Shown here: positions 1-64,000 of the stretch, piece by piece
Layout: the number at the start of each line of letters is the position of its first letter
Position numbering within the stretch: position 1 is the first letter of the stretch
Position numbers and translations under genes: made by a program
The notes under the pieces: generated by a model
What the model was told of the DNA's origin: nothing
Database searches by the model: none
What the model saw: only the letters and a program-made list of their open reading frames with translations
From: Escherichia phage phi92
Length of the DNA: 64,000 nucleotides
Reading direction: 5' to 3' (one strand)
Sequence record: NC_023693.1

Positions 1-904
1 TAAACGTTACTGTTGCACTTCCACCACGACTTGCTTGTTTTGATGCTCCAACACTTGTCTCCATCCATTTCAGATATGGTAAAAGACCACCGTGAACGAT
101 ACGGTTGTTCTTAACACCTTGTCCTGTGGCACGGGTTTGAAGGTTAACACCAATACCTGCATTATTCAATGTATATTCATGCGCAAGATAGTTAGCAATT
201 GCTAAAGATTCTGCTGTATCGTCTGCTCTAAACAGACAACAAGAAGCACTACCTTTAATCTTAGTACGCAAAGTTGTTAAATAAGGCGATGGTAAATTAA
301 TCTTAAGATCACTTACGTAGGTATATAGACGTTTAATGTCTTCTACTCTGCGATCTTTTGGTTGGATTTCCATTACCTTCATTGCTACACCAATGAATAA
401 AAACTGTGGTGATTCAAAAACAACATCATTGATCGCATCTTTCACAAGATACTTATCAACCATCTGGCGCAGTACGGAATAACCATAAGTTAGGTTTTTA
501 TCGTGATTGACAATTTTACCAATCTCAATAATTTCTTCTTCTGTATAATCCATTTTTCCCCAATAGCCTTTACTTACAGACATATTGTAGAAATCCAGGA
601 GGGAGGGGATATTGTGATATCCCCCATGAGCCTGTTTATAAATCATACCAAGAAGTAACCGACCTGCCATATCACTATATGCCTGATCTTTCTTATCAAT
701 ACATGCTGCTATCATAGCTTTATGTAAATCACGAGTAGGCACACCGTCGTAACAACGTTTAACAGCTTCGAGTTCAATTTCAGACCAATTTAATTTACCA
801 GCAGCAAACTCTGACCATTTACGAAGTTTTTCTGGATTAAATTCTTCTTTCTTGCCGTTTGTTTTTGTTACATAACGGATAGATTTGCTTAGATACTGAG
901 TCAC
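1..904 (-). CDS. nrdA: ribonucleotide reductase class Ia large subunit, N-terminal part (gene runs off the window start)
   Basis: Reverse-strand translation from GTG at 904 gives an ATP-cone (VTKTNGKKEEFNPEKLRKW) and blocks ESPQFLFIGVA, KINLPSPYLTTLRTKIKGSASCCLF, SRGGSATV that parallel E. coli NrdA; AGGAG RBS upstream. Not in ORF track because it is truncated by the window edge. Confidence 0.8.
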   Translation of the reverse strand, partial: MTQYLSKSIRYVTKTNGKKEEFNPEKLRKWSEFAAGKLNWSEIELEAVKRCYDGVPTRDLHKAMIAACIDKKDQAYSDMAGRLLLGMIYKQAHGGYHNIPSLLDFYNMSVSKGYWGKMDYTEEEIIEIGKIVNHDKNLTYGYSVLRQMVDKYLVKDAINDVVFESPQFLFIGVAMKVMEIQPKDRRVEDIKRLYTYVSDLKINLPSPYLTTLRTKIKGSASCCLFRADDTAESLAIANYLAHEYTLNNAGIGVNLQTRATGQGVKNNRIVHGGLLPYLKWMETSVGASKQASRGGSATVTF

Positions 905-915
905 TTCCTCTCCTA

Positions 916-1176
916 TTAATTATGCATATTTAGAACATCTACATCATAACCGCCACGCATCTCATTATATAAGCCATTTGCGTATAGAAAACCTTCAAAA
1001 TGATCTATACCTTCAAAACCTTTTGCCTTTGCTTTGCGGTCTGCTTCTTGTCTTTTTGGAGATAATCTTTTAGATGTATCAAGGATAACTGTTACATTGC
1101 AACCTAATGTTTCATCAAAATAGACTTCAATTTCACAGCCTTCATATTTATTACTTTCTGTCATTTGGCCTCTCAA
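916..1176 (-). CDS. hypothetical protein (86 aa)
   Basis: ORF tightly packed between nrdA and upstream gene on same strand; no recognisable motif. Confidence 0.4.
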   Translation of the reverse strand: MRGQMTESNKYEGCEIEVYFDETLGCNVTVILDTSKRLSPKRQEADRKAKAKGFEGIDHFEGFLYANGLYNEMRGGYDVDVLNMHN

Positions 1177-1587
1177 TTAGAATTCAGAATCATCATCTCG
1201 TGATGGATCATGTTCATTTCCGAAGTCTTCCATTTTGATATGAGAGCTACCCCAACCTGTAAAATCTTCTTCTCCAAAGTGCAAAATATCTACACCTTGA
1301 TAGATTCGCTTATATTTATAGTCCTGTCGAACTGGGAAAGTATACAATGTAGTATTTGCAAACACCACACGTCGATTGTTGTTACTACGAATATTAACAC
1401 CACGTTCTACTGTATAATGTCCATCGGTAGACATACCAAGCATTACTAATGCTGCTCGCAATGTAGTGTTATGATACTCGTGAGGAATTTTTCCTCCGTG
1501 TTTTTTAGCCATTTCTTTCCAGATCGGTGTAGCCTTAATGGTAGACATACTTACGGTCGCCCAAATGGTTGTATTAATTAGTGACAT
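1177..1587 (-). CDS. hypothetical protein (136 aa), acidic C-terminus
   Basis: ORF in co-directional array; ends DPSRDDDSEF; no recognisable family. Confidence 0.4.
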   Translation of the reverse strand: MSLINTTIWATVSMSTIKATPIWKEMAKKHGGKIPHEYHNTTLRAALVMLGMSTDGHYTVERGVNIRSNNNRRVVFANTTLYTFPVRQDYKYKRIYQGVDILHFGEEDFTGWGSSHIKMEDFGNEHDPSRDDDSEF

Positions 1588-1685
1588 AAATTCTCCTTCT
1601 CTCTTTTTAAGGAGAGCTACGCTCTCCTAACGTTAGCCTATACTACACGAATCTCAATTAAAAGTCAACTATAATTTTAAGTTGA

Positions 1686-2657
1686 TCACCATTTTGTATG
1701 GTTAGTCAAAAGTTGACGATGTTGAATCCAACCACAGAAGTTTCCACTCCACAAACGATGTTTACGATCCATATGTGTAATACCTTCTTCCCAAGAGGTA
1801 GGGAACGGAGGAATATTAATACCACCTTTCTGTTGTTTTAATCCTGACAAATCCATTTCTTTCATTGGCGTTGCCTGGTGTTCAAACGGAGATGCATGTA
1901 CCTTTTGTCCAGACAGCAAACGAGAATAGATATCCAATGCTTTATCTTTGGTATCATTCAATTTACGATAACTTACCTGAGCGCAACAAGAAGCTGAAAT
2001 AGCTTTTGCTTCATCTTCTGTCAACATTTTCTCGTTGGAGAAGGTTTCACCCAAGAAATAACGGATCATACCAGTTTCTGGATCTCGATCACGATTAACG
2101 TAAGGTGTATGCCATTCCCCTGGGAAAAGAAGATATGGTTCAGAAGATTCATACAGTTTTTTAATTTCTTTAGCAAGAGCCTCAATAGTAGGATCTGCAT
2201 CAGCATCTACGCGCAACCACAAGAAGTTTTCTAGCTCTGTAGTGGTTACTACAGTCTTCATACGCTGGAATGGTTCTAGTAGGCGGTTTGCAACCTGTTT
2301 ATGATAACCAGCAAGGGCAAACTCTTCTGCAAAACGTGCAGCACTTAGCGCAGCCAAGTCCCACCATTCTTTTGCAGTGTAACCTGCATCAATCAGGGCA
2401 TCGTGATCTGTGCCTTTATCTTGCATACCTGGTTGGTTAGCACCAAAACGATAAGGACGTGCTGGAGATTGCCGTACCATTTCAATTAGAGTTTTAACAG
2501 GGATAGCTCGACTTGATGCGGCATTACGAGAAAACAAACGATGCGTCATCAATTCAGAGTGAATGATTCGAGGATATTCAAGTTCAAAGGTAACAATATC
2601 CTTACCTTCAGATGTTTGAGAGTGTGCAATAATTTTTGCTGAAATAGAGTTTGTCAT
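1686..2657 (-). CDS. thyX: flavin-dependent thymidylate synthase ThyX
   Basis: ThyX signature HRLFSRNAASSRAIP (RHR ... SxR motif); AAGGAG RBS before ATG. Confidence 0.9.
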   Translation of the reverse strand: MTNSISAKIIAHSQTSEGKDIVTFELEYPRIIHSELMTHRLFSRNAASSRAIPVKTLIEMVRQSPARPYRFGANQPGMQDKGTDHDALIDAGYTAKEWWDLAALSAARFAEEFALAGYHKQVANRLLEPFQRMKTVVTTTELENFLWLRVDADADPTIEALAKEIKKLYESSEPYLLFPGEWHTPYVNRDRDPETGMIRYFLGETFSNEKMLTEDEAKAISASCCAQVSYRKLNDTKDKALDIYSRLLSGQKVHASPFEHQATPMKEMDLSGLKQQKGGINIPPFPTSWEEGITHMDRKHRLWSGNFCGWIQHRQLLTNHTKW

Positions 2658-2666
2658 TATTTCTCC

Positions 2667-3257
2667 TTAAGGTAGTAAAATACTTTCAATTTCTTCCCAC
2701 TGATTATCTAAACCAGTGATAATTACATTAGGAAGTTTCTTTAACTCTTCCAAGTATGGATCTTCGTAAATAGTGTTGAAATATATTTTCAACGTTTCAT
2801 CTGGAAATAGGACAAGATTTTCAGCCCTATCGTCAATAGTTACGTCGCAAGGTAATAAGTATTTTTCTTTTGTTGCGAAAAAGCCATTACCAGATGTTCT
2901 ACTAAAGTCCACTTTATCTAAAGATCGTGTTACGTGTCTATATTTAGAACTAAGGTGTCCACCCTTAGTGTGGCTTGCTATAGATATATTAGCGCCATTT
3001 GCAATTATACGATGAACAACATCTGTACTATTAGGTACTACTCCCATAGTATCATATAGATGTTGGTTATCCCAAAAAGAGTAAGGATCTACACCAAATT
3101 GCTTTTTAAAATCAGGAAAATATTTCGTAATATCATAATGCACAGTCTTTTGTGTCTTATCAAACTTGATATTAGATCTACTTACCGCATTTAACCAACT
3201 CAACCATTCTATATCGGCAGGAGCTATTACTAAATCCCAATCACATACTAGACGCAT
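2667..3257 (-). CDS. hypothetical protein, possibly HAD-like nucleotidase
   Basis: Start reassigned to internal ATG (MRLVCDWDLV) preceded by AGGAG and overlapping tk stop; hydrophobic-DxD-like N-terminal motif is weak evidence only. Confidence 0.4.
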   Translation of the reverse strand: MRLVCDWDLVIAPADIEWLSWLNAVSRSNIKFDKTQKTVHYDITKYFPDFKKQFGVDPYSFWDNQHLYDTMGVVPNSTDVVHRIIANGANISIASHTKGGHLSSKYRHVTRSLDKVDFSRTSGNGFFATKEKYLLPCDVTIDDRAENLVLFPDETLKIYFNTIYEDPYLEELKKLPNVIITGLDNQWEEIESILLP

Positions 3258-3804
3258 TATTTCTCCTGTTATAACATTTTCTACACATTGTTTCGTAAAT
3301 GTCTTCTCCTCCAATAACAATCTGTTCTTTAGAGTCGATAAGTCTAGCATTGAAAATAGCTTTTCTTCCACATTTACAAATGCTTTTCAATTCTGTAATT
3401 GAATCTGCTATGGCTAATAACCGTTCAGAACCTTCAAACAATTCTGTAGCAAAATCTGTTTTAAGCCCATAACAGAATACAGGAATATCGTAATTATCTA
3501 CCACATCTCCAAGAATGTCAACCATATCTTTAGTTAGGAATTGTGATTCGTCAACAAATACTGCATCTACTGGATTTTCTTTAAGCTGTGTATAAATTTC
3601 CAGCATATCTTCTTTTGTTTTAACTGGTTTTGCTTCCTCTTTAATACCTATCCTAGAAGCAATAGCACAACCAGATCTGGTATCTAAAGCTGAAGTTAAA
3701 AGAAGAACTTTCATATTTCTTTCTTTATAGTTCCAAGCTGTTTGTAGCAGGTGTGTGCTTTTACCACTGTTCATCGGACTGTATCGGAAATAAAGTTTAG
3801 CCAT
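3241..3804 (-). CDS. tk: thymidine kinase
   Basis: P-loop SPMNSGKSTHLLQ, VDESQF, C-terminal CxxC...CxxC zinc ribbon typical of Tdk; RBS present. Confidence 0.9.
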   Translation of the reverse strand: MAKLYFRYSPMNSGKSTHLLQTAWNYKERNMKVLLLTSALDTRSGCAIASRIGIKEEAKPVKTKEDMLEIYTQLKENPVDAVFVDESQFLTKDMVDILGDVVDNYDIPVFCYGLKTDFATELFEGSERLLAIADSITELKSICKCGRKAIFNARLIDSKEQIVIGGEDIYETMCRKCYNRRNNASSM

Positions 3805-3849
3805 ATTTTCTCCTCTAACGCTCCCATTTGTGGGAGCGATAATACTTTA

Positions 3850-4425
3850 TTATTTCTCTTCGTCAAGAAGAATTTTTACTATTTGTTTTCTTCGCTTACT
3901 TACTGTACTTTCTGGTGAAATTCCGCGCTTCGTTAGCCAATTTTTATCCTTTTTAGACTGGCATAAAGCTATCGCTTCCTTCTCCGCTTTTGCTTCCCTG
4001 AATGTCATATCGTGCTTGTCAGCGTAAGCCAGGATAGCGTTACACTGCTTACAAACTACACGCAGGTCGTCTTCTGTTACGTACAATAGGCGTAAAACAA
4101 AACTTGGGATATCTTCATAACAGGTTAATGTACCTGCTGCATTAATATGGTCTACTTGAAAGTCTTTCATACCTCCTGTATGTCCACACAATTCACACTT
4201 ACAATTCCAAACCTGTTTCGGTTTGCCTGTTTTCTTATCTAAAACTATATTTCCATCTTTATCCAACCTATCAGCTTTAAACCGTACAGATTGAATCTTT
4301 TTTATCTTATTCGGGTGTCTCACCCATGCTTTCCTTAAGCAACCCCTTAAATATGTATAAAAGGCTGCTTGAGTTTTCCAAGGTGTTCCATCTCCCCAAA
4401 TAACTTTAGGTTCTTTATTTTCCAA
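3850..4425 (-). CDS. HNH (beta-beta-alpha-Me) endonuclease-like protein
   Basis: CKCELCGH ... VDHINAAG ... CKQCN ... H arrangement typical of HNH nucleases. Confidence 0.55.
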   Translation of the reverse strand: MENKEPKVIWGDGTPWKTQAAFYTYLRGCLRKAWVRHPNKIKKIQSVRFKADRLDKDGNIVLDKKTGKPKQVWNCKCELCGHTGGMKDFQVDHINAAGTLTCYEDIPSFVLRLLYVTEDDLRVVCKQCNAILAYADKHDMTFREAKAEKEAIALCQSKKDKNWLTKRGISPESTVSKRRKQIVKILLDEEK

Positions 4426-4609
4426 TAGTGCTCACCTTTTTAGCTACATAATCTCCTGGTGGAATGTTATATTTAAAGAAAAGCATACGGTCTAAACCAG
4501 CTTTACACATGTTTTCTGGGATTGTGATTGTATATAGGAGTTTATCTCCACGCTTATTGTATATTTTATATACTTCACCCTCTCCGTATTGTTTACCGTG
4601 AGAAGCCAT
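4415..4609 (-). CDS. hypothetical protein (64 aa)
   Basis: small ORF overlapping neighbours by a few nt on same strand. Confidence 0.3.
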   Translation of the reverse strand: MASHGKQYGEGEVYKIYNKRGDKLLYTITIPENMCKAGLDRMLFFKYNIPPGDYVAKKVSTIGK

Positions 4610-4994
4610 CTACACTCTCCTTCAATGCTTCAATAGCATCTGCTGCTTCAATATACTTACCTTTGTACATTGCTTTTAAAGCCTTACGAACAAGATCATC
4701 GTCTGTGTATAAATCAATTAGCTGATTAGCTAACTCAATTTTTACAGGATTTTTTAAGTTAGGGTAGGCTTCATACAACATATTGTAATACTTATCACTT
4801 AATTCTTTTTCAATATGAATAACGTGAATCGCTTTGTTTAGGTTGATCACACGATCACCTTTGTTTCGACAAGCATACTTAGCTAACTTAGTGAAACAAG
4901 GAGTTGCACCAATTAGATATGCAAGTTCCAAAGGTTGCATACGCATACGTTTGTAGTGATCACCATCAATTTGAATATCCAGTGCTGTAGTCAT
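4593..4994 (-). CDS. hypothetical protein (133 aa)
   Basis: ORF followed by hairpin plus T-run terminator region at about 5005-5030. Confidence 0.4.
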   Translation of the reverse strand: MTTALDIQIDGDHYKRMRMQPLELAYLIGATPCFTKLAKYACRNKGDRVINLNKAIHVIHIEKELSDKYYNMLYEAYPNLKNPVKIELANQLIDLYTDDDLVRKALKAMYKGKYIEAADAIEALKESVDGFSR

Positions 4995-5004
4995 AAATCC
5001 TCCA

Positions 5005-5031
5005 AAAATAAAGGGGCTTTCGCCCCTTTTT
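5005..5031. terminator. bidirectional rho-independent terminator-like hairpin
   Basis: AGGGGC-TTTC-GCCCCT stem-loop flanked by A-run and T-run. Confidence 0.6.
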
Positions 5032-5032
5032 A

Positions 5033-5995
5033 TTAAATTCCAATAACAGTGTTTACACGCTTCTCTTTGCTACGCAAATTAACACGTCCACGAGACAGGC
5101 TATTACATGATGTGCATCTTAGCACTTGGAATGTACTAACCGCTGTTGTGTAAACCTTACCAGGAACAAATTCAAGGTGCTCTTTACCGCAACGAGGACA
5201 ACGAAGTTTTTCATCGTCATAGAATGCAGATACGTTAGGATGTTGTGGAATCCATGCACGAAGTTTGATGTAAAGATCTCTAAGAGAAACAACATCACCA
5301 TCGTTGTATGTTTGCATACGGAAGAAGGCATGTCTATCTCCTTCACAACATGCTTTCCACAAAGGAAAACCTTCATTATCAAGTTTAAAGTTTTCTGTAT
5401 CAAAATACAAACACATTTCTTTAAGCGCATTAGAAGGTAGTGCAAACTGCTTCTTAGCTGCCTTGAGTGTATCAATTACAACATAATGTGATGGTGGCTC
5501 CATACCGTGAAAAGCAAAACGTTGGTTAATATAAGCCTTATCAAACTTAATACCGTTGTGCGCGATCACAATATCTGCATCGTCAAGCAAGTGCCAGAGA
5601 TCTTGACATAATTCCCAATCATCTGTATGATCTATGTCAAACAAAGGGTAATTGCTAAGGTTCTTACCTTCTACTTCCCCTGTTTCTAAATCAGCAGATG
5701 AATAGGAAAGCAAGTAACCTCGACGAATAACTTGTTCAGGTGCAATAAAGGCTTTGAAACGTGAGAAGCTATACACAATCTCCGGTGCTGTCTCTACGTC
5801 AATAATTTTAATTACTGGCCCACCTTTATCTTGCGGAGCACCGCGATGTGGTGAATTTACACGAGCTAAGTAATCATTTACTGTGCTCTTCTTAGTAGAA
5901 CTTCCCAACACCTCTTGTGCAATCTTACGCGAAGAATAACCTTGTGCTTTCATAGATACAATCAAGGCTTTCTGTTCGTCTGTTAATTTACTCAA
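5033..5995 (-). CDS. DnaQ-like DEDD 3'-5' exonuclease with N-terminal HTH-like region and C-terminal zinc ribbon
   Basis: Exo motifs IIDVETAP, HNGIKFD, YNDGDVV; CPRCG ... CTSCN. Confidence 0.6.
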   Translation of the reverse strand: MSKLTDEQKALIVSMKAQGYSSRKIAQEVLGSSTKKSTVNDYLARVNSPHRGAPQDKGGPVIKIIDVETAPEIVYSFSRFKAFIAPEQVIRRGYLLSYSSADLETGEVEGKNLSNYPLFDIDHTDDWELCQDLWHLLDDADIVIAHNGIKFDKAYINQRFAFHGMEPPSHYVVIDTLKAAKKQFALPSNALKEMCLYFDTENFKLDNEGFPLWKACCEGDRHAFFRMQTYNDGDVVSLRDLYIKLRAWIPQHPNVSAFYDDEKLRCPRCGKEHLEFVPGKVYTTAVSTFQVLRCTSCNSLSRGRVNLRSKEKRVNTVIGI

Positions 5996-7026
5996 TGTTC
6001 CTCCTGCTCTGAAATATATGCTTGTAGCATACTTTCAAAAGTTGTTTCATCATTCGCCCAACGTTTCATATATACCAACTGAAAAATTGTCTCTATCCAT
6101 TCATCAGTTGTCATTTCTACTTCTTCACCATCCCAAGAAGTAAATTTAACGCCATCTGGGAACCATTCATAATACTGATCTTTAACTGTCTGAAAAAGTT
6201 CAGCCTGTGTTTTACATTTGGAAATAAGATTAAAGCAAGTAATATCTCCAAATTTAACATCGAAGTCTTGGTAAGGTCGAATACTATCTGTCTTATCACC
6301 CATTAGCATTTGATAAGCTAACCAGTAACTACCCCAACCCTTAACTTCTTTTTTCTTACCTTTTTCTACGATCCAGATATCACCGATAGATTCATCAATC
6401 AGAATAACACAAGGATTTTTATAAACACCATCCTCTTTATAAAAGTTAAAGAGTAAACTTGGTGTATGTAAGCTATCTTTGTCGATAGATGCTACAATAT
6501 GAGAAAACTTACCAGTTTCCTTGTAGGCTTTATACCCTGCATATCCATAGATTTCTAAAGCATCATCTGCCTCAATACCAGTAACAACGTCACCGTTATG
6601 TTTTTCAACTAGATAATCTTTAGTATCTGATAATTGGATTGGTCTTAAATCTGATCGTTCTGATTTATATTCTTTTGGCATTTTGAAAGAATGCCGGAAG
6701 GTTTTTCCTACCCCGATGACACCGCAATACTTTTGAAGTTTTAGGTGATCCACCATCTGGGTTATTTTTGTCTTTGCAGCTTGAAACGTAAAAGAAATAT
6801 TCTCTGGGACTATTTGAACATCTTTTATTTCAAAATCTTCCTTGGAGAACAACTTCTTACCAGCAGCTTCGCGTTGCGCGTTAAGTGCTCCTAACCATCC
6901 TCCAATGTTTTTTGAAGATTTACCCCAAAAATCTGTTCTTGTTTCAAACTCTTTTACATTACCGGAAGCCTTGTGTACAGCGTGGATTTTTCTTTGTTCT
7001 AAAGCTGAAGACGCTTGGAACGCCAC
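5992..7026 (-). CDS. hypothetical protein (344 aa) with P-loop-like GVIGVGKT segment
   Basis: ORF only; Walker-A-like motif may be coincidental. Confidence 0.35.
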   Translation of the reverse strand: MAFQASSALEQRKIHAVHKASGNVKEFETRTDFWGKSSKNIGGWLGALNAQREAAGKKLFSKEDFEIKDVQIVPENISFTFQAAKTKITQMVDHLKLQKYCGVIGVGKTFRHSFKMPKEYKSERSDLRPIQLSDTKDYLVEKHNGDVVTGIEADDALEIYGYAGYKAYKETGKFSHIVASIDKDSLHTPSLLFNFYKEDGVYKNPCVILIDESIGDIWIVEKGKKKEVKGWGSYWLAYQMLMGDKTDSIRPYQDFDVKFGDITCFNLISKCKTQAELFQTVKDQYYEWFPDGVKFTSWDGEEVEMTTDEWIETIFQLVYMKRWANDETTFESMLQAYISEQEEH

Positions 7027-7118
7027 TTGATCGTAGTCTATTGCAAGAATTGTGTTCTCGTCAACATATTTGTGCAGGTCTTCCGGTTGGATTAAAATGT
7101 AACCGCTAATATTACCTC

Positions 7119-7331
7119 CTATTCGTCATCTGAACTCTCTGTTGAGAATGTTCGTGTGTAGGGACACTGACGACTTGCAGAAACCTCTATAACCTTGTCG
7201 TACATACCGTTAGAGTAAAAACAGTATTTTGTACTTCCAGAAACTTGTTCTCCAGAATTAATTAAAGTTATTTGACCAGCATAAGAATAAGAACTGATTA
7301 CTAAAAGTAAACCGACAAGAAGTTTTTTCAT
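7119..7331 (-). CDS. small secreted protein with N-terminal signal peptide
   Basis: MKKLLVGLLLVISSYSYAG signal-peptide-like N-terminus, two Cys. Confidence 0.45.
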   Translation of the reverse strand: MKKLLVGLLLVISSYSYAGQITLINSGEQVSGSTKYCFYSNGMYDKVIEVSASRQCPYTRTFSTESSDDE

Positions 7332-7406
7332 TGGTGTGTCTCCTTAAAAGCCCACCTAACTAAGTAGGTAGGCATATTAACACATATTAAATTAGTAAGT
7401 CAAGTG

Positions 7407-8291
7407 TTATTTTTGAATAGTTGACTTAATAAGGTCTTGCATAATACCCCGGATTTCATTAAAGCACAGAAGGACAGATGCTTCAAAAGATCCTTCTTCA
7501 TCGTTAAAGTATTTAGGGAATTTAATACCACTCAACTTAAATTCTTTATCAACAATAAAGTTAACGAAACCGTCATATTCCAGGCCAATGGCAACAACGT
7601 GTTTACCATCTTCCATAAGTTCTACTGCACGAGATTCATAAAGGGACTCTTTACTCCATACAACCACACCTTCAGAATCTTCAAGTTTAATATAATTACC
7701 AAGGGTCAGTCGTTCAGCCTCATGTTCTTCTAAGATGGTATCAAAACCTTTAATAATGGCTTCTTCGTGTACACTAAACGGCAGGACTGGGAAAGTACCC
7801 AACACCTCACGAAGAAACACAGCAATATCTTCACTAATTTTCTTAGTACCATTAAGAACGTAGGTAATACTGTTTTCAGTGTCTACAACAACATAGTTAT
7901 AGAAATCATCTGCCTCTGTTTCTGGGAGCAGAGAAAACACGATATCAGCCTCAATTGCTTTTTTACTTTCTTTGTCCAAGAAGAACTCTTTAGTAGGATT
8001 TGCAGCAATAAACTCTTGTTCCATCTCTTGGAGTTTTTCATTAAGAATGCGTTTAACTTTTTTCTTGTTAACTTTCTTAACAGATTGCCCTACTTTAATA
8101 ACCTCTAAACCAGAGAACACTTTTACATAGGAACCATCGTCTTCAAAACGAACAAGACCAATGGTATGTGCTTGTTGACCCTGTGCCACAACAAAATCCA
8201 GCGGTTTATCTGTTACTGTGTTCAGTGCGGAAATAGACAGACCATCACCAGAAATCAGGGTTACGCAAGATTTGAAATTTTTAGCAAACAT
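7407..8291 (-). CDS. RdgC-like recombination-associated protein (tentative)
   Basis: Size about 300 aa and FPVLPFSV block resembling RdgC; weak. Confidence 0.35.
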   Translation of the reverse strand: MFAKNFKSCVTLISGDGLSISALNTVTDKPLDFVVAQGQQAHTIGLVRFEDDGSYVKVFSGLEVIKVGQSVKKVNKKKVKRILNEKLQEMEQEFIAANPTKEFFLDKESKKAIEADIVFSLLPETEADDFYNYVVVDTENSITYVLNGTKKISEDIAVFLREVLGTFPVLPFSVHEEAIIKGFDTILEEHEAERLTLGNYIKLEDSEGVVVWSKESLYESRAVELMEDGKHVVAIGLEYDGFVNFIVDKEFKLSGIKFPKYFNDEEGSFEASVLLCFNEIRGIMQDLIKSTIQK

Positions 8292-8301
8292 AGTTTTCTC
8301 C

Positions 8302-8580
8302 TCAAATAATAACTACAAAATATTTTACACCATCATATTCGACAATATGATCAGGATATTTAAATCCTTTATAAGATTTACCAAACAGACTAACAGCTTC
8401 ATTAGCTTTGTTTTGCGGATTACTCAGCCACTGTTCTTCTGTGTAAAACTTAAACTCTGTTCTCTTACCTTCTTTTTCTAAACCAACAATTTCCTGTGTG
8501 ATATCTTCAATACCTGCATTCTTCAAGGATTTGATTACCTGACGCAAACCGTGTTTAAAGATATCTTCTGCTGTTAACAT
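8302..8580 (-). CDS. hypothetical protein (92 aa)
   Basis: ORF in co-directional array. Confidence 0.4.
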   Translation of the reverse strand: MLTAEDIFKHGLRQVIKSLKNAGIEDITQEIVGLEKEGKRTEFKFYTEEQWLSNPQNKANEAVSLFGKSYKGFKYPDHIVEYDGVKYFVVII

Positions 8581-8616
8581 AATACCTCCAATAAGCCCCC
8601 GAAGGGGCTTTATTTC

Positions 8617-9339
8617 TTAAGCAATGATTGCTGCGATATTAGGTTTAACAAAGGTAGATGGTTTCATAATTTTACCTTTGTCATCAAAGAATACGTACAC
8701 CTTTTGAACTTCGTTATATACAGCATGTACCCCAGTATAAGAACCTTCTGCACGATCTTTGCTTCGCATCTCGATAGCATCGCACTCTTTTTCAAGAGCT
8801 TCAATAATATCCTTAGTTTCCCAAATAGCCAGGAGTTGCTTCTTGGTAGGATACTTGGACTCATTACTATTCAACACTTCACGCATAACCTTCTTCTCGT
8901 TATAAACAGAACGCACCAAAGTATCTCGTGCCATACGTGTAAGTGTAAGAGACATTAGGGCAAATTGCAAGTCATTTTCTACCATTTTATCAAATTCAAT
9001 GATAACATCGTAGATGTTTTCTGCCAGAACATCTCCTGTCGGCATTTCCAGAGCTTTATCAACACCTTCTTTACCAAAGAACATAAATGCCAGGTAGGAT
9101 GCTACCACAAAAATATCTGCTGCTGCATCAAGTAATTCAACGTGATCATTTTCCTGTGCTGCTGCTTGGAACTCTTTTAGTTCTTCGCGTACAAAAGAAA
9201 GTTGAGCTTCAAACATCTCTTGAGTAAATTCTGGAGTTACTCCACCGCGTGCCTTAGCATTCCAAGCAACAATTTGATCGGCAGCTTTGATAAAGAAGCT
9301 ATTGTCCACTTTTACTTGTTTGAAAAAATTCTCGATCAT
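8617..9339 (-). CDS. MazG-like nucleoside triphosphate pyrophosphohydrolase
   Basis: EELKEFQAA ... ELLDAAADIFVV resembles the MazG/HisE EExxE ... ExxD metal-binding helix pair. Confidence 0.5.
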   Translation of the reverse strand: MIENFFKQVKVDNSFFIKAADQIVAWNAKARGGVTPEFTQEMFEAQLSFVREELKEFQAAAQENDHVELLDAAADIFVVASYLAFMFFGKEGVDKALEMPTGDVLAENIYDVIIEFDKMVENDLQFALMSLTLTRMARDTLVRSVYNEKKVMREVLNSNESKYPTKKQLLAIWETKDIIEALEKECDAIEMRSKDRAEGSYTGVHAVYNEVQKVYVFFDDKGKIMKPSTFVKPNIAAIIA

Positions 9340-9348
9340 TGTTTCTCC

Positions 9349-9555
9349 TTATTTAAAATATTGTTCTAACAAAACACTAATGCGAACTACCGATTCGCCC
9401 ATATACGCCCCAGCACAGAGGAAAACAACAAATCTACAAAAATTGCAGTACCATTTGTCCACCGGAAACGAGGCTAACATTATAATTGCAATAGCAATTA
9501 ACATCATAAGAACTGTTACTAATACCATATTATCTCTTACTCTGCTGGTTCCCAA
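9349..9555 (-). CDS. small membrane protein (68 aa)
   Basis: two hydrophobic helices. Confidence 0.35.
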   Translation of the reverse strand: MGTSRVRDNMVLVTVLMMLIAIAIIMLASFPVDKWYCNFCRFVVFLCAGAYMGESVVRISVLLEQYFK

Positions 9556-10653
9556 GTACCTGGAATCATCTTACGTAAACGGACACCTGTTGGTTTTGTA
9601 GGTATTCCACCATCGGAAAATTCTTCGTACTCTATTTCAACAAATTGACCAATAAGTGTCAAAGCATTTTCTTCTTTACGATAGTTAATGGTTTCATCTG
9701 AATCCTTACGCATCAGGAATTCGACTACTTTACCATTTTCCATCTCACCTGTCAATACCCCGTCACCATTTTTATCACGTTTTGCACTTACCACTTTAAC
9801 TTCAAGCGTCTGACGTGGTTTACGTTTAATAACATCATAAGAACGTTTATCAAACTCGTAAACACCTTGTGCGTTACGATACACCACACCTTCCGCTTTC
9901 TCACGTAGAGCTTTTGCATAGAAAGCATCAAACTGCTCTTGGTTTTCAATGTACTCTGTATGTACTACACAAATAAGTTCATCTAAACCTTTATCTTCAA
10001 CAACGTCTTTTAGAGCAGCCAAAACTTCAACCCTCTTCTCAAATGGTACAGATGGCACAGGAACATCATATACATAGTATTTAAGAAGCGGAGTGTTAGC
10101 ATTATGCTTTTTCCACGCACTATTAATTTGTTGAAGGCTAAGGACACCCAAACCAGCAAAAACTTCACCGTCAAGAGGATGACCAACTACTTCTTTAATG
10201 AAGGTTGGAATTTCTTTCCAGTGAGGTGGAAGTTTATATACTTCCCCAGCTTTAGATAAACATTCACCTTGCATGTTAATCATTGAACGTAGACCATTCA
10301 ATTTATATTGTGCATAACCTGGGAACAAAACACGATCAGCATAATCTTTATAATCCTGACATTTCATGGGTGTGGAAGGAACATGGTTTTCAGCTTCCTC
10401 TTTTGTTTTATAATACCCATTCTTAAGTTGTTTTGTCCATTTGGCAAGAGCTTCTATTTCAGCTTGTTCTTCTGCTGTTGTTTCATTTGAGCGACCAATA
10501 TTTTTAGGTTCTGCTGTGTAAGATTTGCTAGTAATCTTTCCACCTAATTGACCATGAGCAACAGTTACAACACTACCTTCGGTATAGACTGACCACTGTT
10601 TAATTTTACCTGTAGAAGTTTTACCATACAATGTAGGATTAGTTTGTTTCATC
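9537..10653 (-). CDS. ATP-dependent DNA ligase
   Basis: Nucleotidyltransferase motif I KLNGLR, motif IV EGVVYR, OB-domain tail; start set at internal ATG (MKQTNP) preceded by GGAGG. Confidence 0.8.
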
Positions 10654-10842
10654 TTTAACCTCCAGTTGCGAAAGAACCCATTTAGCCATTTCAATTTCAC
10701 CGTGTAGTCTGCCTAGTTCATAGGCATCATCAATATTACCACCAGTGTAATCATCCACCATAAAGTAAGGATCTTCACTACTGTTAGGCGCGTTTGCAAT
10801 TCTCGTTAGTTCTTCAATAAATGTCATAGTTAACCTTACCAA
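10639..10842 (-). CDS. hypothetical protein (67 aa)
   Basis: ORF overlapping ligase start. Confidence 0.35.
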   Translation of the reverse strand: MVRLTMTFIEELTRIANAPNSSEDPYFMVDDYTGGNIDDAYELGRLHGEIEMAKWVLSQLEVKDETN

Positions 10843-11060
10843 TTATACACAAGAGTTTGAATTTCTTCCATCAAATCTTCAAGATCTGTATCAACATATT
10901 CAGAAGATGTTGCCATAAAGTATGTAATCATTGTGAACCCTTCCGAAGAAAGGGCATCAAGGATATCATTAAACATATCTTCCATTTCAGTATTCTCACC
11001 AAATGAAAATAACATTTGTTGATCTTCGCTTACACCTTTAACATAGATAGCTGTGCTCAT
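10836..11060 (-). CDS. hypothetical acidic protein (74 aa)
   Basis: ORF only. Confidence 0.35.
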   Translation of the reverse strand: MSTAIYVKGVSEDQQMLFSFGENTEMEDMFNDILDALSSEGFTMITYFMATSSEYVDTDLEDLMEEIQTLVYNW

Positions 11061-11063
11061 ATA

Positions 11064-11384
11064 TTAATCCTTAAGACGTTCATTTAAATCTGCAATAACA
11101 TCACCTAAATCTTCACATTCCAGTGTTAACTCTGAAACTTGTCCACTCAAATAACAAACTTCTTCATTTAGATCTGAAATAATGTTTTCTAATGAATCTA
11201 CTTGGTCATCATATGAACGTTTTGTTTCTTCAAGTTCTTCCGTAAGATCATTAATCAAACGGAGCAAAGATAAGATATAACCGTCTCCTGTCTCGTTCCT
11301 CCACTCACTTCCGTAGCGATAAATAATAATTTCACCATTATCGACTACTGTAAAATACTTACCTTCACCAGAATAAATTTCCAT
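11064..11384 (-). CDS. hypothetical protein (106 aa)
   Basis: ORF only; coiled-coil-like acidic C-terminal half. Confidence 0.4.
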   Translation of the reverse strand: MEIYSGEGKYFTVVDNGEIIIYRYGSEWRNETGDGYILSLLRLINDLTEELEETKRSYDDQVDSLENIISDLNEEVCYLSGQVSELTLECEDLGDVIADLNERLKD

Positions 11385-11393
11385 AAACTCTCC

Positions 11394-11798
11394 TTATTGT
11401 AGCTTAAGTGAACTGCGAAGACGTTCCTCTTGCTGATCACGAATATGTTGTGGAACCTCATGAATTGAATCGTTACCGTGCCTATTCTCCACAACTAAAG
11501 AAATAACTTGATAACCAAACTCTTCAGCAAGAGTTAAATAGGGTTTAAGTTCTTTTTCTGTAGTAGAGGTATTAGAAACAATAATCTTTTCAACACCATA
11601 CTGCATATATTTTTGTACTTTGACACGACACCATTGGTGTGCTTTATGGATATTCTCTTGTTTCCACTCATACACACCATCTTCAGTGTAGTGGTATTGA
11701 TCTGCCTCACAAATAGGCCAATGATTTTCAGAGATAATTTCTGCTACTGTAGATTTACCTGCACCTGAAACACCACGTAAAATGATAAGTTGTTTCAT
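11394..11798 (-). CDS. polynucleotide 5'-kinase (kinase domain only)
   Basis: P-loop GVSGAGKST and IIVSNTSTT resembling the T4 Pnk kinase domain; no HAD phosphatase domain attached. Confidence 0.65.
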   Translation of the reverse strand: MKQLIILRGVSGAGKSTVAEIISENHWPICEADQYHYTEDGVYEWKQENIHKAHQWCRVKVQKYMQYGVEKIIVSNTSTTEKELKPYLTLAEEFGYQVISLVVENRHGNDSIHEVPQHIRDQQEERLRSSLKLQ

Positions 11799-12731
11799 TT
11801 AGCCTCCAAAGAAGTTTTCTATTTCTTTACGTCGCTCTTGTGGATCTAAAGCAGCCCATTGAGTCTTAGTAAAGTTGTTTCGAAGCCATTCTAGCAAAGT
11901 ATAATATTCTTCGTCAACAATTTGTTTAGCATTGTTTGGGTTGTCCCAAATCATATCCCACTTCTTATTGCCACCACGCATAAGGAATTTTTTAGCAAGA
12001 TAGTATGGTGACTTAATCTTTAACAGTAAGTTAAACGGGTAGTTTGTTTCACGAACAACAAACCCTTCGTGTTTACAATGTTTAGACATTTCAACAACAT
12101 CTGAAAATTTAATCATCGGATAAACTTCAGGACGTTTAAATTTTGTAACAGATGCAATCCCATCAAGAACACCTTCAGGTAACATGAAACTTGTCCCATC
12201 AAGATTTTGAATTCTTGCTCCAATTAAGTATGCGCCTGGTTCTTCTTCGACAATATGTGGGTCAGAAGGATCACAGATTTCAAAAAGAAAAGTTGCTTTT
12301 GCACTTTCTGTCCACTTAATGAAATACTCTATGTCGTCACACTCGGAAACAATACGGTTCTTTGCCATAATTGCGAAATCTGATTCTAGGCTCCCTGTTG
12401 TTGATACAACAAGTTTCCCTTTGTACACACCTACAGATGCCACAAAACCGTTTACTTTACGGACAGCATCTACAATTTCGTCTGCTGGAAGATCTGTACC
12501 ATTTTCAAAACGATTAAAGATTTTAGTAAAAGGCCAAATAACAACATTGTCTTCTGAGTCAACAACCAACCCACGACAATCTAAAAGTCGTTTGTCAACG
12601 TTCCACAAGTTATCCCAGAATACATTGTTTTTGTATTTAAGTACAGCAAGACCAGCATACTCTCCAGATTTAACTTCTTTTTTATGCACTAAACCTTTTG
12701 CAATCAGGTCATCACAATTGAACTTAGCCAC
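11799..12731 (-). CDS. RNA ligase (Rnl-type nucleotidyltransferase)
   Basis: motif I KVNGF, motif IV EGFVVRE, motif V LLKIKSPYY; adjacent to kinase and phosphoesterase. Confidence 0.7.
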   Translation of the reverse strand: MAKFNCDDLIAKGLVHKKEVKSGEYAGLAVLKYKNNVFWDNLWNVDKRLLDCRGLVVDSEDNVVIWPFTKIFNRFENGTDLPADEIVDAVRKVNGFVASVGVYKGKLVVSTTGSLESDFAIMAKNRIVSECDDIEYFIKWTESAKATFLFEICDPSDPHIVEEEPGAYLIGARIQNLDGTSFMLPEGVLDGIASVTKFKRPEVYPMIKFSDVVEMSKHCKHEGFVVRETNYPFNLLLKIKSPYYLAKKFLMRGGNKKWDMIWDNPNNAKQIVDEEYYTLLEWLRNNFTKTQWAALDPQERRKEIENFFGG

Positions 12732-12732
12732 C

Positions 12733-13284
12733 TTAATCTCCTTTGATTATCTTATGATGATCTACAACAATAATATCACGCTTATCCATAATAGAGATGA
12801 TTTCGTCAAAATGCAAGATTTTCCCGTGTGCATCCCAACCAACATCCAACATTTTCCCATACAAATGATCAGGGAATGATCCGTGAGAGTGTCCGTGTAG
12901 CATGATTGATCCATGCCCTTGTTTATTCCAGGCAGCCATAGGGTAATGACTTAAGACGAAGAACAGCTTCTGATATTTCACTTCGTCATAATACAAAACT
13001 TCTCCATACTCTGCAAGCACTTTTCTGTGTTTGCTGTAATCATGGTTCCCAACACAGTAAGTAATATCCCCTTGGAGACGGGAAGCAATCTTACGGGTAT
13101 CTTCTTCAGTCCCGAAACAGAAGTCCCCAAGATGGTACATCTTTACTCCTGGTGTTGTGGCACATTTATTCCATGCTTCGATCAGTGCTTCTGTCATATG
13201 CTCCATATCTTCCCACGGACGATATTCAGGAGCAAACTCTCGGATACGTTTGTGCATAAAATGCAAATCACTTGTAATAAACAT
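12733..13284 (-). CDS. calcineurin-like metallophosphoesterase
   Basis: SDLHFMH, GDFCFG, GNHD, HGHSHG metal-binding motifs. Confidence 0.75.
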   Translation of the reverse strand: MFITSDLHFMHKRIREFAPEYRPWEDMEHMTEALIEAWNKCATTPGVKMYHLGDFCFGTEEDTRKIASRLQGDITYCVGNHDYSKHRKVLAEYGEVLYYDEVKYQKLFFVLSHYPMAAWNKQGHGSIMLHGHSHGSFPDHLYGKMLDVGWDAHGKILHFDEIISIMDKRDIIVVDHHKIIKGD

Positions 13285-13646
13285 TAGTATAATCCCTCGC
13301 TGAATAGTTCACTGTTGTGACCATTTCTTTCGTAGTTAATTTGTTTGGCGTTATCTGCAATGATATAAGCATCTTTGCGACTCCACCAGTTATAATACTG
13401 ATCAATAAACCCTTGATTATCAGGTAAGCAAAACAGTTTATCGATCAATCCTGCATCTTTTAAAACATTAAGTTGTGCAGATAGTACAGGATTTGCATGC
13501 CTAACACAAGGAATAATTAACTCTTCGCCATTGTTAAGAATATACTTATTCGCAGCGCATACTATAACACGTTGAGCATAGTGATCCTCACCAATCCAAG
13601 TAAGAGGTTGGTAACAAATATCATGTTGATTAGTAGCGCACATCAA
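13284..13646 (-). CDS. hypothetical protein (120 aa)
   Basis: ORF only. Confidence 0.4.
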   Translation of the reverse strand: MMCATNQHDICYQPLTWIGEDHYAQRVIVCAANKYILNNGEELIIPCVRHANPVLSAQLNVLKDAGLIDKLFCLPDNQGFIDQYYNWWSRKDAYIIADNAKQINYERNGHNSELFSEGLY

Positions 13647-13801
13647 TTTTCTCCGTACTCTTTTAATCTATCAGCGAAAAAACTGTAATCAGGAAGTAAA
13701 AGATCATTACTCATATCGTTACAGTTTTCTTCCTCTTTATAGATAAAACGCCCTTCATCCTCTTCTTGCTCTGACCAAACTGAGTAATGCATAATACCTA
13801 C

Positions 13802-14143
13802 TTAATAATTAACACGTTTAATTTCAACACCATAGGATGAAATAAAATTTTCCTTAGCTAACATATATTTACCAGCAGCAGAAGGATTTGATGTATGAAC
13901 ATAGATAGTTTTAAGAGCATCCCATTCACCCGCGTACAACATACATTCTACGTCTAAGAACGCATGATATCCTTCTTGATCTTCTCCAAGATCATTATCG
14001 AAGTGTATCTCTGAGATATTATTGAAATTATCTTCATCTGAAACAAAAGATAACCAATCCTCAAAAGATTTTAACCAAATGGCATCCTCATAACCATAAT
14101 CTTTAGGATCTCTTAAATCGTCTAACCAAAGAATTTTAGCCAC
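13802..14143 (-). CDS. hypothetical protein (113 aa)
   Basis: ORF only. Confidence 0.35.
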   Translation of the reverse strand: MAKILWLDDLRDPKDYGYEDAIWLKSFEDWLSFVSDEDNFNNISEIHFDNDLGEDQEGYHAFLDVECMLYAGEWDALKTIYVHTSNPSAAGKYMLAKENFISSYGVEIKRVNY

Positions 14144-14337
14144 TATCTACCCCCTTCCTGTTTCTCTTCTTTCCAAGTTTTACCATTATCTACCAACTTC
14201 TTAGAAACAGCAAATCTTTCTCCATTGATATAAAACAAATAAAGAATAAAGGATTTTCCTATAGTTACAGTATCTGCTACTTCTACACGCTTTACACCTT
14301 GCATGTATTTGGCTTTACCTGAATAAATAAGAAACAT
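14143..14337 (-). CDS. hypothetical protein (64 aa)
   Basis: ORF only. Confidence 0.3.
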   Translation of the reverse strand: MFLIYSGKAKYMQGVKRVEVADTVTIGKSFILYLFYINGERFAVSKKLVDNGKTWKEEKQEGGR

Positions 14338-14615
14338 TACTTATTCCTTTTGTTGTTGATCACATCTAAAGCTGTGTAAGGTTTGTTTGTACCGCTGTAT
14401 TCAAGAATAATTGGTACATATTCATAGACCAACTCAAAAGTACCATACACAGAATCTGCAACTGAAATAAGCATTTCAGTGCCTTCGTCGTTCTTAATTA
14501 ATGAAAATCTTGCCCCTGGTTTATTGAGCACTTCATATTTCTTACCTGCTGTCAGCAAACCTGAATACCATTCATTTTGCACAACAGACAAACACTTCAG
14601 ATAAGTTTTTCTCAT
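14337..14615 (-). CDS. hypothetical protein (92 aa)
   Basis: ORF only. Confidence 0.35.
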   Translation of the reverse strand: MRKTYLKCLSVVQNEWYSGLLTAGKKYEVLNKPGARFSLIKNDEGTEMLISVADSVYGTFELVYEYVPIILEYSGTNKPYTALDVINNKRNK

Positions 14616-14953
14616 TTCTTTTTGCTCCTTCTTTTAGGCTTCTCGTATAAACCTAACACAGCCGATTCTTTTGCACAAATAGGAACTGACTTCATTCCTC
14701 GTTTTTTAGCTTCTGGTAGATTCAAAACCCACCAGCCAAACCAGTACAATTCATCTTCTGTGAAAGGATCTGCCATAGGATCTGCATCACGTGCTTCAAA
14801 TTTAGCAAGAGCTTCTTCTATCTTTTCTATTGGAGTATCAAAGACAAAAGCCTCTGTGTCAAATTTTTGTTTCTTAGGAGCGGCTTTTGCCGCCCCATCT
14901 TTAGATGCGCGCTTTGTTACGGATCGCTTCTTCGGTGTTTTCGCCATCAACAA
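14612..14953 (-). CDS. hypothetical protein with lysine-rich basic termini (113 aa)
   Basis: N-terminus TPKKRSVTKRASK and C-terminus KPKRRSKKK. Confidence 0.35.
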   Translation of the reverse strand: MLMAKTPKKRSVTKRASKDGAAKAAPKKQKFDTEAFVFDTPIEKIEEALAKFEARDADPMADPFTEDELYWFGWWVLNLPEAKKRGMKSVPICAKESAVLGLYEKPKRRSKKK

Positions 14954-15140
14954 CCTCCATGCGGTGTAAGAAATCTTGCTGGAATCGCCAATACTGTTGA
15001 CCAGTCCTTACATCTTCGTAGATCACAACAGGATCAAATACTTTAGATACACCCGCTGGTTTAGGAAAGCCAACTACACGATATAAACCGCCTTTGCTAA
15101 TACAAGAATATGTTACATCAGTTAAAATTTCTTTTTTCAT
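14901..15140 (-). CDS. hypothetical protein (79 aa)
   Basis: ORF only; overlaps upstream ORF. Confidence 0.3.
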   Translation of the reverse strand: MKKEILTDVTYSCISKGGLYRVVGFPKPAGVSKVFDPVVIYEDVRTGQQYWRFQQDFLHRMEVVDGENTEEAIRNKARI

Positions 15141-15334
15141 TTCTTAATAAACTCCAATACAGGTACGTGATCAGCAGTTAAAGTTACACAATTGTAACTT
15201 ACCTTTTCAACTTCAGAGAATGCTTCAACCCAAAGCAAGAAATTCTCTTTAGCTTCTTCATAATTCAATGTTGACTTAACAACATGGAACTCACCAAGAA
15301 TTACTCTATAGATTGTTTGCATAGTTTGATTCAT
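15137..15334 (-). CDS. hypothetical protein (65 aa)
   Basis: ORF only. Confidence 0.3.
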   Translation of the reverse strand: MNQTMQTIYRVILGEFHVVKSTLNYEEAKENFLLWVEAFSEVEKVSYNCVTLTADHVPVLEFIKK

Positions 15335-15400
15335 TTATTTTTCCTTTGTTTAAAATGTGTTAAACAATCGCAAATGCTTGTGACGCACTTTGTGATTCCA

Positions 15401-15769
15401 CTAATTAATGTCAGCACTATGATTGTTGAAAGTATAGGATACTCCATCGCCCAAGTCAACATGAATCTCAACTCCTAACTGTCTTTCTAATGGTAAACGT
15501 TTTGAGAATTGATAATTACAAAGTTTACAGTCTAAGTCAAGCAATTCATGTTTGCTTAAACCTGCAACGATAACTTTGCTTCCCGCTGTCCACTCAATAC
15601 CTTCAAAGTTATCTCTTCTTTTCAAAATGTCAAGTAAGAAGATGATTTGTTGCCATTCCGTAGACAAGTCTTCTTCATAGAACGCAGAACAAAAAGTTTT
15701 ATCATCGTAGAAAGCATACATTATGCCTCCATCTATTGTTTCACTTCTAACGTAACGTGTGACCCTCAT
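15401..15769 (-). CDS. hypothetical protein (122 aa); first gene of the leftward block
   Basis: ORF adjacent to divergent regulatory region. Confidence 0.4.
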   Translation of the reverse strand: MRVTRYVRSETIDGGIMYAFYDDKTFCSAFYEEDLSTEWQQIIFLLDILKRRDNFEGIEWTAGSKVIVAGLSKHELLDLDCKLCNYQFSKRLPLERQLGVEIHVDLGDGVSYTFNNHSADIN

Positions 15770-16110
15770 TATTTCCTCCTGTACGGCTCTGTAACGAGCT
15801 AATAGCCTCTAAGATATGCAATCACCTTACCTCACAGTAAAACTCGTTACAATCGTTTTTAGGAGGTTTAGGTTGTACTTAAAAATAATCTAAAAAGGTG
15901 TTGACAAACGCAAAAAAGTATGCTACCCTAACCCCCGAAAAACGCCGAGCGCAGCGAGGGGGTGTTATCTAATCTTGTGATACATGATCTAACAGACAAC
16001 TGAGTAGTCTACATATAGCACTATGTTATGTCTATAATACTAACATACATACTCTATACTAACAATAGATTCTTTATTAATTTTATTATTAATTAAATAA
16101 TAAATATCTA

Positions 16111-16139
16111 TTGACTTTAGATCTATCTGTATGTAGAGT
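16111..16139 (+). promoter_or_regulatory. sigma70-like promoter upstream of prs-like gene
   Basis: TTGACT - 17 nt - TAGAGT. Confidence 0.5.
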
Positions 16140-16178
16140 AGAGAACATAAAGTCCTAACTCAACTAAGGAGATAAACA

Positions 16179-17072
16179 ATGAAAGTTAGTATTCTACATG
16201 GTGTTGGCTGTTATGTTACTGATGTAGACGTTAAAGTCTTTACATTCTCTGGTGGAGAACAACATGTTCAACTAGACACGAATCTATCAGGTTTCAATCA
16301 TGCTACAGACAGAATCTTACTCTCTTTAGAAGTAAGATCTGCTAAAGACTTGATGACTTTGGTTATGACTAAGAATGCATTGGACAATATGCTATATCAT
16401 AAACCATATTGTGTTGATTTGCTCATGTTGTATGTGCCATATGCACGACAAGACAGAGTGTGTGAACCTGGGGAAGCATTCGGAGTTAAAGCATTTGCTT
16501 CTATAATTAATTCATTAAATTTCTCACGTGTTATCGTTGCTGATCCACATAGTGATGTTACTCCAGCGGTGTTTGACAGACTCTGTGTAATACCTCAAGA
16601 AGAAATTGCTTACGAAACTTTAAAGTGGAAGTTACGTATGGAGAATTTTGCTCTTGTTAGTCCTGATGGTGGTGCTCTTAAGAAAATATTTAAATTATCT
16701 AAGAAAATGTCTTTAGATGTGTTCTGTGCAGAGAAGGTTAGAGATACTGCAACAGGTGCTATTGTTCGTACAGACATTTCTGTACAGGATTTCAATAAGC
16801 GTAACCTGATGATCGTAGATGATATCTGTGACGGCGGTAGAACTTTTATTGAATTGGCTAAAGTGCTACGTGCTCGTAACGCAGGTAAGATTGAGTTATA
16901 TGTTACACACGGTATCTTTTCTAAAGGTCTTAAAGAGTTAAGTGAGCACTTTGACTGCATTCATTCTCTTAATGTGTGGGAAGATAACATCCAAGAAGAT
17001 TCCGGTGTTCTTGTTAAGAATCAGTCAGATTTGCAACAACAAATTGTATCTCCATACGTGTGGAATTTTTAA
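16179..17072 (+). CDS. prs: ribose-phosphate pyrophosphokinase family protein (PRPP synthetase-like; possible ADP-ribose pyrophosphokinase)
   Basis: PRPP-binding loop MIVDDICDGGRT, VSPDGGALKK, VIVADPHS; strong RBS AAGGAG. Confidence 0.85.
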   Translation: MKVSILHGVGCYVTDVDVKVFTFSGGEQHVQLDTNLSGFNHATDRILLSLEVRSAKDLMTLVMTKNALDNMLYHKPYCVDLLMLYVPYARQDRVCEPGEAFGVKAFASIINSLNFSRVIVADPHSDVTPAVFDRLCVIPQEEIAYETLKWKLRMENFALVSPDGGALKKIFKLSKKMSLDVFCAEKVRDTATGAIVRTDISVQDFNKRNLMIVDDICDGGRTFIELAKVLRARNAGKIELYVTHGIFSKGLKELSEHFDCIHSLNVWEDNIQEDSGVLVKNQSDLQQQIVSPYVWNF

Positions 17073-17082
17073 ATAATAAGTG

Positions 17083-17111
17083 TTGACAATAGGGAGTATG
17101 CTTAGTAAGAT
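17083..17111 (+). promoter_or_regulatory. sigma70-like promoter overlapping an 8-bp-arm palindrome, upstream of NAMPT-like gene
   Basis: TTGACA - 17 nt - TAAGAT; palindrome GGGAGTAT ... ATACTCCC spans about 17091-17116. Confidence 0.5.
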
Positions 17112-17143
17112 ACTCCCACACTAACAAACAAGGAGACATAACT

Positions 17144-18877
17144 ATGAATATTTTTGCACCTTTTGCTACTGATTGGTATAAACCTGGTCACAAGCAGATG
17201 TACAACCAAAATACAAAACTCATTTTCTCTAATTTAACTCCTCGTAATGATAAAAACTTTGCACACTATGCAGATCGTGAAGCACGTGGTGTGATTGTTT
17301 TAGGTATTCGTCGAGCAGTCACTGATGCTCTTGTAACTATGTGGGATAGCTTCTTTAAAATGTCTCGTAGTGCAGCAGTAAATAAATTTTATCGTATGTC
17401 TAAAAATGCATTAGGTGCTTCTGCTCCTTCTGCTGAATGTTGGGAAGAATTGCACGATTTAGGTTATCTTCCGCTAGAAGTTCGATCTCTGCCAGAAGGT
17501 GTTTTGTGTCCTATTGGTGTTCCTGTGTTTACTGTGCATAATACTTTAGAAAAATTCTTTTGGTTAACTAACTATGTGGAAACACTATTGTCAGATGAAA
17601 CTTGGAAGACAATGACTAATGCCACAGCAGCTTTTCAGTATAAGCGTATCGCTATGGCGTATGCGATGGCAACGTGTGATAACATTGATCACGTTAATTT
17701 CCAGTGTCATGACTTTAGCCTACGTGGTTTAAGCAATATCGAAGATGGTTATAAGAGTGGTATCGCTCATTTGGCATCTTTCACAGGAACAGATAACATT
17801 CTGGCTATTGAGACTGTGCATGATTATTATGGTATTGATTATGATCAGTTTGTTGCAGGTTCTATTCCGGCAACAGAACATTCAGTAGCAACGACTAACA
17901 TTGGAGCTATTGTTGAAGATCTGAAGAAACATTTCCCACATCTTAAAGATGATGTTGATGGGCTTCGTTATGTAGCAGAGAAAGAGTTTCTTCGCCGCTA
18001 TATTGAAGAAATTGTTCCAGAAGGTTTTTGTTCATATGTAGCAGATTCTTATGATTACTGGGCTGTCTTGACTCGCATTCTGGTAGAATTGAAAGAGTCC
18101 ATTATGTCACGAAATGGTCGTCTTGTTATTCGTCCAGATTCAGGAGATCCGGTTAAAGTTGTTGCAGGATACAATGTTGAATCTTTTGCTAACTATGAAG
18201 ACCTTTTAAATAATGGTATTGCTACAGCCACTGAAGTAGTTCATTTGGCTGATGTTAATAAGTATTACAATGTTCTTCAGGATTGCAGTGTTGCTGATTG
18301 TATTGATGAAACTTATGAGATTCCTTATTGTGAAGCAGTAGGTTCTATTCAAATCCTTTGGGAAGTGTTTGGTGGTACTATCAACCGAAAAGGCTACAAG
18401 GTTCTTGATCAGCACATCGGTATGATTTATGGTGATTCTATTACTGTTGAACGAGAATACGAGATCTTACGCCGACTGAAGAAGAAAGGTTTTGCAGCTT
18501 CCAATATTGTATTTGGTGTTGGTAGTTATACTTATCAGTTCAATACACGAGATACTTTTGGTTTTGCTGTTAAAGCAACAGGTAGTATCATCGGTGAACA
18601 CGAAATTTTGGTAAGTAAGGAGCCTAAAACTGATCCTGGTAAACGCTCTGCAAAAGGTTTTATTAAGGTTGTTAAGGATACAAATGGTAAACTTTCTCTT
18701 GTGGATAATCTTTCTTTTAAAGATATCCAAGATGAAGACAATGAGTTAAAAGTTATCTTCAGGGATGGTACGGTTATTACACCACAAGTAGAAGGACGTG
18801 ATGAAACATTTACTGATATCCGCAACCGTGTTGATGTAGAGGTTCTTCGTACTATGGGAACCATCCAGGTTGACTAA
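17144..18877 (+). CDS. nadV: nicotinamide phosphoribosyltransferase family protein (NAMPT/NadV-like)
   Basis: N-terminal FATDWYKPGHKQMY matches the NAMPT TDSYK region; 577 aa with C-terminal extension. Confidence 0.85.
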   Translation: MNIFAPFATDWYKPGHKQMYNQNTKLIFSNLTPRNDKNFAHYADREARGVIVLGIRRAVTDALVTMWDSFFKMSRSAAVNKFYRMSKNALGASAPSAECWEELHDLGYLPLEVRSLPEGVLCPIGVPVFTVHNTLEKFFWLTNYVETLLSDETWKTMTNATAAFQYKRIAMAYAMATCDNIDHVNFQCHDFSLRGLSNIEDGYKSGIAHLASFTGTDNILAIETVHDYYGIDYDQFVAGSIPATEHSVATTNIGAIVEDLKKHFPHLKDDVDGLRYVAEKEFLRRYIEEIVPEGFCSYVADSYDYWAVLTRILVELKESIMSRNGRLVIRPDSGDPVKVVAGYNVESFANYEDLLNNGIATATEVVHLADVNKYYNVLQDCSVADCIDETYEIPYCEAVGSIQILWEVFGGTINRKGYKVLDQHIGMIYGDSITVEREYEILRRLKKKGFAASNIVFGVGSYTYQFNTRDTFGFAVKATGSIIGEHEILVSKEPKTDPGKRSAKGFIKVVKDTNGKLSLVDNLSFKDIQDEDNELKVIFRDGTVITPQVEGRDETFTDIRNRVDVEVLRTMGTIQVD

Positions 18878-42711: not shown

Positions 42712-45587
42712 TGTCAAGAATTAAGCACAGAATTGACAATGTTTTTCAACTGATCGATGGACATATTCAGTTCTTAGATCGTAATACAGGTTTAACTGTA
42801 GATCCTACAGTGCAACACTATGTATTAAACCCACAAAACGTTCTAGCTAATAACAGACACTTTATAAACTGGACTGCTCAAGAAGGGCAACCAAACGGGG
42901 ATGCTACAACAGAAGGTCAATCCGTGCTTATTCTTGGTTGCGCTTATGCATACCTAGCTTCCGGCGATACAAAGTATTTAGACTCTGCTAAAAAATATTG
43001 GCAAGCCTATATAGATTACTTCTTTGGTGGTCAACCTATCCCAGATCCGCCAGCAAAATATCGCCCTAACTGGATTATTAACGGTAAAGAACCACGTCTT
43101 GCACACTATCCTCTTACAGATGATGGCTACCCTACACACGGAGGTTTTAAGGGTAGCTTAATGACGTGGACTAACGGTAGAACAGTTATTCCTCATGGTG
43201 CTCCACATTGGGGAGAATACCTTGATAAAGCATGGTTTGCTTTTAATGGTAATCTAGGATGGAACTCTGTAAACGCTACAGTATATGCTGTTAATGCAGA
43301 TGGTACAACAGATTGGTCTAAGAATGGAGATCAATGGGATGTTGATTGGATCATTGATCGTCTAGGACGTAAAGTTGATTGGGATGGAAATATCTTAGAA
43401 GAAGGTTTTCCAACATCTCAATACGGAACAGTTCAACTAAAAAATACTTCTGTAAACGGTACATATAAATTTAACTACGCGACTTGTAACCCTGTTGAAC
43501 ACGGTGGTTATTTAATGGAGCGTAACACTATGTGGCATAACAGACCAGTTAACGTTCCGGTAGAAATGGGCTTTCAGGATAATGCGTCAGATGCTGAAAC
43601 TTGGTGGTGTGATGCTAATTACCTGATGTACCAAATTACAGGAGAAAGAAAATATTGGCTATGCTGGCAGTCTTCACTGTTAGTGTGTCAAGATTACTCA
43701 AACATTGATATGTTTGATAAATTCTTCCGTAAGTCTACATATGCAACTATCCCGTTTACAGATGGCATCTCTTACGATTATTCGTATCCATCTACAGCAA
43801 TACCTAAATATTCAAGAGATACTTTAGGCTATATTGTTATTAGACAAGATGTTGCTGCTCAAACAACATTAGAACAGCAAGCCATTTGGTTTAAAGTTGA
43901 TCAGAACTCTAAGTTACGAGTCCAGTTTCAAGGTGTAGATGACGCAGGACATGGTATTCTTTTCCGTCCAGAGTTGGAATTAAGTAAGACCAAAGATGAA
44001 AATAACACAGTAACTTACCGCTGTGGCTTACCACTAGGTACAGCTAATATGACAAGCATGGATATTCCACTATCCAGCTTTATGAGAAGTACCCCTCCTA
44101 GTGGTGGAACATATATTATCGCAGATCCGCGAATTATTGTTGACTGGGGTGACAATACTGTGGTACAATATAAGTATGTAACAGGTATTGCTGGAACTAA
44201 TAATGACCAGATTGTTACTGCATCAATGGATACGGATGGTGGTGTTACTGTTGGTTTTTGGTTAACTCCTACATCAAAAGCTAATGTTAAGTCTATTACA
44301 TATAGAACATATGAAGATGACTTTAACATGACTATCACGGATGCTCAAGGTTGGAGATGGTGGGCTATGCTGCCTAAAACGCAAGGGGCATGGAGTACGA
44401 AGACTTTATCAGCCTCTGCTTTTAAGTTAAGTGCTTACCAGCCTAATCATCCAGAAACAGATCCTAAACCTTCAGCAATAAATCTTACTGCTGTAGATCA
44501 GGTAAATTTAGTTCTTGATACGGCTCCTGTCAATGGTTTAACAGGAACAATAGATTTCTATTGTATTAACGATGTACCTGAAAGATATTCGTCATCTTCT
44601 GGTGATGATTATACCATGTACTTCCGTATTACTGTACAGGCTTCAAGTCCTCATACTGCTAAGTTAGGTGATTGTACTATTATTGACTATAAGTTAAATA
44701 GTCTTAATTACACACCAGGAGTAATTCCATTCTCTAATATCAGTGACCCAAACACTGCATTATACGATGGATGGCGTGGTATTCCATACCCAGGATACCA
44801 GTATCCTTCCTTATACTGTTTCGCAGGTAGGGATATTGATTGGACACGTTTAAACAACAGTATTGATTTCTTGTATGATGCTCAAATGTGGTTTTATAAC
44901 ACGTTTGATCCTGTGATGCCTGGGCCTATGGCACAAGCATATGTGTGGGATCGTTGGGATGCAAGAAAATACGGTGAACCTAATACGTTTACAATGAAAC
45001 ACTGGAATGAAAAAGCGTGGGATGGTTATGAAGCTCGTGCATTCTATTGTGCTTGTCATGCTGTATACGAACTTGTACAAAGAGGAGAAACACCTCCTGA
45101 AAAACTAGTAACTGTTTGTAAAAATTGGATCAACTACCTTAAATGGTTCCAAGACAATAATGATGGAAGAACACCAACTATCTTTAATCCAGATGGTACA
45201 GTTCTTGCACCTATAGATGACTTTACTAGTCATATGTCTGCACTGTTTATGGCGGGTTGTTCAATCATGGGCTTGGCAGGTTATGATTCACAAATTCCAA
45301 ACATTGGTATTGTAGCAGACAGATGTTTTGATCTGATTCAGCAAAACTATATTGTGCTTTCCCCTAACCATCCGATGAATGGTTCCTGGAGTGTTGCACC
45401 ACGCCCAGATTCAGATAACGGAATGTTCTTTGGTTTCCATGCTGGAGAACTATTACGTGGTTTTGGTTTATATGCCTTGTATCGTAAACTAAACCCTCAA
45501 AACGCTTTACCAATTTTGGATAATAGTAACATACCAACACTAACTGTTCTAACTATGAATGATATTAGTGTTGATGTAACCAAATAA
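42711..45587 (+). CDS. large tail/baseplate-associated protein (958 aa)
   Basis: long ORF, Trp/Tyr-rich; function not assignable from sequence alone. Confidence 0.4.
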   Translation: MSRIKHRIDNVFQLIDGHIQFLDRNTGLTVDPTVQHYVLNPQNVLANNRHFINWTAQEGQPNGDATTEGQSVLILGCAYAYLASGDTKYLDSAKKYWQAYIDYFFGGQPIPDPPAKYRPNWIINGKEPRLAHYPLTDDGYPTHGGFKGSLMTWTNGRTVIPHGAPHWGEYLDKAWFAFNGNLGWNSVNATVYAVNADGTTDWSKNGDQWDVDWIIDRLGRKVDWDGNILEEGFPTSQYGTVQLKNTSVNGTYKFNYATCNPVEHGGYLMERNTMWHNRPVNVPVEMGFQDNASDAETWWCDANYLMYQITGERKYWLCWQSSLLVCQDYSNIDMFDKFFRKSTYATIPFTDGISYDYSYPSTAIPKYSRDTLGYIVIRQDVAAQTTLEQQAIWFKVDQNSKLRVQFQGVDDAGHGILFRPELELSKTKDENNTVTYRCGLPLGTANMTSMDIPLSSFMRSTPPSGGTYIIADPRIIVDWGDNTVVQYKYVTGIAGTNNDQIVTASMDTDGGVTVGFWLTPTSKANVKSITYRTYEDDFNMTITDAQGWRWWAMLPKTQGAWSTKTLSASAFKLSAYQPNHPETDPKPSAINLTAVDQVNLVLDTAPVNGLTGTIDFYCINDVPERYSSSSGDDYTMYFRITVQASSPHTAKLGDCTIIDYKLNSLNYTPGVIPFSNISDPNTALYDGWRGIPYPGYQYPSLYCFAGRDIDWTRLNNSIDFLYDAQMWFYNTFDPVMPGPMAQAYVWDRWDARKYGEPNTFTMKHWNEKAWDGYEARAFYCACHAVYELVQRGETPPEKLVTVCKNWINYLKWFQDNNDGRTPTIFNPDGTVLAPIDDFTSHMSALFMAGCSIMGLAGYDSQIPNIGIVADRCFDLIQQNYIVLSPNHPMNGSWSVAPRPDSDNGMFFGFHAGELLRGFGLYALYRKLNPQNALPILDNSNIPTLTVLTMNDISVDVTK

Positions 45588-45595
45588 GGAAAATA

Positions 45596-47755
45596 ATGAA
45601 ACAGGCTATTTTTACTGTAACTCGAAATACGAGAGTAAATGCCAGTTCATTCAGCTATAAGACCGTCGATGGAACGGCGGTCGCTGGTAGAGATTATGTA
45701 GCTAAACAGGGAACAGTAACGTTCCCTTCTGATGCAGATTCTGCTACTGTGGTGGTTGATGTATATGAACGTCCGGCAAACTCTTTAGATCTTTATTTTA
45801 CTCTTGAGATTACTAGCATAAGTCAAAATAACATGATGATCAATGAAGAAATTCGTTGTGTTATTACGACTAATCAATCGAATACAACCCCGCTAACTTG
45901 GCCTGTTGTGAAGTCTAGAATGTTTGATCCTAAGTTTTGGACAATAGATTCTCAATCAACAGAAAGTTGTTCTATTATCTCTAATGGTGATTCTTTCACA
46001 GCAAGAATGGTTAATAGGACAGTGGCTGGTCTTGCTGGGATTATTTGGTCAACTTACGATAAATATGATCACAAAGGATTAGGCTACCAAGAACATTCTG
46101 ACTTAAGTAAAGAGAAACTTTGGTTTAAAATGGAACTTAGTCAAGGTGTTCCTGGATTAAAAGAAGAAAAATTAATACCATCCTTAACAGTGACACTGAA
46201 GGATGAAACAGTTCATTATGTATCTCTAAACTTTTATGCAGAAGAAGTTTCAGAAGATGGTAAGACAGCAACAATCAAACTAGATTTCTCAAATTTAAAA
46301 TCTGGGCCAGAAAATGATATTGTTGTTGACACTACACAGATAGATAATATGTTCTTCTCCTTGATCTCCGCAAGGTATCAAGAAATTGAAGATGTTATAC
46401 CTGTAGACAATATGGATCTTTCCTTTAAGTTTACCATACTAGAGCCTGATACTGGTTACAGTATGATGAATATGGGTAATTTAAATGTTCCGGCGCACAC
46501 CATAAGAATGTGTACATCTTATGATGATATGTATAACCTAACCCCGGAGCGAGTTATTTCTAATACCTATAGATTAGGTTATAGGGATATGATTAACCAT
46601 TATAATGGTATGTCACACTATTATCAATTCAGTTGGGATGCTGGCTCTAATAAATGGGCTTTGAACAGAACAGAATATTTAAACCCAGCAACAGAAGCCT
46701 GGTTTGATAATTTCCACGCTAATGCAAAAGCTATGGGCTACACAGTAATGAACTCCTTAAGTTTTGAACTTATGAGTACAGTGTGTCCTGTAGAATGGGT
46801 ACAACATACTTGGAATGATGATCTGGCTGCTACAGGTTATGAGCCACCAAGTTATGTTTTATCTCCTTCAATTGATGAAGGGATGAATTATTTACAAGGT
46901 GTAATAAATAAGATAGCTTCTATATCCGCTGCTAATGATCTTCCGGTTATTATTCAGGTTGGTGAACCGTGGTGGTGGTATAACACAGCTACCAATCTAC
47001 CGTGTATTTATGATTATACAACCAAAGTTGCATTTAATAATGAAACTGGATTATATGCACAAGATGTTGGTACAGTTAAAAATTATAAAACTGGTACACC
47101 ATATGATGAATATTATGCATTCCTATCTAAAACATTAGGACTGCGTGTTGCTAAATTTGCAACAGATACCAGATTAGCATACCCTGGAGCGAAAGTTACA
47201 TTGTTACCATTTGTACCATCCATCTTAGGTAATGGTATGATGGAGTTTGTTAACTTCCCTAAAGATTATTATATTCCAGAAAACTTTGACTTTTATTGTT
47301 CAGAATGTTATGATTGGTTGTTGGAAGGTAAGATGGAAAGATCTTTTGACGCTATCACAATACCTAATGAGCAACTAGGTTTTAGTTATGATAAGATACA
47401 TTATCTTGCAGGGTTTGTTCCAGATGCAACTCTAGCACCATTATATGGCTTTGATCCTGAATCAAACTATAGGACATATTTGTGGAAAATGATTATAGGT
47501 AATATTGTATTGAATGACCAGAAGTTTGTTGGTTTATATCAATACATATGGGCTTATCCACAAATAATGCATGATTCAATAACTGTTCTTAATTCAAAAT
47601 CCCAAGTTTTTTATATGGGTAATGTGCCTTTGAATTGCTATTTGCAAGATATCACTCTTAAACAGGTAAATGTTACGATTGCTACTATAAGCGGAATTAC
47701 ACTAGCCACTAAATCTGGAGAAGATTTAGTAACAACACAAAAATTTTATATATAG
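45596..47755 (+). CDS. large tail-associated protein (719 aa)
   Basis: long ORF in tail-fibre region. Confidence 0.4.
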   Translation: MKQAIFTVTRNTRVNASSFSYKTVDGTAVAGRDYVAKQGTVTFPSDADSATVVVDVYERPANSLDLYFTLEITSISQNNMMINEEIRCVITTNQSNTTPLTWPVVKSRMFDPKFWTIDSQSTESCSIISNGDSFTARMVNRTVAGLAGIIWSTYDKYDHKGLGYQEHSDLSKEKLWFKMELSQGVPGLKEEKLIPSLTVTLKDETVHYVSLNFYAEEVSEDGKTATIKLDFSNLKSGPENDIVVDTTQIDNMFFSLISARYQEIEDVIPVDNMDLSFKFTILEPDTGYSMMNMGNLNVPAHTIRMCTSYDDMYNLTPERVISNTYRLGYRDMINHYNGMSHYYQFSWDAGSNKWALNRTEYLNPATEAWFDNFHANAKAMGYTVMNSLSFELMSTVCPVEWVQHTWNDDLAATGYEPPSYVLSPSIDEGMNYLQGVINKIASISAANDLPVIIQVGEPWWWYNTATNLPCIYDYTTKVAFNNETGLYAQDVGTVKNYKTGTPYDEYYAFLSKTLGLRVAKFATDTRLAYPGAKVTLLPFVPSILGNGMMEFVNFPKDYYIPENFDFYCSECYDWLLEGKMERSFDAITIPNEQLGFSYDKIHYLAGFVPDATLAPLYGFDPESNYRTYLWKMIIGNIVLNDQKFVGLYQYIWAYPQIMHDSITVLNSKSQVFYMGNVPLNCYLQDITLKQVNVTIATISGITLATKSGEDLVTTQKFYI

Positions 47756-47763
47756 GAGTAAAA

Positions 47764-50520
47764 ATGTCAACTACAATTACTAATTTACCCGAAACATCAA
47801 AAGTTAATAGTTCTGATTACCTGGTTTTAGACCAGCCTGATAAGACTGTTAAAAGCACAGTTTCCAACTTTCTTGCTGACACTGGGGTGGTTTTAGCCAC
47901 CCAGCTAAAAGATACTTCTGGTGCTACCAAGTATCCAGAACTTCAAATGTCGCGCTGGAGAGATGAAGGTGATCCTAGAGGATGGGGAGCAGTAGGTGAC
48001 GGAGCAACAGACGATACTAATGCTATAACACAGCTTCTTGCTGCTATGCCTGATGGATGGATTATTGATGGGCGTAATCTCACTTTCAAGGTTACAACAC
48101 TACCAGATATAAGCAAGTTTAAAAACGCTGCTTTTGTTTACGAGCGTATTGTTGGACAACCCCTTACTTATGTATCTGAAGGTTTCTTCGATGGAAATCT
48201 GACAAAGATTACGGATACACCATTTTACAATGCTTGGACGCAAGATAAGACGTTTGTTTATGATAATGTTATATATGCACCATTTATGGCTGGCGAACGT
48301 CATGGTGTACAAAACCTCCATGTAGCGTGGGTTAAATCAGGAGATGATGGACAAACTTGGTCTATGCCAGAATGGTTAACTCCAATTCATCCTGATTATA
48401 CAGCAGACAAAGTTAACTATCATTGTATGAGTATGGGTGTATGTGGTAATCGCCTATATGCAGTCATCGAAACCCGTTACTTATCTAACATGCGATTGAA
48501 GAAAGCAGAACTTTGGTCACGTCCAATGCCTTATTATAGAAGGCCAACTGGAGGTATAACAATTAGTTCTGGGTCTACTACGGCGACGATTGTTTTAAAA
48601 AAGCATGGTCTTAAAGTTGGAGATGCTGTTAACTTTTCCAATTCGGGTGCAACTGGTGTATCTGGAAATATGACTGTTGCATCTGTAATTAACAAGGATA
48701 CATTTACGGTTACATTAGCAAGGGCTGCCACATCTAATATAGATAATACAGGAACTACTTGGCATTTTGGAACACGTTTCTGGGATAGCCCTTGGGAAAT
48801 TACAGAATTACCAGATGTTGCCTATTCTACTAATGCAGACTTATGTGTTACAGAAACCCATAGTTTTACAGTTATAGATGATGATAATTACACTTTTGCT
48901 GTGGGTTATCACAATGGTGATATTTCCCCAAGAAGATTAGGTATTTTGTACTTCAATAATGCTTACTCTGACCCAAGTTCTTTTACTCGTAGAACAATTA
49001 GTCAAGAATATGCTGACAATGCAGCAGAACCCTGCATTAAATATTACGATGGAATTTTATATTTAACTACCAGGGGTACTTCAACTTCTGCTGCTGGTTC
49101 TACATTAGCAATGAGTGCTGACCTTGGAGAAAACTGGAATTACTTAAGATTTCCTAACAACGTTCATCATACAAACCTACCATTTGCAAAAGTTGGTGAT
49201 TATCTTTATATCTTTGGTACAGAACGTTCATTTGGAGAGTGGGAAGGGCAAGAACTAGATAATAGATATAAAGGTACGTATCCTCGAACGTTTATGTGCA
49301 AGATTAATGTATCTTCATGGCCTGTATCTTTATCCAATGTTCAATGGTTTAATATCACTGATCAGATATATCAAGGGCATATTGTTAATTCTGCATGTGG
49401 CGTTGGTTCGGTATGTGTTAAAGATGGCTGGTTATATTATATCTTTGGAGGTGAAGATTTCTTATCTCCTTGGTCTATCGGAGATAATAGTAAAAAATTA
49501 TGGTACAAGCATGATGGTCATCCAGCCGATTTATATAGCTATAGACTAAAGATTACCGAACATGATTTTGTATCACGTGACTTCAAATATGGAGCTACGC
49601 CAAACCGTACATTGCCTGTATCTATGGGTACAGATGGGGTAAGGCATGTCTCAGCCCCTGTAACTTTTGATAATGATGTACAGATGTACTCTTTAACAGT
49701 TACTGGTCTTGAGCATGATGGGACACAACAATCTGCCGTTAGAGTAAAATTAGATGGTGATTATGGGGTTATTGCAAAAAATATCCCAATAAAAAATCCT
49801 TCTGAACAGCGACTAATCTTATGTGGAGGAGAAACTCCTTACACTACTGATGGATCGTTATTACAATTGTATGGTTCAAACCATACGTATCCAAACAGAG
49901 CAATTTTATATGCCCCAGGAGGAGCATATACACAAAATAATTTCATGCCGTACTTAGATGGACAAGTTTCATTAGGTGGTGCATCTAATAGATGGTCAGA
50001 AGTGTATGCATCTACAGGAACCATTAATACTTCAGACGGAACATTAAAAACTAAACCTACAGAGATTGAAGATATTTTACTGAAAGCATGGGAAGATATT
50101 CATGTAATCTCTTACCAATGGCTTAGTGCTGTCGCGGAGAAAGGAGATTCTGCGCGTATTCATTTTGGTGTTATCGCTCAAGATGTAAGAGATATTCTGA
50201 TTAATTATGGTTTAATGGATGAAAATAGTACTGATTGTAAGTATGCTTTTCTATGTTATGATGAATACCCTGCTATGTATGATAGTGTTGTTACGGGACA
50301 AAAAGAAATCACTTTACTTGACGATGAAGGAAATAATGTAATTGATGAAGAAGGTAATCCAGTAACAATTGTAGAAGATGTTGTAGAAACTATCGAAGTA
50401 ATTCCAGCAGGATCGCGATGGGGTATCCGCGCTGACCAAATGTTTTTTATTGAGATGGCTTATCAACGTAAAAAGTTAAAAGCTCTTGAAGAAAGACTTG
50501 CAACCCTAGAAAGTAAATAA
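47764..50520 (+). CDS. tailspike/tail fibre with beta-helix-type motif and C-terminal self-cleaving chaperone domain
   Basis: AVGDGATDDTNAI motif; C-terminal SDGTLKTKPTEIEDILLKAWEDIHVISYQW matches the intramolecular chaperone (S74-type) signature; followed by terminator. Confidence 0.7.
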   Translation: MSTTITNLPETSKVNSSDYLVLDQPDKTVKSTVSNFLADTGVVLATQLKDTSGATKYPELQMSRWRDEGDPRGWGAVGDGATDDTNAITQLLAAMPDGWIIDGRNLTFKVTTLPDISKFKNAAFVYERIVGQPLTYVSEGFFDGNLTKITDTPFYNAWTQDKTFVYDNVIYAPFMAGERHGVQNLHVAWVKSGDDGQTWSMPEWLTPIHPDYTADKVNYHCMSMGVCGNRLYAVIETRYLSNMRLKKAELWSRPMPYYRRPTGGITISSGSTTATIVLKKHGLKVGDAVNFSNSGATGVSGNMTVASVINKDTFTVTLARAATSNIDNTGTTWHFGTRFWDSPWEITELPDVAYSTNADLCVTETHSFTVIDDDNYTFAVGYHNGDISPRRLGILYFNNAYSDPSSFTRRTISQEYADNAAEPCIKYYDGILYLTTRGTSTSAAGSTLAMSADLGENWNYLRFPNNVHHTNLPFAKVGDYLYIFGTERSFGEWEGQELDNRYKGTYPRTFMCKINVSSWPVSLSNVQWFNITDQIYQGHIVNSACGVGSVCVKDGWLYYIFGGEDFLSPWSIGDNSKKLWYKHDGHPADLYSYRLKITEHDFVSRDFKYGATPNRTLPVSMGTDGVRHVSAPVTFDNDVQMYSLTVTGLEHDGTQQSAVRVKLDGDYGVIAKNIPIKNPSEQRLILCGGETPYTTDGSLLQLYGSNHTYPNRAILYAPGGAYTQNNFMPYLDGQVSLGGASNRWSEVYASTGTINTSDGTLKTKPTEIEDILLKAWEDIHVISYQWLSAVAEKGDSARIHFGVIAQDVRDILINYGLMDENSTDCKYAFLCYDEYPAMYDSVVTGQKEITLLDDEGNNVIDEEGNPVTIVEDVVETIEVIPAGSRWGIRADQMFFIEMAYQRKKLKALEERLATLESK

Positions 50521-50522
50521 TA

Positions 50523-50547
50523 CCGCTTCGGCGGTATTTCAATCTTT
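50523..50547 (+). terminator. terminator-like hairpin
   Basis: ACCGC-TTCG-GCGGT followed by T-rich tract. Confidence 0.55.
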
Positions 50548-50568
50548 ATATCTCGCTTAGAGGTACTC

Positions 50569-50835
50569 ATGGTTAAAGAGAAAAATGGTTTTAAAAAATT
50601 TATTCGAGGTATGTTTTGTACATATCCTGATAATAAAGTCAGTTCTACTAAAGTTTGGAATGCTATTGGTATGATTGTTATGTCCAGTATGTTTATTTAT
50701 TTGGGAATTGATAAAGAAATTCCTGAATGGATGGGCTGGGCTTTTGTTTTTATGATCACACCATCCAGATTAATGAAGAATTTAATAGATTTACGTTGGG
50801 GCAGATCACCTGCCCCTGATAAGGAGGATAACTAA
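50569..50835 (+). CDS. small membrane protein with two transmembrane helices (holin-like topology)
   Basis: hydrophobic segments VWNAIGMIVMSSMFIYLG and WMGWAFVFMITP. Confidence 0.35.
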   Translation: MVKEKNGFKKFIRGMFCTYPDNKVSSTKVWNAIGMIVMSSMFIYLGIDKEIPEWMGWAFVFMITPSRLMKNLIDLRWGRSPAPDKEDN

Positions 50836-52322
50836 TGGCAGATTATGGTTTAACAGATGCTGGTTTTGTCATTCCAACGTTTGATGATATTTTAAATAAT
50901 TATATGACAGCATTGAAAAACACTTTCGGTGCAGATACAGCTACATCCGAAGATACTGTCTTTGGTCAACTGTTTCGTATTATTGCATATACAGATTACA
51001 CCCTTTGGGAAGGTATGCAAGGTGTTTACAATACCCAAACCTTAGATGGTGCAGAAGGTATTTACCTTGATGAAATTTTCTCTAAAAGGGGTTTTTATCG
51101 TAAAGCTGCTTCTGCTGGTAGTGGTTATGCTTATGTTAAATCTAACAATAAGGCAGCTTGGACTTATGAACTAAGCACAGATGTTTATTTTAATGCCGAT
51201 AACGATTTGACATATTATGTCAGTGCACCAACAATGTTGAATGCTAAGATTGGAGCATATACCATTTCTAAAGCAAACGCAACAGCTTCTGGTGAAACTT
51301 CTATTACTTTCTACATTCAAAGTGCTATTGATGGTGGTCTTAACAGTAAAACACTAAGTCCTAGCAATACAAACTTTATTTTAGATCTCACGAATTTCAT
51401 TAAAGCTAACGTATCAACAACAGATCGTGCTTTAGTATGGAATGATGCTAGTAATGTTTACATGGGTTATAATCCAGAAGATAATGTTAATCCAATAGGT
51501 CTAGTAACACCAGTGAAATTTTATGCATCTATTGCAATTGGTACAAAATGGAGTGAAATTCCAGTTACGTGTTCAGACGTTGGTTATAATCCAGTAGGTA
51601 CAGAAAGTATTACAGGTATTTCTTCAACGTTTACAGGCTTTTTAGATACAGGTAACTTCTATCCATTCTCTCCAGGTACAGATGTTGAAACAGATGCAGA
51701 ATTCCGCTCTCGTTTCAATGATAATATGGATGAAGCTAATGCTGCTACTCGTGCTGCTATTGTTAAAGCTCTGCTACTGACAGATGGTGTGACAAAGGTT
51801 AAGATTTATGATAACCCTACATTACATGATCAAGAACATGCTCCAGCTATGACATTCCAGACTATTGTGTATGGTGGTACAGCAGAAGAAGTTGCACAGG
51901 TTATTTATAATACTAAGCCTATTAACACCCTAACCTATGGTACAACAGCAATTACTATTGTAACAGAAGATGGCGGTCAAGAAGTAATTCGTTTTTCTCC
52001 TGGTGACAATGCTGAATATTCACTTAAACTAGTATATCAAACTGGCAATGGTAGTGTGTTAAGTACAACAGAAAGAGAAAATATTGTTTCTGCTCTTTCA
52101 AATCTACAGGCTTATTTTGAGTTAGGGTCAACAGTAACTAACGATCAGATAAAAGGTGTAATTTATTCTGCACTTGCGTTCGGACGCTTGACTTCTCTCC
52201 GTGTTTATGTTAAACTTAATACTGAGGATGACAGTAAATATAATGAGGGAGATATCACTCCAGCGTACAATGTTGTACCATCCTTTGACCTTGATAATAT
52301 TTCCTACGAGTACGGAGTCTAA
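50835..52322 (+). CDS. tail/baseplate structural protein (495 aa)
   Basis: ORF in array. Confidence 0.35.
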   Translation: MADYGLTDAGFVIPTFDDILNNYMTALKNTFGADTATSEDTVFGQLFRIIAYTDYTLWEGMQGVYNTQTLDGAEGIYLDEIFSKRGFYRKAASAGSGYAYVKSNNKAAWTYELSTDVYFNADNDLTYYVSAPTMLNAKIGAYTISKANATASGETSITFYIQSAIDGGLNSKTLSPSNTNFILDLTNFIKANVSTTDRALVWNDASNVYMGYNPEDNVNPIGLVTPVKFYASIAIGTKWSEIPVTCSDVGYNPVGTESITGISSTFTGFLDTGNFYPFSPGTDVETDAEFRSRFNDNMDEANAATRAAIVKALLLTDGVTKVKIYDNPTLHDQEHAPAMTFQTIVYGGTAEEVAQVIYNTKPINTLTYGTTAITIVTEDGGQEVIRFSPGDNAEYSLKLVYQTGNGSVLSTTERENIVSALSNLQAYFELGSTVTNDQIKGVIYSALAFGRLTSLRVYVKLNTEDDSKYNEGDITPAYNVVPSFDLDNISYEYGV

Positions 52323-52324
52323 AA

Positions 52325-52954
52325 ATGGCAGTGAGTGTTGACCATGTGACAACGTGGGATAGTATCAATGAAGATGTTAAAGACCTACTGATTGAAGATT
52401 TTAAATCTTCTCCGAACATTGTCAAACTACTCTATATCATTTCTAGCGAAAAACAAAAGATAGATCAGGCAATGATCTATCTTGCCAAACACCGCTTAAT
52501 CTCTACTGCAACTGGTAAGTATTTAGATCTTATTGGTGAAGAGATGGGGATGGAAAGAAATGGTGCTACAGATGAAGAGTATCGTACAATATTAAAAATC
52601 AGGGCTTATCGTGTTGCGTCTTCTGGTACGCGAGATGATATCATTGATATGTTCGCTCGTTTTACAGGAACAGAAAAAGAAACGATCAATACATACGTTG
52701 GATTAAATAAAACATTCGACGTATTCTTTTATAATTTGTGTCTACAATCCGATCAGGCAGTAGCACAGTTACTTAACGTTTTCCCGATCCTAAGTAGTTA
52801 TCGCTTAGGTGCGAAAGCGGGTGCAGCCTTTGGTTTCACTTCCTATTATGCCACAACTCCACCTCATGGTATAGGTGGTTTAGGTTCTCTTTACACAGAG
52901 GCTGAAGGAGATGATACAGGGCGAATGACTATGCTGATAGCTCAAATAGAATAA
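52325..52954 (+). CDS. tail structural protein (209 aa)
   Basis: ORF in array. Confidence 0.35.
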   Translation: MAVSVDHVTTWDSINEDVKDLLIEDFKSSPNIVKLLYIISSEKQKIDQAMIYLAKHRLISTATGKYLDLIGEEMGMERNGATDEEYRTILKIRAYRVASSGTRDDIIDMFARFTGTEKETINTYVGLNKTFDVFFYNLCLQSDQAVAQLLNVFPILSSYRLGAKAGAAFGFTSYYATTPPHGIGGLGSLYTEAEGDDTGRMTMLIAQIE

Positions 52955-52967
52955 GGAGTTACTCTTA

Positions 52968-53948
52968 ATGGCAAAGCCACAATACTACCCTGACTGGGCG
53001 ACACAAACAGTAACCCTCCCAGGAACGGGAAACACAAACAAGATTAGACCAAAAGAAACCATCCGTAATGTTGGTATGGACTTTGGTCAGATTATGACTT
53101 GTGAAGAAATGAACTGGATCTTAAACAATATTGGGTCTTGGATTCGCTATATGCAAGATGAATTCTTCCCAACATTGCCTACTACATATCTTCCTATAGT
53201 CGGTACTAAAATTACAATGGCAGGTGATGCTACAGGTGAAGTTACATGGAATGGTAATGCTGCTGTAACATTATCTATTCAAGTAGTAGATAACAGCCAT
53301 AATCACTTATCAGCTAACATTACAGACGCAACATCAAACCAAGTTGTAGGGAATGTCCTTGTTAAGCGTGATAATGGTGGTGCTATCTATGCAGGTGATA
53401 TTTACACTTGTGGTACAGGTGCTACAGATCCTGCAACATTATTCTTTAGAAACTACAACGGACAAACAGTAGGTAATATGTCCTCTGAACCAGGTGCAGG
53501 TGGTCAACTCTATATTTATAGAATAAACCCATCAACTGGAGGAACATCTTGTGCAGTCCGTTTATATGATGCAGGTTATGTTTTAATAGACAATCCTCGT
53601 TCTAATTCTGGTCAAGATACTGGTAATGGTAATGCTCTTGTAAGATTAGATTATCTTAACTCAAGACTAAACTCATTGCAAAGTACACTGCAAAATAATA
53701 TTAACAACGTTAATAGCAACTTGCAAGGCCAAATTAATAACATTAACAATAGAGTTTCTTCTGTTGTGTCTTCTATCCGTCTAGGTACACGTATTAAAGC
53801 TGGTGTGTCTGAGTCTCGTTTCTATGCTGGTCACGTGATCACAGGTTGGGGTTTTGGTGACAAGAAAGAACTTCGTGGTGCTTGGTATTGGTCTGCTCCG
53901 CTACAATATTACATTAATGGTAGGTGGATAACAGTAACCAACGTTTAG
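52968..53948 (+). CDS. tail fibre protein with Asn-rich coiled-coil segment
   Basis: NSRLNSLQSTLQNNINNVNSNLQGQINNINNRVSS heptad-like segment; AAGGAG RBS. Confidence 0.45.
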   Translation: MAKPQYYPDWATQTVTLPGTGNTNKIRPKETIRNVGMDFGQIMTCEEMNWILNNIGSWIRYMQDEFFPTLPTTYLPIVGTKITMAGDATGEVTWNGNAAVTLSIQVVDNSHNHLSANITDATSNQVVGNVLVKRDNGGAIYAGDIYTCGTGATDPATLFFRNYNGQTVGNMSSEPGAGGQLYIYRINPSTGGTSCAVRLYDAGYVLIDNPRSNSGQDTGNGNALVRLDYLNSRLNSLQSTLQNNINNVNSNLQGQINNINNRVSSVVSSIRLGTRIKAGVSESRFYAGHVITGWGFGDKKELRGAWYWSAPLQYYINGRWITVTNV

Positions 53949-53960
53949 TAAGGAGAACAC

Positions 53961-54512
53961 ATGAAAAAAGATGTTATTTACACTGGCTTTGAACTATATC
54001 AACCAGAATTGACAGAAGAAAATGTCATCTATCTTTCAATAGGTGCTGGTTTTCTTAAAGATAAAGATGGTAATGATTGGTACGAAATTCAGAAATATTT
54101 ATCCAAAAATTACCCTGATGCCTATTTCTTAACTCTAGATCACAACAATGTAGTTGTTGCAGCTACGAAAGATGTTTCTACATATTTTCCCGCTGGTCTT
54201 ACTGTTCTTGTAACATACAATGTTCCAGATAAAATAGAAGAAGAAAGCAACCTAGGGTCGTGGAGATATGACAATGGTAAGTTTATTTCTCATAATGGGT
54301 TTGCAATAGAAGATGCCAACCTTAAGATGGAAAAAGAATTAACTTGGGCCACAAATCAAATATCTGCAATTCAAGATTTAGAGGAATTACAAGGTTTATC
54401 TGAAGAACAAAAAGATTGGTTAGGAAAAGTTAAACTATATCGTGCAACACTGATTCAAATTAACGTTGAAGATGCACCTAATATAACTTGGCCTACAAGA
54501 CCTAAGAAATAG
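53961..54512 (+). CDS. hypothetical protein, possible tail fibre assembly factor
   Basis: position immediately after fibre gene; no motif. Confidence 0.3.
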   Translation: MKKDVIYTGFELYQPELTEENVIYLSIGAGFLKDKDGNDWYEIQKYLSKNYPDAYFLTLDHNNVVVAATKDVSTYFPAGLTVLVTYNVPDKIEEESNLGSWRYDNGKFISHNGFAIEDANLKMEKELTWATNQISAIQDLEELQGLSEEQKDWLGKVKLYRATLIQINVEDAPNITWPTRPKK

Positions 54513-54521
54513 GGGTAATGT

Positions 54522-54863
54522 ATGGAGCTAACAGAAGTATGGGATATCGCTAAAGAGGCGATTATCCCTCTTATTGGTGTAATCTGGGTGGTCTTCAAAC
54601 AGAAGATAGATGATATAGCAAGTGATTTGGATAAAATGGAAGACAAATACCGCGAACTAGAAAAGAAGTTGGTGTTTGTTGAATCCACTTATGCTACCAA
54701 AGCAGAACTTGCTCAAATGCTTAACCAGATCAACTCTACATTAATGGCAAATAATACTGCCTTAGAACAGAAGATTGAAAAAATAATGGATTTAAAAAAT
54801 GCTCCTGTTCAATTAATGCTAGAGGAGATTACGAAGCGCACACAAAGTAAGGACAAAAATTAA
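54522..54863 (+). CDS. hypothetical protein with N-terminal hydrophobic helix and coiled coil
   Basis: ORF only. Confidence 0.3.
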   Translation: MELTEVWDIAKEAIIPLIGVIWVVFKQKIDDIASDLDKMEDKYRELEKKLVFVESTYATKAELAQMLNQINSTLMANNTALEQKIEKIMDLKNAPVQLMLEEITKRTQSKDKN

Positions 54864-57277
54864 TGGCGAATTTTCCAACATATCCTGCTACGACACTAGA
54901 ACAAGGTGTTGATCTGGTTATATTCTCGTCTAACCAGATGCATGATGTTATTAATGGGGATGCTACAGCAACTGTAGAAACCGAAACAGGTTTAATACCT
55001 ACACTGCGTAAAGCACTTGTTGATAACTTCTTCTTTAAGAGTCCTGTTGCTTGGTCAGCAGGATCAACTGAAACTGTATTTAACCAGTTACGTTATTTTG
55101 AAAACGGTATCTTGAGTGGGTACTATTATGCCCCATCTGCCACTACTGCGAACCCTGTACCTATGCAGGGCACACCTGTAGGGGACAGTAACTGGACTCT
55201 GTACGCTCTTAAAACTGAACAGTTAGCTTCAGATGTGTATCCTTGGTATTTTAAAGGTGCTACAGGATATGAAACAGAAATCAGTCCTCCTTATATCTTT
55301 GATAATGCTATTGTCACCATTAACGGTGTAATTCAGATTCAAGGTGAAGCATTTACTATCAAAGATAGTAAAATTATTCTGGCAGAACCATTAGGTTTAG
55401 ATCCGTCTACTGGTCTACCTAACAAATTGTTTGCTTTTATTGGTAAAACAACAGCCTCTACTTCTTACGTAGAGAAAAACCTTTTGTCATCTACCACTGG
55501 TGCAGCAATGGTTGGTCTTCCATCTGGAGGCAACCTGTTACAAGCTCAATACTTTGTAACGCCTGAGCAGTTTGGTGCAATTGGTGATGGAGTTACCGAT
55601 GATACTCAAGCAATTTTAAAAACTATTACTTTCGCTAACACGAATAACATTCAAGTACGTGCAGATAAGAATTATAGATTCACAAGCTCAATTGCTATGT
55701 CTGGTGTTCGTTGGTATGGTGGTACATTCACTGGTAACGGTGGAACAATGATTTCTACTGTGTCCTGTTGGATGGAAAACGTTCGCTTTGAAAAATGTTA
55801 TGTTAAGATGTTAGGTGGTGATTGCCGATTCTATCGTAATATCTTCTCCAACGCAACATCTACAGCAGCATTCTTAATGCAAGCAATGACAAGTGAAGGT
55901 ACGTTGGACTTCAGTTACAACGAAATGTATGGTTGTAAATATGCGATCCTGCAACAAGGTACTGGAGAAGTAATGACCTATGGGCGTTACTCTAACAACT
56001 ATATTCACGATATCAAAGGTGATGCTATTGAACTTAACGTAGTTCAAAAACACTACACTGAAGGTTTGATTATCGAGAATAACCACATTGCTAACGTAGA
56101 TGCTTCTGGACAAGGTGCAAACTGGGGTATTGGTATTGGTGTAGCAGGTAGTGGCCCATATGGTGTTGATGTTCCTGATTCACAATATGTACGTAACTTC
56201 AGTATCGTTGGGAATAGGGTTTACAATTGCCGTCAATGTCTACACGTTGAAATGGGTAAAAACTTCACGATACGTGATAATGAAGTTTATCCTAACACAG
56301 CAGTTTCAACAGGTACAGGTTTAACTACTTGTGGTGTTGCATTATACGGATGCCAAGATTTTGAAGTTGATGGTTTAACTGGTTATCTGCTTAATGATCC
56401 ATCTGTTTCAACACGCATGGTCTTTATTGACTGGGGTGTTAACAATGGTAGATATGCGGGGCCACCAATTAACTTTACAATTAAGAATTTGGATATTCCA
56501 GAATCTTCAATTGAGATTGCAACATCTGGATCAGATGCCTGGGAAAACTCTACAATTGTTAGTAATATCAATTGTAATGTTTTTAAATGGCGTGGGCTAC
56601 CATCTAGCTCTACCTTTAATAATATTCGTTGCCGTAGTATTGACTTTATTGGTCAACACGGAAGCGGAGAAGGAAGTGGTGGCGGTTTCTATACTCGCAG
56701 CCAATTCACGTATATGAAGTGGGTAGGATGTACAGCACTTAGCGGAGATGAAACAACAGTTTCTTTTGCTAAAATCTACACTGATCGTTGCGATCAGGTT
56801 GGAAATAACTTTGGTGTTCCAACTGCTGTTGATGGTACAGGTCATCGTGGGCCAGTTTTAACTACTATTTCTGAACAATATTTTACAGCTTATGATGAAT
56901 TCCCAGGTGGGCGTGAATTCCCTACTGGAACAGTTATTCATTGTGCAAGCGGTAAAAAACATGTTGTTACAGTAGGTGGTGCTTTCTTTAGTGACAACGA
57001 GAAAATAAAAGCAACTGTTACAGGTCAAACCTATCTACAGTCTAATGCTTTAAACTGGGCTAGTAATGGCTACGCTAAAGCAGCAGGTACTAAGATTGTT
57101 ATTCCAGGTGCAGGTGCAAATGGCGGCGATCTTGTGACAACTATAGCACGTGCTACATACGTGACAAATAGTTTGTACACAATAGATATTGCAGATCCAA
57201 TTGTAACACCTACAGCAGAGAATACACAAATTAAAGCTCTGAATCCTGTTACTTTTGTTACTGTCAATAATGCTTAA
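54863..57277 (+). CDS. tailspike with right-handed beta-helix (pectate-lyase-like) domain
   Basis: GAIGDGVTDDTQAI motif typical of beta-helix tailspike depolymerases; 804 aa; terminator follows. Confidence 0.65.
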   Translation: MANFPTYPATTLEQGVDLVIFSSNQMHDVINGDATATVETETGLIPTLRKALVDNFFFKSPVAWSAGSTETVFNQLRYFENGILSGYYYAPSATTANPVPMQGTPVGDSNWTLYALKTEQLASDVYPWYFKGATGYETEISPPYIFDNAIVTINGVIQIQGEAFTIKDSKIILAEPLGLDPSTGLPNKLFAFIGKTTASTSYVEKNLLSSTTGAAMVGLPSGGNLLQAQYFVTPEQFGAIGDGVTDDTQAILKTITFANTNNIQVRADKNYRFTSSIAMSGVRWYGGTFTGNGGTMISTVSCWMENVRFEKCYVKMLGGDCRFYRNIFSNATSTAAFLMQAMTSEGTLDFSYNEMYGCKYAILQQGTGEVMTYGRYSNNYIHDIKGDAIELNVVQKHYTEGLIIENNHIANVDASGQGANWGIGIGVAGSGPYGVDVPDSQYVRNFSIVGNRVYNCRQCLHVEMGKNFTIRDNEVYPNTAVSTGTGLTTCGVALYGCQDFEVDGLTGYLLNDPSVSTRMVFIDWGVNNGRYAGPPINFTIKNLDIPESSIEIATSGSDAWENSTIVSNINCNVFKWRGLPSSSTFNNIRCRSIDFIGQHGSGEGSGGGFYTRSQFTYMKWVGCTALSGDETTVSFAKIYTDRCDQVGNNFGVPTAVDGTGHRGPVLTTISEQYFTAYDEFPGGREFPTGTVIHCASGKKHVVTVGGAFFSDNEKIKATVTGQTYLQSNALNWASNGYAKAAGTKIVIPGAGANGGDLVTTIARATYVTNSLYTIDIADPIVTPTAENTQIKALNPVTFVTVNNA

Positions 57278-57280
57278 TTA

Positions 57281-57303
57281 AAAAGGGGCGAAAGCCCCTT
57301 TAT
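57281..57303 (+). terminator. rho-independent terminator
   Basis: AGGGGC-GAAA-GCCCCT followed by TTAT. Confidence 0.65.
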
Positions 57304-57318
57304 AAAAGGAGTAGTAAA

Positions 57319-59280
57319 GTGATTTTAACACGTCCAAATAGTGCCATTGCAGACATGGTAGAGTCTCGCTATAGAAAGCGTAGAAGTTTTGCAAGTGGTT
57401 TTACCTTAAGAGATGCTCGTGAAGCATTGCTCTTTGAAACTGACGGTAACTACTATCAGTGGAAAGGTTCTCTACCTAAAGTTGTACCTGCTAACTCTAC
57501 TCCTACATCTACTGGAGGGATTTCAGATACAGCTTGGAAAAATGTGGGTAATGCAGATGACATTGCTCAAATAGAATCAGAATTAGATGCTATTGAAGCT
57601 GAAATTGAAGATCTTAGAGAATCCATCCCAGAAGCTGGTAAATCAGCTTACCAAATTGCCGTAGACAATGGTTTCCAAGGTACTGAGACACAGTGGTTGG
57701 CTTCTTTAAAAGGTGATCCAGGTGCTCCATTAAAGCTACTAGGGACGCTATCTAATACCAACCAATTACCTACAACTGGAAACAATGCAGGGGATGCATG
57801 GATTGTAGGCGAGAATATGTATGCTTGGGATGGTACTGCTTGGAGAAAAGTAAACTCACAGGGGCCAGAAGGTAAATCTGCTTATGAAGTATGGCTTGCA
57901 GCAGGAAACGAAGGTACAGAACTAGATTATCTTGCCGCAATTAAAGGTGATAAAGGGGAGCCTGGCCCAGAGGGGCCACAAGGTGTGCCAGGTAATAATG
58001 CTAATGGTTTTGATTACCAAGGCGCAGCTAATTCCGTTTCAGATCTTCCTTCTGCATCTCCTGGAAACACATCTCAAGCATGGAGTATTGGTACATATCT
58101 ATACGTGTCAAACGGTGTAGAATGGATCAATATGGGCGCTATAGTGGGGCCAAAAGGAGATAAAGGCGACAAAGGAGATAAGGGTAACACTGGTGATTCA
58201 GCTTATCAAGTCTGGTTAAATGCTGGTAACGTTGGTACTATTGACGAATATATTGCCTCTCTGAAAGGAGAAAAAGGTGATAAGGGAGACAAGGGTGATC
58301 AAGGTGCACAGGGTATACAAGGCTTGACGGGGCCAACTGGTGCAGGGTTGACCATTATTGACATTCTGACTAGCACTTCTGAACTACCACAAACTGGAGA
58401 AGATGGTGATGGTTATCTGATCAATAATGAACTTTGGGTCTGGTTGCAAGGAGCCACAGAGTGGACAAATGTTGGTCGTTTAGCTGGTACTCCAATCACT
58501 GCAAAAGGATACGTTGCGTCTGCAAGTGCACTTCCTCCTACAGCCAATTACGGTGATGCTTATCTGACGGAAGATACAGGTCATCTTTACATTTACACCT
58601 ATGATGAACAAACTCAAACTGCTGAATATGTAGATATGGGTAGTTTGAAAGGTGATAAGGGTGAAAAAGGTGACGCTGGTACTAACGGTACAGACGGTGC
58701 AACTTGGATTGTTAAAACAACAGATCCAATCTCTAGTGATGGTAAACAAGGTGATTATGCCTTTAATATCTCCACTGGCGAGGTGTTCTTAAAAACATCT
58801 GCAACTATCTGGACTTCTCAAGGTACACTACCTAGTATCACAGATGCACCTAGTGATGGTAAGACTTATGCTCGTAAAGATGGAGCATGGGAAGAACTCA
58901 CTAATTCTGTAGATGGTCAAGATATAGTTCCAACAAAAGTAACAACTAATTTTATAGAGGTTACAGCATATACTAACAATTCTGTTACAGGGGACTGGAC
59001 ACCTCCAGGAACACATAACATGAATGTGTTGAATCTTACTGGTAACTCTACTATAAAAGCATGGCCTGGTGTCGAAGATAGCACAAAACCTAAACCATTC
59101 TCTGCAATAGTTTATCTTATCCAAGATGCCACTGGAGGTCGTACTGTTACTTTAGATCCATCTTACAAAGTAATTGGTTCCAGTGATATTAATACAGATC
59201 CTAACGGAGTAACAATACTACAACTAACATATTGTGGTGTTGGCGATTACGTGGATGCTATTGTTGCTAAACGCACATAA
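57319..59280 (+). CDS. tail fibre with collagen-like Gly-X-Y repeats
   Basis: runs such as GDKGEPGPEGPQGVPG and GEKGDKGDKGDQGAQGIQGLTGPTGAG. Confidence 0.65.
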   Translation: MILTRPNSAIADMVESRYRKRRSFASGFTLRDAREALLFETDGNYYQWKGSLPKVVPANSTPTSTGGISDTAWKNVGNADDIAQIESELDAIEAEIEDLRESIPEAGKSAYQIAVDNGFQGTETQWLASLKGDPGAPLKLLGTLSNTNQLPTTGNNAGDAWIVGENMYAWDGTAWRKVNSQGPEGKSAYEVWLAAGNEGTELDYLAAIKGDKGEPGPEGPQGVPGNNANGFDYQGAANSVSDLPSASPGNTSQAWSIGTYLYVSNGVEWINMGAIVGPKGDKGDKGDKGNTGDSAYQVWLNAGNVGTIDEYIASLKGEKGDKGDKGDQGAQGIQGLTGPTGAGLTIIDILTSTSELPQTGEDGDGYLINNELWVWLQGATEWTNVGRLAGTPITAKGYVASASALPPTANYGDAYLTEDTGHLYIYTYDEQTQTAEYVDMGSLKGDKGEKGDAGTNGTDGATWIVKTTDPISSDGKQGDYAFNISTGEVFLKTSATIWTSQGTLPSITDAPSDGKTYARKDGAWEELTNSVDGQDIVPTKVTTNFIEVTAYTNNSVTGDWTPPGTHNMNVLNLTGNSTIKAWPGVEDSTKPKPFSAIVYLIQDATGGRTVTLDPSYKVIGSSDINTDPNGVTILQLTYCGVGDYVDAIVAKRT

Positions 59281-59282
59281 TC

Positions 59283-59306
59283 AAAGCCCCTTCGGGGGCT
59301 TATTAT
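59283..59306 (+). terminator. rho-independent terminator
   Basis: AGCCCC-TTCG-GGGGCT followed by T-rich tract. Confidence 0.65.
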
Positions 59307-59319
59307 TTAAGGAGATTAA

Positions 59320-59928
59320 ATGTATCCTATTCCTTTATTTATGTCAACAACATCAGCTTCAGTAGTAACAGCTACATCTATAACTACTTCCTCTATTGGT
59401 ATTGCAATAGTTGGTGGTAAAAAACAACTGACATACACAGTTACACCGGAAGATGGTGCATTATTTGATATAGCTTTTTCATCTTCAGATAATACCAAAA
59501 TGGTTATAGATAATAGTGGTATGATGGAGTTTGTTGCCGAAGGTGGTTTTGATGCAATAATGACAGCTAAAAATAATTTAGGTGCTGTCTTAACTGATCA
59601 ATCTGGTGGCTATGCTTCAGAATTAAGTGTGTACACTGAAAGTCTATCGGCTATGGATGTAGGCACTACTCAACAGTTGGTTGCTACAATCAGTCCAGAA
59701 GGTGCTAAAGACCTTCCAGATATGGTAATTACATACACCACAACAGATCCAGAAGTAGCTACTGTAAGCCCTACAGGGTTAATAACTGCTCTTAAAGATG
59801 GCGGTTGCCGTATAGGTTGTACTGCAACGTATCAAGGAACAGTTGTGGCCTCTGATAGGTCTTATTTAGGTGTTAATGCTATTCCTGTTATTTCTAATGT
59901 AACAGCCGTATCTTTAATAACTCAATAG
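59320..59928 (+). CDS. Ig-like (Big_2-type) domain protein
   Basis: two Ig-like repeats (VATVSPTGLITALKDGG pattern), Ser/Thr-rich N-terminus. Confidence 0.5.
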   Translation: MYPIPLFMSTTSASVVTATSITTSSIGIAIVGGKKQLTYTVTPEDGALFDIAFSSSDNTKMVIDNSGMMEFVAEGGFDAIMTAKNNLGAVLTDQSGGYASELSVYTESLSAMDVGTTQQLVATISPEGAKDLPDMVITYTTTDPEVATVSPTGLITALKDGGCRIGCTATYQGTVVASDRSYLGVNAIPVISNVTAVSLITQ

Positions 59929-60982
59929 CTACAGATGATTCGTTCATTAAAGAAGTTATTGTCTTTGCTGGACAAGATAACGTAAATGCACACTTTACAG
60001 AACTATCTGGTGCAAATAAAGCAGCAATGAGTAGCACAACAGCCCGTAATGCATATGCTACGCAACGTGGTTTAGCAAATGCTGAAGTTCTTCCGTGTTA
60101 AATACAGCTTCTGGATCATCAGCAGCAGATAAATATGCTGACGATAAAGCTGGAACAGGTACACCAGATAACTACTGGTATGATCTGGATAACACAGCAG
60201 ATGGGCCATGCTTAACTAACTTTATCACTAAAGTCACACCTTATGCAAGTAAGGTTAAAGCAATTATTTGGGGACAAGGTGAAAATGATGCTGTATCAGC
60301 ATCTTCGACTGTTGCAGGTAGGTACAGTAACACTACACGTTACCATGATGCTACGATAGCTATCTTTGATAAGATGCGTACAATAGTTCCTGCTTCTCAA
60401 GCAAAAATTGTTTGGCAGATCCTAGGACGTTCTTATTTATATGGTGTAGAAGTTAATGGTGTGGATTGGCAGAAGTACAGAAATGTACAAAGAACCATCT
60501 CTACAGCACGTGATGATGTTATCATTGGTTCTTGGGTAGATGGTGCTGAACGTTACAGTGGTTATGTTTATGAAGAAGGTATTGATGGTCGTATCCATTA
60601 TATTTCTTCTGTATACCAAACAGCAGCTACAAAACTTGCTAAATCAGCAGCAGACGGTACAGATTTAACATCAACGTCACCTGTTTGGGTTGATATGTCT
60701 GTTCCAACAGGAGGAGCCGCTGTAAGACAAGCTAACCAAGATGTAATTATCTCTTGGGAACCAGCAGGATATACTAAACATTACTTCCGAAATGTAAACG
60801 TCCTCACAGCAGCAATTCTTACAGAACAAACCCTGGATACTAACACTTACACATTTACTTATGCAGATCAGGTTGAACAATATGGATTTGCAGCAGGTAC
60901 AACAGTGTTTGATGTTGCACACTATGATGCTGATAATGACGTGTTATCACCTCTTGTCAGATTTACAGTCAATGTTACATAA
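59898..60982 (+). pseudogene. SGNH/SASA-like esterase gene split across two reading frames (frameshifted or recoded)
   Basis: open frame 59898-60098 with no ATG near its start encodes VFAGQDNVNAH (GQSN-like block); continues in another frame from 60095 with IIWGQGENDA; the preceding Ig-like ORF ends at 59928 in a third frame. Confidence 0.4.
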
Positions 60983-60985
60983 ACA

Positions 60986-61010
60986 AAAAGGAGCCATTAG
61001 GCTCCTTTTC
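60986..61010. terminator. bidirectional terminator hairpin (copy 1 of repeated hairpin)
   Basis: AAAAGGAGCC-ATTA-GGCTCCTTTT between convergent genes. Confidence 0.65.
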
Positions 61011-61017
61011 TTTTATC

Positions 61018-61449
61018 TTAATCAGTGAAAATTACGCTTACATCTTCTTTAGAGAAGAGTTTATGATCTTCACCTTTTGTCTCAAGAGTTTCATACAGAT
61101 TAAGAAGTTCTGAAACGTCTTTCTCTACCAGTTTCTTCAATGTTGCAATTTTCTGTTTGCGACTCTTAATACGTTCAGCTACAACCTTACGCTGGTATCC
61201 GGCAGTACGATAACCTGAGAAAGTTACACCAGTGAGACTTGCAGTTACAGGATCGTAGTGACGTTCAATCTGAAATTTATTAAAAGGTACAGCGTCATCA
61301 CGAATAATCTTACCGCCATTACTTACTTGACGAAGACCAGTAACTTGCTCCAGTCGTGCCATAGAAATCTTTGGAGACAGACCAGAGTCTAGGTTCATAC
61401 CATTGTTAATCAGTGCTTTCAGGGTGATTTTGCTGTTCAGTGTACTCAT
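61018..61449 (-). CDS. hypothetical protein (143 aa)
   Basis: ORF downstream of methyltransferase gene on the same strand. Confidence 0.4.
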   Translation of the reverse strand: MSTLNSKITLKALINNGMNLDSGLSPKISMARLEQVTGLRQVSNGGKIIRDDAVPFNKFQIERHYDPVTASLTGVTFSGYRTAGYQRKVVAERIKSRKQKIATLKKLVEKDVSELLNLYETLETKGEDHKLFSKEDVSVIFTD

Positions 61450-62137
61450 TTAGTCGTTCCTCCGCTTGCTTAAAAATATTTACATCGGCTTCACAGCCAA
61501 AGTATTCTCTACCTGTTAAAAGTGCCGCAACTTGTGTTGTTGCACTTCCAGAGAAGAAGTCTAAGACTACATCTCCTTCGTTGGTGTGTATATTAATAAG
61601 GTCACAAAACAAAGTCAAGTGTTTTTGTGTTGGATGAAAACGATCTGCTCCTTGATAGATAGGATACTCAAACACACCCTTATGGTAGGAAGCATTGAAG
61701 GTTGGCTTCGAACCTTTAACACAAACAATAGCCATCTCTTTAGCGTTACTAAGATAGTTAACACCACTGTTGATGGGTACAGGGTTTGTTTTAATCCATT
61801 CAATAGTACGGAACATACGAAAACCAAGCGGTTCAAGGATTTCACGTAGCTCCTGGATCTTCCAGATATCATACCAAACTATGCAAGTACCACCTTTTCT
61901 AAGCACCCTGTAGGCTTCTTTGAATACTTCTTTAAAGTAAGGAATATCTACAACATCCCAATCACCAAAGTTGTAAGATACACGGAATCTATCCGTATCT
62001 TTTCCAGTCGGCTCTCCAGATTGAAAATTTGTGTCACGAGAAATAGCATATGGTGGGTCAGTAAGAATCAAATCTACACTATTGCTTTCGAGGGTTTGCA
62101 GGTAGTTTAATGCGGTGTTGTTTACAAATTCGCTCAT
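61406..62137 (-). CDS. DNA methyltransferase (amino-methyltransferase, N6-adenine or N4-cytosine)
   Basis: catalytic DPPY (LILTDPPYA) near N-terminus and AdoMet-binding FFSGSATT near C-terminus. Confidence 0.8.
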   Translation of the reverse strand: MSEFVNNTALNYLQTLESNSVDLILTDPPYAISRDTNFQSGEPTGKDTDRFRVSYNFGDWDVVDIPYFKEVFKEAYRVLRKGGTCIVWYDIWKIQELREILEPLGFRMFRTIEWIKTNPVPINSGVNYLSNAKEMAIVCVKGSKPTFNASYHKGVFEYPIYQGADRFHPTQKHLTLFCDLINIHTNEGDVVLDFFSGSATTQVAALLTGREYFGCEADVNIFKQAEERLNEYTEQQNHPESTD

Positions 62138-62150
62138 TATATCTCCTTCA

Positions 62151-62175
62151 AAGAAAAGGAGCCGTTAGGCTCCTT
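62151..62175. terminator. terminator hairpin (copy 2 of repeated hairpin)
   Basis: AAAGGAGCC-GTTA-GGCTCCTT, near-identical to the hairpin at 60986-61010. Confidence 0.6.
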
Positions 62176-62197
62176 ATATTCACACAATACTTAACTA

Positions 62198-63145
62198 TTA
62201 GAAACAGTGCAGGAAGTTTCGACCATACTGCAAACCAATAGGAGCAAATGGGATATCATCATCGAAATCTTGAACAACAGGTTCTGATTCTTTCGGTGCT
62301 GGCTCTTTCTTCTCTACTTTTTTAGTTTCTTTCTTAACTTCTTGTACTGAGGTAGACATTCCACGGATAGCAGCAGCTACTTTATCAGACAAAGCAAGAA
62401 CTTCACGAGCAGCTTCAATAATCTCTTCTGCCGTTACAGTTTTACCTGTATGATCACGACAAGCGTTAAGAATTGCGTGTCCAACTGAAGCACCAAGATC
62501 ATAGTCAGTCGCAGCAGCGCCACGATCTTTAGCAATTTCTGCTTTCAGAGTAACAGTTGCAGATTGTACCACACCAGCCAAGTCGAAAGCATCACCTTTC
62601 ACACCAGCACGTAGAAGCTCCAGAGCGCCGTTTACAGCGTGTCCTGTTTCAATCCCTACGGTATCACGTTTTTTGTAGTTAGGCTTGCTACCTTCGTTAT
62701 TAGATGGCTTATTTCCACCTTTTGAAGAAGATTGTGCTTGCTGAACACCTTCTGTTGAAAGAACAGTGATTTTACCTTTAGAGGAGTTGTAGTATGTTTT
62801 GCCATTCCATTCGGAAGGTTTAACATCTATAGTTACTTCTACACCTTTTTCGATAGTAATCCACTTATCACCATCTTTAACTTGCAGGTTTTCATGTTCT
62901 GGGTGCAGTTTAACTTCACCTAGGCTAACCCAAACACCTTTATCATCAGCACCAGCACCTTTCTCTTTAATAAGCAGAGATGCTTTGTGAGTTGATTCAA
63001 TTTTCTTATCTGGCTGACCTGCAACCTTAATATAAGAGACTTTCATTTCATCAAACTTATCCAGTTTGACATATTCAACGATACCTTCAGCCCAGAATGC
63101 TTCTTTTTTAGTACGACGGTCGATTTCAGAATTAATTACTGGCAT
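62198..63145 (-). CDS. single-stranded DNA-binding protein-like
   Basis: C-terminal acidic tail DFDDDIPF identical in form to the bacterial SSB tip; Gly/Ser/Asn-rich linker. Confidence 0.55.
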   Translation of the reverse strand: MPVINSEIDRRTKKEAFWAEGIVEYVKLDKFDEMKVSYIKVAGQPDKKIESTHKASLLIKEKGAGADDKGVWVSLGEVKLHPEHENLQVKDGDKWITIEKGVEVTIDVKPSEWNGKTYYNSSKGKITVLSTEGVQQAQSSSKGGNKPSNNEGSKPNYKKRDTVGIETGHAVNGALELLRAGVKGDAFDLAGVVQSATVTLKAEIAKDRGAAATDYDLGASVGHAILNACRDHTGKTVTAEEIIEAAREVLALSDKVAAAIRGMSTSVQEVKKETKKVEKKEPAPKESEPVVQDFDDDIPFAPIGLQYGRNFLHCF

Positions 63146-63161
63146 AAATTCTCCTCTATAA

Positions 63162-63560
63162 TTACATTACTTTAACACAAAACTCTCGTAAAAGAGTAGC
63201 GTCAGTTTCTTCCAACAGGTATTTACCAAGACCAATACCAAATCCTATTTCACCACTTTCGAAATGGAGGATTTGTATCTTTTCTCCACCAAGGTTAATT
63301 ACTTTTGCTTTTCCAGGATTATCCAAAACATCTCGTATTGTATCCTGTAGTAGCATTAGTTCACGTTTTGTGATAGTGGTTTCAGATATCTCTTTGTTTT
63401 CTACTCTCACTGTTAAACGGTTGTATCCACCAAAGAGACATAGTATTTGAATAAAAAAGGTATTATCTTGAGGTTCAACATCTTTTTTAGTTAGCTCAAG
63501 ACGATTAGTTTCTCTACTGTAGAACGTCTCGACTAAGATTTTAGAACGATTATCTGTCAT
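63162..63560 (-). CDS. hypothetical protein (132 aa)
   Basis: ORF only. Confidence 0.35.
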   Translation of the reverse strand: MTDNRSKILVETFYSRETNRLELTKKDVEPQDNTFFIQILCLFGGYNRLTVRVENKEISETTITKRELMLLQDTIRDVLDNPGKAKVINLGGEKIQILHFESGEIGFGIGLGKYLLEETDATLLREFCVKVM

Positions 63561-63603
63561 TCAAGTCCTCATAATAACACATAATTACAATGTTTGTCAA
63601 CAC

Positions 63604-63936
63604 TTAAATTTTAAATTCTTCATTGTTAAATGAATCCAGTGTACGTACTTCTGGTTCTTTGGGAATGAAAACGTCTTTTACAAAGCGGAACATAGGGAAA
63701 CGTTCTGCCATTTTACGGACGTGTGCTTCTTTACCTGTGTATCGGTGATTAATAGTGCAAATATTAGTTTTCAATGCAAATTCAAAATCTGGATGATATA
63801 CATAATTTTGACCATCCCAGTAACACAAGCAAATAGCTACATCAAAGTTCCATACGATTTCACTGCGTACACCTTCTTCCATGATCATAAAGTTAAACTT
63901 AAGATCTTTATAGTATGCTTCAAATACCCATTTCAA
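63604..63936 (-). CDS. hypothetical protein (110 aa)
   Basis: ORF only. Confidence 0.35.
   Translation of the reverse strand: MKWVFEAYYKDLKFNFMIMEEGVRSEIVWNFDVAICLCYWDGQNYVYHPDFEFALKTNICTINHRYTGKEAHVRKMAERFPMFRFVKDVFIPKEPEVRTLDSFNNEEFKI

Positions 63937-64000: not shown

What the first reader, a model, noticed from the sequence alone, without database searches (positions are those of the whole stretch)
3850..4425. Free-standing HNH nuclease gene among nucleotide-metabolism genes
An HNH-type nuclease ORF sits between tk and downstream small genes, close to thyX and nrdA, genes that often host homing endonucleases or introns in other phages. It may be a mobile homing endonuclease or a domesticated nuclease. 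No intron interrupts the neighbouring ORFs.
Basis: partly seen in the sequence, partly recalled or inferred. Interest (0 to 1): 0.35.

Follow-up and report, generated by a model that had tools for sequence, protein, structure and literature searches.

The report
Conserved core phage HNH nuclease
The HNH nuclease gene is real, but it is not a mobile homing endonuclease: every related phage carries one copy at the same place in its DNA replication genes, where it probably cuts branched DNA as endonuclease VII does in sister phages.

Summary
The ORF at 3850-4425 (minus strand, 191 aa, TTG start) is a real gene in a Justusliebigvirus (phi92-like) E. coli phage. It matches PHROG 1985 "HNH endonuclease" over its full length (E=9e-66). 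It has an invariant CxxC...DH...CxxCN motif and a confident model (pLDDT 95) whose only solved-structure match is an HNH core. The gene occurs once per genome in all 54 Justusliebigvirus and 78 Phapecoctavirus records, the same counts as the neighbouring exonuclease gene. It has diverged like its neighbours (76% vs 72-78% identity; dN/dS 0.08). By contrast, an HNH gene beside the ligase in the 99%-identical phage VEcB occurs in only 6 records and is absent from this window. The lineage-specific insert at this locus is tk, not the HNH gene. Family members lie next to or just downstream of a 5'-3' exonuclease gene in eight phage lineages outside this subfamily. The sister subfamily Vequintavirinae has the same module with a Pfam-valid endonuclease VII instead, and Justusliebigvirus has no endonuclease VII. 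The best reading is a core endonuclease acting on branched DNA (recombination and packaging). The non-mobile status is about 0.9 likely; the resolvase-like role about 0.5. This is an ordinary annotated gene with an untested functional hypothesis.

The parts
3850..4425 (-). The focal gene: a 191-aa His-Me finger (HNH) nuclease of PHROG family 1985, with TTG start and TAA stop.
   Evidence: ORF. PHROG 1985 E=9.3e-66, full length. 100% identical in protein to VEcB gp076, with 5 nucleotide differences, all synonymous. Model pLDDT 95.
4039..4197 (-). Catalytic and zinc core, residues 77-129: C77xxC80 ... D92-H93 ... (insert with helix 105-114) ... C125xxC128-N129.
   Evidence: These columns are invariant or at least 90% conserved in alignment A1. 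Predicted strands at 83-85 and 89-93 and a helix at 126-137. Structural match to the HNH core of 4h9d.
4432..4436 (-). GGTGA ribosome-binding site 6 nt upstream of the TTG start. It lies inside the 3' end of the upstream 64-aa gene, which suggests translational coupling.
   Evidence: Read directly from the sequence. The ORFs overlap at 4415-4425.
4415..4609 (-). Upstream 64-aa gene of unknown function (PHROG 4903). It is conserved with the HNH gene within Stephanstirmvirinae only.
   Evidence: 75% identical in ESCO37. No counterpart next to family members of other lineages.
4593..4994 (-). Upstream 133-aa gene of unknown function (PHROG 10946), the first gene after the terminator-like hairpin.
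5010..5029 (-). Terminator-like hairpin followed by a T-run, directly after the DnaQ-like exonuclease gene. It may mark the start of the transcription unit that holds the HNH gene.
   Evidence: This is a consensus match only.
5033..5995 (-). DnaQ-like 3'-5' exonuclease (DNA polymerase exonuclease subunit), a core gene of the module.
   Evidence: PHROG 403 1e-107 and Pfam RNase_H_2. Same record counts as the HNH gene, 54 and 78.
5992..7026 (-). 5'-3' exonuclease (FEN or T7 gp6-like). This is the gene that family members follow in eight phage lineages outside this subfamily.
   Evidence: PHROG 107 4e-54. Linkage shown.
3241..3804 (-). Thymidine kinase, a genus-specific insertion between the HNH gene and the NT5C-like gene.
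   Evidence: Pfam TK 1.2e-54. 54 records at >=99% identity and none at 60-80%. Absent at this position in Phapecoctavirus.
3819..3838 (-). 8-bp GC-rich hairpin in the 45-nt spacer between the HNH gene and tk, with no T-run after it.
   Evidence: centroid -14.2 kcal/mol, z=-2.5.
2667..3257 (-). NT5C-like 5'-nucleotidase-like gene. Coordinates follow the VEcB gp074 annotation; the longest ORF extends to 3371.
   Evidence: Pfam NT5C 8.8e-5, just below cut-off. PHROG 420..
1686..2657 (-). ThyX-type thymidylate synthase.
1..905 (-). 5' part of nrdA, cut off by the window edge.
   Evidence: Mapping onto VEcB gp070 at 99% identity.

Best explanation
The gene encodes a small zinc-stabilised His-Me finger (HNH, beta-beta-alpha-metal) DNA endonuclease. 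It is a fixed, single-copy, vertically inherited part of the phage's replication, recombination and nucleotide-metabolism gene block, and it is not a homing endonuclease. I propose that it does the job that endonuclease VII does in related phages. That job is to cut branched DNA (Holliday junctions and Y-branches) that arises during recombination-dependent replication, so that concatemers can be packaged. It probably acts alongside the linked 5'-3' exonuclease, and the pair may also help break down host DNA, as T7 gene 3 and gene 6 do. What is shown: the gene is real, it has the HNH core, it is universally conserved, syntenic and under purifying selection, it is linked to the exonuclease gene across lineages, and its distribution is complementary to endonuclease VII. 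What is inferred: the substrate (branched DNA), any dimerisation, and the timing of its action.
For: Non-mobility. (1) tblastn finds the gene in 54 records at >=95% identity and 78 at 60-80%. The adjacent DnaQ-like exonuclease gives the same 54 and 78. There are 763 matching places in 762 records, so the gene is single copy. The family profile hits only this ORF in the whole VEcB genome. (2) Gene order is the same in Phapecoctavirus. Protein identity for the HNH gene is 75.7%, against 77.8% for the 5'-3' exonuclease, 73.8% for the DnaQ-like exonuclease and 71.8% for thyX. dN/dS is 0.084 against 0.07-0.12 for those neighbours, and all 5 nucleotide differences from VEcB are synonymous. (3) Contrast with a mobile gene: VEcB gp086 (PHROG 374 HNH beside the ligase) is found at >=99% in only 6 records, representing 4 phages. 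Apart from 2 records in the 60-80% band, its other listed hits are <=44% identical, in unrelated phages, and often multi-copy. Both gp086 and gp247 are missing from this window as indels. (4) Catalytic and zinc-binding residues are invariant down to 36% identity. The best 150 of 1133 family cluster representatives are mostly 170-220 aa long, show a single matched stretch (one shows two) and have no long fusion proteins among them. Role. (5) Family members lie immediately after, or within about 1.5 kb downstream of, a 5'-3' exonuclease gene in ICP1, Pakpunavirus, two Chaseviridae genera, Acinetobacter KissB, VnaP, VpV262 and a 90-kb metagenomic contig. (6) The sister subfamily Vequintavirinae (phage naam) has the orthologous module: 5'-3' exonuclease 38.5% identical, DnaQ-like exonuclease 39.9%, NT5C-like 33%, thyX 52%. 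It carries a Pfam-valid Endonuclease_7 gene (31.6 bits) between the two exonucleases and no family member. That endonuclease VII is itself single copy and conserved across the subfamily. Autographiviridae phage Villemi has RNaseH, then EndoVII (58 bits), then the DnaQ-like exonuclease. (7) No endonuclease VII homologue is detectable anywhere in VEcB or in this window. No RuvC, RusA, T7 endonuclease I or EndoVII is annotated in VEcB or in the 50 kb read of the 53.7-kb Chaseviridae phage SA91KD, where curators labelled the family member 'endonuclease VII'. (8) The Stephanstirmvirinae proteins carry the D-H ... CxxC-N arrangement that T4 endonuclease VII has at D40-H41 ... C58xxC61-N62 (the T4 sequence was verified).
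Against: There is no biochemical or genetic evidence for any member of this family. Literature searches found none. Similarity to endonuclease VII is not significant. Pfam Endonuclease_7 scores 14.4 bits against a 23.6 cut-off. hhalign probability is 1-2%. The family HMM does not detect EndoVII proteins. EndoVII is not among the 50 best Foldseek PDB matches. The best structural match is a terminase-associated nicking HNH, not a resolvase. About 60% of VEcB genes have unknown function, so another resolvase could be hidden among them. One example is gp200, annotated 'endonuclease' without family support. The positional equivalence is imperfect in this window: the HNH gene lies after the DnaQ-like exonuclease and two small genes, not between the two exonucleases. 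Deep co-evolution with the exonuclease is not demonstrated. The Mantel correlation is r=0.37, p=0.06 once the close pairs are removed. Barth et al. 2023 (PMC10448857) list ICP1 gp179, apparently the ICP1 homologue, among HNH-type putative homing endonucleases on domain grounds.
Confidence: 0.5

Rival explanations
1. It is an active, mobile free-standing homing endonuclease. It would cut HNH-less alleles of a neighbouring gene (tk, thyX, nrdA or the exonuclease) and copy itself in by repair.
For: It has an HNH catalytic core. It sits among nucleotide-metabolism genes that host homing endonucleases in this and other phages. Some GenBank records label homologues 'homing endonuclease HNH'. ICP1 gp179 is listed as a putative HNH homing endonuclease in PMC10448857.
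Against: It is present in every one of 132 Stephanstirmvirinae records, once each and at the same position. Its divergence and dN/dS match core neighbours. Pfam detects no NUMOD, AP2, IENR or HNH_3 module. The family has a uniform short length. The truly sporadic HNH genes of the same genomes belong to other PHROG families, 374, 953 and 2255.
Confidence: 0.04
2. It is a nucleotide-scavenging nuclease. It nicks or cuts host chromosomal DNA early in infection so that the linked 5'-3' exonuclease can degrade it to dNMPs. These would feed the adjacent NT5C-like, tk, thyX and RNR enzymes.
For: It is embedded between exonuclease genes and nucleotide-metabolism genes here and in KissB, ICP1, Pakpunavirus and L015. 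From established knowledge, T7 endonuclease I (gene 3) and exonuclease (gene 6) jointly degrade host DNA as well as processing branches, so this role can coexist with the best explanation.
Against: There is no direct evidence. In Chaseviridae the gene sits between the exonuclease and the ligase in a purely replicative block. The complementary distribution with endonuclease VII points to branch processing rather than bulk degradation.
Confidence: 0.2
3. It is a packaging accessory HNH like HK97 gp74 or Gme HNH. It would stimulate or complement terminase cleavage at genome ends.
For: The best solved-structure match is Gme HNH (4h9d), a member of the terminase and cos-associated nicking HNH group (PMC3592412 seen). 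In Chaseviridae the gene lies 2.5-3 kb upstream of terL.
Against: Such genes lie directly next to terminase or cos (PMC3592412 abstract). In VEcB terL is about 21 kb away from the HNH gene (34.6 kb against 55.9 kb). In ICP1 and Pakpunavirus no terminase gene is annotated within 5 kb either side of the family member. The structural match covers only the 59-residue core at E=0.1.
Confidence: 0.08
4. It is a site-specific nicking enzyme. It would introduce programmed single-strand interruptions into phage DNA, or prime replication or recombination at defined sites.
For: Many small HNH proteins are nickases (PMC3592412). The nearest structural match is a nicking enzyme.
Against: I found no report of localised nicks in Stephanstirmvirinae genomes. 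No sequence-reading domain is detected. No repeated candidate target was examined.
Confidence: 0.05

Closest known systems
T4 endonuclease VII (gp49; Pfam PF02945 Endonuclease_7), the packaging and recombination endonuclease
   Same: It belongs to the same His-Me finger superfamily. It has the same arrangement of four zinc-binding cysteines around a D-H dyad and a CxxC-N metal ligand. It is a small, single-copy core gene. It occupies the same neighbourhood (next to the 5'-3' exonuclease or RNaseH gene and the DnaQ-like exonuclease gene) in related modules, where true EndoVII sits in Vequintavirinae and Villemi.
   Different: No significant sequence or profile similarity. This protein has a 75-residue N-terminal helical and beta-hairpin domain with a conserved W...YLRGxxR...P.K motif. 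It has a 31-residue insert between DH and the second CxxC, and a different C-terminal helical region. Distant family members end the motif in CxxCH rather than CxxCN. The domain-swapped dimer and junction cleavage of EndoVII are untested here.
Free-standing HNH homing endonucleases of phages (T4 Mob proteins, I-HmuI-like, ICP1 HNH-3 and IPA-HNH, PHROG 374 and 953)
   Same: It has an HNH catalytic core. It is a free-standing ORF among replication and nucleotide-metabolism genes.
   Different: It is not sporadic, not multi-copy and not linked to an empty-site polymorphism. It has no detectable modular DNA-binding domain. It belongs to a different PHROG family from the sporadic HNH genes of the same genomes.
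Terminase or cos-associated HNH nucleases (HK97 gp74, Gme HNH 4h9d)
   Same: It is a small zinc-containing HNH that serves the phage rather than itself. Gme HNH is the closest solved structure for the core.
   Different: It is not adjacent to terminase. The match is limited to 59 residues at E=0.1. The flanking domains are different.
T7 endonuclease I (gene 3) together with exonuclease (gene 6)
   Same: This is a functional analogy: a branch-cutting endonuclease genetically linked to a 5'-3' exonuclease in a T7-type replication module. It is clearest in Chaseviridae, where the order is primase-helicase, DNA polymerase, exonuclease, family member, ligase.
   Different: The fold is unrelated, because T7 endonuclease I is a PD-(D/E)xK type nuclease (established knowledge). 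The analogy rests on gene context only.

Membership tests
HNH / His-Me finger nuclease superfamily | A beta-beta-alpha-metal core with a catalytic His at the end of the first strand pair and an Asn or His metal ligand in the helix | tested here: met
   D92-H93 and N129 are invariant. Predicted strands at 83-85 and 89-93 and a helix at 126-137. Foldseek match to the HNH core of 4h9d at probability 0.99. PHROG 1985 E=9e-66.
HNH / His-Me finger nuclease superfamily | A score above the curated cut-off of a Pfam HNH-clan model | tested here: not met
   PF01844 scores 16.0 bits against 21.4, PF14279 15.5 against 27.5 and PF02945 14.4 against 23.6. Three lineage homologues tested separately (ICP1, Pakpunavirus, Chaseviridae) also fall below cut-off, although a few metagenomic homologues carry a precomputed PF01844 or PF14279 annotation. 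The family is too divergent for the current Pfam models.
HNH / His-Me finger nuclease superfamily | Two CxxC pairs forming a structural zinc site around the active site | tested here: met
   C77xxC80 is invariant and C125xxC128 is at least 90% conserved. Metal binding itself cannot be tested here.
Homing endonuclease gene (mobile, free-standing) | Sporadic presence and absence among close relatives, with clean empty sites | tested here: not met
   54 of 54 and 78 of 78 records carry it, matching the neighbouring core gene. The positive control gp086 is in 6 of 54 records and is missing from this window as an indel.
Homing endonuclease gene (mobile, free-standing) | Divergence or phylogeny that disagrees with flanking genes, or relaxed selection | tested here: not met
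   Identity is 75.7% against 72-78% for neighbours, and dN/dS is 0.084 against 0.07-0.12. At deep divergence the test is inconclusive.
Homing endonuclease gene (mobile, free-standing) | A modular sequence-specific DNA-binding domain (NUMOD, IENR1, AP2, zinc finger) joined to the nuclease | tested here: not met
   Pfam detects no such domain. Family members are uniformly about 170-220 aa with one matched stretch. The N- and C-terminal regions could still bind DNA.
Homing endonuclease gene (mobile, free-standing) | Cleavage of a specific target site in the allele that lacks the gene | not testable with these tools
   No allele lacking the gene exists in the collections searched. This needs biochemistry.
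Recombination endonuclease VII (PF02945) | A significant match to the family profile | tested here: not met
   14.4 bits against a 23.6 cut-off. hhalign probability 1-2%. The family HMM gives E=0.1-0.4 on three true EndoVII proteins, which themselves pass Pfam or match the solved T4 EndoVII structures.
Recombination endonuclease VII (PF02945) | Four cysteines binding zinc, a D-H catalytic dyad and an Asn ligand directly after the second CxxC | tested here: met
   C77, C80, D92, H93, C125, C128 and N129 correspond to T4 C23, C26, D40, H41, C58, C61 and N62. Distant members of the family have His in place of N129.
Recombination endonuclease VII (PF02945) | A domain-swapped homodimer that resolves four-way junctions | not testable with these tools
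   Only a monomer could be modelled. There is no biochemistry.
Terminase-associated HNH (HK97 gp74 type) | A gene directly adjacent to the terminase genes or cos site | tested here: not met
   terL is about 21 kb away from the HNH gene in VEcB.

The most novel reading that the evidence does not exclude
PHROG 1985 may be a previously unrecognised class of phage junction-resolving or debranching enzyme. It is a His-Me finger family distinct from endonuclease VII, with about 1,100 clusters at 50% identity. On this reading it replaces endonuclease VII non-orthologously within a conserved module (5'-3' exonuclease plus DnaQ-like exonuclease) in at least ten phage lineages, among them the Stephanstirmvirinae (Justusliebigvirus and Phapecoctavirus), Pakpunavirus, ICP1, Chaseviridae and Acinetobacter and Vibrio myoviruses.
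Probability: 0.4. Interest if true: 0.5.

Novelty: new member of a known kind. Interest (0 to 1): 0.22.

Why it matters
As a finding it is ordinary. The gene is already annotated 'HNH endonuclease' in dozens of near-identical genomes, and the homing reading is wrong. It is still useful in two ways. First, it is a clean example showing that 'HNH endonuclease' annotations in phage genomes mix selfish mobile genes with core enzymes, and that distribution counts separate the two within minutes. That matters for phage engineering and for therapy-genome curation, because deleting this gene as 'selfish' would probably cripple the phage. Second, if the family really is the debranching nuclease of these phages, it would fill the missing resolvase slot in several well-studied groups (ICP1, PAK_P1-like Pseudomonas phages, phi92-like coliphages). 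It would also add a new structure-selective nuclease scaffold.

Tried and rejected
- **PDB by sequence:** nothing was found with the single protein, and only noise with the family profile.
- **Foldseek against the PDB:** this gave only a 59-residue HNH core match, and endonuclease VII was not among the top 50.
- **Foldseek against BFVD:** this returned only family members and other phage HNH proteins, with no functional labels.
- **Protein comparison with the alignment:** the tool failed. It was replaced by local hhalign, which showed no significant relation to T4 EndoVII or to a three-sequence EndoVII alignment.
- **NCBIfam and PADLOC:** NCBIfam gave nothing above cut-off and PADLOC gave no hits, so there is no link to defence systems.
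- **Literature:** no functional study of this family turned up. The only mention is ICP1 gp179, listed among HNH-type putative homing endonucleases in PMC10448857, whose supplements gave no further detail.
- **Conserved partner protein:** the two upstream small genes have no counterparts next to family members in other lineages.
- **Deep co-phylogeny with the 5'-3' exonuclease:** the Mantel correlation is driven by two close pairs (r=0.84). It falls to r=0.37, p=0.06 without them, so I do not use it as evidence.
- **Promoter scan:** there were fewer sigma-70-like matches than in shuffled sequence, so no promoter is claimed.
- **Rejected readings:** an intron- or intein-associated endonuclease is rejected because the neighbouring ORFs are intact. 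A defence or anti-defence nuclease is rejected for lack of any hit, and because the context is replication genes.
Full report
**What the window is.** A 3.5-kb stretch around the finding is 98-99.6% identical to 53 phage genomes of the genus Justusliebigvirus (phi92-like, subfamily Stephanstirmvirinae), for example phages inny, alia and VEcB. Window position 1 corresponds to about VEcB position 30,746, and the window is collinear with VEcB at 97-99% identity apart from a few indels.

- The ORF runs from 3850 to 4425 on the minus strand and encodes 191 aa.
- It starts with TTG, has a GGTGA ribosome-binding site 6 nt upstream, and overlaps the stop of the preceding 64-aa gene by 11 nt.
- It matches PHROG 1985 'HNH endonuclease' end to end at E=9e-66.
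- No Pfam model reaches its cut-off: HNH scores 16.0 bits against 21.4, and Endonuclease_7 scores 14.4 against 23.6.
- Thirty-four homologues, down to 36% identity, keep C77, C80, D92, H93 and N129 invariant and C125 and C128 nearly so. This gives the motif CxxC...DH...CxxCN.
- The AlphaFold model is confident, with pLDDT 95.3.
- Its only meaningful solved-structure match is the HNH core of Gme HNH, 4h9d (probability 0.99, E=0.1, 59 columns).

**It is not a mobile element.** That is what I find.

| Gene (tblastn against 50,697 phage records) | Records at >=95% identity | Records at 60-80% identity |
|---|---|---|
| Focal HNH gene | 54 | 78 |
| Adjacent DnaQ-like exonuclease | 54 | 78 |
| tk | 54 | 0 |
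| VEcB gp086 (HNH beside the ligase; query from VEcB, where it occurs at >=99%) | 6 | 2 |

- The HNH gene has 763 matching places in 762 records, so it is single copy. The family profile hits only this ORF in the whole 147.7-kb VEcB genome.
- In Phapecoctavirus ESCO37 the gene order is the same. Protein identities for the twelve shared genes run from 55% to 87%. The HNH gene is at 75.7%, next to the 5'-3' exonuclease at 77.8%, the DnaQ-like exonuclease at 73.8% and thyX at 71.8%.
- dN/dS is 0.084 for the HNH gene and 0.07-0.12 for those neighbours. dS is saturated, so these values are approximate. The five nucleotide differences from VEcB are all synonymous.
- The variable gene at this locus is tk. 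Phapecoctavirus has no tk between the HNH gene and the NT5C-like gene.

**A positive control from the same genomes.** VEcB is annotated with four other HNH genes:
- gp069 between nrdB and nrdA
- gp086 beside the ligase
- gp247 between tRNA-Gln and tRNA-Pro
- gp202 beside DNA polymerase I

These belong to other PHROG families (374, 953, 2255). gp086 occurs at >=99% identity in only 6 records, which represent 4 phages. Two further records fall in the 60-80% band. Its other listed hits are <=44% identical, in unrelated Pseudomonas, Pectobacterium, Staphylococcus and Acinetobacter phages, often in several copies. gp086 and gp247 are absent from this window as indels at 9365-9574 and 21904-21911. 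This is how a homing endonuclease looks in this group, and the focal gene looks nothing like it.

**What it may do.** Two lines of context evidence point the same way.

The first is linkage to a 5'-3' exonuclease gene. The family member follows that gene, or lies just downstream, in eight distantly related phage lineages outside this subfamily:

| Lineage | Gene context |
|---|---|
| ICP1 | gp176 exonuclease, two genes, then gp179 |
| Pakpunavirus B55 | exonuclease then family member, overlapping |
| Chaseviridae SA91KD and Berlingot | exonuclease, family member, ligase |
| Acinetobacter KissB | exonuclease, hypothetical gene, family member, DnaQ-like exonuclease, MazG, thymidylate synthase, RNR |
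| Vibrio VnaP and VpV262 | exonuclease upstream (six small genes between in VnaP; three genes, one a different HNH, in VpV262) |
| 90-kb metagenomic contig L015 | 5'-3' exonuclease then family member, overlapping, with DnaQ-like exonuclease, NT5C and thymidylate synthase further on |

The second is complementary distribution with endonuclease VII. The sister subfamily Vequintavirinae (phage naam) has the orthologous module: 5'-3' exonuclease 38.5% identical, DnaQ-like exonuclease 39.9%, NT5C-like 33%, thyX 52%. It holds no family member. Instead it has a gene annotated 'packaging and recombination endonuclease' that passes the Pfam Endonuclease_7 cut-off (31.6 bits) between the two exonucleases. 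That gene is itself single copy and conserved across the subfamily. The Autographiviridae phage Villemi has RNaseH, then EndoVII (58.3 bits), then the DnaQ-like exonuclease.

Conversely, no endonuclease VII homologue is detectable in VEcB or in this window. No resolvase of any known type is annotated in VEcB or in the 50 kb read of the 53.7-kb genome of SA91KD, where curators named the family member 'endonuclease VII'. A large virulent phage with recombination-linked replication is expected to need a debranching nuclease before packaging. This follows from established knowledge of T4 gp49 and T7 gp3. The focal gene is the only visible candidate.

The Stephanstirmvirinae proteins also carry the same catalytic arrangement as T4 endonuclease VII: D-H, then CxxC immediately followed by Asn (the T4 sequence was checked against 1e7d and 1en7).

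**Limits of the functional inference.**
- It rests on context, not on homology or experiment. The family is not detectably related to endonuclease VII beyond the shared superfamily pattern.
- The closest solved structure is a nicking HNH of the terminase-associated group.
- Many genes in these phages are uncharacterised and could hide another resolvase.
- In this window the HNH gene lies after the DnaQ-like exonuclease rather than between the two exonucleases.
- A Mantel test of HNH against exonuclease distances is significant only because of two close pairs (r=0.84, p=4e-4). Without them it gives r=0.37, p=0.06. One metagenomic lineage (L015) has an HNH protein 49% identical to this one but a very distant exonuclease. 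Some ancient shuffling of module parts is therefore likely.
- A published survey lists ICP1 gp179 among HNH-type putative homing endonucleases on domain grounds (PMC10448857). My Pfam scan of the ICP1 protein shows no HNH_3 domain.

**Family properties.** A profile search of 1.84 billion representative proteins finds 1133 clusters at E<=1e-3 and 474 at E<=1e-10. Most of the best 150 are 170-220 aa long, and all but one show a single matched stretch. Besides the HNH core, members share an N-terminal motif (W...[YW][LV]R[GS]x[LI]R...W...P.K) and a C-terminal helical region. Distant members end the core in CxxCH instead of CxxCN, and VnaP has lost the cysteines. No defence-system model matches.

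**Verdict.**
The 'conserved nuclease working for the phage' reading is supported.
- I put the non-mobile core status at about 0.9.
- I put the specific endonuclease VII-like debranching role at about 0.5. Host-DNA degradation together with the exonuclease is a compatible second role, at about 0.2 as the main role.
- The gene is already annotated in many genomes, so the finding itself is of low interest. The hypothesis that PHROG 1985 is an unrecognised resolvase family is testable and moderately interesting.

Noticed in passing
window 3241-3804 (tk) and the junction at 3805-3866: tk is the genus-specific insertion at this locus. All 54 Justusliebigvirus records have it at >=99% identity and no Phapecoctavirus has it. 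The nearest other relatives are about 52% identical, in T4-like and jumbo phages. An 8-bp GC hairpin (3819-3838, z=-2.5) and a sigma-70-like match (3866..3839) lie at the HNH/tk junction.
   Followed up: partly
window 9365-9574, against VEcB 40110-40945: This phage lacks the 209-aa HNH gene (VEcB gp086, PHROG 374) that 4 of its close relatives carry beside the ligase gene. This is a real presence/absence polymorphism of a homing-type endonuclease.
   Followed up: yes
window 21398-21911 (tRNA cluster): tRNA-Gln and tRNA-Pro are 7 nt apart here, whereas VEcB has a 119-aa HNH gene (gp247) between them. Conversely, the window has about 430 bp between tRNA-Gly and tRNA-Gln, against about 100 bp in VEcB.
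   Followed up: partly
window 20508-20583: ARAGORN calls a tRNA with an irregular 2-nt anticodon '(tt)'. VEcB annotates tRNA-Lys-TTT at the corresponding place. This may be an unusual anticodon loop or a prediction artefact.
   Followed up: no
window 47987-50595: No megablast match to VEcB 79548-81645, inside the tail-fibre gene block. This is probably a swap of a receptor-binding cassette.
   Followed up: no
window 5010-5029 (minus strand): A strong terminator-like hairpin (AAAGGGGC-GAAA-GCCCCTTT followed by a T-run) lies directly after the DnaQ-like exonuclease gene. This suggests the HNH gene begins a new transcription unit together with the two small upstream genes.
   Followed up: no
GenBank MG065639, MG065645, MG065656, MG065689 (hits H29-H32): Four records named 'Campylobacter phage' with host C. 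jejuni are 98.4% identical to this E. coli phage locus. Similar 'Campylobacter phage' records also match Vequintavirus EndoVII. The host labels are probably wrong or the samples contaminated.
   Followed up: no
L017 4265-5543 and 10047 onwards (metagenomic contig): A Pfam HNH_3 gene (247 aa) is inserted directly upstream of the family member, overlapping its start. The ribonucleotide reductase in the same locus carries an intein with a LAGLIDADG domain. True mobile endonucleases therefore do target this module.
   Followed up: no
VEcB 117814-120383 and 134063-135052 (outside the window): The anaerobic RNR large subunit (nrdD) is annotated in two pieces (gp168, gp166) with gp167 between them. 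This may be an intron or an endonuclease insertion. gp136 combines CapR and T5orf172 domains, as the ICP1-type homing endonucleases do.
   Followed up: no
L003 5534-5722 (ICP1 gp180) and L009 3991-4194 (VnaP_066): The small protein immediately downstream of the family member looks homologous between ICP1 and VnaP (shared ...KLLSAQ.VYD...Y.IYDIL.A.DV...EIDYVQ...). It has no counterpart in this window.
   Followed up: no

What the first reader, a model, noticed from the sequence alone, without database searches (positions are those of the whole stretch)
11394..13284. RNA-repair cassette split into three genes: kinase, RNA ligase and metallophosphoesterase
Three adjacent co-directional genes encode a P-loop polynucleotide kinase domain (GVSGAGKST), an Rnl-type RNA ligase (KVNGF, EGFVVRE, LLKIKSPYY) and a calcineurin-like phosphoesterase (GDxxD, GNHD, GHSHG). 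Together these supply the end-healing and sealing activities needed to repair tRNAs cut by host anticodon nucleases. Unlike T4, where kinase is fused to a HAD phosphatase, the phosphatase here is a separate binuclear-metal enzyme, a combination known from bacterial Pnkp-type proteins. The ligase is shorter than T4 Rnl1 and its specificity is unknown.
Basis: partly seen in the sequence, partly recalled or inferred. Interest (0 to 1): 0.7.

Follow-up and report, generated by a model that had tools for sequence, protein, structure and literature searches.

The report
Phage three-gene RNA heal-and-seal cassette
A phi92-like E. coli phage carries three tightly packed genes (a metal-dependent phosphoesterase, a T4-type RNA ligase and a small polynucleotide-kinase-like enzyme) that most likely mend RNAs, probably tRNAs, cut by host defences; the set is real and widespread in phages, is already annotated and predicted in the literature, and has not been tested biochemically.

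Summary
Three abutting minus-strand ORFs lie at 12733-13284 (metallophosphoesterase, MPE), 11799-12731 (Rnl1-type RNA ligase) and 11394-11798 (PNK-clade P-loop kinase). The window is a Justusliebigvirus, about 98% identical to phages Eryne and EmilieFrey/Bas61.

The RNA-repair reading is well supported by comparison.
- Of 85 phage loci carrying this ligase (46 lineages), 78 have the kinase and 70 the MPE nearby.
- Some phages fuse kinase to ligase.
- Leptolyngbyaceae cyanobacteria carry a 712-aa kinase-MPE-ligase protein, with this ligase clade, next to RtcB.
- All catalytic residues are conserved.

- The MPE belongs to the uncharacterised Aquifex aq_1665 clade, not the lambda-phosphatase/Pnkp clade.
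- The kinase lacks the T4 Arg38 equivalent.
- The ligase has its own ~70-aa C-terminal module.
- The operon also holds a cREC gene.
- The cassette often sits beside NARP1-like NAD+ genes and tRNA arrays.

GenBank records already annotate the genes, and Iyer et al. 2022 described the related V5-type neighbourhood. I found no biochemical study. Verdict: a variant of the T4 Pnkp/Rnl1 and bacterial Pnkp theme, of moderate interest.

The parts
12733..13284 (-). Binuclear metallophosphoesterase (183 aa), the proposed 2',3'-cyclic-phosphate / 3'-phosphate end-healing enzyme. It belongs to the aq_1665-like clade.
   Evidence: PHROG 547 E=2e-54. Profile against PDB 1xm7 E=4e-22. AF2 model pLDDT 94.6; Foldseek top hit 1xm7 with TM 0.71, lambda phosphatase only rank 30 with TM 0.44. 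D6, H8, D54, N80, H113, H132 and H134 are invariant in 31 homologues. Found near the ligase in 70 of 85 loci and 39 of 46 lineages.
11799..12731 (-). ATP-dependent RNA ligase (310 aa): an Rnl1-type adenylyltransferase domain plus a distinct ~70-aa helical C-terminal module. The predicted nucleophile is K92.
   Evidence: Pfam PF09511 E=3.8e-14. hhalign against T4 Rnl1 Prob 96.7%, E=3.4e-10 over aa 47-247. AF2 pLDDT 91.4. Foldseek top hits are T4 Rnl1 and fungal Trl1-LIG, E~1e-13. Invariant residues include R53, K70, F72, K92, N94, G95, E151, H159, E222, G223, K238, K240, K248 and R252.
11394..11798 (-). Small P-loop kinase of the polynucleotide-kinase clade (134 aa), the proposed RNA 5'-OH kinase.
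   Evidence: AAA_33 E=1.8e-10; PHROG 2071 E=5e-58; PHROG 505 'polynucleotide kinase' E=1e-9. Family profile against PDB: T4 Pnk 1e-7, Pnkp1 1.6e-7, PSTK 5e-7, CthPnk 9e-7. Invariant D33 aligns with the T4 Pnk catalytic Asp35. Adjacent to the ligase in 78 of 85 loci. Fused to it in 421-432-aa proteins.
13802..14143 (-). cREC (cyclic-phosphate-processing receiver-like) protein. A lineage-specific accessory in the same operon and a possible metal-independent cyclic phosphodiesterase.
   Evidence: Pfam PF20274 E=2.3e-14, above the gathering score. Found near the ligase in 13 of 85 loci, close relatives only. The function is a published prediction only (PMC7824862, PMC9503650).
13284..13646 (-). 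120-aa protein of unknown function (PHROG 839) immediately upstream of the MPE, with an overlapping stop/start. Whether it belongs to the pathway is unknown.
   Evidence: PHROG 839 E=4e-47 with no Pfam or NCBIfam hit. TAATG overlap with the MPE start. Found in only 5 of 85 ligase loci.
13643..13792 (-). 49-aa ORF between the cREC gene and the PHROG 839 gene, annotated as a hypothetical protein in related phages.
   Evidence: A 4-nt overlap with the downstream ORF. No family hit.
8617..9339 (-). MazG-like nucleotide pyrophosphohydrolase, 2 kb downstream in the same leftward gene block. Iyer et al. list it as part of the related V5-type neighbourhood.
   Evidence: Pfam PRA-PH E=3e-7 and PHROG 671 E=6e-28. 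Homologues within 10 kb of the ligase in 16 of 85 loci. PMC9503650 section 3.7.3.

Best explanation
The three genes encode a stand-alone, split RNA repair pathway of the heal-and-seal type. They work like T4 Pnkp + Rnl1 and like bacterial Pnkp.

The proposed trigger is a host metal-independent ribonuclease, with anticodon nucleases such as PrrC as the model. Such an enzyme cuts a tRNA (or another RNA) during infection and leaves a 2',3'-cyclic phosphate and a 5'-OH.

Proposed steps:
1. The binuclear-metal phosphoesterase opens and removes the cyclic or 3' phosphate to restore a 3'-OH.
2. The small P-loop kinase transfers a phosphate from an NTP to the 5'-OH.
3. The Rnl1-type ligase is adenylylated on Lys92, activates the 5'-phosphate as AppRNA and seals the break.

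In this phage lineage the upstream cREC protein may help open the cyclic phosphate.

What is shown here: the genes, their folds, conservation of catalytic residues, operon structure, conserved neighbourhood and domain fusions. What is inferred: all enzymatic activities, the order of steps, tRNA as the substrate, and the counter-defence role.
For: - Fold and motifs. The ligase has all essential Rnl1 nucleotidyltransferase residues (R53, K70, F72, K92, G95, E151, E222, G223, K238, K240), aligned to T4 R54, K75, F77, K99, G102, E159, E227, G228, K240 and K242. The model matches T4 Rnl1 and Trl1-LIG. The kinase profile matches polynucleotide kinases first, and its catalytic Asp is conserved. The MPE has all seven metal ligands.
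- Gene linkage. Among 85 phage loci with 39-98% identical ligases, the kinase is present in 78 and the MPE in 70. They are nearly always on the same strand and within about 1-2 kb, but in shuffled orders (MPE-LIG-KIN, KIN-LIG-MPE, and others). An unbiased neighbour clustering puts the MPE in 39 of 46 ligase lineages, the top neighbour.
- Fusions. KIN-LIG proteins of 421-432 aa exist, with Pfam AAA_33 + RNA_lig_T4_1 in one chain. In Leptolyngbya sp. PCC 7375 and relatives, a 712-aa protein joins a CthPnk-like kinase (E=3.5e-11), a CthPnkp-type phosphatase (4j6o, E=2.5e-24) and a ligase domain collinear with the phage ligase to its C-terminus. RtcB lies 1.6 kb away.
- Operon. The junctions are translationally coupled.
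- Context. The cassette lies 7 kb from a 15-tRNA array. tRNA or tmRNA genes lie within the fetched flanks in 32 of 53 ligase loci.
- Reciprocal test. In 80 MPE-family loci, the only recurrent neighbours are the ligase (32 loci, median distance 934 bp) and the kinase (27 loci).
- Precedent. T4 Pnkp/Rnl1 repair of PrrC-cut tRNA-Lys, and the Mn-dependent 2',3'-phosphoesterase of Pnkp, are established (abstracts of PMC2190708, PMC3675462 and PMC3025547).
Against: - No enzyme of this phage group has been assayed, in any paper I could find.
- The MPE's nearest solved relative is a protein of unknown function, and the clade is distinct from the Pnkp/lambda-phosphatase clade.
- About half of phage MPE homologues occur without a nearby ligase.
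- The kinase lacks the equivalent of T4 Arg38, which binds the acceptor (role of Arg38 from memory). It has His or Phe there. Part of the family also lacks the NRHG lid arginine. A nucleotide rather than polynucleotide substrate is therefore not excluded.
- The ligase lacks a recognisable T4-type tRNA-specificity domain and has Thr where T4 has the essential Lys119 (role of Lys119 from memory).
- Nothing in the sequence identifies which RNA is repaired.
Confidence: 0.7

Rival explanations
1. Same three enzymes, but a Trl1-like (fungal or plant tRNA-splicing-type) chemistry. The phosphoesterase and/or cREC opens the cyclic phosphate to a 2'-phosphate/3'-OH end, and the ligase prefers or needs that 2'-phosphate. 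The junction 2'-phosphate is then removed with NAD+ by host KptA, or by a sirtuin in related phages. The neighbouring NARP1-like genes recycle the ADP-ribose and nicotinamide by-products.
For: - In fungal ligase the His-Arg-Arg triad (His227, Arg334, Arg337) enforces the 2'-PO4 requirement (PMC11404444 and PMC6379707).
- hhalign puts the phage family's invariant N94 and H159 on Trl1 Asn150 and His227.
- Invariant K247/K248 and R252 follow motif V, and R252 has the same +12 spacing as Arg337. T4 Rnl1 has Asp, Ile, His and Ser at these places and does not join 2'-P ends (PMC12440814).
- The C-module size (~70 aa, helical) is nearer to Trl1's 79 aa than to T4's 120 aa.
- Vequintavirus and other relatives have a SIR2 gene and cREC beside the ligase, as Iyer et al. 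proposed.
- Prs-like/Nampt-like genes lie within 10 kb in 37 and 44 of 85 loci, and a Poa1p-like Macro gene occurs in 9 lineages.
Against: - Overall the ligase is much closer to T4 Rnl1 (Prob 96.7%) than to Trl1 (Prob 52%).
- The alignment stops at motif V, so the Arg correspondence is not established.
- The cyanobacterial fusion pairs this ligase clade with a Pnkp-type phosphatase, which is known to remove the phosphate completely (abstract of PMC3675462).
- No sirtuin or KptA homologue is present in this window.
- Plant Trl1 needs 2'-PO4 without the two arginines, so the triad is not a universal marker.
- The Macro phosphatase has an independent, tested role against aRES defence.
Confidence: 0.12
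2. The phosphoesterase, and possibly the kinase, does not act on RNA ends. It acts instead on nucleotide or ADP-ribose-derived small molecules such as immune signals or NAD+ breakdown products. It would then feed or protect the adjacent NARP1-like NAD+ reconstitution genes, with the ligase working separately.
For: - The cassette is next to Prs-like + Nampt-like genes here (16179-18877) and in Pseudomonas and Vibrio phages.
- NARP1 operons are known to recruit accessory enzymes that convert ADPR derivatives (abstract of PMC13232231).
- The MPE clade is biochemically uncharacterised.
- Iyer et al. call the kinase a 'nucleotide kinase'.
- 42 of 80 MPE-family loci have no ligase nearby.
Against: - The MPE tracks the ligase (70 of 85 loci) much better than it tracks NARP1. 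Many loci have MPE + LIG + KIN without Nampt, and only 2-3 of 80 MPE loci have NARP1 genes without the ligase.
- The kinase is physically fused to the ligase in several phages.
- A kinase-MPE-ligase single chain exists in cyanobacteria.
- The experimentally defined NARP1-associated phosphatase is a Macro domain, not an MPE.
Confidence: 0.08
3. The ligase serves another purpose and the neighbours are incidental. Candidate purposes are a structural, T4 gp63-like tail-fibre attachment role (as the PHROG name suggests), general RNA or DNA end joining in replication or recombination, or maturation of the phage's own tRNAs.
For: - PHROG 562 is named 'RNA ligase and tail fiber protein attachment catalyst'.
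- The cassette sits in a block of DNA-metabolism genes (DNA ligase, exonucleases, ThyX, thymidine kinase).
- An ATP-dependent DNA ligase is a neighbour in 16 of 46 lineages.
Against: - All adenylyltransferase catalytic residues are invariant across hundreds of homologues, which argues for an enzymatic role.
- The phage has a separate dedicated DNA ligase.
- The conserved partners are end-healing enzymes, not tail genes.
- The tail-fibre activity is known only for T4 gp63 (from memory).
Confidence: 0.07

Closest known systems
Bacteriophage T4 tRNA repair: Pnkp (pseT) + RNA ligase 1 (gene 63)
   Same: The same three chemical activities are required: 5'-OH kinase, 2',3'/3' phosphate removal and ATP-dependent sealing. 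The ligase adenylyltransferase domain is homologous (hhalign Prob 96.7%). The kinase belongs to the same P-loop PNK clade, and its catalytic Asp aligns. Both are phage-encoded, and the presumed role is countering host tRNA cleavage.
   Different: In T4 the kinase is fused to a HAD (DxDxT) phosphatase, and the two genes are unlinked in the T4 genome (gene positions from memory). Here the kinase stands alone at 134 aa, the phosphatase is a binuclear MPE, and all three genes form one translationally coupled operon. The ligase lacks the 120-aa T4 C-domain that gives tRNA specificity and has a different ~70-aa module. T4 Lys119 is Thr here, and T4 Pnk Arg38 has no equivalent.
Bacterial Pnkp (Clostridium thermocellum Pnkp-Hen1) and the split Pnkp1-Rnl-Hen1 system
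   Same: It combines a P-loop polynucleotide kinase, a binuclear metallophosphoesterase and an adenylyltransferase ligase. A split version is known in bacteria (PMC4411300). A cyanobacterial Pnkp-like 712-aa protein carries the very ligase clade found in this phage.
   Different: The phage MPE is aq_1665-like, not lambda-phosphatase-like. The profile finds no Pnkp phosphatase at E<=1, and 4j6o is absent from the top 50 structural matches. The ligase is Rnl1-type, not the Rnl4 type of CthPnkp. No Hen1 methyltransferase partner is present in the operon.
Fungal/plant tRNA ligase Trl1 (LIG-KIN-CPD; Rnl6 clade)
   Same: It is a heal-and-seal system with an Rnl1-like adenylyltransferase domain joined to a PNK-clade kinase. 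The structural match is as strong as to T4 Rnl1 (E~2e-13). Motif I reads KxNG. The His next to motif III aligns. The C-module is short and helical.
   Different: Sequence-profile similarity is much weaker than to T4 Rnl1 (Prob 52%). The healing enzyme is an MPE (plus cREC), not a 2H cyclic phosphodiesterase. The RxxR pair is not demonstrably present. The 2'-PO4 requirement is untested.
Sirtuin-centred predicted RNA-repair neighbourhood of phage V5 / Proteus phage Mydo (Iyer, Burroughs, Anantharaman, Aravind 2022, PMC9503650)
   Same: [quoted passage not shown] I confirmed homologues of all of these in Vequintavirus naswa.
   Different: This Justusliebigvirus window has no sirtuin. In my sample the MPE is a core partner, not an occasional one: 39 of 46 lineages. 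Sirtuin and cREC are the lineage-restricted parts, at 12 and 13 of 85 loci.

Membership tests
Rnl1-family ATP-dependent RNA ligase (T4 Rnl1) | Covalent nucleotidyltransferase motifs I, III, IV and V with a lysine nucleophile | tested here: met
   K92-x-N94-G95, E151, E222-G223 and K238-x-K240 are invariant in 23 and 15 homologues. They align to T4 K99, E159, E227/G228 and K240/K242.
Rnl1-family ATP-dependent RNA ligase (T4 Rnl1) | Rnl1-type N-terminal sub-module with Arg54, Lys75 and Phe77 equivalents that contact ATP | tested here: met
   R53, K70 and F72 are invariant and aligned. The role of the T4 residues is from PMC6379707.
Rnl1-family ATP-dependent RNA ligase (T4 Rnl1) | The T4-type C-terminal domain (aa 255-374), which defines the family in the Shuman classification and confers tRNA specificity | tested here: not met
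   hhalign and hmmsearch alignments end at motif V (aa 247/249). The phage C-module is only ~70 aa. A residue-level structural superposition could not be done.
Rnl1-family ATP-dependent RNA ligase (T4 Rnl1) | Seals 3'-OH/5'-PO4 breaks in the tRNA anticodon loop | not testable with these tools
   Needs a biochemical assay.
Trl1-LIG / Rnl6 clade | His-Arg-Arg triad that binds the 2'-PO4 (Cth His227, Arg334, Arg337) | tested here: inconclusive
   H159 aligns with His227 and N94 with Asn150. R252 sits at +12 from motif V, like Arg337, and K248 at +8 versus +9. The region lies outside the profile alignment.
Trl1-LIG / Rnl6 clade | Rnl6-specific five-helix C-domain | tested here: inconclusive
   The size and helical nature are similar, but there is no sequence alignment. 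Foldseek TM scores are the same as for T4 Rnl1.
Polynucleotide 5'-kinase clade of P-loop phosphotransferases (T4 Pnk, CthPnk) | Walker A P-loop GxxGxGK(S/T) | tested here: met
   G9-x-x-G12-x-G14-K15-S16 is invariant.
Polynucleotide 5'-kinase clade of P-loop phosphotransferases (T4 Pnk, CthPnk) | Catalytic general-base Asp (T4 Asp35, Cth Asp38) | tested here: met
   Invariant D33 aligns with T4 D35 in the profile alignment.
Polynucleotide 5'-kinase clade of P-loop phosphotransferases (T4 Pnk, CthPnk) | Acceptor-binding Arg three residues after the Asp (T4 Arg38, Cth Arg41) | tested here: not met
   The position is His36 here and Phe/His/Tyr in the family. The role of Arg38 is from memory of the Shuman-lab literature.
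Polynucleotide 5'-kinase clade of P-loop phosphotransferases (T4 Pnk, CthPnk) | Best profile matches are polynucleotide or tRNA kinases rather than nucleotide kinases | tested here: met
   T4 Pnk 1e-7, Pnkp1 1.6e-7, PSTK 5e-7, CthPnk 9e-7 and mammalian PNKP 7e-6 rank ahead of gluconate, adenylate and shikimate kinases. The margins are modest.
Binuclear metallophosphoesterase (calcineurin-like) superfamily | Motifs DxH, GD, GNH(D/E), H and GHxH, which supply seven metal ligands | tested here: met
   D6, H8, D54, N80, H113, H132 and H134 are invariant in 31 sequences. The fold is confirmed.
Lambda-phosphatase-like clade that includes the Pnkp 2',3'-phosphatase module | Sequence or structural closeness to CthPnkp phosphatase (4j6o) or lambda phosphatase (1g5b) | tested here: not met
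   The profile search finds only 1xm7 (E=4e-22) and no 4j6o or 1g5b at E<=1. In Foldseek, 1g5b is rank 30 (E=0.011, TM 0.44) and 4j6o is not in the top 50.
Bacterial Pnkp-Hen1 RNA repair system | Hen1 2'-O-methyltransferase partner encoded alongside | tested here: not met
   No ORF in the 8.6-15.8 kb leftward block hits a methyltransferase family. No unassigned ORF of suitable size exists.
cREC (PF20274) accessory | Pfam model hit above the gathering score, with Rec-like acidic residues | tested here: met
   54.3 bits against a cut-off of 27. The sequence shows DD (aa 8-9) and FDND (aa 48-51).

The most novel reading that the evidence does not exclude
The ligase may represent a separate RNA-ligase clade: an Rnl1-type adenylyltransferase plus its own ~70-aa C-module. 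It occurs free in phages, fused to a kinase in other phages, and fused to a Pnkp-type kinase-phosphatase in cyanobacteria.

Its invariant Asn94, His159, Lys248 and Arg252 could form a Trl1-like pocket for a 2'-phosphate. If so, these phages would run a fungal-type tRNA-ligation pathway in bacteria. The 2'-phosphate junction would be cleared with NAD+ by host KptA or by phage sirtuins. The ADP-ribose and nicotinamide by-products would be recycled by the frequently adjacent NARP1 (and Macro) genes.

This would give bacterial KptA a natural substrate and would explain why the RNA-repair and NAD+-reconstitution genes travel together.
Probability: 0.12. Interest if true: 0.8.

Novelty: new variant of a known kind. 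Interest (0 to 1): 0.4.

Why it matters
Anticodon nucleases and other RNA-cutting effectors (PrrC, RloC, HEPN toxins, Cas13) are common abortive-infection weapons. The only phage repair pathway studied in detail is T4 Pnkp/Rnl1.

This cassette appears to be a much more widespread solution. The ligase is found in 755 of about 50,700 phage records, spanning Escherichia, Pseudomonas, Vibrio, Klebsiella, Acinetobacter and Streptomyces phages. It uses a different phosphatase fold clade, a minimal kinase and a ligase with a different specificity module.

It sits in therapeutic-candidate phage groups (phi92-like, rV5-like, Pakpunavirus), so it may affect host range on strains that carry RNA-targeting defences. 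Its frequent linkage to NARP1 and to tRNA/tmRNA arrays suggests a 'keep translation and NAD+ alive' island worth testing.

Practically, a compact 310-aa Rnl1-type ligase and a 134-aa kinase could be useful reagents. None of this is surprising in kind, and the prediction is already in databases and in one comparative paper.

Tried and rejected
1. Sirtuin or KptA/Tpt1 in the window. I looked for these to test the NAD+-dependent model. tblastn with the naswa SIR2 and with a recalled E. coli KptA sequence found nothing in the window. SIR2 is present only in 12 related loci.
2. Promoter and terminator scan of 8-17 kb. Counts equalled the shuffled expectation, so it gave no information on transcription units.
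4. Burroughs & Aravind 2016 (NAR) on RNA-repair systems. The paper is not held, so earlier descriptions of MPE-ligase-kinase linkage may exist that I could not read.
5. The MPE as the NARP1-associated ADPR-1''P phosphatase. Rejected: that enzyme is a Macro domain, and the MPE follows the ligase, not NARP1.
6. The MPE as a member of the Pnkp/lambda-phosphatase clade. Rejected.
7. The ligase as Rnl4 (CthPnkp C-domain), Rnl2, Rnl3 or Rnl5. These rank lower than Rnl1 and Trl1 or are absent in Foldseek.
8. Recurrent partners of the MPE in the 42 loci without a ligase. No neighbour was found in more than 3 loci.
9. Literature searches for biochemical or genetic work on this cassette in phi92-like, rV5-like or Pakpunavirus phages, and on aq_1665. 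Nothing was found.
10. Residue-level check of the putative 2'-phosphate pocket on the AF2 model. Not possible, because model coordinates are not exposed to the scripting tool.


Full report
**What is there**

The window is from a Justusliebigvirus, a phi92-like E. coli myophage of the subfamily Stephanstirmvirinae. Bases 11000-14400 are 98.4% identical to phage Eryne and 97.7% identical to EmilieFrey (BASEL Bas61), and 54 phage records cover at least 80% of the stretch.

Three ORFs occupy exactly the reported coordinates, all on the minus strand. In order of transcription they are 12733-13284 (183 aa), 11799-12731 (310 aa, GTG start) and 11394-11798 (134 aa).

They lie in a long leftward block of tightly packed genes running from about 15.8 kb to the window start. 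The junctions show translational coupling:
- The upstream gene's stop overlaps the first gene's ATG (TAATG).
- The ligase GTG starts 1 nt after the phosphoesterase stop, with AAGGAG upstream.
- The kinase ATG follows the ligase TAA directly, with GGAGG upstream.

**The ligase**

- Pfam RNA_lig_T4_1 matches at E=3.8e-14 and PHROG 562 at E=3e-68.
- A search of the large protein collection found 2,541 relatives, mostly ~300-aa proteins on ~90-150-kb phage contigs.
- In an alignment of 23 diverse members, the invariant residues include R53, K70, F72, K92, N94, G95, E151, H159, E222, G223, K238, K240, K248 and R252.
- The family profile hits T4 Rnl1 at E=5e-10 over residues 48-238. hhalign gives Prob 96.7% and E=3.4e-10 over residues 47-247.
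- In those alignments the T4 residues R54, K75, F77, K99 (nucleophile), G102, E159, E227, G228, K240 and K242 all have identical counterparts. T4 K119 is Thr112 here.
- An AlphaFold2 model (pLDDT 91.4) matches T4 Rnl1 (5tt6, 2c5u, 9do4) and fungal Trl1 ligase domains (9qw7, 6n0t, 8rbj, 6n67) equally well, at E about 1e-13 and TM about 0.62. Rnl3, Rnl2 and Rnl5 ligases and DNA ligases rank lower.
- Both profile alignments stop just after motif V. The last ~70 residues form six short helices and align neither to the 120-aa T4 C-domain nor to the Trl1 C-domain.

RNA-ligase families are defined by these appended modules (PMC6379707). The protein is therefore an Rnl1-type adenylyltransferase with its own C-module, not a strict Rnl1 member.

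**The kinase**

- The 134-aa protein hits AAA_33 (E=1.8e-10), PHROG 2071 'ATPase' (E=5e-58) and PHROG 505 'polynucleotide kinase' (E=1e-9).
- I built a 24-member alignment from ORFs next to the ligase in other phages. Its profile's best solved matches are T4 Pnk (1e-7), Capnocytophaga Pnkp1 (1.6e-7), seryl-tRNA(Sec) kinase (5e-7), C. thermocellum Pnk (9e-7, full length) and mammalian PNKP. Small-molecule kinases rank lower.
- The invariant D33 aligns with the T4 catalytic Asp35.
- The family has distinctive features. It has an invariant Arg8 before the P-loop and invariant His113-x-Val-Pro. It has no equivalent of T4 Arg38. The 'NRHG' lid segment is replaced in one sub-family.

It belongs to the PNK clade but is divergent. 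RNA as its substrate is inferred mainly from context.

**The phosphoesterase**

- The Pfam hit is sub-threshold. PHROG 547 gives E=2e-54.
- In an alignment of 31 homologues down to 35% identity, all seven canonical metal ligands are invariant: D6, H8, D54, N80, H113, H132 and H134.
- The family profile finds a single solved relative, Aquifex aeolicus aq_1665 (1xm7, a protein of unknown function), at E=4e-22. It finds nothing else at E<=1.
- The AlphaFold2 model (pLDDT 94.6) again matches 1xm7 best (TM 0.71). LpxH, MJ0936 and a Pseudomonas MPE nuclease follow. Lambda phosphatase is only rank 30 (TM 0.44), and the Pnkp phosphatase 4j6o is not in the top 50.
- I found no functional literature on this clade.

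The binuclear-metal chemistry is secure. The substrate is not. The parallel with bacterial Pnkp is one of analogy within a superfamily.

**Comparative evidence for a functional unit**

The ligase occurs in 755 phage records from many host genera. Annotated examples show the same trio in three groups:
- Vequintavirus naswa, where it occurs with cREC, SIR2 and a MazG-like gene.
- Pseudomonas Pakpunavirus phiMK.
- The T5-like Vibrio phage Ceto.

I fetched 80 further viral loci and searched them with the window's proteins. Of 85 ligase loci in total:
- 78 have the kinase and 70 the phosphoesterase within 10 kb. These are nearly always on the same strand and within 1-2 kb, but in different orders.
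- 44 have a Nampt-like gene and 37 a Prs-like gene.
- 13 have cREC and 12 have SIR2.

I then clustered all neighbouring ORFs without bias and counted lineages, defined as clusters of ligases at least 70% identical, of which there are 46. The results were:

| Neighbour | Lineages (of 46) |
|---|---|
| Ligase + kinase component | 44 |
| Phosphoesterase | 39 |
| Prs-like gene | 17 |
| Nampt-like gene | 17 |
| DNA ligase | 16 |
| Macro domain | 9 |
| Rv2179c-like 3'-5' exoribonuclease | 7 |

Several metagenomic phages encode a single 421-432-aa protein with the kinase at the N-terminus and the ligase at the C-terminus. Pfam finds AAA_33 + RNA_lig_T4_1 in one chain.

In cellular genomes, 34 loci carry the ligase.
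- Five loci also carry homologues of the phage MPE and/or kinase beside the ligase: one Flavobacteriaceae MAG contig and four Cardiobacteriaceae contigs. The full trio is detected in three of them.
- About 29 cyanobacterial genomes and MAGs, mostly Leptolyngbyaceae, carry the ligase without homologues of the phage kinase or MPE. In Leptolyngbya PCC 7375 it is the C-terminal domain of a 712-aa protein.
- The N-terminal domain of that protein matches C. thermocellum Pnk (E=3.5e-11). Its central domain matches the Pnkp phosphatase 4j6o (E=2.5e-24). RtcB lies 1.6 kb downstream.
- The cyanobacterial ligase domains align with the phage proteins right to the C-terminus and keep the same invariant residues.

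These fusions are the strongest argument that this ligase clade works with a 5' kinase and a metal-dependent 2',3' phosphatase on the same substrate.

The reciprocal test qualifies this. Of 80 phage loci found with the phosphoesterase family, 32 have the ligase (median distance 934 bp) and 27 the kinase. The other 42 have no recurrent neighbour at all. The ligase and kinase are thus the phosphoesterase's only repeated partners, but the phosphoesterase family is broader than the cassette.

**Context in this window**

- Upstream in the same operon lie a cREC protein (PF20274, E=2.3e-14), a 49-aa ORF and a PHROG 839 protein of unknown function.
- Downstream lie an ATP-dependent DNA ligase and a MazG-like pyrophosphohydrolase.
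- Across a divergent intergenic region at about 15.8-16.2 kb, where the GC skew changes sign, lie a Prs-like and a Nampt-like gene, followed by 15 tRNA genes.
- The Prs/Nampt pair looks like NARP1, the NAD+ reconstitution pathway shown experimentally in BASEL phage Bas63. I did not compare the sequences directly.
- tRNA or tmRNA genes lie within the fetched flanks of 32 of 53 ligase loci.

The cassette thus tends to sit in a region devoted to keeping translation and NAD+ supply going during infection. That fits a counter-defence role but does not prove it.

**Mechanism**

The best-supported model (confidence about 0.7) is a T4/Pnkp-like pathway.
1. [quoted passage not shown]
2. The phosphoesterase removes the phosphate, perhaps with cREC opening the ring in this lineage.
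3. The kinase phosphorylates the 5' end.
4. The ligase, adenylylated at K92, seals the break.

The genes, folds, residues and linkages are shown here. The activities, the substrate (tRNA) and the biological role are inferred.

**A more novel variant: a Trl1-like pathway**

This is the chief rival model.
- In fungal ligase, His227, Arg334 and Arg337 enforce the need for a 2'-phosphate.
- hhalign puts the phage family's invariant N94 and H159 on Trl1 Asn150 and His227. I took the Trl1 sequences from PDB alignments.
- Invariant K248 and R252 follow motif V, and R252 has the spacing of Arg337.
- T4 Rnl1 has none of these residues and does not join 2'-P ends.
- Related phages carry a sirtuin, which Iyer et al. 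proposed as a Tpt1-like 2'-phosphate remover. That reaction consumes NAD+ and releases nicotinamide and an ADP-ribose derivative, the feedstock of NARP1.

Against this:
- The much closer overall relation to T4 Rnl1.
- The lack of alignment over the arginines.
- The absence of a sirtuin or KptA in this window.
- The cyanobacterial fusion to a Pnkp-type phosphatase that removes the phosphate entirely.

I put this variant at about 0.12.

Two further rivals are less likely, because the phosphoesterase tracks the ligase rather than NARP1 and because of the fusions. One is that the phosphoesterase and kinase act on small ADPR or nucleotide molecules. The other is a non-repair role for the ligase.

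**Known or new**

The genes are annotated in GenBank as 'polynucleotide kinase', 'RNA ligase' and 'putative phosphoesterase' in EmilieFrey, and under PHROG names elsewhere. Iyer et al. [quoted passage not shown] I found no biochemical or genetic study.

What this analysis adds:
- The trio of ligase, kinase and aq_1665-type phosphoesterase is the conserved core across many phage lineages. The sirtuin and cREC are lineage-specific.
- Kinase-ligase fusions exist, as does a cyanobacterial Pnkp-like trifunctional fusion with this ligase clade.
- The ligase has its own C-module and some Trl1-like residues.
- The cassette is frequently linked to NARP1-like genes and tRNA/tmRNA arrays.

It is a variant of a known kind of system and of moderate interest.

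Noticed in passing
window 16179-17072 (+) and 17144-18877 (+): A Prs-like and a Nampt-like gene pair is divergently transcribed from the cassette block. It looks like the NARP1 NAD+ reconstitution operon (Adps + Namat) shown in BASEL phage Bas63. Nampt-like genes lie within 10 kb of the ligase in 44 of 85 loci and Prs-like genes in 37, across Escherichia, Pseudomonas and Vibrio phages. I made no direct sequence comparison with Bas63.
   Followed up: partly
window 19625-22544 (+): An array of 15 tRNA genes lies about 7 kb from the cassette. tRNA or tmRNA genes lie within the fetched flanks in 32 of 53 ligase loci, with up to 35 tRNAs in L073.
   Followed up: partly
window 20508-20583 (+): ARAGORN calls this 'tRNA-???, anticodon (tt)'. 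Read by eye it is a tRNA-Lys(UUU)-like gene with loop CUUUUAA and apparent mismatches at both ends of the anticodon stem (A-A and U-C). Eryne annotates the homologue as tRNA-Lys. tRNA-Lys is the PrrC target, so an altered anticodon stem might matter for nuclease evasion.
   Followed up: no
window 13802-14143 (-): The cREC (cyclic-phosphate-processing receiver) gene is annotated 'nudix hydrolase' in phage Eryne and 'hypothetical' elsewhere. The Nudix label looks like a mis-annotation carried over from Nudix-cREC fusions.
   Followed up: partly
L003 7046-7759 (Vequintavirus naswa_15) and window 8617-9339 (-): The naswa gene annotated 'putative Sir2-like protein' is the homologue of the window's MazG-like pyrophosphohydrolase (31% identity) and has no Pfam SIR2 hit. 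The true SIR2 is the gene before it.
   Followed up: partly
L106 6768-8906 (Leptolyngbya sp. PCC 7375) and about 29 other cyanobacterial loci (L088-L119): A chromosomal 712-aa protein joins a CthPnk-like kinase, a Pnkp-type metallophosphatase and the phage-type ligase domain. RtcB and a Pol-beta-type nucleotidyltransferase lie nearby, and no Hen1 was seen in the ORFs scanned. It appears to be a Pnkp variant with an Rnl1-type ligase domain in place of the Rnl4 type.
   Followed up: partly
L046, L049, L057, L061, L063, L064, L065, L070: These viral contigs encode single-chain kinase-ligase fusion proteins of 421-432 aa. In these contigs no phosphoesterase homologue was detected within 10 kb.
   Followed up: partly
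L057, L061, L068, L070, L085: tmRNA genes (permuted form, marked tmRNA* by ARAGORN) lie a few kb from the ligase in several viral contigs.
   Followed up: no
L005 2935-3675 (Vibrio phage Ceto gp167): A second phosphatase, lambda-type ('NinI-like serine-threonine phosphatase'), lies about 0.3 kb upstream of the ligase, in addition to the aq_1665-type phosphoesterase downstream.
   Followed up: no
e.g. L063 5950-6531: An Rv2179c-like 3'-5' exoribonuclease is a recurrent neighbour of the ligase, in 17 loci and 7 lineages. It may trim RNA ends.
   Followed up: no
window 9537-10700 (-): A separate ATP-dependent DNA ligase lies 1.1 kb downstream of the cassette and is a neighbour in 16 of 46 ligase lineages. 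The phage therefore carries two different ATP-dependent ligases side by side.
   Followed up: partly
window 30001-32000: G+C is 43.5% here against 35-40% in the rest of the window.
   Followed up: no
window about 15800-16180: The GC skew changes sign here, from negative to positive. This coincides with the switch from leftward to rightward genes, a divergent intergenic region.
   Followed up: no

What the first reader, a model, noticed from the sequence alone, without database searches (positions are those of the whole stretch)
13284..15769. Run of eight small leftward ORFs of unknown function next to the divergent control region
Eight small ORFs (64-122 aa) are packed with overlapping stops and starts and show no recognisable domains. 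One is strongly basic at both ends. The position, first transcribed leftward from the regulatory region, is typical of early host-takeover or anti-defence genes.
Basis: inference. Interest (0 to 1): 0.45.

Follow-up and report, generated by a model that had tools for sequence, protein, structure and literature searches.

The report
Small phi92 genes beside RNA-repair cassette
The run of small leftward ORFs is real and conserved, and consists of the already catalogued genes gp098 to gp106A of coliphage phi92 and its relatives. Most have no known function, one is a predicted cyclic-phosphate-processing (cRec) enzyme tied to the RNA-repair genes just downstream, and the finding is largely ordinary.

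Summary
The window is phage phi92 or a near-identical Justusliebigvirus. The stretch 13284-15769 holds ten tightly packed minus-strand genes, not eight.

The genes cover 99.6% of the stretch, against 25 ± 10% in shuffles. They are under purifying selection (dN/dS about 0.07-0.19 against Phapecoctavirus).

"No recognisable domains" is wrong in two cases:
- gp100 is a cRec domain protein (PF20274, 54 bits), a predicted but untested cyclic-phosphate phosphoesterase.
- gp098 is a homologue of the T4 Arn.3 domain, whose function is unknown.

Two database labels are unsupported: "anti-restriction nuclease" for gp098 and "transposase-like" for gp103.

The run leads directly into a metallophosphoesterase, an Rnl1-type RNA ligase and a P-loop kinase. 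It faces a Prs-like/Nampt-like gene pair with the architecture of the NAD-reconstitution pathway NARP1.

An anti-defence neighbourhood is therefore plausible, and concrete only for gp100. No expression-timing data exist.

Novelty: already known. Interest: low.

The parts
15401..15769 (-). gA, 122 aa, acidic (pI 4.8). First gene of the leftward operon; exact match to Phi92_gp106A. Function unknown.
   Evidence: Strong Shine-Dalgarno site (AGGAGG, 6 nt before ATG). phrog_14390, E=3e-73. Found in 131 phage records, all Stephanstirmvirinae-like. 42-44% identical in Phapecoctavirus, dN/dS 0.17. Exact match. No Pfam, NCBIfam, PADLOC or PDB hit.
15331..15447 (-). gTM, 38 aa: one hydrophobic helix and a basic C-terminus. 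Not annotated in this genus. Overlaps the gA 3' end by 47 nt and the gB start by ATGA.
   Evidence: Intact at 95-100% identity in all 54 Justusliebigvirus records. This exact sequence is not called anywhere in the 15-billion-protein collection. Phapecoctavirus has an annotated ORF of the same length, position and architecture (L003 7381-7497).
15137..15334 (-). gB, 65 aa; exact match to Phi92_gp105. Function unknown.
   Evidence: phrog_15683. 49-62% identical in Phapecoctavirus and KP2025. 0 non-synonymous against 2-4 synonymous changes within the genus. Exact match.
14901..15140 (-). gC, 79 aa; exact match to Phi92_gp104. Possible DUF1653-like small beta-rich domain, below threshold.
   Evidence: Pfam DUF1653, 13.8 bits against a cut-off of 23.5. 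One relative is annotated as 'DUF1653 domain-containing protein'. 73-76% identical in Phapecoctavirus, dN/dS 0.13.
14612..14947 (-). gD, 111 aa; close to Phi92_gp103 (same 90% cluster). A small folded core between a lysine-rich disordered N-tail and a basic C-tail; probably binds nucleic acid. The database label 'transposase-like' is unsupported.
14337..14615 (-). gE, 92 aa; exact match to Phi92_gp102. Function unknown. Present in some Phapecoctavirus only.
   Evidence: phrog_10169. 64% identical in ESCO25; absent from KP2025 and tuntematon. No PDB hit.
14143..14337 (-). gF, 64 aa, basic; exact match to Phi92_gp101. Function unknown. Same patchy distribution as gE.
   Evidence: phrog_15376. 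76% identical in ESCO25 only, dN/dS 0.07.
13802..14143 (-). gG, 113 aa, GTG start, acidic; exact match to Phi92_gp100. A standalone cRec (cyclic-phosphate-processing receiver) domain, predicted to be a phosphoesterase.
   Evidence: PF20274, E=2.3e-14, 54.3 bits against a cut-off of 27. D8, D9, D49 and H83 are invariant across eight homologues down to 31% identity. 617 homologue clusters found, and the 120 listed all carry PF20274. Overlaps or abuts the RNA ligase gene in rV5 and Salmonella phage 6S. UniRef already uses the cRec name for this genus.
13643..13792 (-). gH, 49 aa, very acidic (pI 4.1); exact match to Phi92_gp099. Fast-evolving and dispensable.
   Evidence: In-frame stop in phage ESCO8. 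A 48-aa allele only about 32% identical occupies the same slot in PaulScherrer, KKE7M and tuntematon. Exact match.
13284..13643 (-). gI, 119 aa; close to Phi92_gp098 (same 90% cluster). Homologue of the C-terminal domain of T4 Arn.3. Function unknown. The label 'anti-restriction nuclease' is a name-proximity error.
12733..13284 (-). Calcineurin-type metallophosphoesterase, 183 aa. Outside the finding; next gene in the same operon.
   Evidence: Pfam Metallophos_2, E=3.8e-4, 20.9 bits against a cut-off of 27, so below threshold. Annotated as a phosphoesterase in relatives.
11799..12731 (-). T4 Rnl1-type RNA ligase, 310 aa.
   Evidence: PF09511, E=3.8e-14. 78% identical to the ligase next to cRec in Salmonella phage 6S.
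11394..11798 (-). P-loop kinase, 134 aa (AAA_33); candidate polynucleotide 5'-kinase.
   Evidence: PF13671, E=1.8e-10.
15770..16178 (.). Divergent intergenic region. Contains a block of about 60 nt (about 15899-15960) conserved across genera. On the plus strand it reads TTGACA, 17 nt, TACCCT.
   Evidence: Alignment A4. Unique in the window. Hairpin plus T-run on the minus strand; fold z-score -2.0.
16179..18877 (+). Facing operon: a Prs-family gene (16179-17072) and a Nampt-family gene (17144-18877), matching the NARP1 (Adps + Namat) architecture.
   Evidence: PF14572/PF00156 and PF04095. NARP1 definition from bioRxiv 10.1101/2024.02.11.579819. Orthology to Bas63 genes 79-80 was not tested here.

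Best explanation
These are ten real, translationally coupled genes (phi92 gp106A to gp098). They form the promoter-proximal part of a long leftward operon in a phi92-type myovirus. They do not form one functional unit.

One gene has a predicted activity. gG/gp100 is a standalone cRec domain, a receiver-fold protein that keeps the acidic pocket used for phosphoryl chemistry.

The most likely role of gG is to open cyclic phosphates. Two substrates are plausible:
- the 2',3'-cyclic ends left on tRNAs by host anticodon nucleases;
- ADP-ribose cyclic phosphate.

In the tRNA case it would act with the enzymes encoded just downstream. The metallophosphoesterase removes the phosphate, the P-loop kinase phosphorylates the 5'-OH, and the Rnl1-type ligase seals the break. 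This is the heal-and-seal logic of T4 PseT/Rnl1.

gI/gp098 is an Arn.3-type domain of unknown function. Its conserved polar residues suggest an enzyme or a ligand binder.

gD/gp103 is a small folded core with basic disordered tails and probably binds nucleic acid.

The other seven (gA, gTM, gB, gC, gE, gF, gH) are lineage-restricted accessory proteins with no assignable activity.

Shown here: the genes, their overlaps, their conservation, the domain memberships and the gene neighbourhood.
Inferred: every biochemical step and the early timing.
For: Coding reality:
- 99.6% ORF coverage against 25% in shuffles.
- dN/dS 0.07-0.19 against Phapecoctavirus; 39 synonymous against 16 non-synonymous changes within the genus.
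- Shine-Dalgarno sites and ATGA/TAATG junctions.
- Exact matches to phi92 proteins.

cRec:
- PF20274 at twice the gathering score.
- D8, D9, D49 and H83 invariant down to 31% identity.
- The 120 listed of 617 homologue clusters all carry PF20274.

Linkage of cRec to RNA repair:
- Same operon as PF09511 RNA ligase, AAA_33 kinase and phosphoesterase.
- The cRec gene overlaps or abuts the RNA ligase gene in rV5 (ORF82/83) and in Salmonella phage 6S.
- About 2.5 kb from RtcB in Proteus phage P59.
- Near Thg1 and ArfA in marine T4-like contigs.
- The family's describers report the same linkage (PMC7824862).

NAD link:
- The facing gene pair has the NARP1 architecture.
- The NARP1 intermediate ADPR-PP decays to ADPR-cyclic-phosphate.

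gI and gD.
Against: - No cRec protein has been characterised biochemically; the activity is a published prediction.
- In phage tuntematon the cRec gene persists although the RNA ligase and kinase genes are absent.
- In phi92-type genomes three genes separate cRec from the ligase.
- From my own knowledge of CthPnkp (not tested here), calcineurin-type healing enzymes already have 2',3'-cyclic phosphodiesterase activity. A separate cyclic-phosphate opener might therefore be redundant.
- gI homologues in T4, Vi01 and Henunavirus sit among replication genes, not RNA-repair genes. Its adjacency to the phosphoesterase here is not a conserved association.
- In rV5 the gD homologue is about 5 kb from the ligase.
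- There are no transcription or translation data for this phage group.
Confidence: 0.6

Rival explanations
1. One reading: the run is a battery of early host-takeover or anti-defence inhibitors. Each would be a small protein that binds and blocks a host target, made immediately after injection from the divergent promoter region.
For: - Small size and promoter-proximal position.
- Variable gene content at this locus between genera: gE and gF are patchy, and extra ORFs and an HNH insert occur in Phapecoctavirus.
- gH is hypervariable and can be lost.
- The neighbours are counter-defence-type modules.
- The T4 relative of gI lies in the arn cluster, next to a proven McrBC inhibitor. The authors of a 2026 preprint suggest that whole cluster may serve counter-defence.
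Against: - No hit to any characterised anti-defence protein (Pfam, PHROG, NCBIfam; PDB for gA, gC, gD, gE, gG and gI). PADLOC, which holds defence-system models rather than anti-defence models, also gave nothing.
- Six of the ten genes are core genes of the subfamily under strong purifying selection. That profile is less typical of arms-race inhibitors.
- phi92-like BASEL phages are exceptionally sensitive to restriction-modification systems.
- Bas60 was the infecting phage in a type I CBASS assay and triggered cGAMP production.
- Early timing is unproven.
Confidence: 0.3
2. The conserved members (gA-gD and gI) are housekeeping accessories of phage nucleic-acid metabolism, such as DNA/RNA-binding or nucleotide-processing factors for replication, recombination or transcription. 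They would have no role in conflict with host immunity.
For: - The operon continues into DNA ligase, a MazG-like pyrophosphohydrolase and RdgC.
- gI homologues sit next to topoisomerase, helicase and primase genes in T4, Vi01 and Henunavirus.
- gD has histone-H1-like basic tails.
- Selection is strongly purifying.
Against: - The weak profile hit of gD to ribosomal protein S6 (E=0.06) disagrees with the predicted secondary structure.
Confidence: 0.25
3. Some or all of the ORFs are chance open frames or annotation artefacts.
For: - The ORFs are short, as small as 38-65 aa.
- gTM has no clear Shine-Dalgarno site and is never annotated in this genus.
- gH carries a stop codon in one isolate.
Against: - Coverage is far outside the shuffle distribution.
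- Protein-level conservation continues where the DNA has diverged to about 75% identity or is no longer alignable.
- dN/dS is far below 1.
- Every ORF except gTM has its own PHROG family.
- gTM is intact in 54 of 54 genomes and has a positional counterpart in the sister genus.
Confidence: 0.03

Closest known systems
cRec (cyclic-phosphate-processing receiver) domain, Pfam PF20274, defined computationally by Iyer, Anantharaman, Krishnan, Burroughs and Aravind 2021 (PMC7824862)
   Same: gG scores twice the gathering threshold and keeps the receiver-type acidic residues. It is a standalone protein with no histidine-kinase partner. It lies in an operon with an RNA ligase and opposite an NAD-related operon, which is the context used to define the family.
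   Different: Nothing that separates it from the family. In phi92-type genomes it lies three genes from the ligase, whereas in rV5 it overlaps the ligase gene. The family's activity has never been tested.
T4 Arn.3 (153-aa ORF between motA and arn; function unknown) and its family, labelled PF26092 in the precomputed tables
   Same: gI aligns to the C-terminal 112 residues at 46% identity. It shares the family-wide motif VCAA...G.RH...QGF.DQ.G..R..A...Q...L.SE.LY.
   Different: gI lacks the roughly 40-residue N-terminal extension of T4 Arn.3. It sits next to a phosphoesterase and RNA ligase rather than in a motA-arn-asiA cluster. It is not related to Arn itself, the McrBC inhibitor.
T4 PseT (polynucleotide kinase-phosphatase) with Rnl1, and bacterial Pnkp (kinase, calcineurin-type phosphoesterase, ligase): heal-and-seal repair of tRNAs cut by anticodon nucleases. 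This description rests on my own knowledge of established work.
   Same: The operon encodes the same three activities as separate proteins: AAA_33 kinase, metallophosphoesterase and PF09511 ligase. The small-ORF run is co-oriented and contiguous with them.
   Different: The three enzymes lie outside the flagged coordinates. The healing phosphatase is calcineurin-type, as in bacterial Pnkp, not HAD-type as in T4 PseT. A cRec gene is added. No activity was tested here.
T4 arn.4-arn.3-arn.2-arn.1-arn cluster: a run of small genes of mostly unknown function containing one proven anti-restriction protein (bioRxiv 10.64898/2026.06.19.733364)
   Same: Both are runs of small, overlapping, mostly uncharacterised genes. 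They share one homologous member, Arn.3/gI.
   Different: Only one gene is shared. No Arn homologue is present. T4's cluster is reported as a middle transcript, while timing here is unknown.

Membership tests
cRec / PF20274 (gG) | Match to the family profile above Pfam's gathering score | tested here: met
   54.3 bits against a cut-off of 27, E=2.3e-14, covering profile positions 2-81 of 88. rV5 ORF83 scores 52.3 bits. The 120 listed of 617 homologue clusters all carry PF20274.
cRec / PF20274 (gG) | Receiver-type catalytic acidic residues are conserved: an Asp pair after strand 1 and an Asp after strand 3 | tested here: met
   D8, D9 (LWLDD) and D49 (FDNDLG) are invariant in eight homologues down to 31% identity. 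H83 of the H-T/S-S-N motif is also invariant.
cRec / PF20274 (gG) | Not part of a histidine-kinase two-component system; linked instead to RNA ligases or NAD/ADP-ribose-processing genes | tested here: met
   Standalone 113-aa protein. PF09511 ligase lies 1.1 kb downstream in the same operon. Overlaps or abuts the ligase gene in rV5 and phage 6S, with Sir2 nearby. RtcB is nearby in P59. The facing operon is Prs-like plus Nampt-like.
cRec / PF20274 (gG) | Receiver (flavodoxin-like, five-stranded alpha/beta) fold | not tested
cRec / PF20274 (gG) | Hydrolysis of cyclic phosphate (2',3'-cyclic RNA ends, cADPR or ADPR-cyclic-P) | not testable with these tools
   The activity is only predicted in PMC7824862. 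I found no biochemical report.
T4 Arn.3 family / PF26092 (gI) | Significant sequence homology to T4 Arn.3 | tested here: met
   tblastn gives 46% identity over residues 8-119, E=5e-23, to T4_ev151. The hit falls in the 153-aa ORF between motA and arn. The gI-family HMM scores 109 bits on that ORF. A 99%-identical relative carries PF26092 in the precomputed tables. That model is not in the local Pfam copy.
Arn, the T4 anti-restriction protein that inhibits McrBC (the database label of gI) | Homology to the 92-aa Arn protein | tested here: not met
   In the T4 locus the gI profile hits only the Arn.3 ORF (2369-2830), not the 92-aa ORF at 2997-3275. No PDB sequence hit of any kind at E<=10 with the profile. 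gI has pI 5.2, only mildly acidic. phi92-like phages are highly sensitive to restriction-modification systems.
Transposase (the database label of gD) | A recognisable transposase catalytic domain (DDE, HUH, or serine or tyrosine recombinase) | tested here: not met
DUF1653 / PF07866 (gC) | Match to the family profile above the gathering score | tested here: inconclusive
   13.8 bits for the window protein and 13.5 bits for the ESCO25 orthologue, against a cut-off of 23.5. Two other orthologues gave no hit. One GenBank record uses the DUF1653 name.
Heal-and-seal RNA repair cassette (context, outside the finding) | Ligase, 5'-kinase and 3'-phosphatase/cyclic phosphodiesterase encoded together | tested here: met
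   PF09511 at 53.5 bits and AAA_33 at 41.7 bits are both above cut-off. The phosphoesterase scores only 20.9 bits against 27, so its assignment rests partly on annotation in relatives.
NARP1 (Adps + Namat), facing operon (context) | Adjacent Prs-family (PF14572) and Nampt-family (PF04095) genes | tested here: met
   Domain architecture; pathway definition. Orthology to Bas63 genes 79-80 and preference for ADPR-PP as substrate were not tested.

The most novel reading that the evidence does not exclude
gI/gp098 may represent a widespread, uncharacterised catalytic or ligand-binding domain.

What the evidence shows:
- It belongs to the Arn.3 family: 1,584 phage genomes and about 1,100 clusters at 50% identity, including T4.
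- A set of near-invariant polar residues (R48, H49, Q77, D81, Q82, R89, Q101, S115, E116) suggests an active or binding site.

The reading: in phi92-type phages the gene is translationally coupled to the healing phosphoesterase and sits between cRec and the RNA ligase. It could therefore supply a new RNA-end-processing, nucleotide-processing or immune-signal-sequestering activity in counter-defence.
Probability: 0.15. Interest if true: 0.6.

Novelty: already known. Interest (0 to 1): 0.22.

Why it matters
The practical value lies mainly in curation.
- Two misleading labels that spread through more than 100 phage genomes ("anti-restriction nuclease", "transposase-like protein") have no support.
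- One gene, gp100, deserves the cRec name in all relatives.
- A conserved 38-aa membrane ORF is missing from the annotation of every Justusliebigvirus genome.

Biologically, the locus places a cRec gene, a split heal-and-seal RNA-repair set and a NARP1-type gene pair around one divergent intergenic region. It does so in a genetically tractable coliphage group (BASEL Bas60-62). That makes it a convenient system for the first biochemical test of the cRec prediction. It would also allow asking whether Arn.3-type proteins do anything measurable.

None of this would surprise a specialist.

Tried and rejected
Family searches
- NCBIfam and PADLOC scans of all ten ORFs gave nothing meaningful.
- PHROGs gave only 'unknown function' families.

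Solved structures, by sequence
- Single-sequence searches for gI, gG, gC, gA and gE gave no significant hit.
- A profile search for gI gave nothing.
- A profile search for gD gave a weak ribosomal protein S6 match (E=0.06). I rejected it because the AF2 model puts helices where S6 has strands.

Fold searches
- Foldseek against viral models returned only uncharacterised relatives of gI. It also gave two weak hits to 'large polyvalent protein associated domain' proteins (E about 0.05), too weak to use.
- The afdb50 library was unavailable.

Domain fusions of the gI family
- The ten longest homologues had no informative Pfam domain.

Conserved gene neighbours
- gI neighbours in T4, Vi01, Henunavirus and phage A73 show no consistent RNA-repair link.
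- The gD-phosphoesterase adjacency seen in Salmonella phage 6S does not hold in rV5.

Other ideas
- Zinc binding by the CxxC of gA: rejected, because the second Cys is not conserved in KP2025.
- Programmed frameshifting across the 47-nt gC/gD overlap: no slippery site is apparent, and gD has its own strong Shine-Dalgarno site.

Promoters and RNA elements
- The promoter scan was not enriched over shuffles.
- Rfam found only tRNAs in the window.

Literature
- The original phi92 genome paper is not in the library.
- I found no transcriptome for this phage group.

Full report
IDENTITY OF THE WINDOW

The stretch 13000-16200 is 99.3% identical to Escherichia phage Nernie. It is at least 95% identical over its full length to 54 records of the genus Justusliebigvirus, the phi92-like phages of the subfamily Stephanstirmvirinae.

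Seven of the small proteins are exact matches to phi92 proteins: gp099, gp100, gp101, gp102, gp104, gp105 and gp106A. Two more fall in the same 90% clusters as gp098 and gp103. The window is therefore phi92 itself or a near-identical isolate.

THE OBSERVATION

All eight ORFs are present on the minus strand at the stated coordinates. There are in fact ten.

I label them in transcription order:
- gA, 15769-15401, 122 aa
- gTM, 15447-15331, 38 aa
- gB, 15334-15137, 65 aa
- gC, 15140-14901, 79 aa
- gD, 14947-14612, 111 aa
- gE, 14615-14337, 92 aa
- gF, 14337-14143, 64 aa
- gG, 14143-13802, 113 aa, GTG start
- gH, 13792-13643, 49 aa
- gI, 13643-13284, 119 aa

The junctions are ATGA, TAATG, TAGTG or TGATG overlaps, two 47-nt overlaps and one 9-nt gap. 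Most starts have a Shine-Dalgarno motif.

The ten ORFs cover 99.6% of the 2,486 nt. In 500 dinucleotide-preserving shuffles, minus-strand ORFs of at least 38 aa cover 25% (sd 9.6, maximum 54%).

The DNA of the sister genus Phapecoctavirus aligns at only about 75% identity, and not at all over gA. Its proteins are nevertheless conserved:

| Gene | Identity in Phapecoctavirus and KP2025 |
|---|---|
| gA | 42-44% |
| gB | 49-62% |
| gC | 73-76% |
| gD | 65-71% |
| gE | 64% (ESCO25 only) |
| gF | 76% (ESCO25 only) |
| gG | 50-52% |
| gI | 72-81% |

dN/dS is 0.07-0.19 wherever dS is not saturated. Within the genus, the comparison with PaulScherrer shows 39 synonymous against 16 non-synonymous differences. 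These are real genes.

The 'strongly basic at both ends' protein is gD. Residues 1-28 have 11 K/R against 1 D/E, and residues 101-111 have 7 against 1.

gH is phi92 gp099, a very acidic protein. It has an in-frame stop in phage ESCO8. In PaulScherrer, KKE7M and tuntematon a 48-aa allele only about 32% identical takes its place. It is fast-evolving and dispensable.

gTM fills the only apparent gap, between gA and gB. It consists of one hydrophobic helix and a basic tail.
- It is intact at 95-100% identity in all 54 genus members.
- Its stop overlaps the gB start by ATGA.
- This exact sequence is not called anywhere in the 15-billion-protein collection.
- Phapecoctavirus has an annotated 38-aa ORF with the same position and architecture.

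DOMAINS

'No recognisable domains' does not hold.

gG is a cRec domain protein.
- It matches Pfam PF20274 (cREC_REC) at E=2.3e-14, 54.3 bits against a cut-off of 27.
- An alignment with homologues from Phapecoctavirus, KP2025, Salmonella phage 6S, Yersinia phage phiR1-37, Streptomyces phage Coruscant, Klebsiella phage Eowyn and Proteus phage P59 goes down to 31% identity. D8, D9, R11, P13, W23, D49 and H83 stay invariant. These include the receiver-type Asp pair and the phospho-acceptor-position Asp.
- A profile search found 617 homologue clusters, and the 120 listed all carry PF20274.
- UniRef already names Justusliebigvirus members 'Cyclic-phosphate processing Receiver domain-containing protein'.

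The family was defined computationally by Iyer et al. 2021 (PMC7824862). They noted that it never occurs with histidine kinases. It occurs next to RNA ligases and NAD/ADP-ribose-processing genes. They proposed that it hydrolyses cADPR or 2',3'-cyclic phosphates. I found no biochemical test of that proposal.

gI is a homologue of T4 Arn.3.
- It has homologues in 1,584 phage records.
- In T4_ev151 the match (46% identity over 112 residues) falls in the 153-aa ORF between motA and arn. From the gene order motA, arn.4, arn.3, arn.2, arn, asiA.1, asiA, t, this is arn.3. The Vi01 record makes the same call.
- Close relatives carry PF26092 in the precomputed tables. That model is absent from the local Pfam copy.
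- The label 'anti-restriction nuclease' is therefore a name-proximity error. The gI profile does not hit the 92-aa Arn ORF.
- BASEL phi92-like phages are 'exceptionally susceptible' to restriction-modification systems.

Further findings on the gI family:
- An exhaustive profile search found 1,119 representatives at E<=1e-3. The domain is at the C-terminus in nearly all of the best 150 hits.
- The family-wide conserved pattern is VCAA...G.RH...QGF.DQ.G..R..A...Q...L.SE.LY. This suggests an active or binding site.
- The ten longest homologues carry no informative fused domain.
- Foldseek against viral models returns only uncharacterised relatives.

gD is not a transposase.
- It has no family hit.
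- It occurs in 340 phage records, including rV5 ORF92, where the label originated without any cited homologue.
- A weak profile hit to ribosomal protein S6 (E=0.06) disagrees with the predicted secondary structure.

gC touches DUF1653 only below threshold.

gA, gB, gE and gF have no hits beyond their own PHROGs.

CONTEXT

The run is not a self-contained block. The stop of gI overlaps the start of a calcineurin-type phosphoesterase. Downstream of it, in order:
- a T4 Rnl1-type RNA ligase (PF09511);
- an AAA_33 P-loop kinase;
- an ATP-dependent DNA ligase;
- a MazG-like protein;
- RdgC.

Kinase, phosphoesterase and ligase are the three activities of heal-and-seal RNA repair. From my own knowledge of established work, T4 PseT/Rnl1 uses them against PrrC, and bacterial Pnkp combines them in one protein.

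The association of cRec with RNA ligases recurs elsewhere:
- In rV5 the cRec gene (ORF83, 52 bits) overlaps the end of the RNA ligase gene (ORF82), which is the first gene after a divergent region.
- In Salmonella phage 6S the order is phosphoesterase, hypothetical gene, HNH, RNA ligase, cRec, ATPase, Sir2, DNA ligase.
- In Proteus phage P59 cRec lies about 2.5 kb from RtcB.
- In marine T4-like contigs it lies near ArfA and Thg1.

Across the divergent region lie a Prs-family gene and a Nampt-family gene. This is the architecture of NARP1 (Adps + Namat), which rebuilds NAD+ from ADP-ribose. Its intermediate ADPR-PP decays to ADPR-cyclic-phosphate, another conceivable cRec substrate.

Two observations cut against a simple module picture:
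- Phage tuntematon keeps cRec, gI and the phosphoesterase but lacks the ligase and kinase.
- gI and gD are not consistently next to RNA-repair genes in other phage groups.

TIMING AND CONTROL

The 409-bp intergenic region marks a strand switch, and the GC skew flips there. The consensus promoter scan is not enriched over shuffles (14 against 12 ± 3.2).

An alignment with Phapecoctavirus and KP2025 shows one block of about 60 nt conserved amid diverged flanks. On the plus strand it reads TTGACA, 17 nt, TACCCT, followed by CGAGCGCAGCGAG. It is unique in the window. It could be a rightward sigma-70-type promoter with an unusually constrained -10 region. I could not locate a convincing leftward promoter.

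No transcriptome exists for this phage group. The rV5 paper predicts transcription units only, and did not find the expected bidirectional promoters at the equivalent position. 'Early' therefore remains an inference.

VERDICT

The neighbourhood is of counter-defence type. One of the ten genes (gG, cRec) has a specific, published and untested prediction that fits it. For the others no function can be assigned.

Two experimental observations do not suggest a rich anti-defence arsenal in this genus:
- sensitivity to restriction-modification systems;
- use of Bas60 as the infecting phage in a type I CBASS assay, where it triggered cGAMP production.

Everything here is already catalogued, so I rate novelty as 'already known' and interest as low.

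The most novel reading not excluded is that the Arn.3-type domain is a new enzymatic or ligand-binding activity used by many lytic phages.

Noticed in passing
window 15331-15447 (-): A 38-aa single-pass membrane ORF, not annotated in any Justusliebigvirus record and absent from the large protein collection. It is intact in 54 of 54 genomes, overlaps the next gene's start by ATGA, and has an annotated positional counterpart in Phapecoctavirus.
   Followed up: yes
window about 15899-15960, within the intergenic region 15770-16178: A block of about 60 nt conserved across Justusliebigvirus, Phapecoctavirus and Klebsiella phage KP2025, while the rest of the intergenic region has diverged. On the plus strand it reads TTGACA, 17 nt, TACCCT, then CGAGCGCAGCGAG. 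It is unique in the window. On the minus strand it forms a small GC hairpin followed by a T-run (fold z-score -2.0). It may be a promoter/operator or a small RNA element.
   Followed up: partly
window 13643-13792 (-); L001 4644-4793; L009 and L010 1144-1290: gH (phi92 gp099) has an in-frame stop in phage ESCO8. In PaulScherrer, KKE7M and tuntematon it is replaced by a 48-aa acidic allele only about 32% identical. This is a hypervariable slot inside an otherwise 96-99% identical region.
   Followed up: partly
window 16179-17072 and 17144-18877 (+): A Prs-family and Nampt-family gene pair with the architecture of the NAD+ reconstitution pathway NARP1 (Adps + Namat), facing the small-ORF operon. 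Orthology to the tested Bas63 genes was not checked.
   Followed up: partly
window 20508-20583 (+): One of the 15 tRNA genes could not be typed by ARAGORN, although Rfam scores it at 63.7 bits. The sequence reads as a tRNA-Lys(UUU)-like molecule with loop CUUUUAA and an imperfect anticodon stem. From my own knowledge, tRNA-Lys is a common target of anticodon nucleases, so a variant copy next to an RNA-repair cassette may be worth a look.
   Followed up: partly
L005 (phage tuntematon) 3455-6402: This Phapecoctavirus lacks the RNA ligase and P-loop kinase genes but keeps cRec, the Arn.3-like gene and a diverged phosphoesterase. It also carries an HNH-like insert between the gD and cRec homologues.
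   Followed up: no
records MG065645, MG065689, MG065639, MG065656: Records named 'Campylobacter phage', with host given as Campylobacter jejuni, are 98.6% identical to this E. coli phage over the query. The host label looks doubtful.
   Followed up: no
L006 (Salmonella phage vB_Sen_SG_WM_SEW_6S): The record is classified under Demerecviridae. Its gene order around the RNA ligase, cRec, Sir2 and DNA ligase genes, and 78% identity of the ligase, resemble rV5-like Vequintavirinae.
   Followed up: no
L015, L016, L018 (marine metagenome contigs): In marine T4-like contigs, cRec homologues sit within a few kb of ArfA (ribosome rescue) and Thg1 (tRNA 5'-end repair). In L018 an Acb1 gene is also nearby. 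This context involves RNA damage and immune signalling but includes no RNA ligase.
   Followed up: no
window 14901-14947 and 15401-15447: Both long gene overlaps in the run (gC/gD and gA/gTM) are exactly 47 nt. This is probably coincidence; no slippery sequence was seen.
   Followed up: no

What the first reader, a model, noticed from the sequence alone, without database searches (positions are those of the whole stretch)
15770..16178. Divergent 409-bp regulatory region with GC-rich palindrome and direct repeats
This is the only long non-coding gap in the left half and separates leftward from rightward gene blocks. It contains a GC-rich hairpin-prone segment (CCCCCGAAAAACGCCGAGCGCAGCGAGGGGG, about 15931-15962), unusual in this AT-rich genome. 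It also has two copies of CTATA(A)TACTAACA and TTGACA/TTGACT promoter elements. It may be a bidirectional promoter-operator or a replication origin.
Basis: seen in the sequence. Interest (0 to 1): 0.4.

Follow-up and report, generated by a model that had tools for sequence, protein, structure and literature searches.

The report
Conserved phage promoter-plus-hairpin control cassette
The gap is the control region of a phi92-like coliphage, and its GC-rich "palindrome" is one copy of an apparently undescribed, strongly conserved promoter-plus-odd-hairpin cassette that recurs in this phage, across its subfamily and in satellite-like islands of enterobacterial chromosomes.

Summary
Window 15770-16178 is a 409-bp ORF-free gap between a leftward gene and the rightward prs-NAMPT-tRNA block of a phi92-like phage (Justusliebigvirus). 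It holds both the most GC-rich 32-mer and the most AT-rich 60-mer of the 64 kb.

The CCCCC/GGGGG palindrome is not the conserved feature. What is conserved is a cassette:
- TTGACA, 17 bp, then TGcTACCCT (an extended -10 promoter, P1).
- A non-canonical hairpin, C-GA-GC-[GNA/GNNA]-GC-GA-G, whose lower stem covaries.

A model of the hairpin finds three copies in the phage genome. I found 53 promoter-type variants in relatives, metagenomes and integrase-primase islands of Citrobacter, Buttiauxella and Scandinavium.

At least ten lineages whose Prs proteins are only about 60% identical keep the same layout upstream of prs: P1, hairpin, CTAACA repeats, AT tract, then a second promoter P2 (TTGACT-17-TAGAGT).

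In Phapecoctavirus the cassette lies between co-directional genes. GC skew flips at all four changes of gene orientation. So nothing specifically supports an origin.

Best reading: tandem rightward promoters with operator-like repeats, with P1 giving transcripts a 5'-terminal structured hairpin. The hairpin's role is inferred. No transcription data exist. The kind is known (promoter/stem-loop cassettes); this variant appears new.

The parts
15770..16178 (.). Whole divergent intergenic control region between the leftward gene (phrog_14390, 15401-15769) and prs (16179-17072)
15901..15906 (+). P1 -35 hexamer TTGACA
   Evidence: Read. TTGAC is invariant in 12 prs-type lineages. TTGAC or TTTAC lies 17-18 nt upstream of TACCCT in 53 of 71 distinct cassettes.
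15921..15929 (+). P1 extended -10, TGcTACCCT (hexamer 15924-15929). It follows a 17-nt spacer (15907-15923).
   Evidence: TGCTACCCTA is invariant in all aligned lineages. The hexamer matches TATAAT at only 3 of 6 positions, so the consensus scan missed it. The key positions -12T, -11A and -7T and the upstream TG are present.
15936..15938 (+). Predicted P1 transcription start, 7-9 nt after the -10, within the conserved CGAA
   Evidence: Inference from promoter geometry. Not mapped.
15943..15961 (+). Conserved non-canonical hairpin: C43-G61, G44.G60, C45-G59, C46-G58, tandem G47.A57/A48.G56, G49-C55, C50-G54, loop G51-C52-A53. An irregular extension reaches 15937-15967.
   Evidence: Covariation of the lower stem. 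Covariance-model hit at 15938-15967, 32.3 bits, E 2.4e-8. It is the only consensus structure RNAalifold finds in the leader. Loop variants GCA, GAA, GGGA, GATA, GAAA, GTAA, GACA and GGCA occur in homologs.
15931..15962 (+).
   Evidence: The outer C5/G5 arms are specific to this lineage.
15986..15997 (+). Operator-like repeat 1, GATCTAACAGAC
   Evidence: Conserved as (T)AGATCTAACAGAC in most prs-type lineages.
16032..16045 (+).
   Evidence: Aligns with AGATCTAACATAC of other lineages.
16054..16064 (+).
   Evidence: Also present, diverged, in Tr1.
16060..16110 (.). Extreme A+T tract (7.5-10% G+C) abutting the P2 -35. Its length varies between strains.
   Evidence: A 12-bp duplication in phage inny is annotated as a repeat_region. 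A TTAATTAA core is conserved.
16111..16139 (+). P2: TTGACT (16111-16116), 17-nt spacer, TAGAGT (16134-16139). Predicted start about 16146.
   Evidence: TTGAC-N17-TAYACT is conserved in position in relatives.
16166..16181 (+). Shine-Dalgarno AAGGAG (16166-16171) and the prs start codon (16179-16181)
15824..15852 (-). Weak candidate leftward promoter TTGTAA-17-TAAGGT
   Evidence: Read. It scores 8 of 12, below the scan threshold. Not conserved outside the genus.
16006..16034 (-). Weak candidate leftward promoter TAGACA-17-TAGACT
   Evidence: 9 of 12. The aligned sequence in other lineages is not promoter-like (my reading).
15790..15851 (.). Perfect 9-nt inverted repeat TGTAACGAG / CTCGTTACA, with 44 nt between the arms, in the left part of the gap
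   Evidence: I14. Not followed up.

Best explanation
The gap is the transcriptional control region for the rightward prs-NAMPT-tRNA (and onward) block of a phi92-like phage, and for the divergent leftward block. It contains two tandem promoters for host sigma-70 RNA polymerase.

P1 and its hairpin:
- P1 has a consensus -35, a 17-bp spacer, an extended -10 TG and the unusual but invariant hexamer TACCCT.
- P1 is fused to a hairpin that would form within the first 30 nt or so of the transcript.
- The hairpin has a short Watson-Crick base, a G.G mismatch, tandem sheared G.A pairs, two G-C pairs and a GNA/GNNA loop.
- P1 and the hairpin together form a portable cassette. It is used three times in this genome, throughout Stephanstirmvirinae, and in integrase-primase islands.

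Downstream of the hairpin:
- About 150 nt of leader carry three CTAACA-type repeats, probably binding sites for a regulator.
- An extremely AT-rich tract then acts as the upstream (UP/bent-DNA) element of P2.
- P2 drives prs from a 5' UTR of about 33 nt.

Shown:
- The sequence anatomy and its conservation pattern.
- Covariation and strand-specificity of the hairpin.
- Copy number and intergenic location.

Inferred:
- That P1 and P2 fire.
- The positions of the transcription starts.
- That the hairpin acts as RNA. My preferred roles are a 5'-end-protecting stabiliser or the binding site of a host or phage factor that marks these transcripts.
- That the repeats are operators.
For: Identity of the phage:
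- The region is 95-100% identical in 54 Justusliebigvirus records.

Conservation:
- Between genera only the central part of the gap is conserved. Tr1 aligns over window 15894-16100 at 70%. Klebsiella phages behave the same way.
- Twelve lineages whose Prs is 56-64% identical to the window's keep P1, hairpin, repeats, AT tract and P2 in the same order upstream of prs. Hexamers are invariant; spacers vary in sequence but not in length.

The hairpin is real and strand-specific:
- Over 41 distinct sequences the lower-stem covariation score is 0.332, against 0.161 +/- 0.022 in shuffles (0 of 500 reach it). All slid registers score 0.114 or less.
- Pair 8-23 is CG 22, AU 9, GU 2, UA 2, GC 1.
- G.U pairs are frequent, so the structure exists only on the sense strand.
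- The loop is always GNA or GNNA.
- RNAalifold recovers this hairpin and nothing else in the leader.

Copies and location:
- The covariance model finds exactly three copies in the whole genome, each directly after TGCTACCCTA.
- 53 of 71 distinct cassettes have TTGAC or TTTAC 17-18 nt upstream of the -10.
- None of those 53 is overlapped by a same-strand ORF of 100 aa or more. The next ORF starts 60-1888 nt downstream.

Local features:
- The AT tract abuts the P2 -35.
- CTAACA is enriched 25-fold locally.
Against: - No transcription start, RNA or protein-binding data exist for this phage group in the searched literature.
- The P1 -10 matches the consensus at only 3 of 6 positions, and the consensus scan missed it.
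- Ordinary promoter function does not explain why TACCCT and the flanking bases are invariant.
- Nearest-neighbour energies of the hairpin are unremarkable, with z between about -2.5 and +0.9 in most copies.
- The phAPEC8 copy has almost no Watson-Crick base below the G.A pairs.
- The core GAGCG-N-AGCGAG was fixed by the search pattern. Only the flanks and the loop are independent evidence.
- One genomic copy (outra about 121.8 kb) points antisense to the surrounding genes and has a poor -35.
- GATCTAACA is not enriched genome-wide: 4 exact copies in 148 kb.
- A convincing leftward promoter was not found.
Confidence: 0.65

Rival explanations
1. Transcription-primed replication origin. As at the T7 primary origin or T4 oriF/oriG, the P1 transcript runs into the adjacent AT-rich unwinding element, forms an R-loop and primes leading-strand synthesis. 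The CTAACA repeats would be iterons. The knowledge of the T7 and T4 origins is my own.
For: - Order of parts: promoter, then 3 direct repeats, then the most AT-rich 60-mer of the window.
- A local cumulative GC-skew minimum lies at 16127.
- GCGNAGC / GCGNNAGC mini-hairpins are reported at phage and plasmid replication and transcription initiation sites (PMC13037366).
Against: - Skew switches sign at four places, all coinciding with changes of gene orientation. There are two comparable minima, and the global minimum of the composite genome is at the other divergent point, not here. rV5 behaves the same way (PMC3606486).
- The cassette lies between co-directional genes in phAPEC8, phiWec179 and KP13-16. 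At outra 93.1 kb it leads straight into a gene.
- The AT tract sits exactly where an UP element of P2 would be. Its length varies freely between strains.
- In relatives one repeat lies inside the P2 spacer, which is an operator position.
- The flanking genes are prs and two small PHROG families of unknown function, and the annotated DNA polymerase and primase/helicase lie more than 45 kb away. So no replication gene is adjacent; flanking genes were not screened for an initiator.
Confidence: 0.12
2. The cassette acts mainly at the DNA level, as a mobile or recombinogenic regulatory module like the PeSLs of T4-type phages. The conserved roughly 60 bp would be a preferred crossover site that shuffles downstream genes. 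The hairpin would be a single-strand DNA mini-hairpin or a protein-binding site, not a functional RNA.
For: - The same cassette sits in front of unrelated genes in different genera, and three times in one genome.
- It is shared at 91% over only 44 nt between Klebsiella phages and an otherwise unrelated Citrobacter island.
- The tip fits the ultra-stable DNA mini-hairpin consensus exactly (PMC13037366).
- PeSLs are precedent for promoter-plus-stem-loop cassettes that mediate modular shuffling (PMC2839356, PMC4122927).
Against: - The lower stem covaries with many G.U pairs, and the hairpin always lies downstream of the promoter on the sense strand. That is what a transcribed RNA predicts.
- Recombination alone does not explain purifying selection on the loop type and the G.A pairs.
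- This rival and the main explanation are not mutually exclusive.
Confidence: 0.1
3. P1 makes a short regulatory RNA or an attenuated leader that ends before P2. The hairpin would be a pause or termination signal, or a leftward terminator in this lineage. P1 would then not contribute to prs expression.
For: - The genomic copy at outra about 121.8 kb is antisense to the coding genes. It is followed by conserved hairpins (TTTCATG-N5-CATGAAA) in about 10 metagenomic relatives, which looks like an sRNA.
- The scan finds a terminator-like site on the minus strand at 15956-15943 followed by T5.
Against: - No U-tract follows the hairpin on the plus strand in any lineage.
- The minus-strand T-run is specific to the window lineage, and one terminator-like site is what shuffles give (1 found, 0.7 expected).
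- RNAalifold finds no second conserved helix or terminator between the hairpin and P2.
Confidence: 0.1
4. A metabolite-sensing leader (PRPP, NAD+ or another riboswitch) controlling prs and NAMPT.
For: Position upstream of PRPP synthetase and nicotinamide phosphoribosyltransferase genes.
Against: - No riboswitch family matches, even at E <= 10.
- The same hairpin precedes unrelated genes.
- No conserved multi-helix fold exists in the leader.
Confidence: 0.02

Closest known systems
PeSL (promoter-early stem-loop) cassettes of T4-type phages (PMC2839356, PMC4122927)
   Same: - A small conserved intergenic cassette that joins a strong sigma-70-like promoter to a stem-loop.
- AT-rich DNA upstream of a -35 (here at P2).
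- Several copies per genome.
- Found in front of different, often orphan, genes in related phages.
- One described PeSL subclass has the stem-loop downstream of the -10.
   Different: - A different phage lineage (Stephanstirmvirinae, not T4-type).
- Only 3 copies per genome, not dozens.
- The stem-loop is a fixed non-canonical G.A/GNA hairpin, not a G4...C4 Watson-Crick terminator stem. It has no U-tract, so terminator function is unlikely.
- The -10 is invariant and non-consensus.
- Recombination or mini-circle formation was not tested.
Rfam RF02987 GA-cis RNA (3' hairpin of the model)
   Same: The helix plan is identical: 3 bp, a 1x1 G/G, 2 bp, a 2x2 GA/GA, 2 bp (GC), then a G..A loop. The model consensus is GCCGCcGAgcGaAagcGAgGGGGC; the window reads CGCCGAGCGCAGCGAGGGGG.
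   Different: - The score is 21.3 bits against a gathering score of 34.7 (E 0.035-0.07).
- The 5' stem matched in the window (AGGAGG...CC) lies upstream of P1 and is not conserved in relatives.
- No other cassette copy matched GA-cis at E <= 1.
- The biology of GA-cis could not be retrieved. It is not discussed in the main text of PMC5737381, and no supplements are held.
Extraordinarily stable DNA mini-hairpins GCGNAGC / GCGNNAGC (Kimoto & Hirao review, PMC13037366)
   Same: - Every cassette tip reads GCG-N(1-2)-AGC.
- The review reports such motifs at phage G4/St-1 primer sites, RSF1010 ssiA and N4 early promoters, that is, at replication or transcription initiation regions.
   Different: - Those are single-strand DNA structures studied in vitro.
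- Here the hairpin carries additional tandem G.A pairs and a covarying base with G.U pairs. It sits in the transcribed region, which points to RNA.
- Stability was not measured.
Promoter-proximal RNA hairpins that recruit or modify the transcription complex (lambda/P22 nut boxB with N; HK022 put). My own knowledge.
   Same: A small conserved hairpin with a purine-rich G..A-closed loop and non-canonical purine pairs, placed just downstream of phage promoters that head long operons.
   Different: - No boxA-like element was identified.
- No N-like protein was identified.
- The hairpin lies at the very 5' end rather than tens to hundreds of nucleotides downstream.
- This is purely an analogy.

Membership tests
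Sigma-70 promoter (P1) | -35 hexamer close to TTGACA | tested here: met
   TTGACA at 15901-15906. TTGAC is invariant in 12 lineages.
Sigma-70 promoter (P1) | 16-18 bp spacer, constant in length but free in sequence | tested here: met
   17 nt in the window. 17-18 nt in 53 of 71 cassettes. The spacer columns are variable.
Sigma-70 promoter (P1) | -10 hexamer close to TATAAT | tested here: inconclusive
   TACCCT matches 3 of 6 positions and was missed by the consensus scan. It has -12T, -11A and -7T, and an upstream TG (extended -10).
Sigma-70 promoter (P1 and P2) | Transcription actually starts there | not testable with these tools
   No TSS data found.
Sigma-70 promoter (P2) | -35, 17-bp spacer and -10 | tested here: met
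   TTGACT-17-TAGAGT scores 9 of 12. It is conserved in position as TTGAC-17-TAYACT.
PeSL cassettes | Promoter joined to a stem-loop in a conserved intergenic cassette present in several copies | tested here: met
   3 copies per genome. All are intergenic.
PeSL cassettes | Occurs in hyperplastic regions of T4-type phages | tested here: not met
   The host genome is a Justusliebigvirus, subfamily Stephanstirmvirinae.
PeSL cassettes | The stem-loop acts as a terminator or attenuator | not testable with these tools
   No U-tract follows the hairpin, so this is unlikely.
PeSL cassettes | Mediates recombination or gene shuffling | tested here: inconclusive
   Different downstream genes follow it in different genera, and only the 44-nt cassette is shared with an island. 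No junction analysis was done.
Rfam GA-cis (RF02987) | Score at or above the gathering threshold | tested here: not met
   21.3 bits against 34.7. Other copies give no hit.
Rfam GA-cis (RF02987) | 3' hairpin with 1x1 G/G, tandem GA and a G..A loop | tested here: met
   Alignment.
DNA mini-hairpin GCGNAGC/GCGNNAGC | Sequence consensus | tested here: met
   All 41 aligned tips fit it. Consensus taken from PMC13037366.
DNA mini-hairpin GCGNAGC/GCGNNAGC | Exceptional thermal and nuclease stability as single-strand DNA | not testable with these tools
   Nearest-neighbour models do not capture it. The DNA fold is -6.5 kcal/mol with z = -0.9.
N4-type hairpin promoter | 5-7 bp Watson-Crick stem with a 3-nt loop (GGA or GAA caps in the review), recognised by a virion RNA polymerase | tested here: not met
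   Only 2 G-C pairs lie above the G.A pairs. The window loop is GCA, not the GGA or GAA caps the review describes for N4 promoters (PMC13037366). The presence of a vRNAP gene was not tested.
Replication origin | Skew switch not explained by transcription | tested here: not met
   All four switches coincide with gene-orientation switches.
Replication origin | Iterons next to an AT-rich unwinding element | tested here: inconclusive
   3 CTAACA repeats next to a tract of about 10% G+C. The positions fit operators and an UP element of P2 equally well.
Replication origin | Initiation of DNA synthesis at the site | not testable with these tools
   None.
Intrinsic terminator | GC-rich stem followed by a U-tract on the transcribed strand, conserved | tested here: not met
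   Plus strand: no U-tract. Minus strand: one site in the window only, and it is absent in relatives.
Riboswitch / known cis-regulatory RNA | Match to any Rfam family | tested here: not met

The most novel reading that the evidence does not exclude
The invariant TGCTACCCTA-plus-G.A-hairpin cassette is the recognition signature of a phage-controlled promoter or transcript class in Stephanstirmvirinae. A phage (or host) factor would read the hairpin to switch on, or protect, the metabolic, tRNA and replication operons. It would also drive an antisense RNA into the early block.

Small integrase-primase islands in Citrobacter, Buttiauxella and Scandinavium have copied the cassette directly downstream of int. 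This would let them sense infection by these phages. That is regulatory mimicry of a helper by a satellite.
Probability: 0.15. Interest if true: 0.75.

Novelty: new variant of a known kind. Interest (0 to 1): 0.5.

Why it matters
The cassette inside it is the unexpected part.

About 60 nt of non-coding sequence stay almost unchanged while the protein encoded downstream drifts to about 60% identity. The cassette combines a non-consensus but invariant -10 with a hairpin built from non-Watson-Crick pairs. It recurs in a whole subfamily of 140-150-kb coliphages now used in therapy collections.

It is also shared with chromosomal integrase-primase islands. No curated RNA family covers it.

It offers a compact, testable handle on three things: how these poorly studied phages organise transcription or RNA stability, how satellites might couple to them, and whether tandem-G.A/GNA hairpins are a general structural module in viral genomes. 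It could also serve as a portable promoter-plus-5'-hairpin part for expression design.

Tried and rejected
1. Known RNA families. Rfam at gathering threshold finds only tRNAs in the window. Permissive scans give only the sub-threshold GA-cis hit and noise. Seventeen loci that carry the generic hairpin tip gave no family overlapping it. Other cassettes gave no GA-cis hit.
2. Riboswitch for prs/NAMPT. Rejected on the Rfam results, and because the hairpin precedes unrelated genes.
3. Coding potential. No ORF longer than 25 aa lies wholly inside the gap. The small CDSs annotated in some relatives are not conserved.
4. Tandem repeats. None by TRF.
5. Thermodynamic exceptionality of the palindrome. 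Not significant as RNA or DNA on either strand.
6. Host homolog. No match of the core in 5,426 E. coli genomes, and none for the island leader.
7. A conserved RNA fold of the 150-nt leader. RNAalifold finds none beyond the hairpin.
8. GATCTAACA as a genome-wide operator. Only 4 exact copies in 148 kb.
9. Origin by skew. Non-specific.
10. A factor shared by the phage and the islands. tblastn of island ORFs against the phage found no homolog from the int-to-primase module.
11. First pattern scans. The tip alone (GCCGAGCGNAGCGAGG) is too common to be specific, and CTAACAGACNACTGAG found only close relatives.
12. Literature. No transcriptome or promoter study of this subfamily was found.
13. Cassette-pattern hits that lack a -35 (L174, L176, L186, L191, the L193 group, L200, L208, L220, L231, L232). 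I treat these as chance or unrelated. My rough estimate, which assumes a metagenome collection of about 1e12 bases and was not computed by a tool, is about ten chance matches for this pattern.
Full report
**What the window is.** The region 15300-16700 is 95-99% identical to 54 phage records of the genus Justusliebigvirus (phi92-like myoviruses of about 146 kb, subfamily Stephanstirmvirinae). The gap 15770-16178 separates a leftward block of small genes from a rightward block. The first leftward gene is 15401-15769 (phrog_14390, unknown function). The rightward block begins with ribose-phosphate pyrophosphokinase (prs, 16179-17072) and continues with nicotinamide phosphoribosyltransferase (17144-18877) and 15 tRNA genes.

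**Checking the observation.**
- No ORF longer than 25 aa lies wholly inside the gap, and there is no tandem array.
- In the annotated near-identical phage outra it is the largest gene-free gap of the first 34 kb.
- The 32-mer 15931-15962 is 71.9% G+C, the maximum of all 32-nt windows in the 64 kb.
- About 100 nt further on, 16053-16119 is the most AT-rich 60-mer of the window, at about 10% G+C.
- The ATACTAACA repeat is exact at 16037 and 16056.
- With a third CTAACA at 15989, the motif is about 25-fold enriched locally.

The palindrome as described is weak. CCCCC pairing with GGGGG folds at -12.4 kcal/mol with z = -1.6, and the DNA parameters and the other strand are no better. Its C5 arm is not conserved in other lineages.

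**What is conserved.** Citrobacter phage Tr1, which has no genus assigned in its record and is only about 70% identical here, aligns only over window 15894-16100. Klebsiella phages of the subfamily show the same pattern. The invariant core is TTGAC(A/T), 17 nt, (T/C)ATGCTACCCTAA, 8-12 nt, then (C)C-GAGCG-N-AGCGAG-G(G).

Read as a promoter, this is a consensus -35, a 17-bp spacer, an extended -10 TG, and a hexamer TACCCT that keeps -12T, -11A and -7T. The consensus scan missed it because the hexamer matches only 3 of 6 positions. So P1 is inferred from geometry and from the conservation pattern, in which the hexamers are fixed and the spacer is free in sequence but fixed in length.

**The hairpin.** In the window the pairs are C43-G61, G44.G60, C45-G59, C46-G58, G47.A57, A48.G56, G49-C55 and C50-G54, with loop G51-C52-A53.
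- In homologs the loop is GAA, GCA, GGGA, GATA, GAAA, GTAA, GACA or GGCA. It is always G...A with one or two free bases.
- The bases flanking the fixed core covary. Over 41 distinct sequences the covariation score is 0.332, against 0.161 +/- 0.022 for shuffles (0 of 500). Every slid register scores 0.114 or less.
- The second pair is CG 22, AU 9, GU 2, UA 2, GC 1. Further out, U-A, U.G and C-G alternate.
- The many G.U pairs would be A.C on the other strand, and the tandem G.A pairs would be C.T. So the structure exists only on the sense strand, downstream of P1.
- RNAalifold on 12 prs-type leaders finds this hairpin and nothing else.
- With a start 7-9 nt after the -10, the hairpin begins within a few nucleotides of the 5' end. 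In most lineages the conserved CGAAG at the predicted start can pair with a conserved GAUUC after the hairpin. That reading is mine.
- Standard energy models rate the hairpin as unremarkable.
- The tip matches the GCGNAGC / GCGNNAGC mini-hairpin consensus. The extreme stability of that motif as DNA is documented and is not captured by such models (PMC13037366).

**It is a repeated cassette, not a feature of this gap alone.** A covariance model of the hairpin finds exactly three hits in the window plus the rest of the outra genome. Each follows TGCTACCCTA directly.
1. Window 15938-15967, plus strand.
2. Outra about 93.1 kb, minus strand. It lies in a gap inside the leftward replication-gene block and is followed by a second hairpin, a Shine-Dalgarno sequence and a gene.
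3. Outra about 121.8 kb, minus strand. It is antisense to the surrounding rightward early genes and has a poor -35 (TTTTAC).

In phAPEC8, phiWec179 (both Phapecoctavirus) and Klebsiella phage KP13-16 the cassette lies between co-directional small genes.

Pattern scans of IMG/VR, metagenomes and GTDB genomes gave 71 distinct cassettes.
- 53 have TTGAC or TTTAC 17-18 nt upstream of the -10.
- None of these 53 is overlapped by a same-strand ORF of 100 aa or more.
- The remaining 18 lack a -35, and I treat them as chance or unrelated. My rough estimate, which assumes a collection of about 1e12 bases, is about ten chance matches for the pattern.

**The prs control region as a whole is conserved.** Eleven of the twelve loci examined (the window plus ten others) have a detectable prs downstream of the cassette; L222 ends before any prs could be reached. 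In nine of the ten others Prs is 56-64% identical to the window's, and in L192 only a short 73-residue stretch at the contig end aligns. The distance from cassette to prs is about 260-610 nt by my calculation from the coordinates. The alignment shows the same order everywhere:
- P1.
- The hairpin.
- A first (T)AGATCTAACAGAC.
- A second AGATCTAACATAC.
- An AT-rich TTAATTAA tract of variable length.
- P2, TTGAC-N17-TA(C/T)ACT. In the window this is TTGACT-17-TAGAGT, 16111-16139, which the scan also found.

In several lineages a third GATCTAACA or GATCTTACA lies inside the P2 spacer, which is a classical operator position. GATCTAACA is not enriched elsewhere in the genome, so any regulator is local to this region. 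The AT tract directly abuts the P2 -35. Its length varies between strains: inny carries a 12-bp duplication annotated as a repeat_region, and PD06 and the Klebsiella phages have longer tracts. This fits an UP or curved-DNA element. PeSL promoters of T4-type phages likewise have AT-rich DNA upstream of the -35 (PMC2839356).

**Leftward transcription.** I could not identify a convincing leftward promoter in this lineage.
- The candidates are TTGTAA-17-TAAGGT (15852-15824, 8 of 12, my reading) and TAGACA-17-TAGACT (16034-16006, 9 of 12).
- Tr1 and the Klebsiella phages have a good one, TTGAC(T/A)-17-TA(C/T)CAT on the minus strand. It lies in a segment that is a gap in the window's row of the alignment (my reading).

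**Is it an origin?** The composite genome was built from the window plus outra 60-145 kb. Its cumulative GC skew has minima at 16127 and at outra 95330, and maxima at 60588 and at outra 125895. These are exactly the two divergent and two convergent points of gene orientation. The authors of the rV5 genome reached the same conclusion for that relative (PMC3606486). The skew therefore says nothing specific.

The sequence promoter, repeats, AT tract resembles transcription-primed origins (T7, T4 oriF; my own knowledge). I keep this as a rival at about 0.12. The cassette's occurrence in non-divergent, gene-proximal contexts argues against it as the general function.

**Comparison with known systems.**
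- PeSL cassettes of T4-type phages are the closest in kind. They also join a sigma-70 promoter to a stem-loop, are repeated, and precede variable genes. The lineage, the copy number and the nature of the stem-loop differ, and here there is no U-tract.
- The hairpin's helix plan equals the 3' hairpin of Rfam GA-cis (RF02987). The match scores 21.3 bits against a gathering score of 34.7. It is helped by a non-conserved upstream AGGAGG, and other cassette copies do not hit the family. I do not file it as GA-cis.
- The tip equals the Hirao mini-hairpin consensus. The N4 hairpin promoters described in that review differ in stem length, loop and position.

**Most likely mechanism.** Host RNA polymerase starts at P1 and P2. 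P1 transcripts carry a compact 5'-terminal hairpin of non-canonical purine pairs.

Two roles seem most likely for the hairpin, and both are inferred. It may protect the 5' end from 5'-end-dependent decay. Or it may be bound by a factor that marks or modifies these transcription units. The CTAACA / AGATCTAACA repeats are probably operator sites that tune P2 and read-through from P1.

The invariance of TACCCT and its flanks is not explained by ordinary promoter function and remains open. My confidence that the cassette is a promoter plus a transcribed structured 5' leader is about 0.65. My confidence in any specific role for the hairpin is much lower.

**A lead beyond the window.** The cassette also sits immediately after the stop codon of a tyrosine integrase in small islands. 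These islands also encode a DUF5906/primase-type protein and a few small ORFs.
- They occur in Citrobacter sp. OP27, two Buttiauxella MAGs, a Scandinavium MAG and several metagenomic contigs.
- The Citrobacter island shares only the 44-nt cassette (91% identity) with Klebsiella Stephanstirmvirinae phages.
- It shares no protein of the int-to-primase module with the phage.
- This looks like a satellite carrying a helper-type regulatory module. It is speculative but testable.

**Verdict.** The promoter-operator reading is partly supported. The origin reading is not specifically supported. The GC-rich palindrome is reinterpreted as one copy of a conserved promoter-plus-G.A-hairpin cassette that appears not to have been described. 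Novelty: a new variant of a known kind. Interest: 0.5.

Noticed in passing
outside the window: MN850645 (outra) about 93,083-93,140 (-) = L161 33063-33140; and about 121,776-121,830 (-) = L162 16755-16830: Two further copies of the TGCTACCCTA-plus-G.A-hairpin cassette. One heads genes of the leftward replication block. The other points antisense into the rightward early-gene block and has a weak -35 (TTTTAC).
   Followed up: partly
L229 (Citrobacter sp. OP27 chromosome) 4091-4160 (-); also L228, L234, L236, L230, L169/L218, L224, L225: Integrase (392-426 aa) followed at once by the cassette. A leader with few called ORFs follows (over 400 nt to the next ATG-ORF of at least 45 aa in L229, about 900 nt to the next ORF of at least 120 aa in L169/L218). 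It carries covarying hairpins (TTATCCC-GAA-GGGATAG versus TCTCTC-GAA-GAGAGAG). Then come small ORFs and a DUF5906/primase-like gene. These satellite-like islands share only the cassette with Stephanstirmvirinae phages.
   Followed up: partly
L005-L124 (IMG/VR hits of GCCGAGCGNAGCGAGG), e.g. L019, L033, L121, and L013/L017/L062/L076/L081/L114 (the first five on one 403-kb contig): The hairpin tip occurs in many unrelated viral contigs, including giant-virus MAGs. It is often present in 2-3 copies per locus and embedded in longer complementary stems. 22 of 122 have at least 3 extra pairs, against 11.2 +/- 3.0 in shuffled controls. A GTCATTCC-tip-GGAATC variant recurs in viral contigs, metagenome contigs and a Chloroflexota MAG. 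This may be a general structural module or repeat element.
   Followed up: partly
L162 16624-16792 (-), L163, L181, L203, L204, L207, L209, L210, L217: Downstream of the antisense-type cassette lies a conserved second hairpin (TTTCATG-N5-CATGAAA, with compensating variants) and further conserved blocks. No ORF was checked. It looks like a small non-coding RNA gene.
   Followed up: partly
L170 (84-kb IMG/VR contig) 5851-5882 (-): This cassette copy has a perfect 7-bp lower stem and a GAAA loop but no -35. It lies about 3 kb upstream of a co-oriented tRNA cluster, echoing the cassette-prs-NAMPT-tRNA order of the window.
   Followed up: no
records MG065639, MG065645, MG065656, MG065689: Four records named 'Campylobacter phage', with host C. 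jejuni, are 98-99% identical to E. coli phi92-like phages in this region. The host assignment is probably wrong, or the samples were contaminated.
   Followed up: no
PP359570 (phage ALITA) record end = window 16064: This genome record is opened inside the gap, just before the AT tract. Whether that reflects a mapped terminus or an arbitrary choice is unknown.
   Followed up: no
window 20508-20583: ARAGORN calls a tRNA with a two-base anticodon '(tt)'. Rfam scores it as a good tRNA (63.7 bits), and a tRNA-Lys is annotated at the corresponding position in the tRNA cluster of outra (coordinates there are shifted by about 158 nt).
   Followed up: no
window 16060-16110; L002 1823-1848; L129: The length of the AT tract is polymorphic among otherwise 96-100% identical phages. 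There is a 12-bp duplication in inny, EmilieFrey and AV123, and longer versions in PD06. This suggests replication slippage.
   Followed up: partly
window 15790-15798 / 15843-15851: A perfect 9-nt inverted repeat, TGTAACGAG / CTCGTTACA, lies in the left, lineage-specific part of the gap. It could be a hairpin in the leftward 5' UTR or a binding site.
   Followed up: no
L152 (Klebsiella phage FKP3) 2843-3418: An HNH endonuclease gene is inserted between prs and NAMPT in this relative only.
   Followed up: no
window about 34,000-62,700 compared with outra: Window position 62695 corresponds to outra 60001. The window therefore carries about 2.7 kb that outra lacks somewhere upstream of that point.
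   Followed up: no

What the first reader, a model, noticed from the sequence alone, without database searches (positions are those of the whole stretch)
16111..18877. Two-gene Prs-like plus NAMPT-like operon: candidate NAD+ reconstitution counter-defence module
A PRPP-synthetase-family gene (PRPP loop DDICDGGRT) sits directly upstream of a nicotinamide phosphoribosyltransferase-family gene (TDWYK N-terminus, 577 aa with a C-terminal extension), each behind its own TTGACA-type promoter. This is the first operon after the strand switch. A lytic phage has no obvious need for de novo NAD salvage. The same two-gene architecture has been reported for phage NAD+ reconstitution, where the Prs-like enzyme pyrophosphorylates ADP-ribose and the NAMPT-like enzyme joins it to nicotinamide, countering NAD+-depleting immunity (Thoeris, DSR, CBASS-type effectors). 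Whether this copy uses ADPR or ribose-5-phosphate cannot be read from the sequence.
Basis: partly seen in the sequence, partly recalled or inferred. Interest (0 to 1): 0.85.

Follow-up and report, generated by a model that had tools for sequence, protein, structure and literature searches.

The report
Phage NAD+ rebuilding operon (NARP1)
These two phage genes almost certainly rebuild NAD+ from the fragments left when bacterial immune systems destroy it, but the system is published and these genes, in this phage lineage, are already listed in its catalogue.

Summary
Two intact, adjacent + strand genes, 16179-17072 (297 aa, PRPP-synthetase family) and 17144-18877 (577 aa, nicotinamide phosphoribosyltransferase family), open the rightward early region of a Justusliebigvirus (phi92/Bas60-like) coliphage.

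- The 577-aa protein's best solved relative is the SPbetaL1 Namat crystal structure (E 2.4e-118; human NAMPT 3e-48).
- It keeps every NAD+-contacting residue and carries the Namat-specific adenine-clamp motif GSYTYQFNTRD. PRPP-using Nampts have GGGLLQ there.
- The 297-aa protein groups with phage Adps rather than cellular Prs (200/200 bootstraps). It keeps the catalytic lysine (K186) and has the same DDICDGGRT loop as Bas63 Adps.

This is a basic two-gene NARP1: Adps converts ADP-ribose plus ATP to ADPR-PP, and Namat joins that to nicotinamide to give NAD+. It is not new. Osterman et al.'s supplementary tables already list the phi92, PaulScherrer (Bas60), alia and VEcB copies.

Two corrections:
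- The extra length of Namat comes from internal insertions, not a C-terminal extension.
- The upstream promoter-like site is TTGACT and weak.

Side observation: the lineage also encodes an unlinked homologue of Adpp, the ADPR-1''-phosphate phosphatase.

The parts
16111..16139 (+). Promoter-like site upstream of adps (TTGACT, 17 nt, TAGAGT; 9 of 12)
   Evidence: and the sequence. It is a weak consensus match with no experimental support.
16166..16171 (+). Shine-Dalgarno sequence AAGGAG for adps
   Evidence: Read directly from the sequence; it lies 7 nt before the ATG at 16179.
16179..17072 (+). adps: ADP-ribose diphosphokinase (Prs-family, phage Adps clade), 297 aa
   Evidence: A sequence identical to it is listed for phage phi92 in Osterman Table S1 with 'Namat within 10 genes: Yes'.
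16734..16736 (+). Codon for Adps catalytic Lys186
   Evidence: It aligns with SPbetaL1 Adps K162 (the K162A mutant is inactive, per Osterman 2024) and with E. coli Prs K194.
16818..16844 (+). Adps ribose-phosphate binding loop DDICDGGRT (aa 214-222)
   Evidence: Identical to the Bas63 Adps loop; cellular Prs has DDMIDTGGT.
17083..17111 (+). Promoter-like site in the adps-namat spacer (TTGACA, 17 nt, TAAGAT; 10 of 12)
   Evidence: The spacer differs from Bas60 at only 1 of 71 nt.
17092..17117 (+). Perfect 8-bp hairpin (GGGAGTAT / ATACTCCC) overlapping the putative -10 element
   Evidence: MFE -15.3 kcal/mol, z = -2.26, 6 of 200 shuffles fold as well. Function unknown.
17144..18877 (+). namat: nicotinamide ADP-ribose transferase (Nampt-family, Adps-associated clade), 577 aa
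   Evidence: The Bas60, alia and VEcB orthologues are labelled 'Adps-associated' in Osterman Table S2.
17240..17284 (+). Namat selectivity-clamp loop (SCL), aa 33-47: PRNDKNFAHYADREA
   Evidence: This loop is 9-11 residues longer than in PRPP-type Nampts. Its third residue, Lys37, fits the published Arg/Lys/Tyr rule. The fourth residue is Asn38, not an aromatic.
17879..17881 (+). Codon for Namat His246, in the ATEHS motif that holds the family's catalytic histidine
   Evidence: Invariant column in the Namat/Nampt alignments. [quoted passage not shown]
17900..17974 (+). Namat insertion 1 (aa 253-277); part of it is specific to this lineage
   Evidence: Gapped in SPbetaL1 Namat and partly gapped in Bas63.
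18131..18133 (+). Codon for Namat Arg330
   Evidence: It aligns with SPbetaL1 R306, whose R306G/A mutants lose activity.
18170..18340 (+). Namat insertion 2 (aa 343-399), shared with Bas63 Namat
   Evidence: The AF2 model gives it pLDDT below 50, so its structure is unresolved.
18521..18553 (+). Namat selectivity-clamp helix (SCH) motif GSYTYQFNTRD (aa 460-470)
   Evidence: Matches the published signature GSX-phi-X-phi-X-phi-TRD, with aromatics Y462 and F466 at the adenine-stacking positions.

Best explanation
This is a basic two-gene NARP1 (NAD+ reconstitution pathway 1) module of a phi92/Bas60-like Justusliebigvirus.

When an NAD+-depleting defence cleaves NAD+ into ADP-ribose and nicotinamide (SIR2-HerA/Nezha, type I Thoeris, DSR1/2, SEFIR, Kongming or SPARSA-type effectors), the pathway runs in two steps:
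1. Adps (16179-17072) transfers pyrophosphate from ATP to the terminal ribose of ADP-ribose, giving ADPR-PP.
2. Namat (17144-18877) displaces that pyrophosphate with nicotinamide, giving NAD+ directly. This restores the pool the phage needs.

What is shown here: gene integrity and adjacency, clade membership, conservation of the catalytic and NAD+-contact residues, the Namat-specific adenine clamp, and purifying selection.

What is inferred: the chemistry and the counter-defence phenotype (from experiments on homologues in Bas63, SPbetaL1, FADO, ICP1 and DyoEdafos), and early expression from host-type promoters.
For: Source lineage:
- The window is 98-99% identical to Justusliebigvirus phages, and the pair is present in 54 of 55 matching records.

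Namat:
- The best solved-structure hit is SPbetaL1 Namat 9W5X/9W5W (E 2.4e-118, 399 bits), against about 168 bits for human NAMPT.
- Over the C-terminal clamp region alone the E-values are 9.4e-41 for Namat and 1.3e-16 for the PRPP-type 7YQO entries ('Pre-B cell enhancing factor related protein', taken to be the Xanthomonas Nampt).
- All 20 NAD+/NAM-contact positions of 9W5W are conserved or conservatively replaced. These include the adenine-stacking Y462 and F466, which are Gly and Gln/Glu in the NARP2-type Nampts of ValKK3 and RB43.
- The motif GSYTYQFNTRD fits the published Namat signature.

Adps:
- It is 32-38% identical to phage Adps and 18-25% identical to cellular Prs.
- The Prs | Adps bipartition has 200/200 bootstrap support.
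- All 3 discriminating columns are in the Adps state and all 16 shared catalytic columns are conserved.
- K186 aligns with the essential SPbetaL1 K162.
- All NCBIfam Prs equivalog models score far below their cutoffs.

Context and literature:
- Osterman et al. list phi92 (sequence identical to the window Adps), PaulScherrer/Bas60, alia and VEcB in their Adps and 'Adps-associated' Namat tables. They report that 97% of Adps-clade genes sit next to a Namat.
- Comparison with Bas60 gives 26 synonymous against 6 nonsynonymous codon changes.
- No Nmnat is annotated in the 99%-identical Eryne genome, and its one 'nucleotidyltransferase' is Pol-beta type.
- Homologues were validated experimentally in Bas63, SPbetaL1 and FADO, ICP1, DyoEdafos and Paenibacillus foliorum.
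Against: - No enzyme or phage from this lineage has been assayed.
- Identity to the biochemically characterised proteins is moderate: Adps is 27% identical to SPbetaL1 and 32% to Bas63; Namat is 45% and 44%.
- The SCL position that stacks on adenine in Bas63 (Trp43) is Asn38 here, with Phe39 next to it, so clamp geometry is not established.
- Namat enzymes keep PRPP-dependent NMN synthesis in vitro, so some NMN production cannot be excluded.
- No structure or residue-level specificity rule exists for Adps. Its ADPR preference here rests on clade membership alone.
- The Nmnat check relied on annotation of a relative in which most genes are 'hypothetical'.
Confidence: 0.87

Rival explanations
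1. Canonical salvage. The first enzyme is a true PRPP synthetase, the second a true Nampt that makes NMN, and host NadR or PncC/NadD completes NAD+. This would be general metabolic boosting, or a NARP2-like route that relies on host adenylyltransferases.
For: Generic family models name them this way, and every database record is annotated this way. [quoted passage not shown]
Against: - Adps-clade placement is supported 200/200, and the Prs equivalog models score far below their cutoffs.
- The SPbetaL1 homologue yielded ADPR-PP from ADP-ribose plus ATP but no product in the ribose-5-phosphate test of Fig. 2D, and Bas63 still overcame defence in a pncC nadR double-deletion host.
- The adenine-clamp motif is present, and it is absent from PRPP-type Nampts.
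- No phage Nmnat was found.
- The host already has Prs.
Confidence: 0.06
2. The chemistry is NARP1, but the main role is housekeeping. The module recycles ADP-ribose and nicotinamide released by the phage's own NAD+-consuming enzymes, for example the Sir2-family protein encoded elsewhere in this lineage, rather than countering host immunity.
For: Close relatives encode a Sir2-family protein (PF02146, 1.3e-22) and a Poa1p-type Macro protein. The module is a core gene pair of the genus rather than a variable accessory.
Against: In Bas63, ADPR-PP was detected only when a defence system was present. NARP1 deletion phenotypes in Bas63 and FADO appear specifically on defence-carrying hosts. Nothing is known about the function of the phage Sir2.
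Confidence: 0.06
3. The genes are a decaying or inactive remnant with no current function.
For: None specific. The only hints are the large insertions in Namat and the non-aromatic fourth SCL residue.
Against: - Both reading frames are intact.
- All catalytic residues are kept.
- Synonymous changes dominate, 26 to 6.
- The pair is conserved at 95-99% identity in 54 records.
- The second insertion is shared with the functional Bas63 protein.
Confidence: 0.01

Closest known systems
NARP1 of Escherichia phage Bas63 (JohannRWettstein) genes 79-80 (Osterman et al. 2024, bioRxiv 10.1101/2024.02.11.579819)
   Same: - Same gene order (adps, then namat) on one strand with a short spacer.
- Identical Adps loop DDICDGGRTF, plus the DPHS and VTHGIFSKG motifs.
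- Namat SCH GSYTYQ(F/Y)xTRD.
- A long SCL loop with Lys at the third position.
- A shared large internal Namat insertion (593 aa against 577 aa).
- E. coli host.
   Different: - Only 32% (Adps) and 44% (Namat) identity.
- A different phage subfamily: Stephanstirmvirinae rather than Ounavirinae.
- The fourth SCL residue is Asn38 instead of the adenine-stacking Trp43.
- An extra 13-residue stretch (aa 262-274) and a short C-terminal tail.
- Not tested experimentally in this lineage.
NARP1 of Bacillus phage SPbetaL1 (Adps WIT26982, Namat WIT26983; PDB 9W5X/9W5W; Lan et al. 2026, PMC12774641)
   Same: The catalytic Lys (K162 = K186 here), Namat R306 (= R330), and every NAD+ contact residue are conserved. 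The SCH motif is near-identical (GSFTYQYNTRD against GSYTYQFNTRD).
   Different: SPbetaL1 Namat is 491 aa and lacks both insertions. Its SCL uses Arg40 for stacking and is 6 residues shorter. Its Adps loop reads DDLSSFGGT. The phage is temperate and infects a Gram-positive host.
NARP2 (Nampt + Nmnat) of Vibrio phage KVP40-type and T4-like phages
   Same: The Nampt-family fold and catalytic core (the D/Y pocket, the His of the EHS motif, the RPDSG motif).
   Different: NARP2 Nampts have GGGLLQ in place of the aromatic SCH and a short SCL. They are not next to an Adps and they need a phage Nmnat. None of this applies here.
NARP1-AP (Adps-Adpp-Namat, Vibrio phage Gary; Osterman et al. 2026 preprint 10.64898/2026.01.28.702374) and RyDEP-containing NARP1 (DyoEdafos; 10.64898/2026.05.28.727677)
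   Same: The core Adps and Namat enzymes.
   Different: There is no Macro-domain or RyR-domain gene in or beside the operon here. The lineage's only Adpp homologue lies about 80 kb away and carries an extra N-terminal domain of about 90 aa.
Cellular class I PRPP synthetase (E. coli Prs) and Nampt (human or Xanthomonas NadV)
   Same: Shared folds, shared ATP/Mg and phosphoribosyl chemistry, and conserved catalytic residues.
   Different: Adps lacks the DLHAxQIQGFFDxPVD segment and the C-terminal regulatory tail of Prs, and is 18-25% identical to it. Namat has the adenine clamp that Nampt lacks.

Membership tests
NARP1 (Adps + Namat) | A Prs-family protein that falls in the phage Adps clade, separate from cellular Prs | tested here: met
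   The NJ bipartition {6 cellular Prs} | {15 Adps-like + window} has 200/200 bootstrap support. All 3 discriminating columns are in the Adps state. An identical sequence is listed in Osterman Table S1. Limit: the Prs outgroup is small (E. coli plus 5 Actinobacteria).
NARP1 (Adps + Namat) | A Nampt-family protein of the Adps-associated (Namat) clade | tested here: met
   SPbetaL1 Namat 9W5X scores 399 bits against 168 bits for human NAMPT. Orthologues are labelled 'Adps-associated' in Osterman Table S2.
NARP1 (Adps + Namat) | adps and namat adjacent and co-oriented | tested here: met
   The spacer is 71 bp, both genes are on the + strand, and no terminator-like site lies between them.
NARP1 (Adps + Namat) | Catalytic residues whose mutation abolishes the pathway: Adps Lys (SPbetaL1 K162) and Namat Arg (R306), plus the D215/F189 pocket | tested here: met
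   K186; R330, D217 and F191.
NARP1 (Adps + Namat) | Namat SCH signature GSX-phi-X-phi-X-phi-TRD with aromatics at positions 3 and 7 | tested here: met
   GSYTYQFNTRD, aa 460-470, with Y462 and F466. ValKK3, RB43 and the 7YQO Nampt have GGGLLQ or GGALLQ.
NARP1 (Adps + Namat) | Namat SCL loop that supplies an adenine-stacking residue (third residue Arg, or Lys/Tyr followed by a stacking fourth residue) | tested here: inconclusive
   The loop is extended and its third residue is Lys37, as the rule requires. The fourth residue is Asn38 (Trp in Bas63), followed by Phe39. The stacking geometry needs a dimer model with ligand.
NARP1 (Adps + Namat) | Enzymatic activity: ADPR + ATP gives ADPR-PP, then ADPR-PP + nicotinamide gives NAD+ | not testable with these tools
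   Requires purified proteins and LC-MS. It has been shown only for homologues.
NARP1 (Adps + Namat) | The phage overcomes NAD+-depleting defence in a NARP1-dependent way | not testable with these tools
   Requires a deletion mutant and plaque assays. No Bas60 or phi92 data were found in the literature search.
NARP2 (Nampt + Nmnat) | A PRPP-type Nampt (GGGLLQ-type SCH-equivalent, short SCL-equivalent loop) | tested here: not met
NARP2 (Nampt + Nmnat) | A phage-encoded Nmnat | tested here: not met
   None of the 292 annotated features of the 99%-identical Eryne genome is an Nmnat. Its 'nucleotidyltransferase' gives only a weak PolyA_pol head hit. Many genes are hypothetical, so this is not exhaustive.
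NARP1-AP / RyDEP-extended NARP1 | A Macro-domain Adpp or RyR-domain RyDEP gene within or next to the operon | tested here: not met
   Ten flanking ORFs have no Macro or RyR Pfam hit. The lineage is absent from the NARP1-AP supplementary tables. An Adpp homologue exists but is unlinked.
Cellular PRPP synthetase (Prs) | Scores above the equivalog thresholds, and has the DLHAxQIQGFF and DxTGGT motifs and the C-terminal regulatory region | tested here: not met
   NCBIfam Prs models other than TIGR01251 score 50-100 bits against cutoffs of 296-536. Only the broad subfamily model TIGR01251 passes (118.7 against 113). The motifs read DPHSDV and DGGRT.

The most novel reading that the evidence does not exclude
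In this phage lineage NARP1 may be part of a dispersed three-enzyme pathway.

Close relatives (Eryne 54747-55481, outside the window) encode a Poa1p-type Macro protein that is conserved in about 53 Justusliebigvirus records. It is 41% identical (E 2e-36) to the validated ADPR-1''-phosphate phosphatase Adpp of Vibrio phage Gary, but it lies about 80 kb from adps-namat and carries an extra N-terminal domain of about 90 aa.

If it feeds ADPR to Adps in trans, this 'basic' NARP1 would also defeat aRES-type defence. The published estimate that 15% of NARP1 phages have the phosphatase comes from scanning only two genes either side of each operon, so it would be an undercount.
Probability: 0.3. Interest if true: 0.4.

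Novelty: already known. Interest (0 to 1): 0.15.

Why it matters
NARP1 explains how many lytic phages survive NAD+-depleting abortive-infection systems, and it matters when choosing or engineering therapeutic coliphages. For this locus the value is confirmatory.

It shows that the published Namat clamp signature and the Adps clade criteria let a raw-sequence reader tell NARP1 from ordinary Prs/Nampt salvage without wet work. Nearly all public records of this lineage still carry the old names, 'ribose-phosphate pyrophosphokinase / nicotinamide phosphoribosyltransferase'.

The only forward-looking element is the unlinked Adpp homologue. If it is functional, it would widen the range of defences this genus can evade.

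Tried and rejected
- AlphaFold2 of the 577-aa protein with the 5-sequence alignment gave a poor model (mean pLDDT 57.7, insertion 345-392 below 50). It was not used for any claim, and no fold search was run on it.
- Rfam scan of 15300-19800 for a riboswitch or leader (for example NAD+ or PRPP class) found only the edge of a tRNA and a sub-threshold GA-cis hit (E 0.4). Rejected.
- I looked for a Macro (Adpp) or RyR (RyDEP) accessory gene among 10 flanking ORFs and found none.
- I checked whether the relative's 'nucleotidyltransferase' next to the DNA polymerase could be an Nmnat. It gave only a weak Pol-beta/PolyA_pol head hit. Rejected.
- I searched the literature for an Adps structure, or any Bas60/phi92 NARP1 experiment, and found none.
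- The first bootstrap script timed out. It was redone with a fast NJ implementation.
- The first 50 kb of SPbetaL1 did not contain NARP1. The genes are at 130311-132604.
- Antisense ORFs inside both genes (for example 16610-16960 and 18535-18864, minus strand) were treated as spurious, because the sense frames have strong homology.
Full report
**What is there**

The window is a Justusliebigvirus, a phi92/phAPEC8-like coliphage of the Stephanstirmvirinae. The 3-kb region around the finding is 98.5-99.2% identical to Eryne, alia, arall, PaulScherrer (BASEL Bas60), VEcB and about 50 other records. A 20-kb stretch is 98.2-98.8% identical to the best records, so this exact isolate is not in the collection.

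The last leftward gene ends at 15769. A 409-bp gap follows, and GC skew changes sign at about 16 kb. The first two rightward genes are 16179-17072 (297 aa) and 17144-18877 (577 aa). Each has an AAGGAG ribosome-binding site, and they are 71 bp apart. They are followed by three tiny ORFs and a cluster of 15 tRNA genes. The quoted motifs, DDICDGGRT and TDWYK, are present.

**Family level**

The 297-aa protein matches PRPP-synthetase domains. It passes only the broad TIGR01251 subfamily model, and narrowly (118.7 bits against a cutoff of 113). The other Prs-named NCBIfam models score 50-100 bits against cutoffs of 296-536. PHROG 619 matches at 5.9e-91. The best solved relative is E. coli Prs at only E 6e-15.

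The 577-aa protein matches PF04095, NF006629 and PHROG 448 strongly.

**Is it NARP1 or ordinary salvage?**

Osterman et al. (bioRxiv 10.1101/2024.02.11.579819) showed that this two-gene arrangement in phage Bas63 is not Prs plus Nampt. It is Adps (ADPR + ATP gives ADPR-PP) plus Namat (ADPR-PP + nicotinamide gives NAD+). The pair counters SIR2-HerA, type I Thoeris, DSR1/2 and SEFIR. Adps proteins form a phage-specific clade, and 97% of its members sit next to a Namat.

Lan et al. (PMC12774641) solved SPbetaL1 Namat (9W5X/9W5W). They defined a selectivity clamp with two parts: a variable loop (SCL) and a conserved helix motif (SCH), GSX-phi-X-phi-X-phi-TRD. The aromatic residues of the SCH stack on the adenine of ADPR-PP/NAD+. 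Nampts lack this motif.

I tested these criteria on the window proteins.

*Namat*
- The top PDB hits are 9W5X/9W5W (E 2.4e-118), against 3e-48 for human NAMPT.
- For the clamp-containing C-terminal third alone, the values are 9.4e-41 for 9W5X and 1.3e-16 for the PRPP-type 7YQO entries (deposited as 'Pre-B cell enhancing factor related protein'; I take them to be the Xanthomonas Nampt).
- I aligned the protein with SPbetaL1 and Bas63 Namats and with the NARP2-type Nampts of ValKK3 (KVP40-like) and RB43. All 20 ligand-contact positions of 9W5W are conserved or conservatively replaced: D10, Y12, F191, S192, R194, D217, A243, R330, D332, G430, D431, S432, G460, S461, Y462, F466, T468, R469, D470, and K37 in the SCL.
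- The SCH reads GSYTYQFNTRD. The two Nampts read GGGLLQQLDRD and GGGLLQEVTRD.
- The SCL is 9-11 residues longer than in the Nampts. Its third residue is Lys, as the rule requires. Its fourth residue is Asn38, where Bas63 has the stacking Trp43, and Phe39 follows. That sub-feature is unresolved.

*Adps*
- I aligned it with 15 Adps-like proteins taken from Osterman Table S1, E. coli Prs and five actinobacterial Prs.
- The window protein is 24-38% identical to the Adps-like set and 18-25% identical to the Prs set.
- The Prs | Adps split has 200/200 bootstrap support.
- All 16 columns conserved across both groups are kept. All three group-discriminating columns are in the Adps state (DPHSDV rather than DLHAxQIQGFF).
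- K186 aligns with SPbetaL1 K162 and E. coli K194.
- The ribose-phosphate loop DDICDGGRT is identical to that of Bas63.

Comparison with Bas60 shows 26 synonymous and 6 nonsynonymous codon differences across the two genes. This indicates purifying selection.

**Excluding the alternatives**

NARP2 needs a phage Nmnat. None is annotated among the 292 features of the 99%-identical Eryne genome. Its single 'nucleotidyltransferase' gives only a weak Pol-beta-type hit.

The extended forms of NARP1 carry a Macro-domain phosphatase (Adpp) or a RyR-domain glycosidase (RyDEP) inside the operon. None of ten flanking ORFs has such a domain, and the lineage is absent from the NARP1-AP tables. The locus is therefore the basic two-gene form. 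By inference from the aRES study, it should be blind to ADPR-1''-phosphate.

1. Namat's extra length is not a C-terminal extension. It comes from internal insertions at aa 253-277 and 343-399. The second is shared with, and longer in, the functional 593-aa Bas63 Namat.
2. The site at 16111 is TTGACT-17-TAGAGT (9/12). Only 17083 is TTGACA-17-TAAGAT (10/12). Generic promoter-like hits are not enriched in the region. The specific TTGAC-N18-TAAGAT pattern is enriched in the window (10 against 2.5 expected) and recurs before the next small genes (18870, 19291). Host-type early promoters are plausible but unproven. No terminator separates the two genes, so co-transcription together with an internal promoter is the likeliest arrangement.
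3. Substrate preference can be partly read from sequence, through the SCH motif and Adps clade membership.

**Novelty**

None for the locus itself. Osterman Table S1 lists the phi92 Adps, whose sequence is identical to the window protein including Gly10. It also lists the PaulScherrer (MZ501100), alia and VEcB copies, all with 'Namat within 10 genes: Yes'. Table S2 labels their Namats 'Adps-associated'. The paper's text says the operon recurs in four BASEL phages.

What is still missing is any experiment on this lineage.

**Side observation**

Relatives of this phage encode a 244-aa Macro-domain protein at Eryne 54747-55481, outside the window. Its C-terminal 150 aa are 41% identical (E 2e-36) to the validated Adpp of Vibrio phage Gary. 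The full-length form is conserved in about 53 Justusliebigvirus records.

The published survey scanned only two genes on either side of each NARP1 operon, so it would have missed this gene. It may supply ADPR-1''-phosphate phosphatase activity in trans. However, the family is very widespread in phages that lack NARP1 (2,907 records), so this link is speculative.

**Verdict**

The mechanism is NARP1 with confidence of about 0.87. The novelty class is 'already known', and interest is low.

Noticed in passing
Outside the window: Eryne PQ529420.1 54747-55481 (-), L010:4747-5481: A 244-aa Macro-domain protein. Its C-terminal part is 41% identical (E 2e-36) to Vibrio phage Gary Adpp, the ADPR-1''-phosphate phosphatase of NARP1-AP. 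It lies about 80 kb from the NARP1 genes, has an extra N-terminal domain of about 90 aa, and its full-length form is conserved in about 53 Justusliebigvirus records.
   Followed up: partly
Outside the window: Eryne PQ529420.1 102114-102926 (-), L011:2114-2926: A phage-encoded Sir2-family protein (PF02146, 1.3e-22) in the same lineage as NARP1. It is a potential NAD+ consumer of unknown role.
   Followed up: no
window 11394-14143 (-): An RNA-repair-like cassette just left of the strand switch, plausibly a counter to anticodon nucleases. Its genes are:
- P-loop kinase (AAA_33; annotated as polynucleotide kinase in Bas60), 11394-11798
- T4 Rnl1-type RNA ligase, 11799-12731
- metallophosphoesterase, 12733-13284
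- a cREC_REC 'cyclic-phosphate processing receiver' domain protein, 13802-14143 (PF20274, 2.2e-14)
The cREC_REC ORF is annotated as 'nudix hydrolase' in Eryne, which my scan does not support.
   Followed up: partly
window 17083, 18870, 19291, 19974 (+): A recurrent TTGAC(A/T)-N17/18-TAAGAT promoter-like motif sits in front of successive small early genes. The pattern is enriched in the window (10 matches with at most 1 mismatch, against 2.5 +/- 1.5 in shuffles).
   Followed up: partly
window 17092-17117 (+): A perfect 8-bp inverted repeat, GGGAGTAT(N10)ATACTCCC, lies in the adps-namat spacer and overlaps the putative -10 element (RNA fold -15.3 kcal/mol, z = -2.26). It is conserved in Bas60. 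It could be an operator or an RNA processing or stability element.
   Followed up: partly
window 19625-22544 (+): A cluster of 15 tRNA genes lies immediately downstream of the NARP1 block. It includes one with an irregular anticodon loop (20508-20583, called 'tRNA-???' by ARAGORN and annotated tRNA-Lys in relatives).
   Followed up: no
window 18949-19170, 19185-19295, 19351-19617 (+): Three small genes follow namat, at least two of them with their own promoter-like sites:
- a 73-aa CxxC...CxxC zinc-ribbon protein (phrog_37033)
- a 36-aa hydrophobic peptide
- an 88-aa acidic protein (phrog_15056)
Their function is unknown, and no link to NARP1 was shown.
   Followed up: partly
window 15854-15973 (+), divergent intergenic region: A 20-nt imperfect inverted repeat (15854-15873 / 15925-15944) surrounds a TTGACA at 15901, next to a G+C-rich hairpin. 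The only Rfam hit is sub-threshold (GA-cis, E 0.4). Eryne annotates a 54-aa ORF here.
   Followed up: no
Osterman Table S1 entry FJ373894_00125 (Shigella phage Ag3); phrog_12872: An apparent Adps-Namat fusion. The Ag3 protein switches from Adps sequence (…DDICDGGRTFVE) straight into mid-Namat sequence, and PHROG 12872 (547-residue profile) matches both window proteins. It is either a real fusion or deletion, or a sequencing or annotation artefact.
   Followed up: no
PDB 9KE8/9KEO (second-best structural relative of the window Namat, E 1.7e-100): A deposited 'nicotinamide phosphoribosyltransferase' with a hybrid clamp motif, GAQTYQRNTRD. This is neither the Namat GS-aromatic pattern nor the Nampt GGGLLQ pattern. 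Its source and substrate preference were not determined.
   Followed up: no
window 8617-9339 (-): A MazG/PRA-PH-like nucleotide pyrophosphohydrolase (PF01503, 3.2e-7, measured on the Eryne orthologue) lies next to the ATP-dependent DNA ligase.
   Followed up: no
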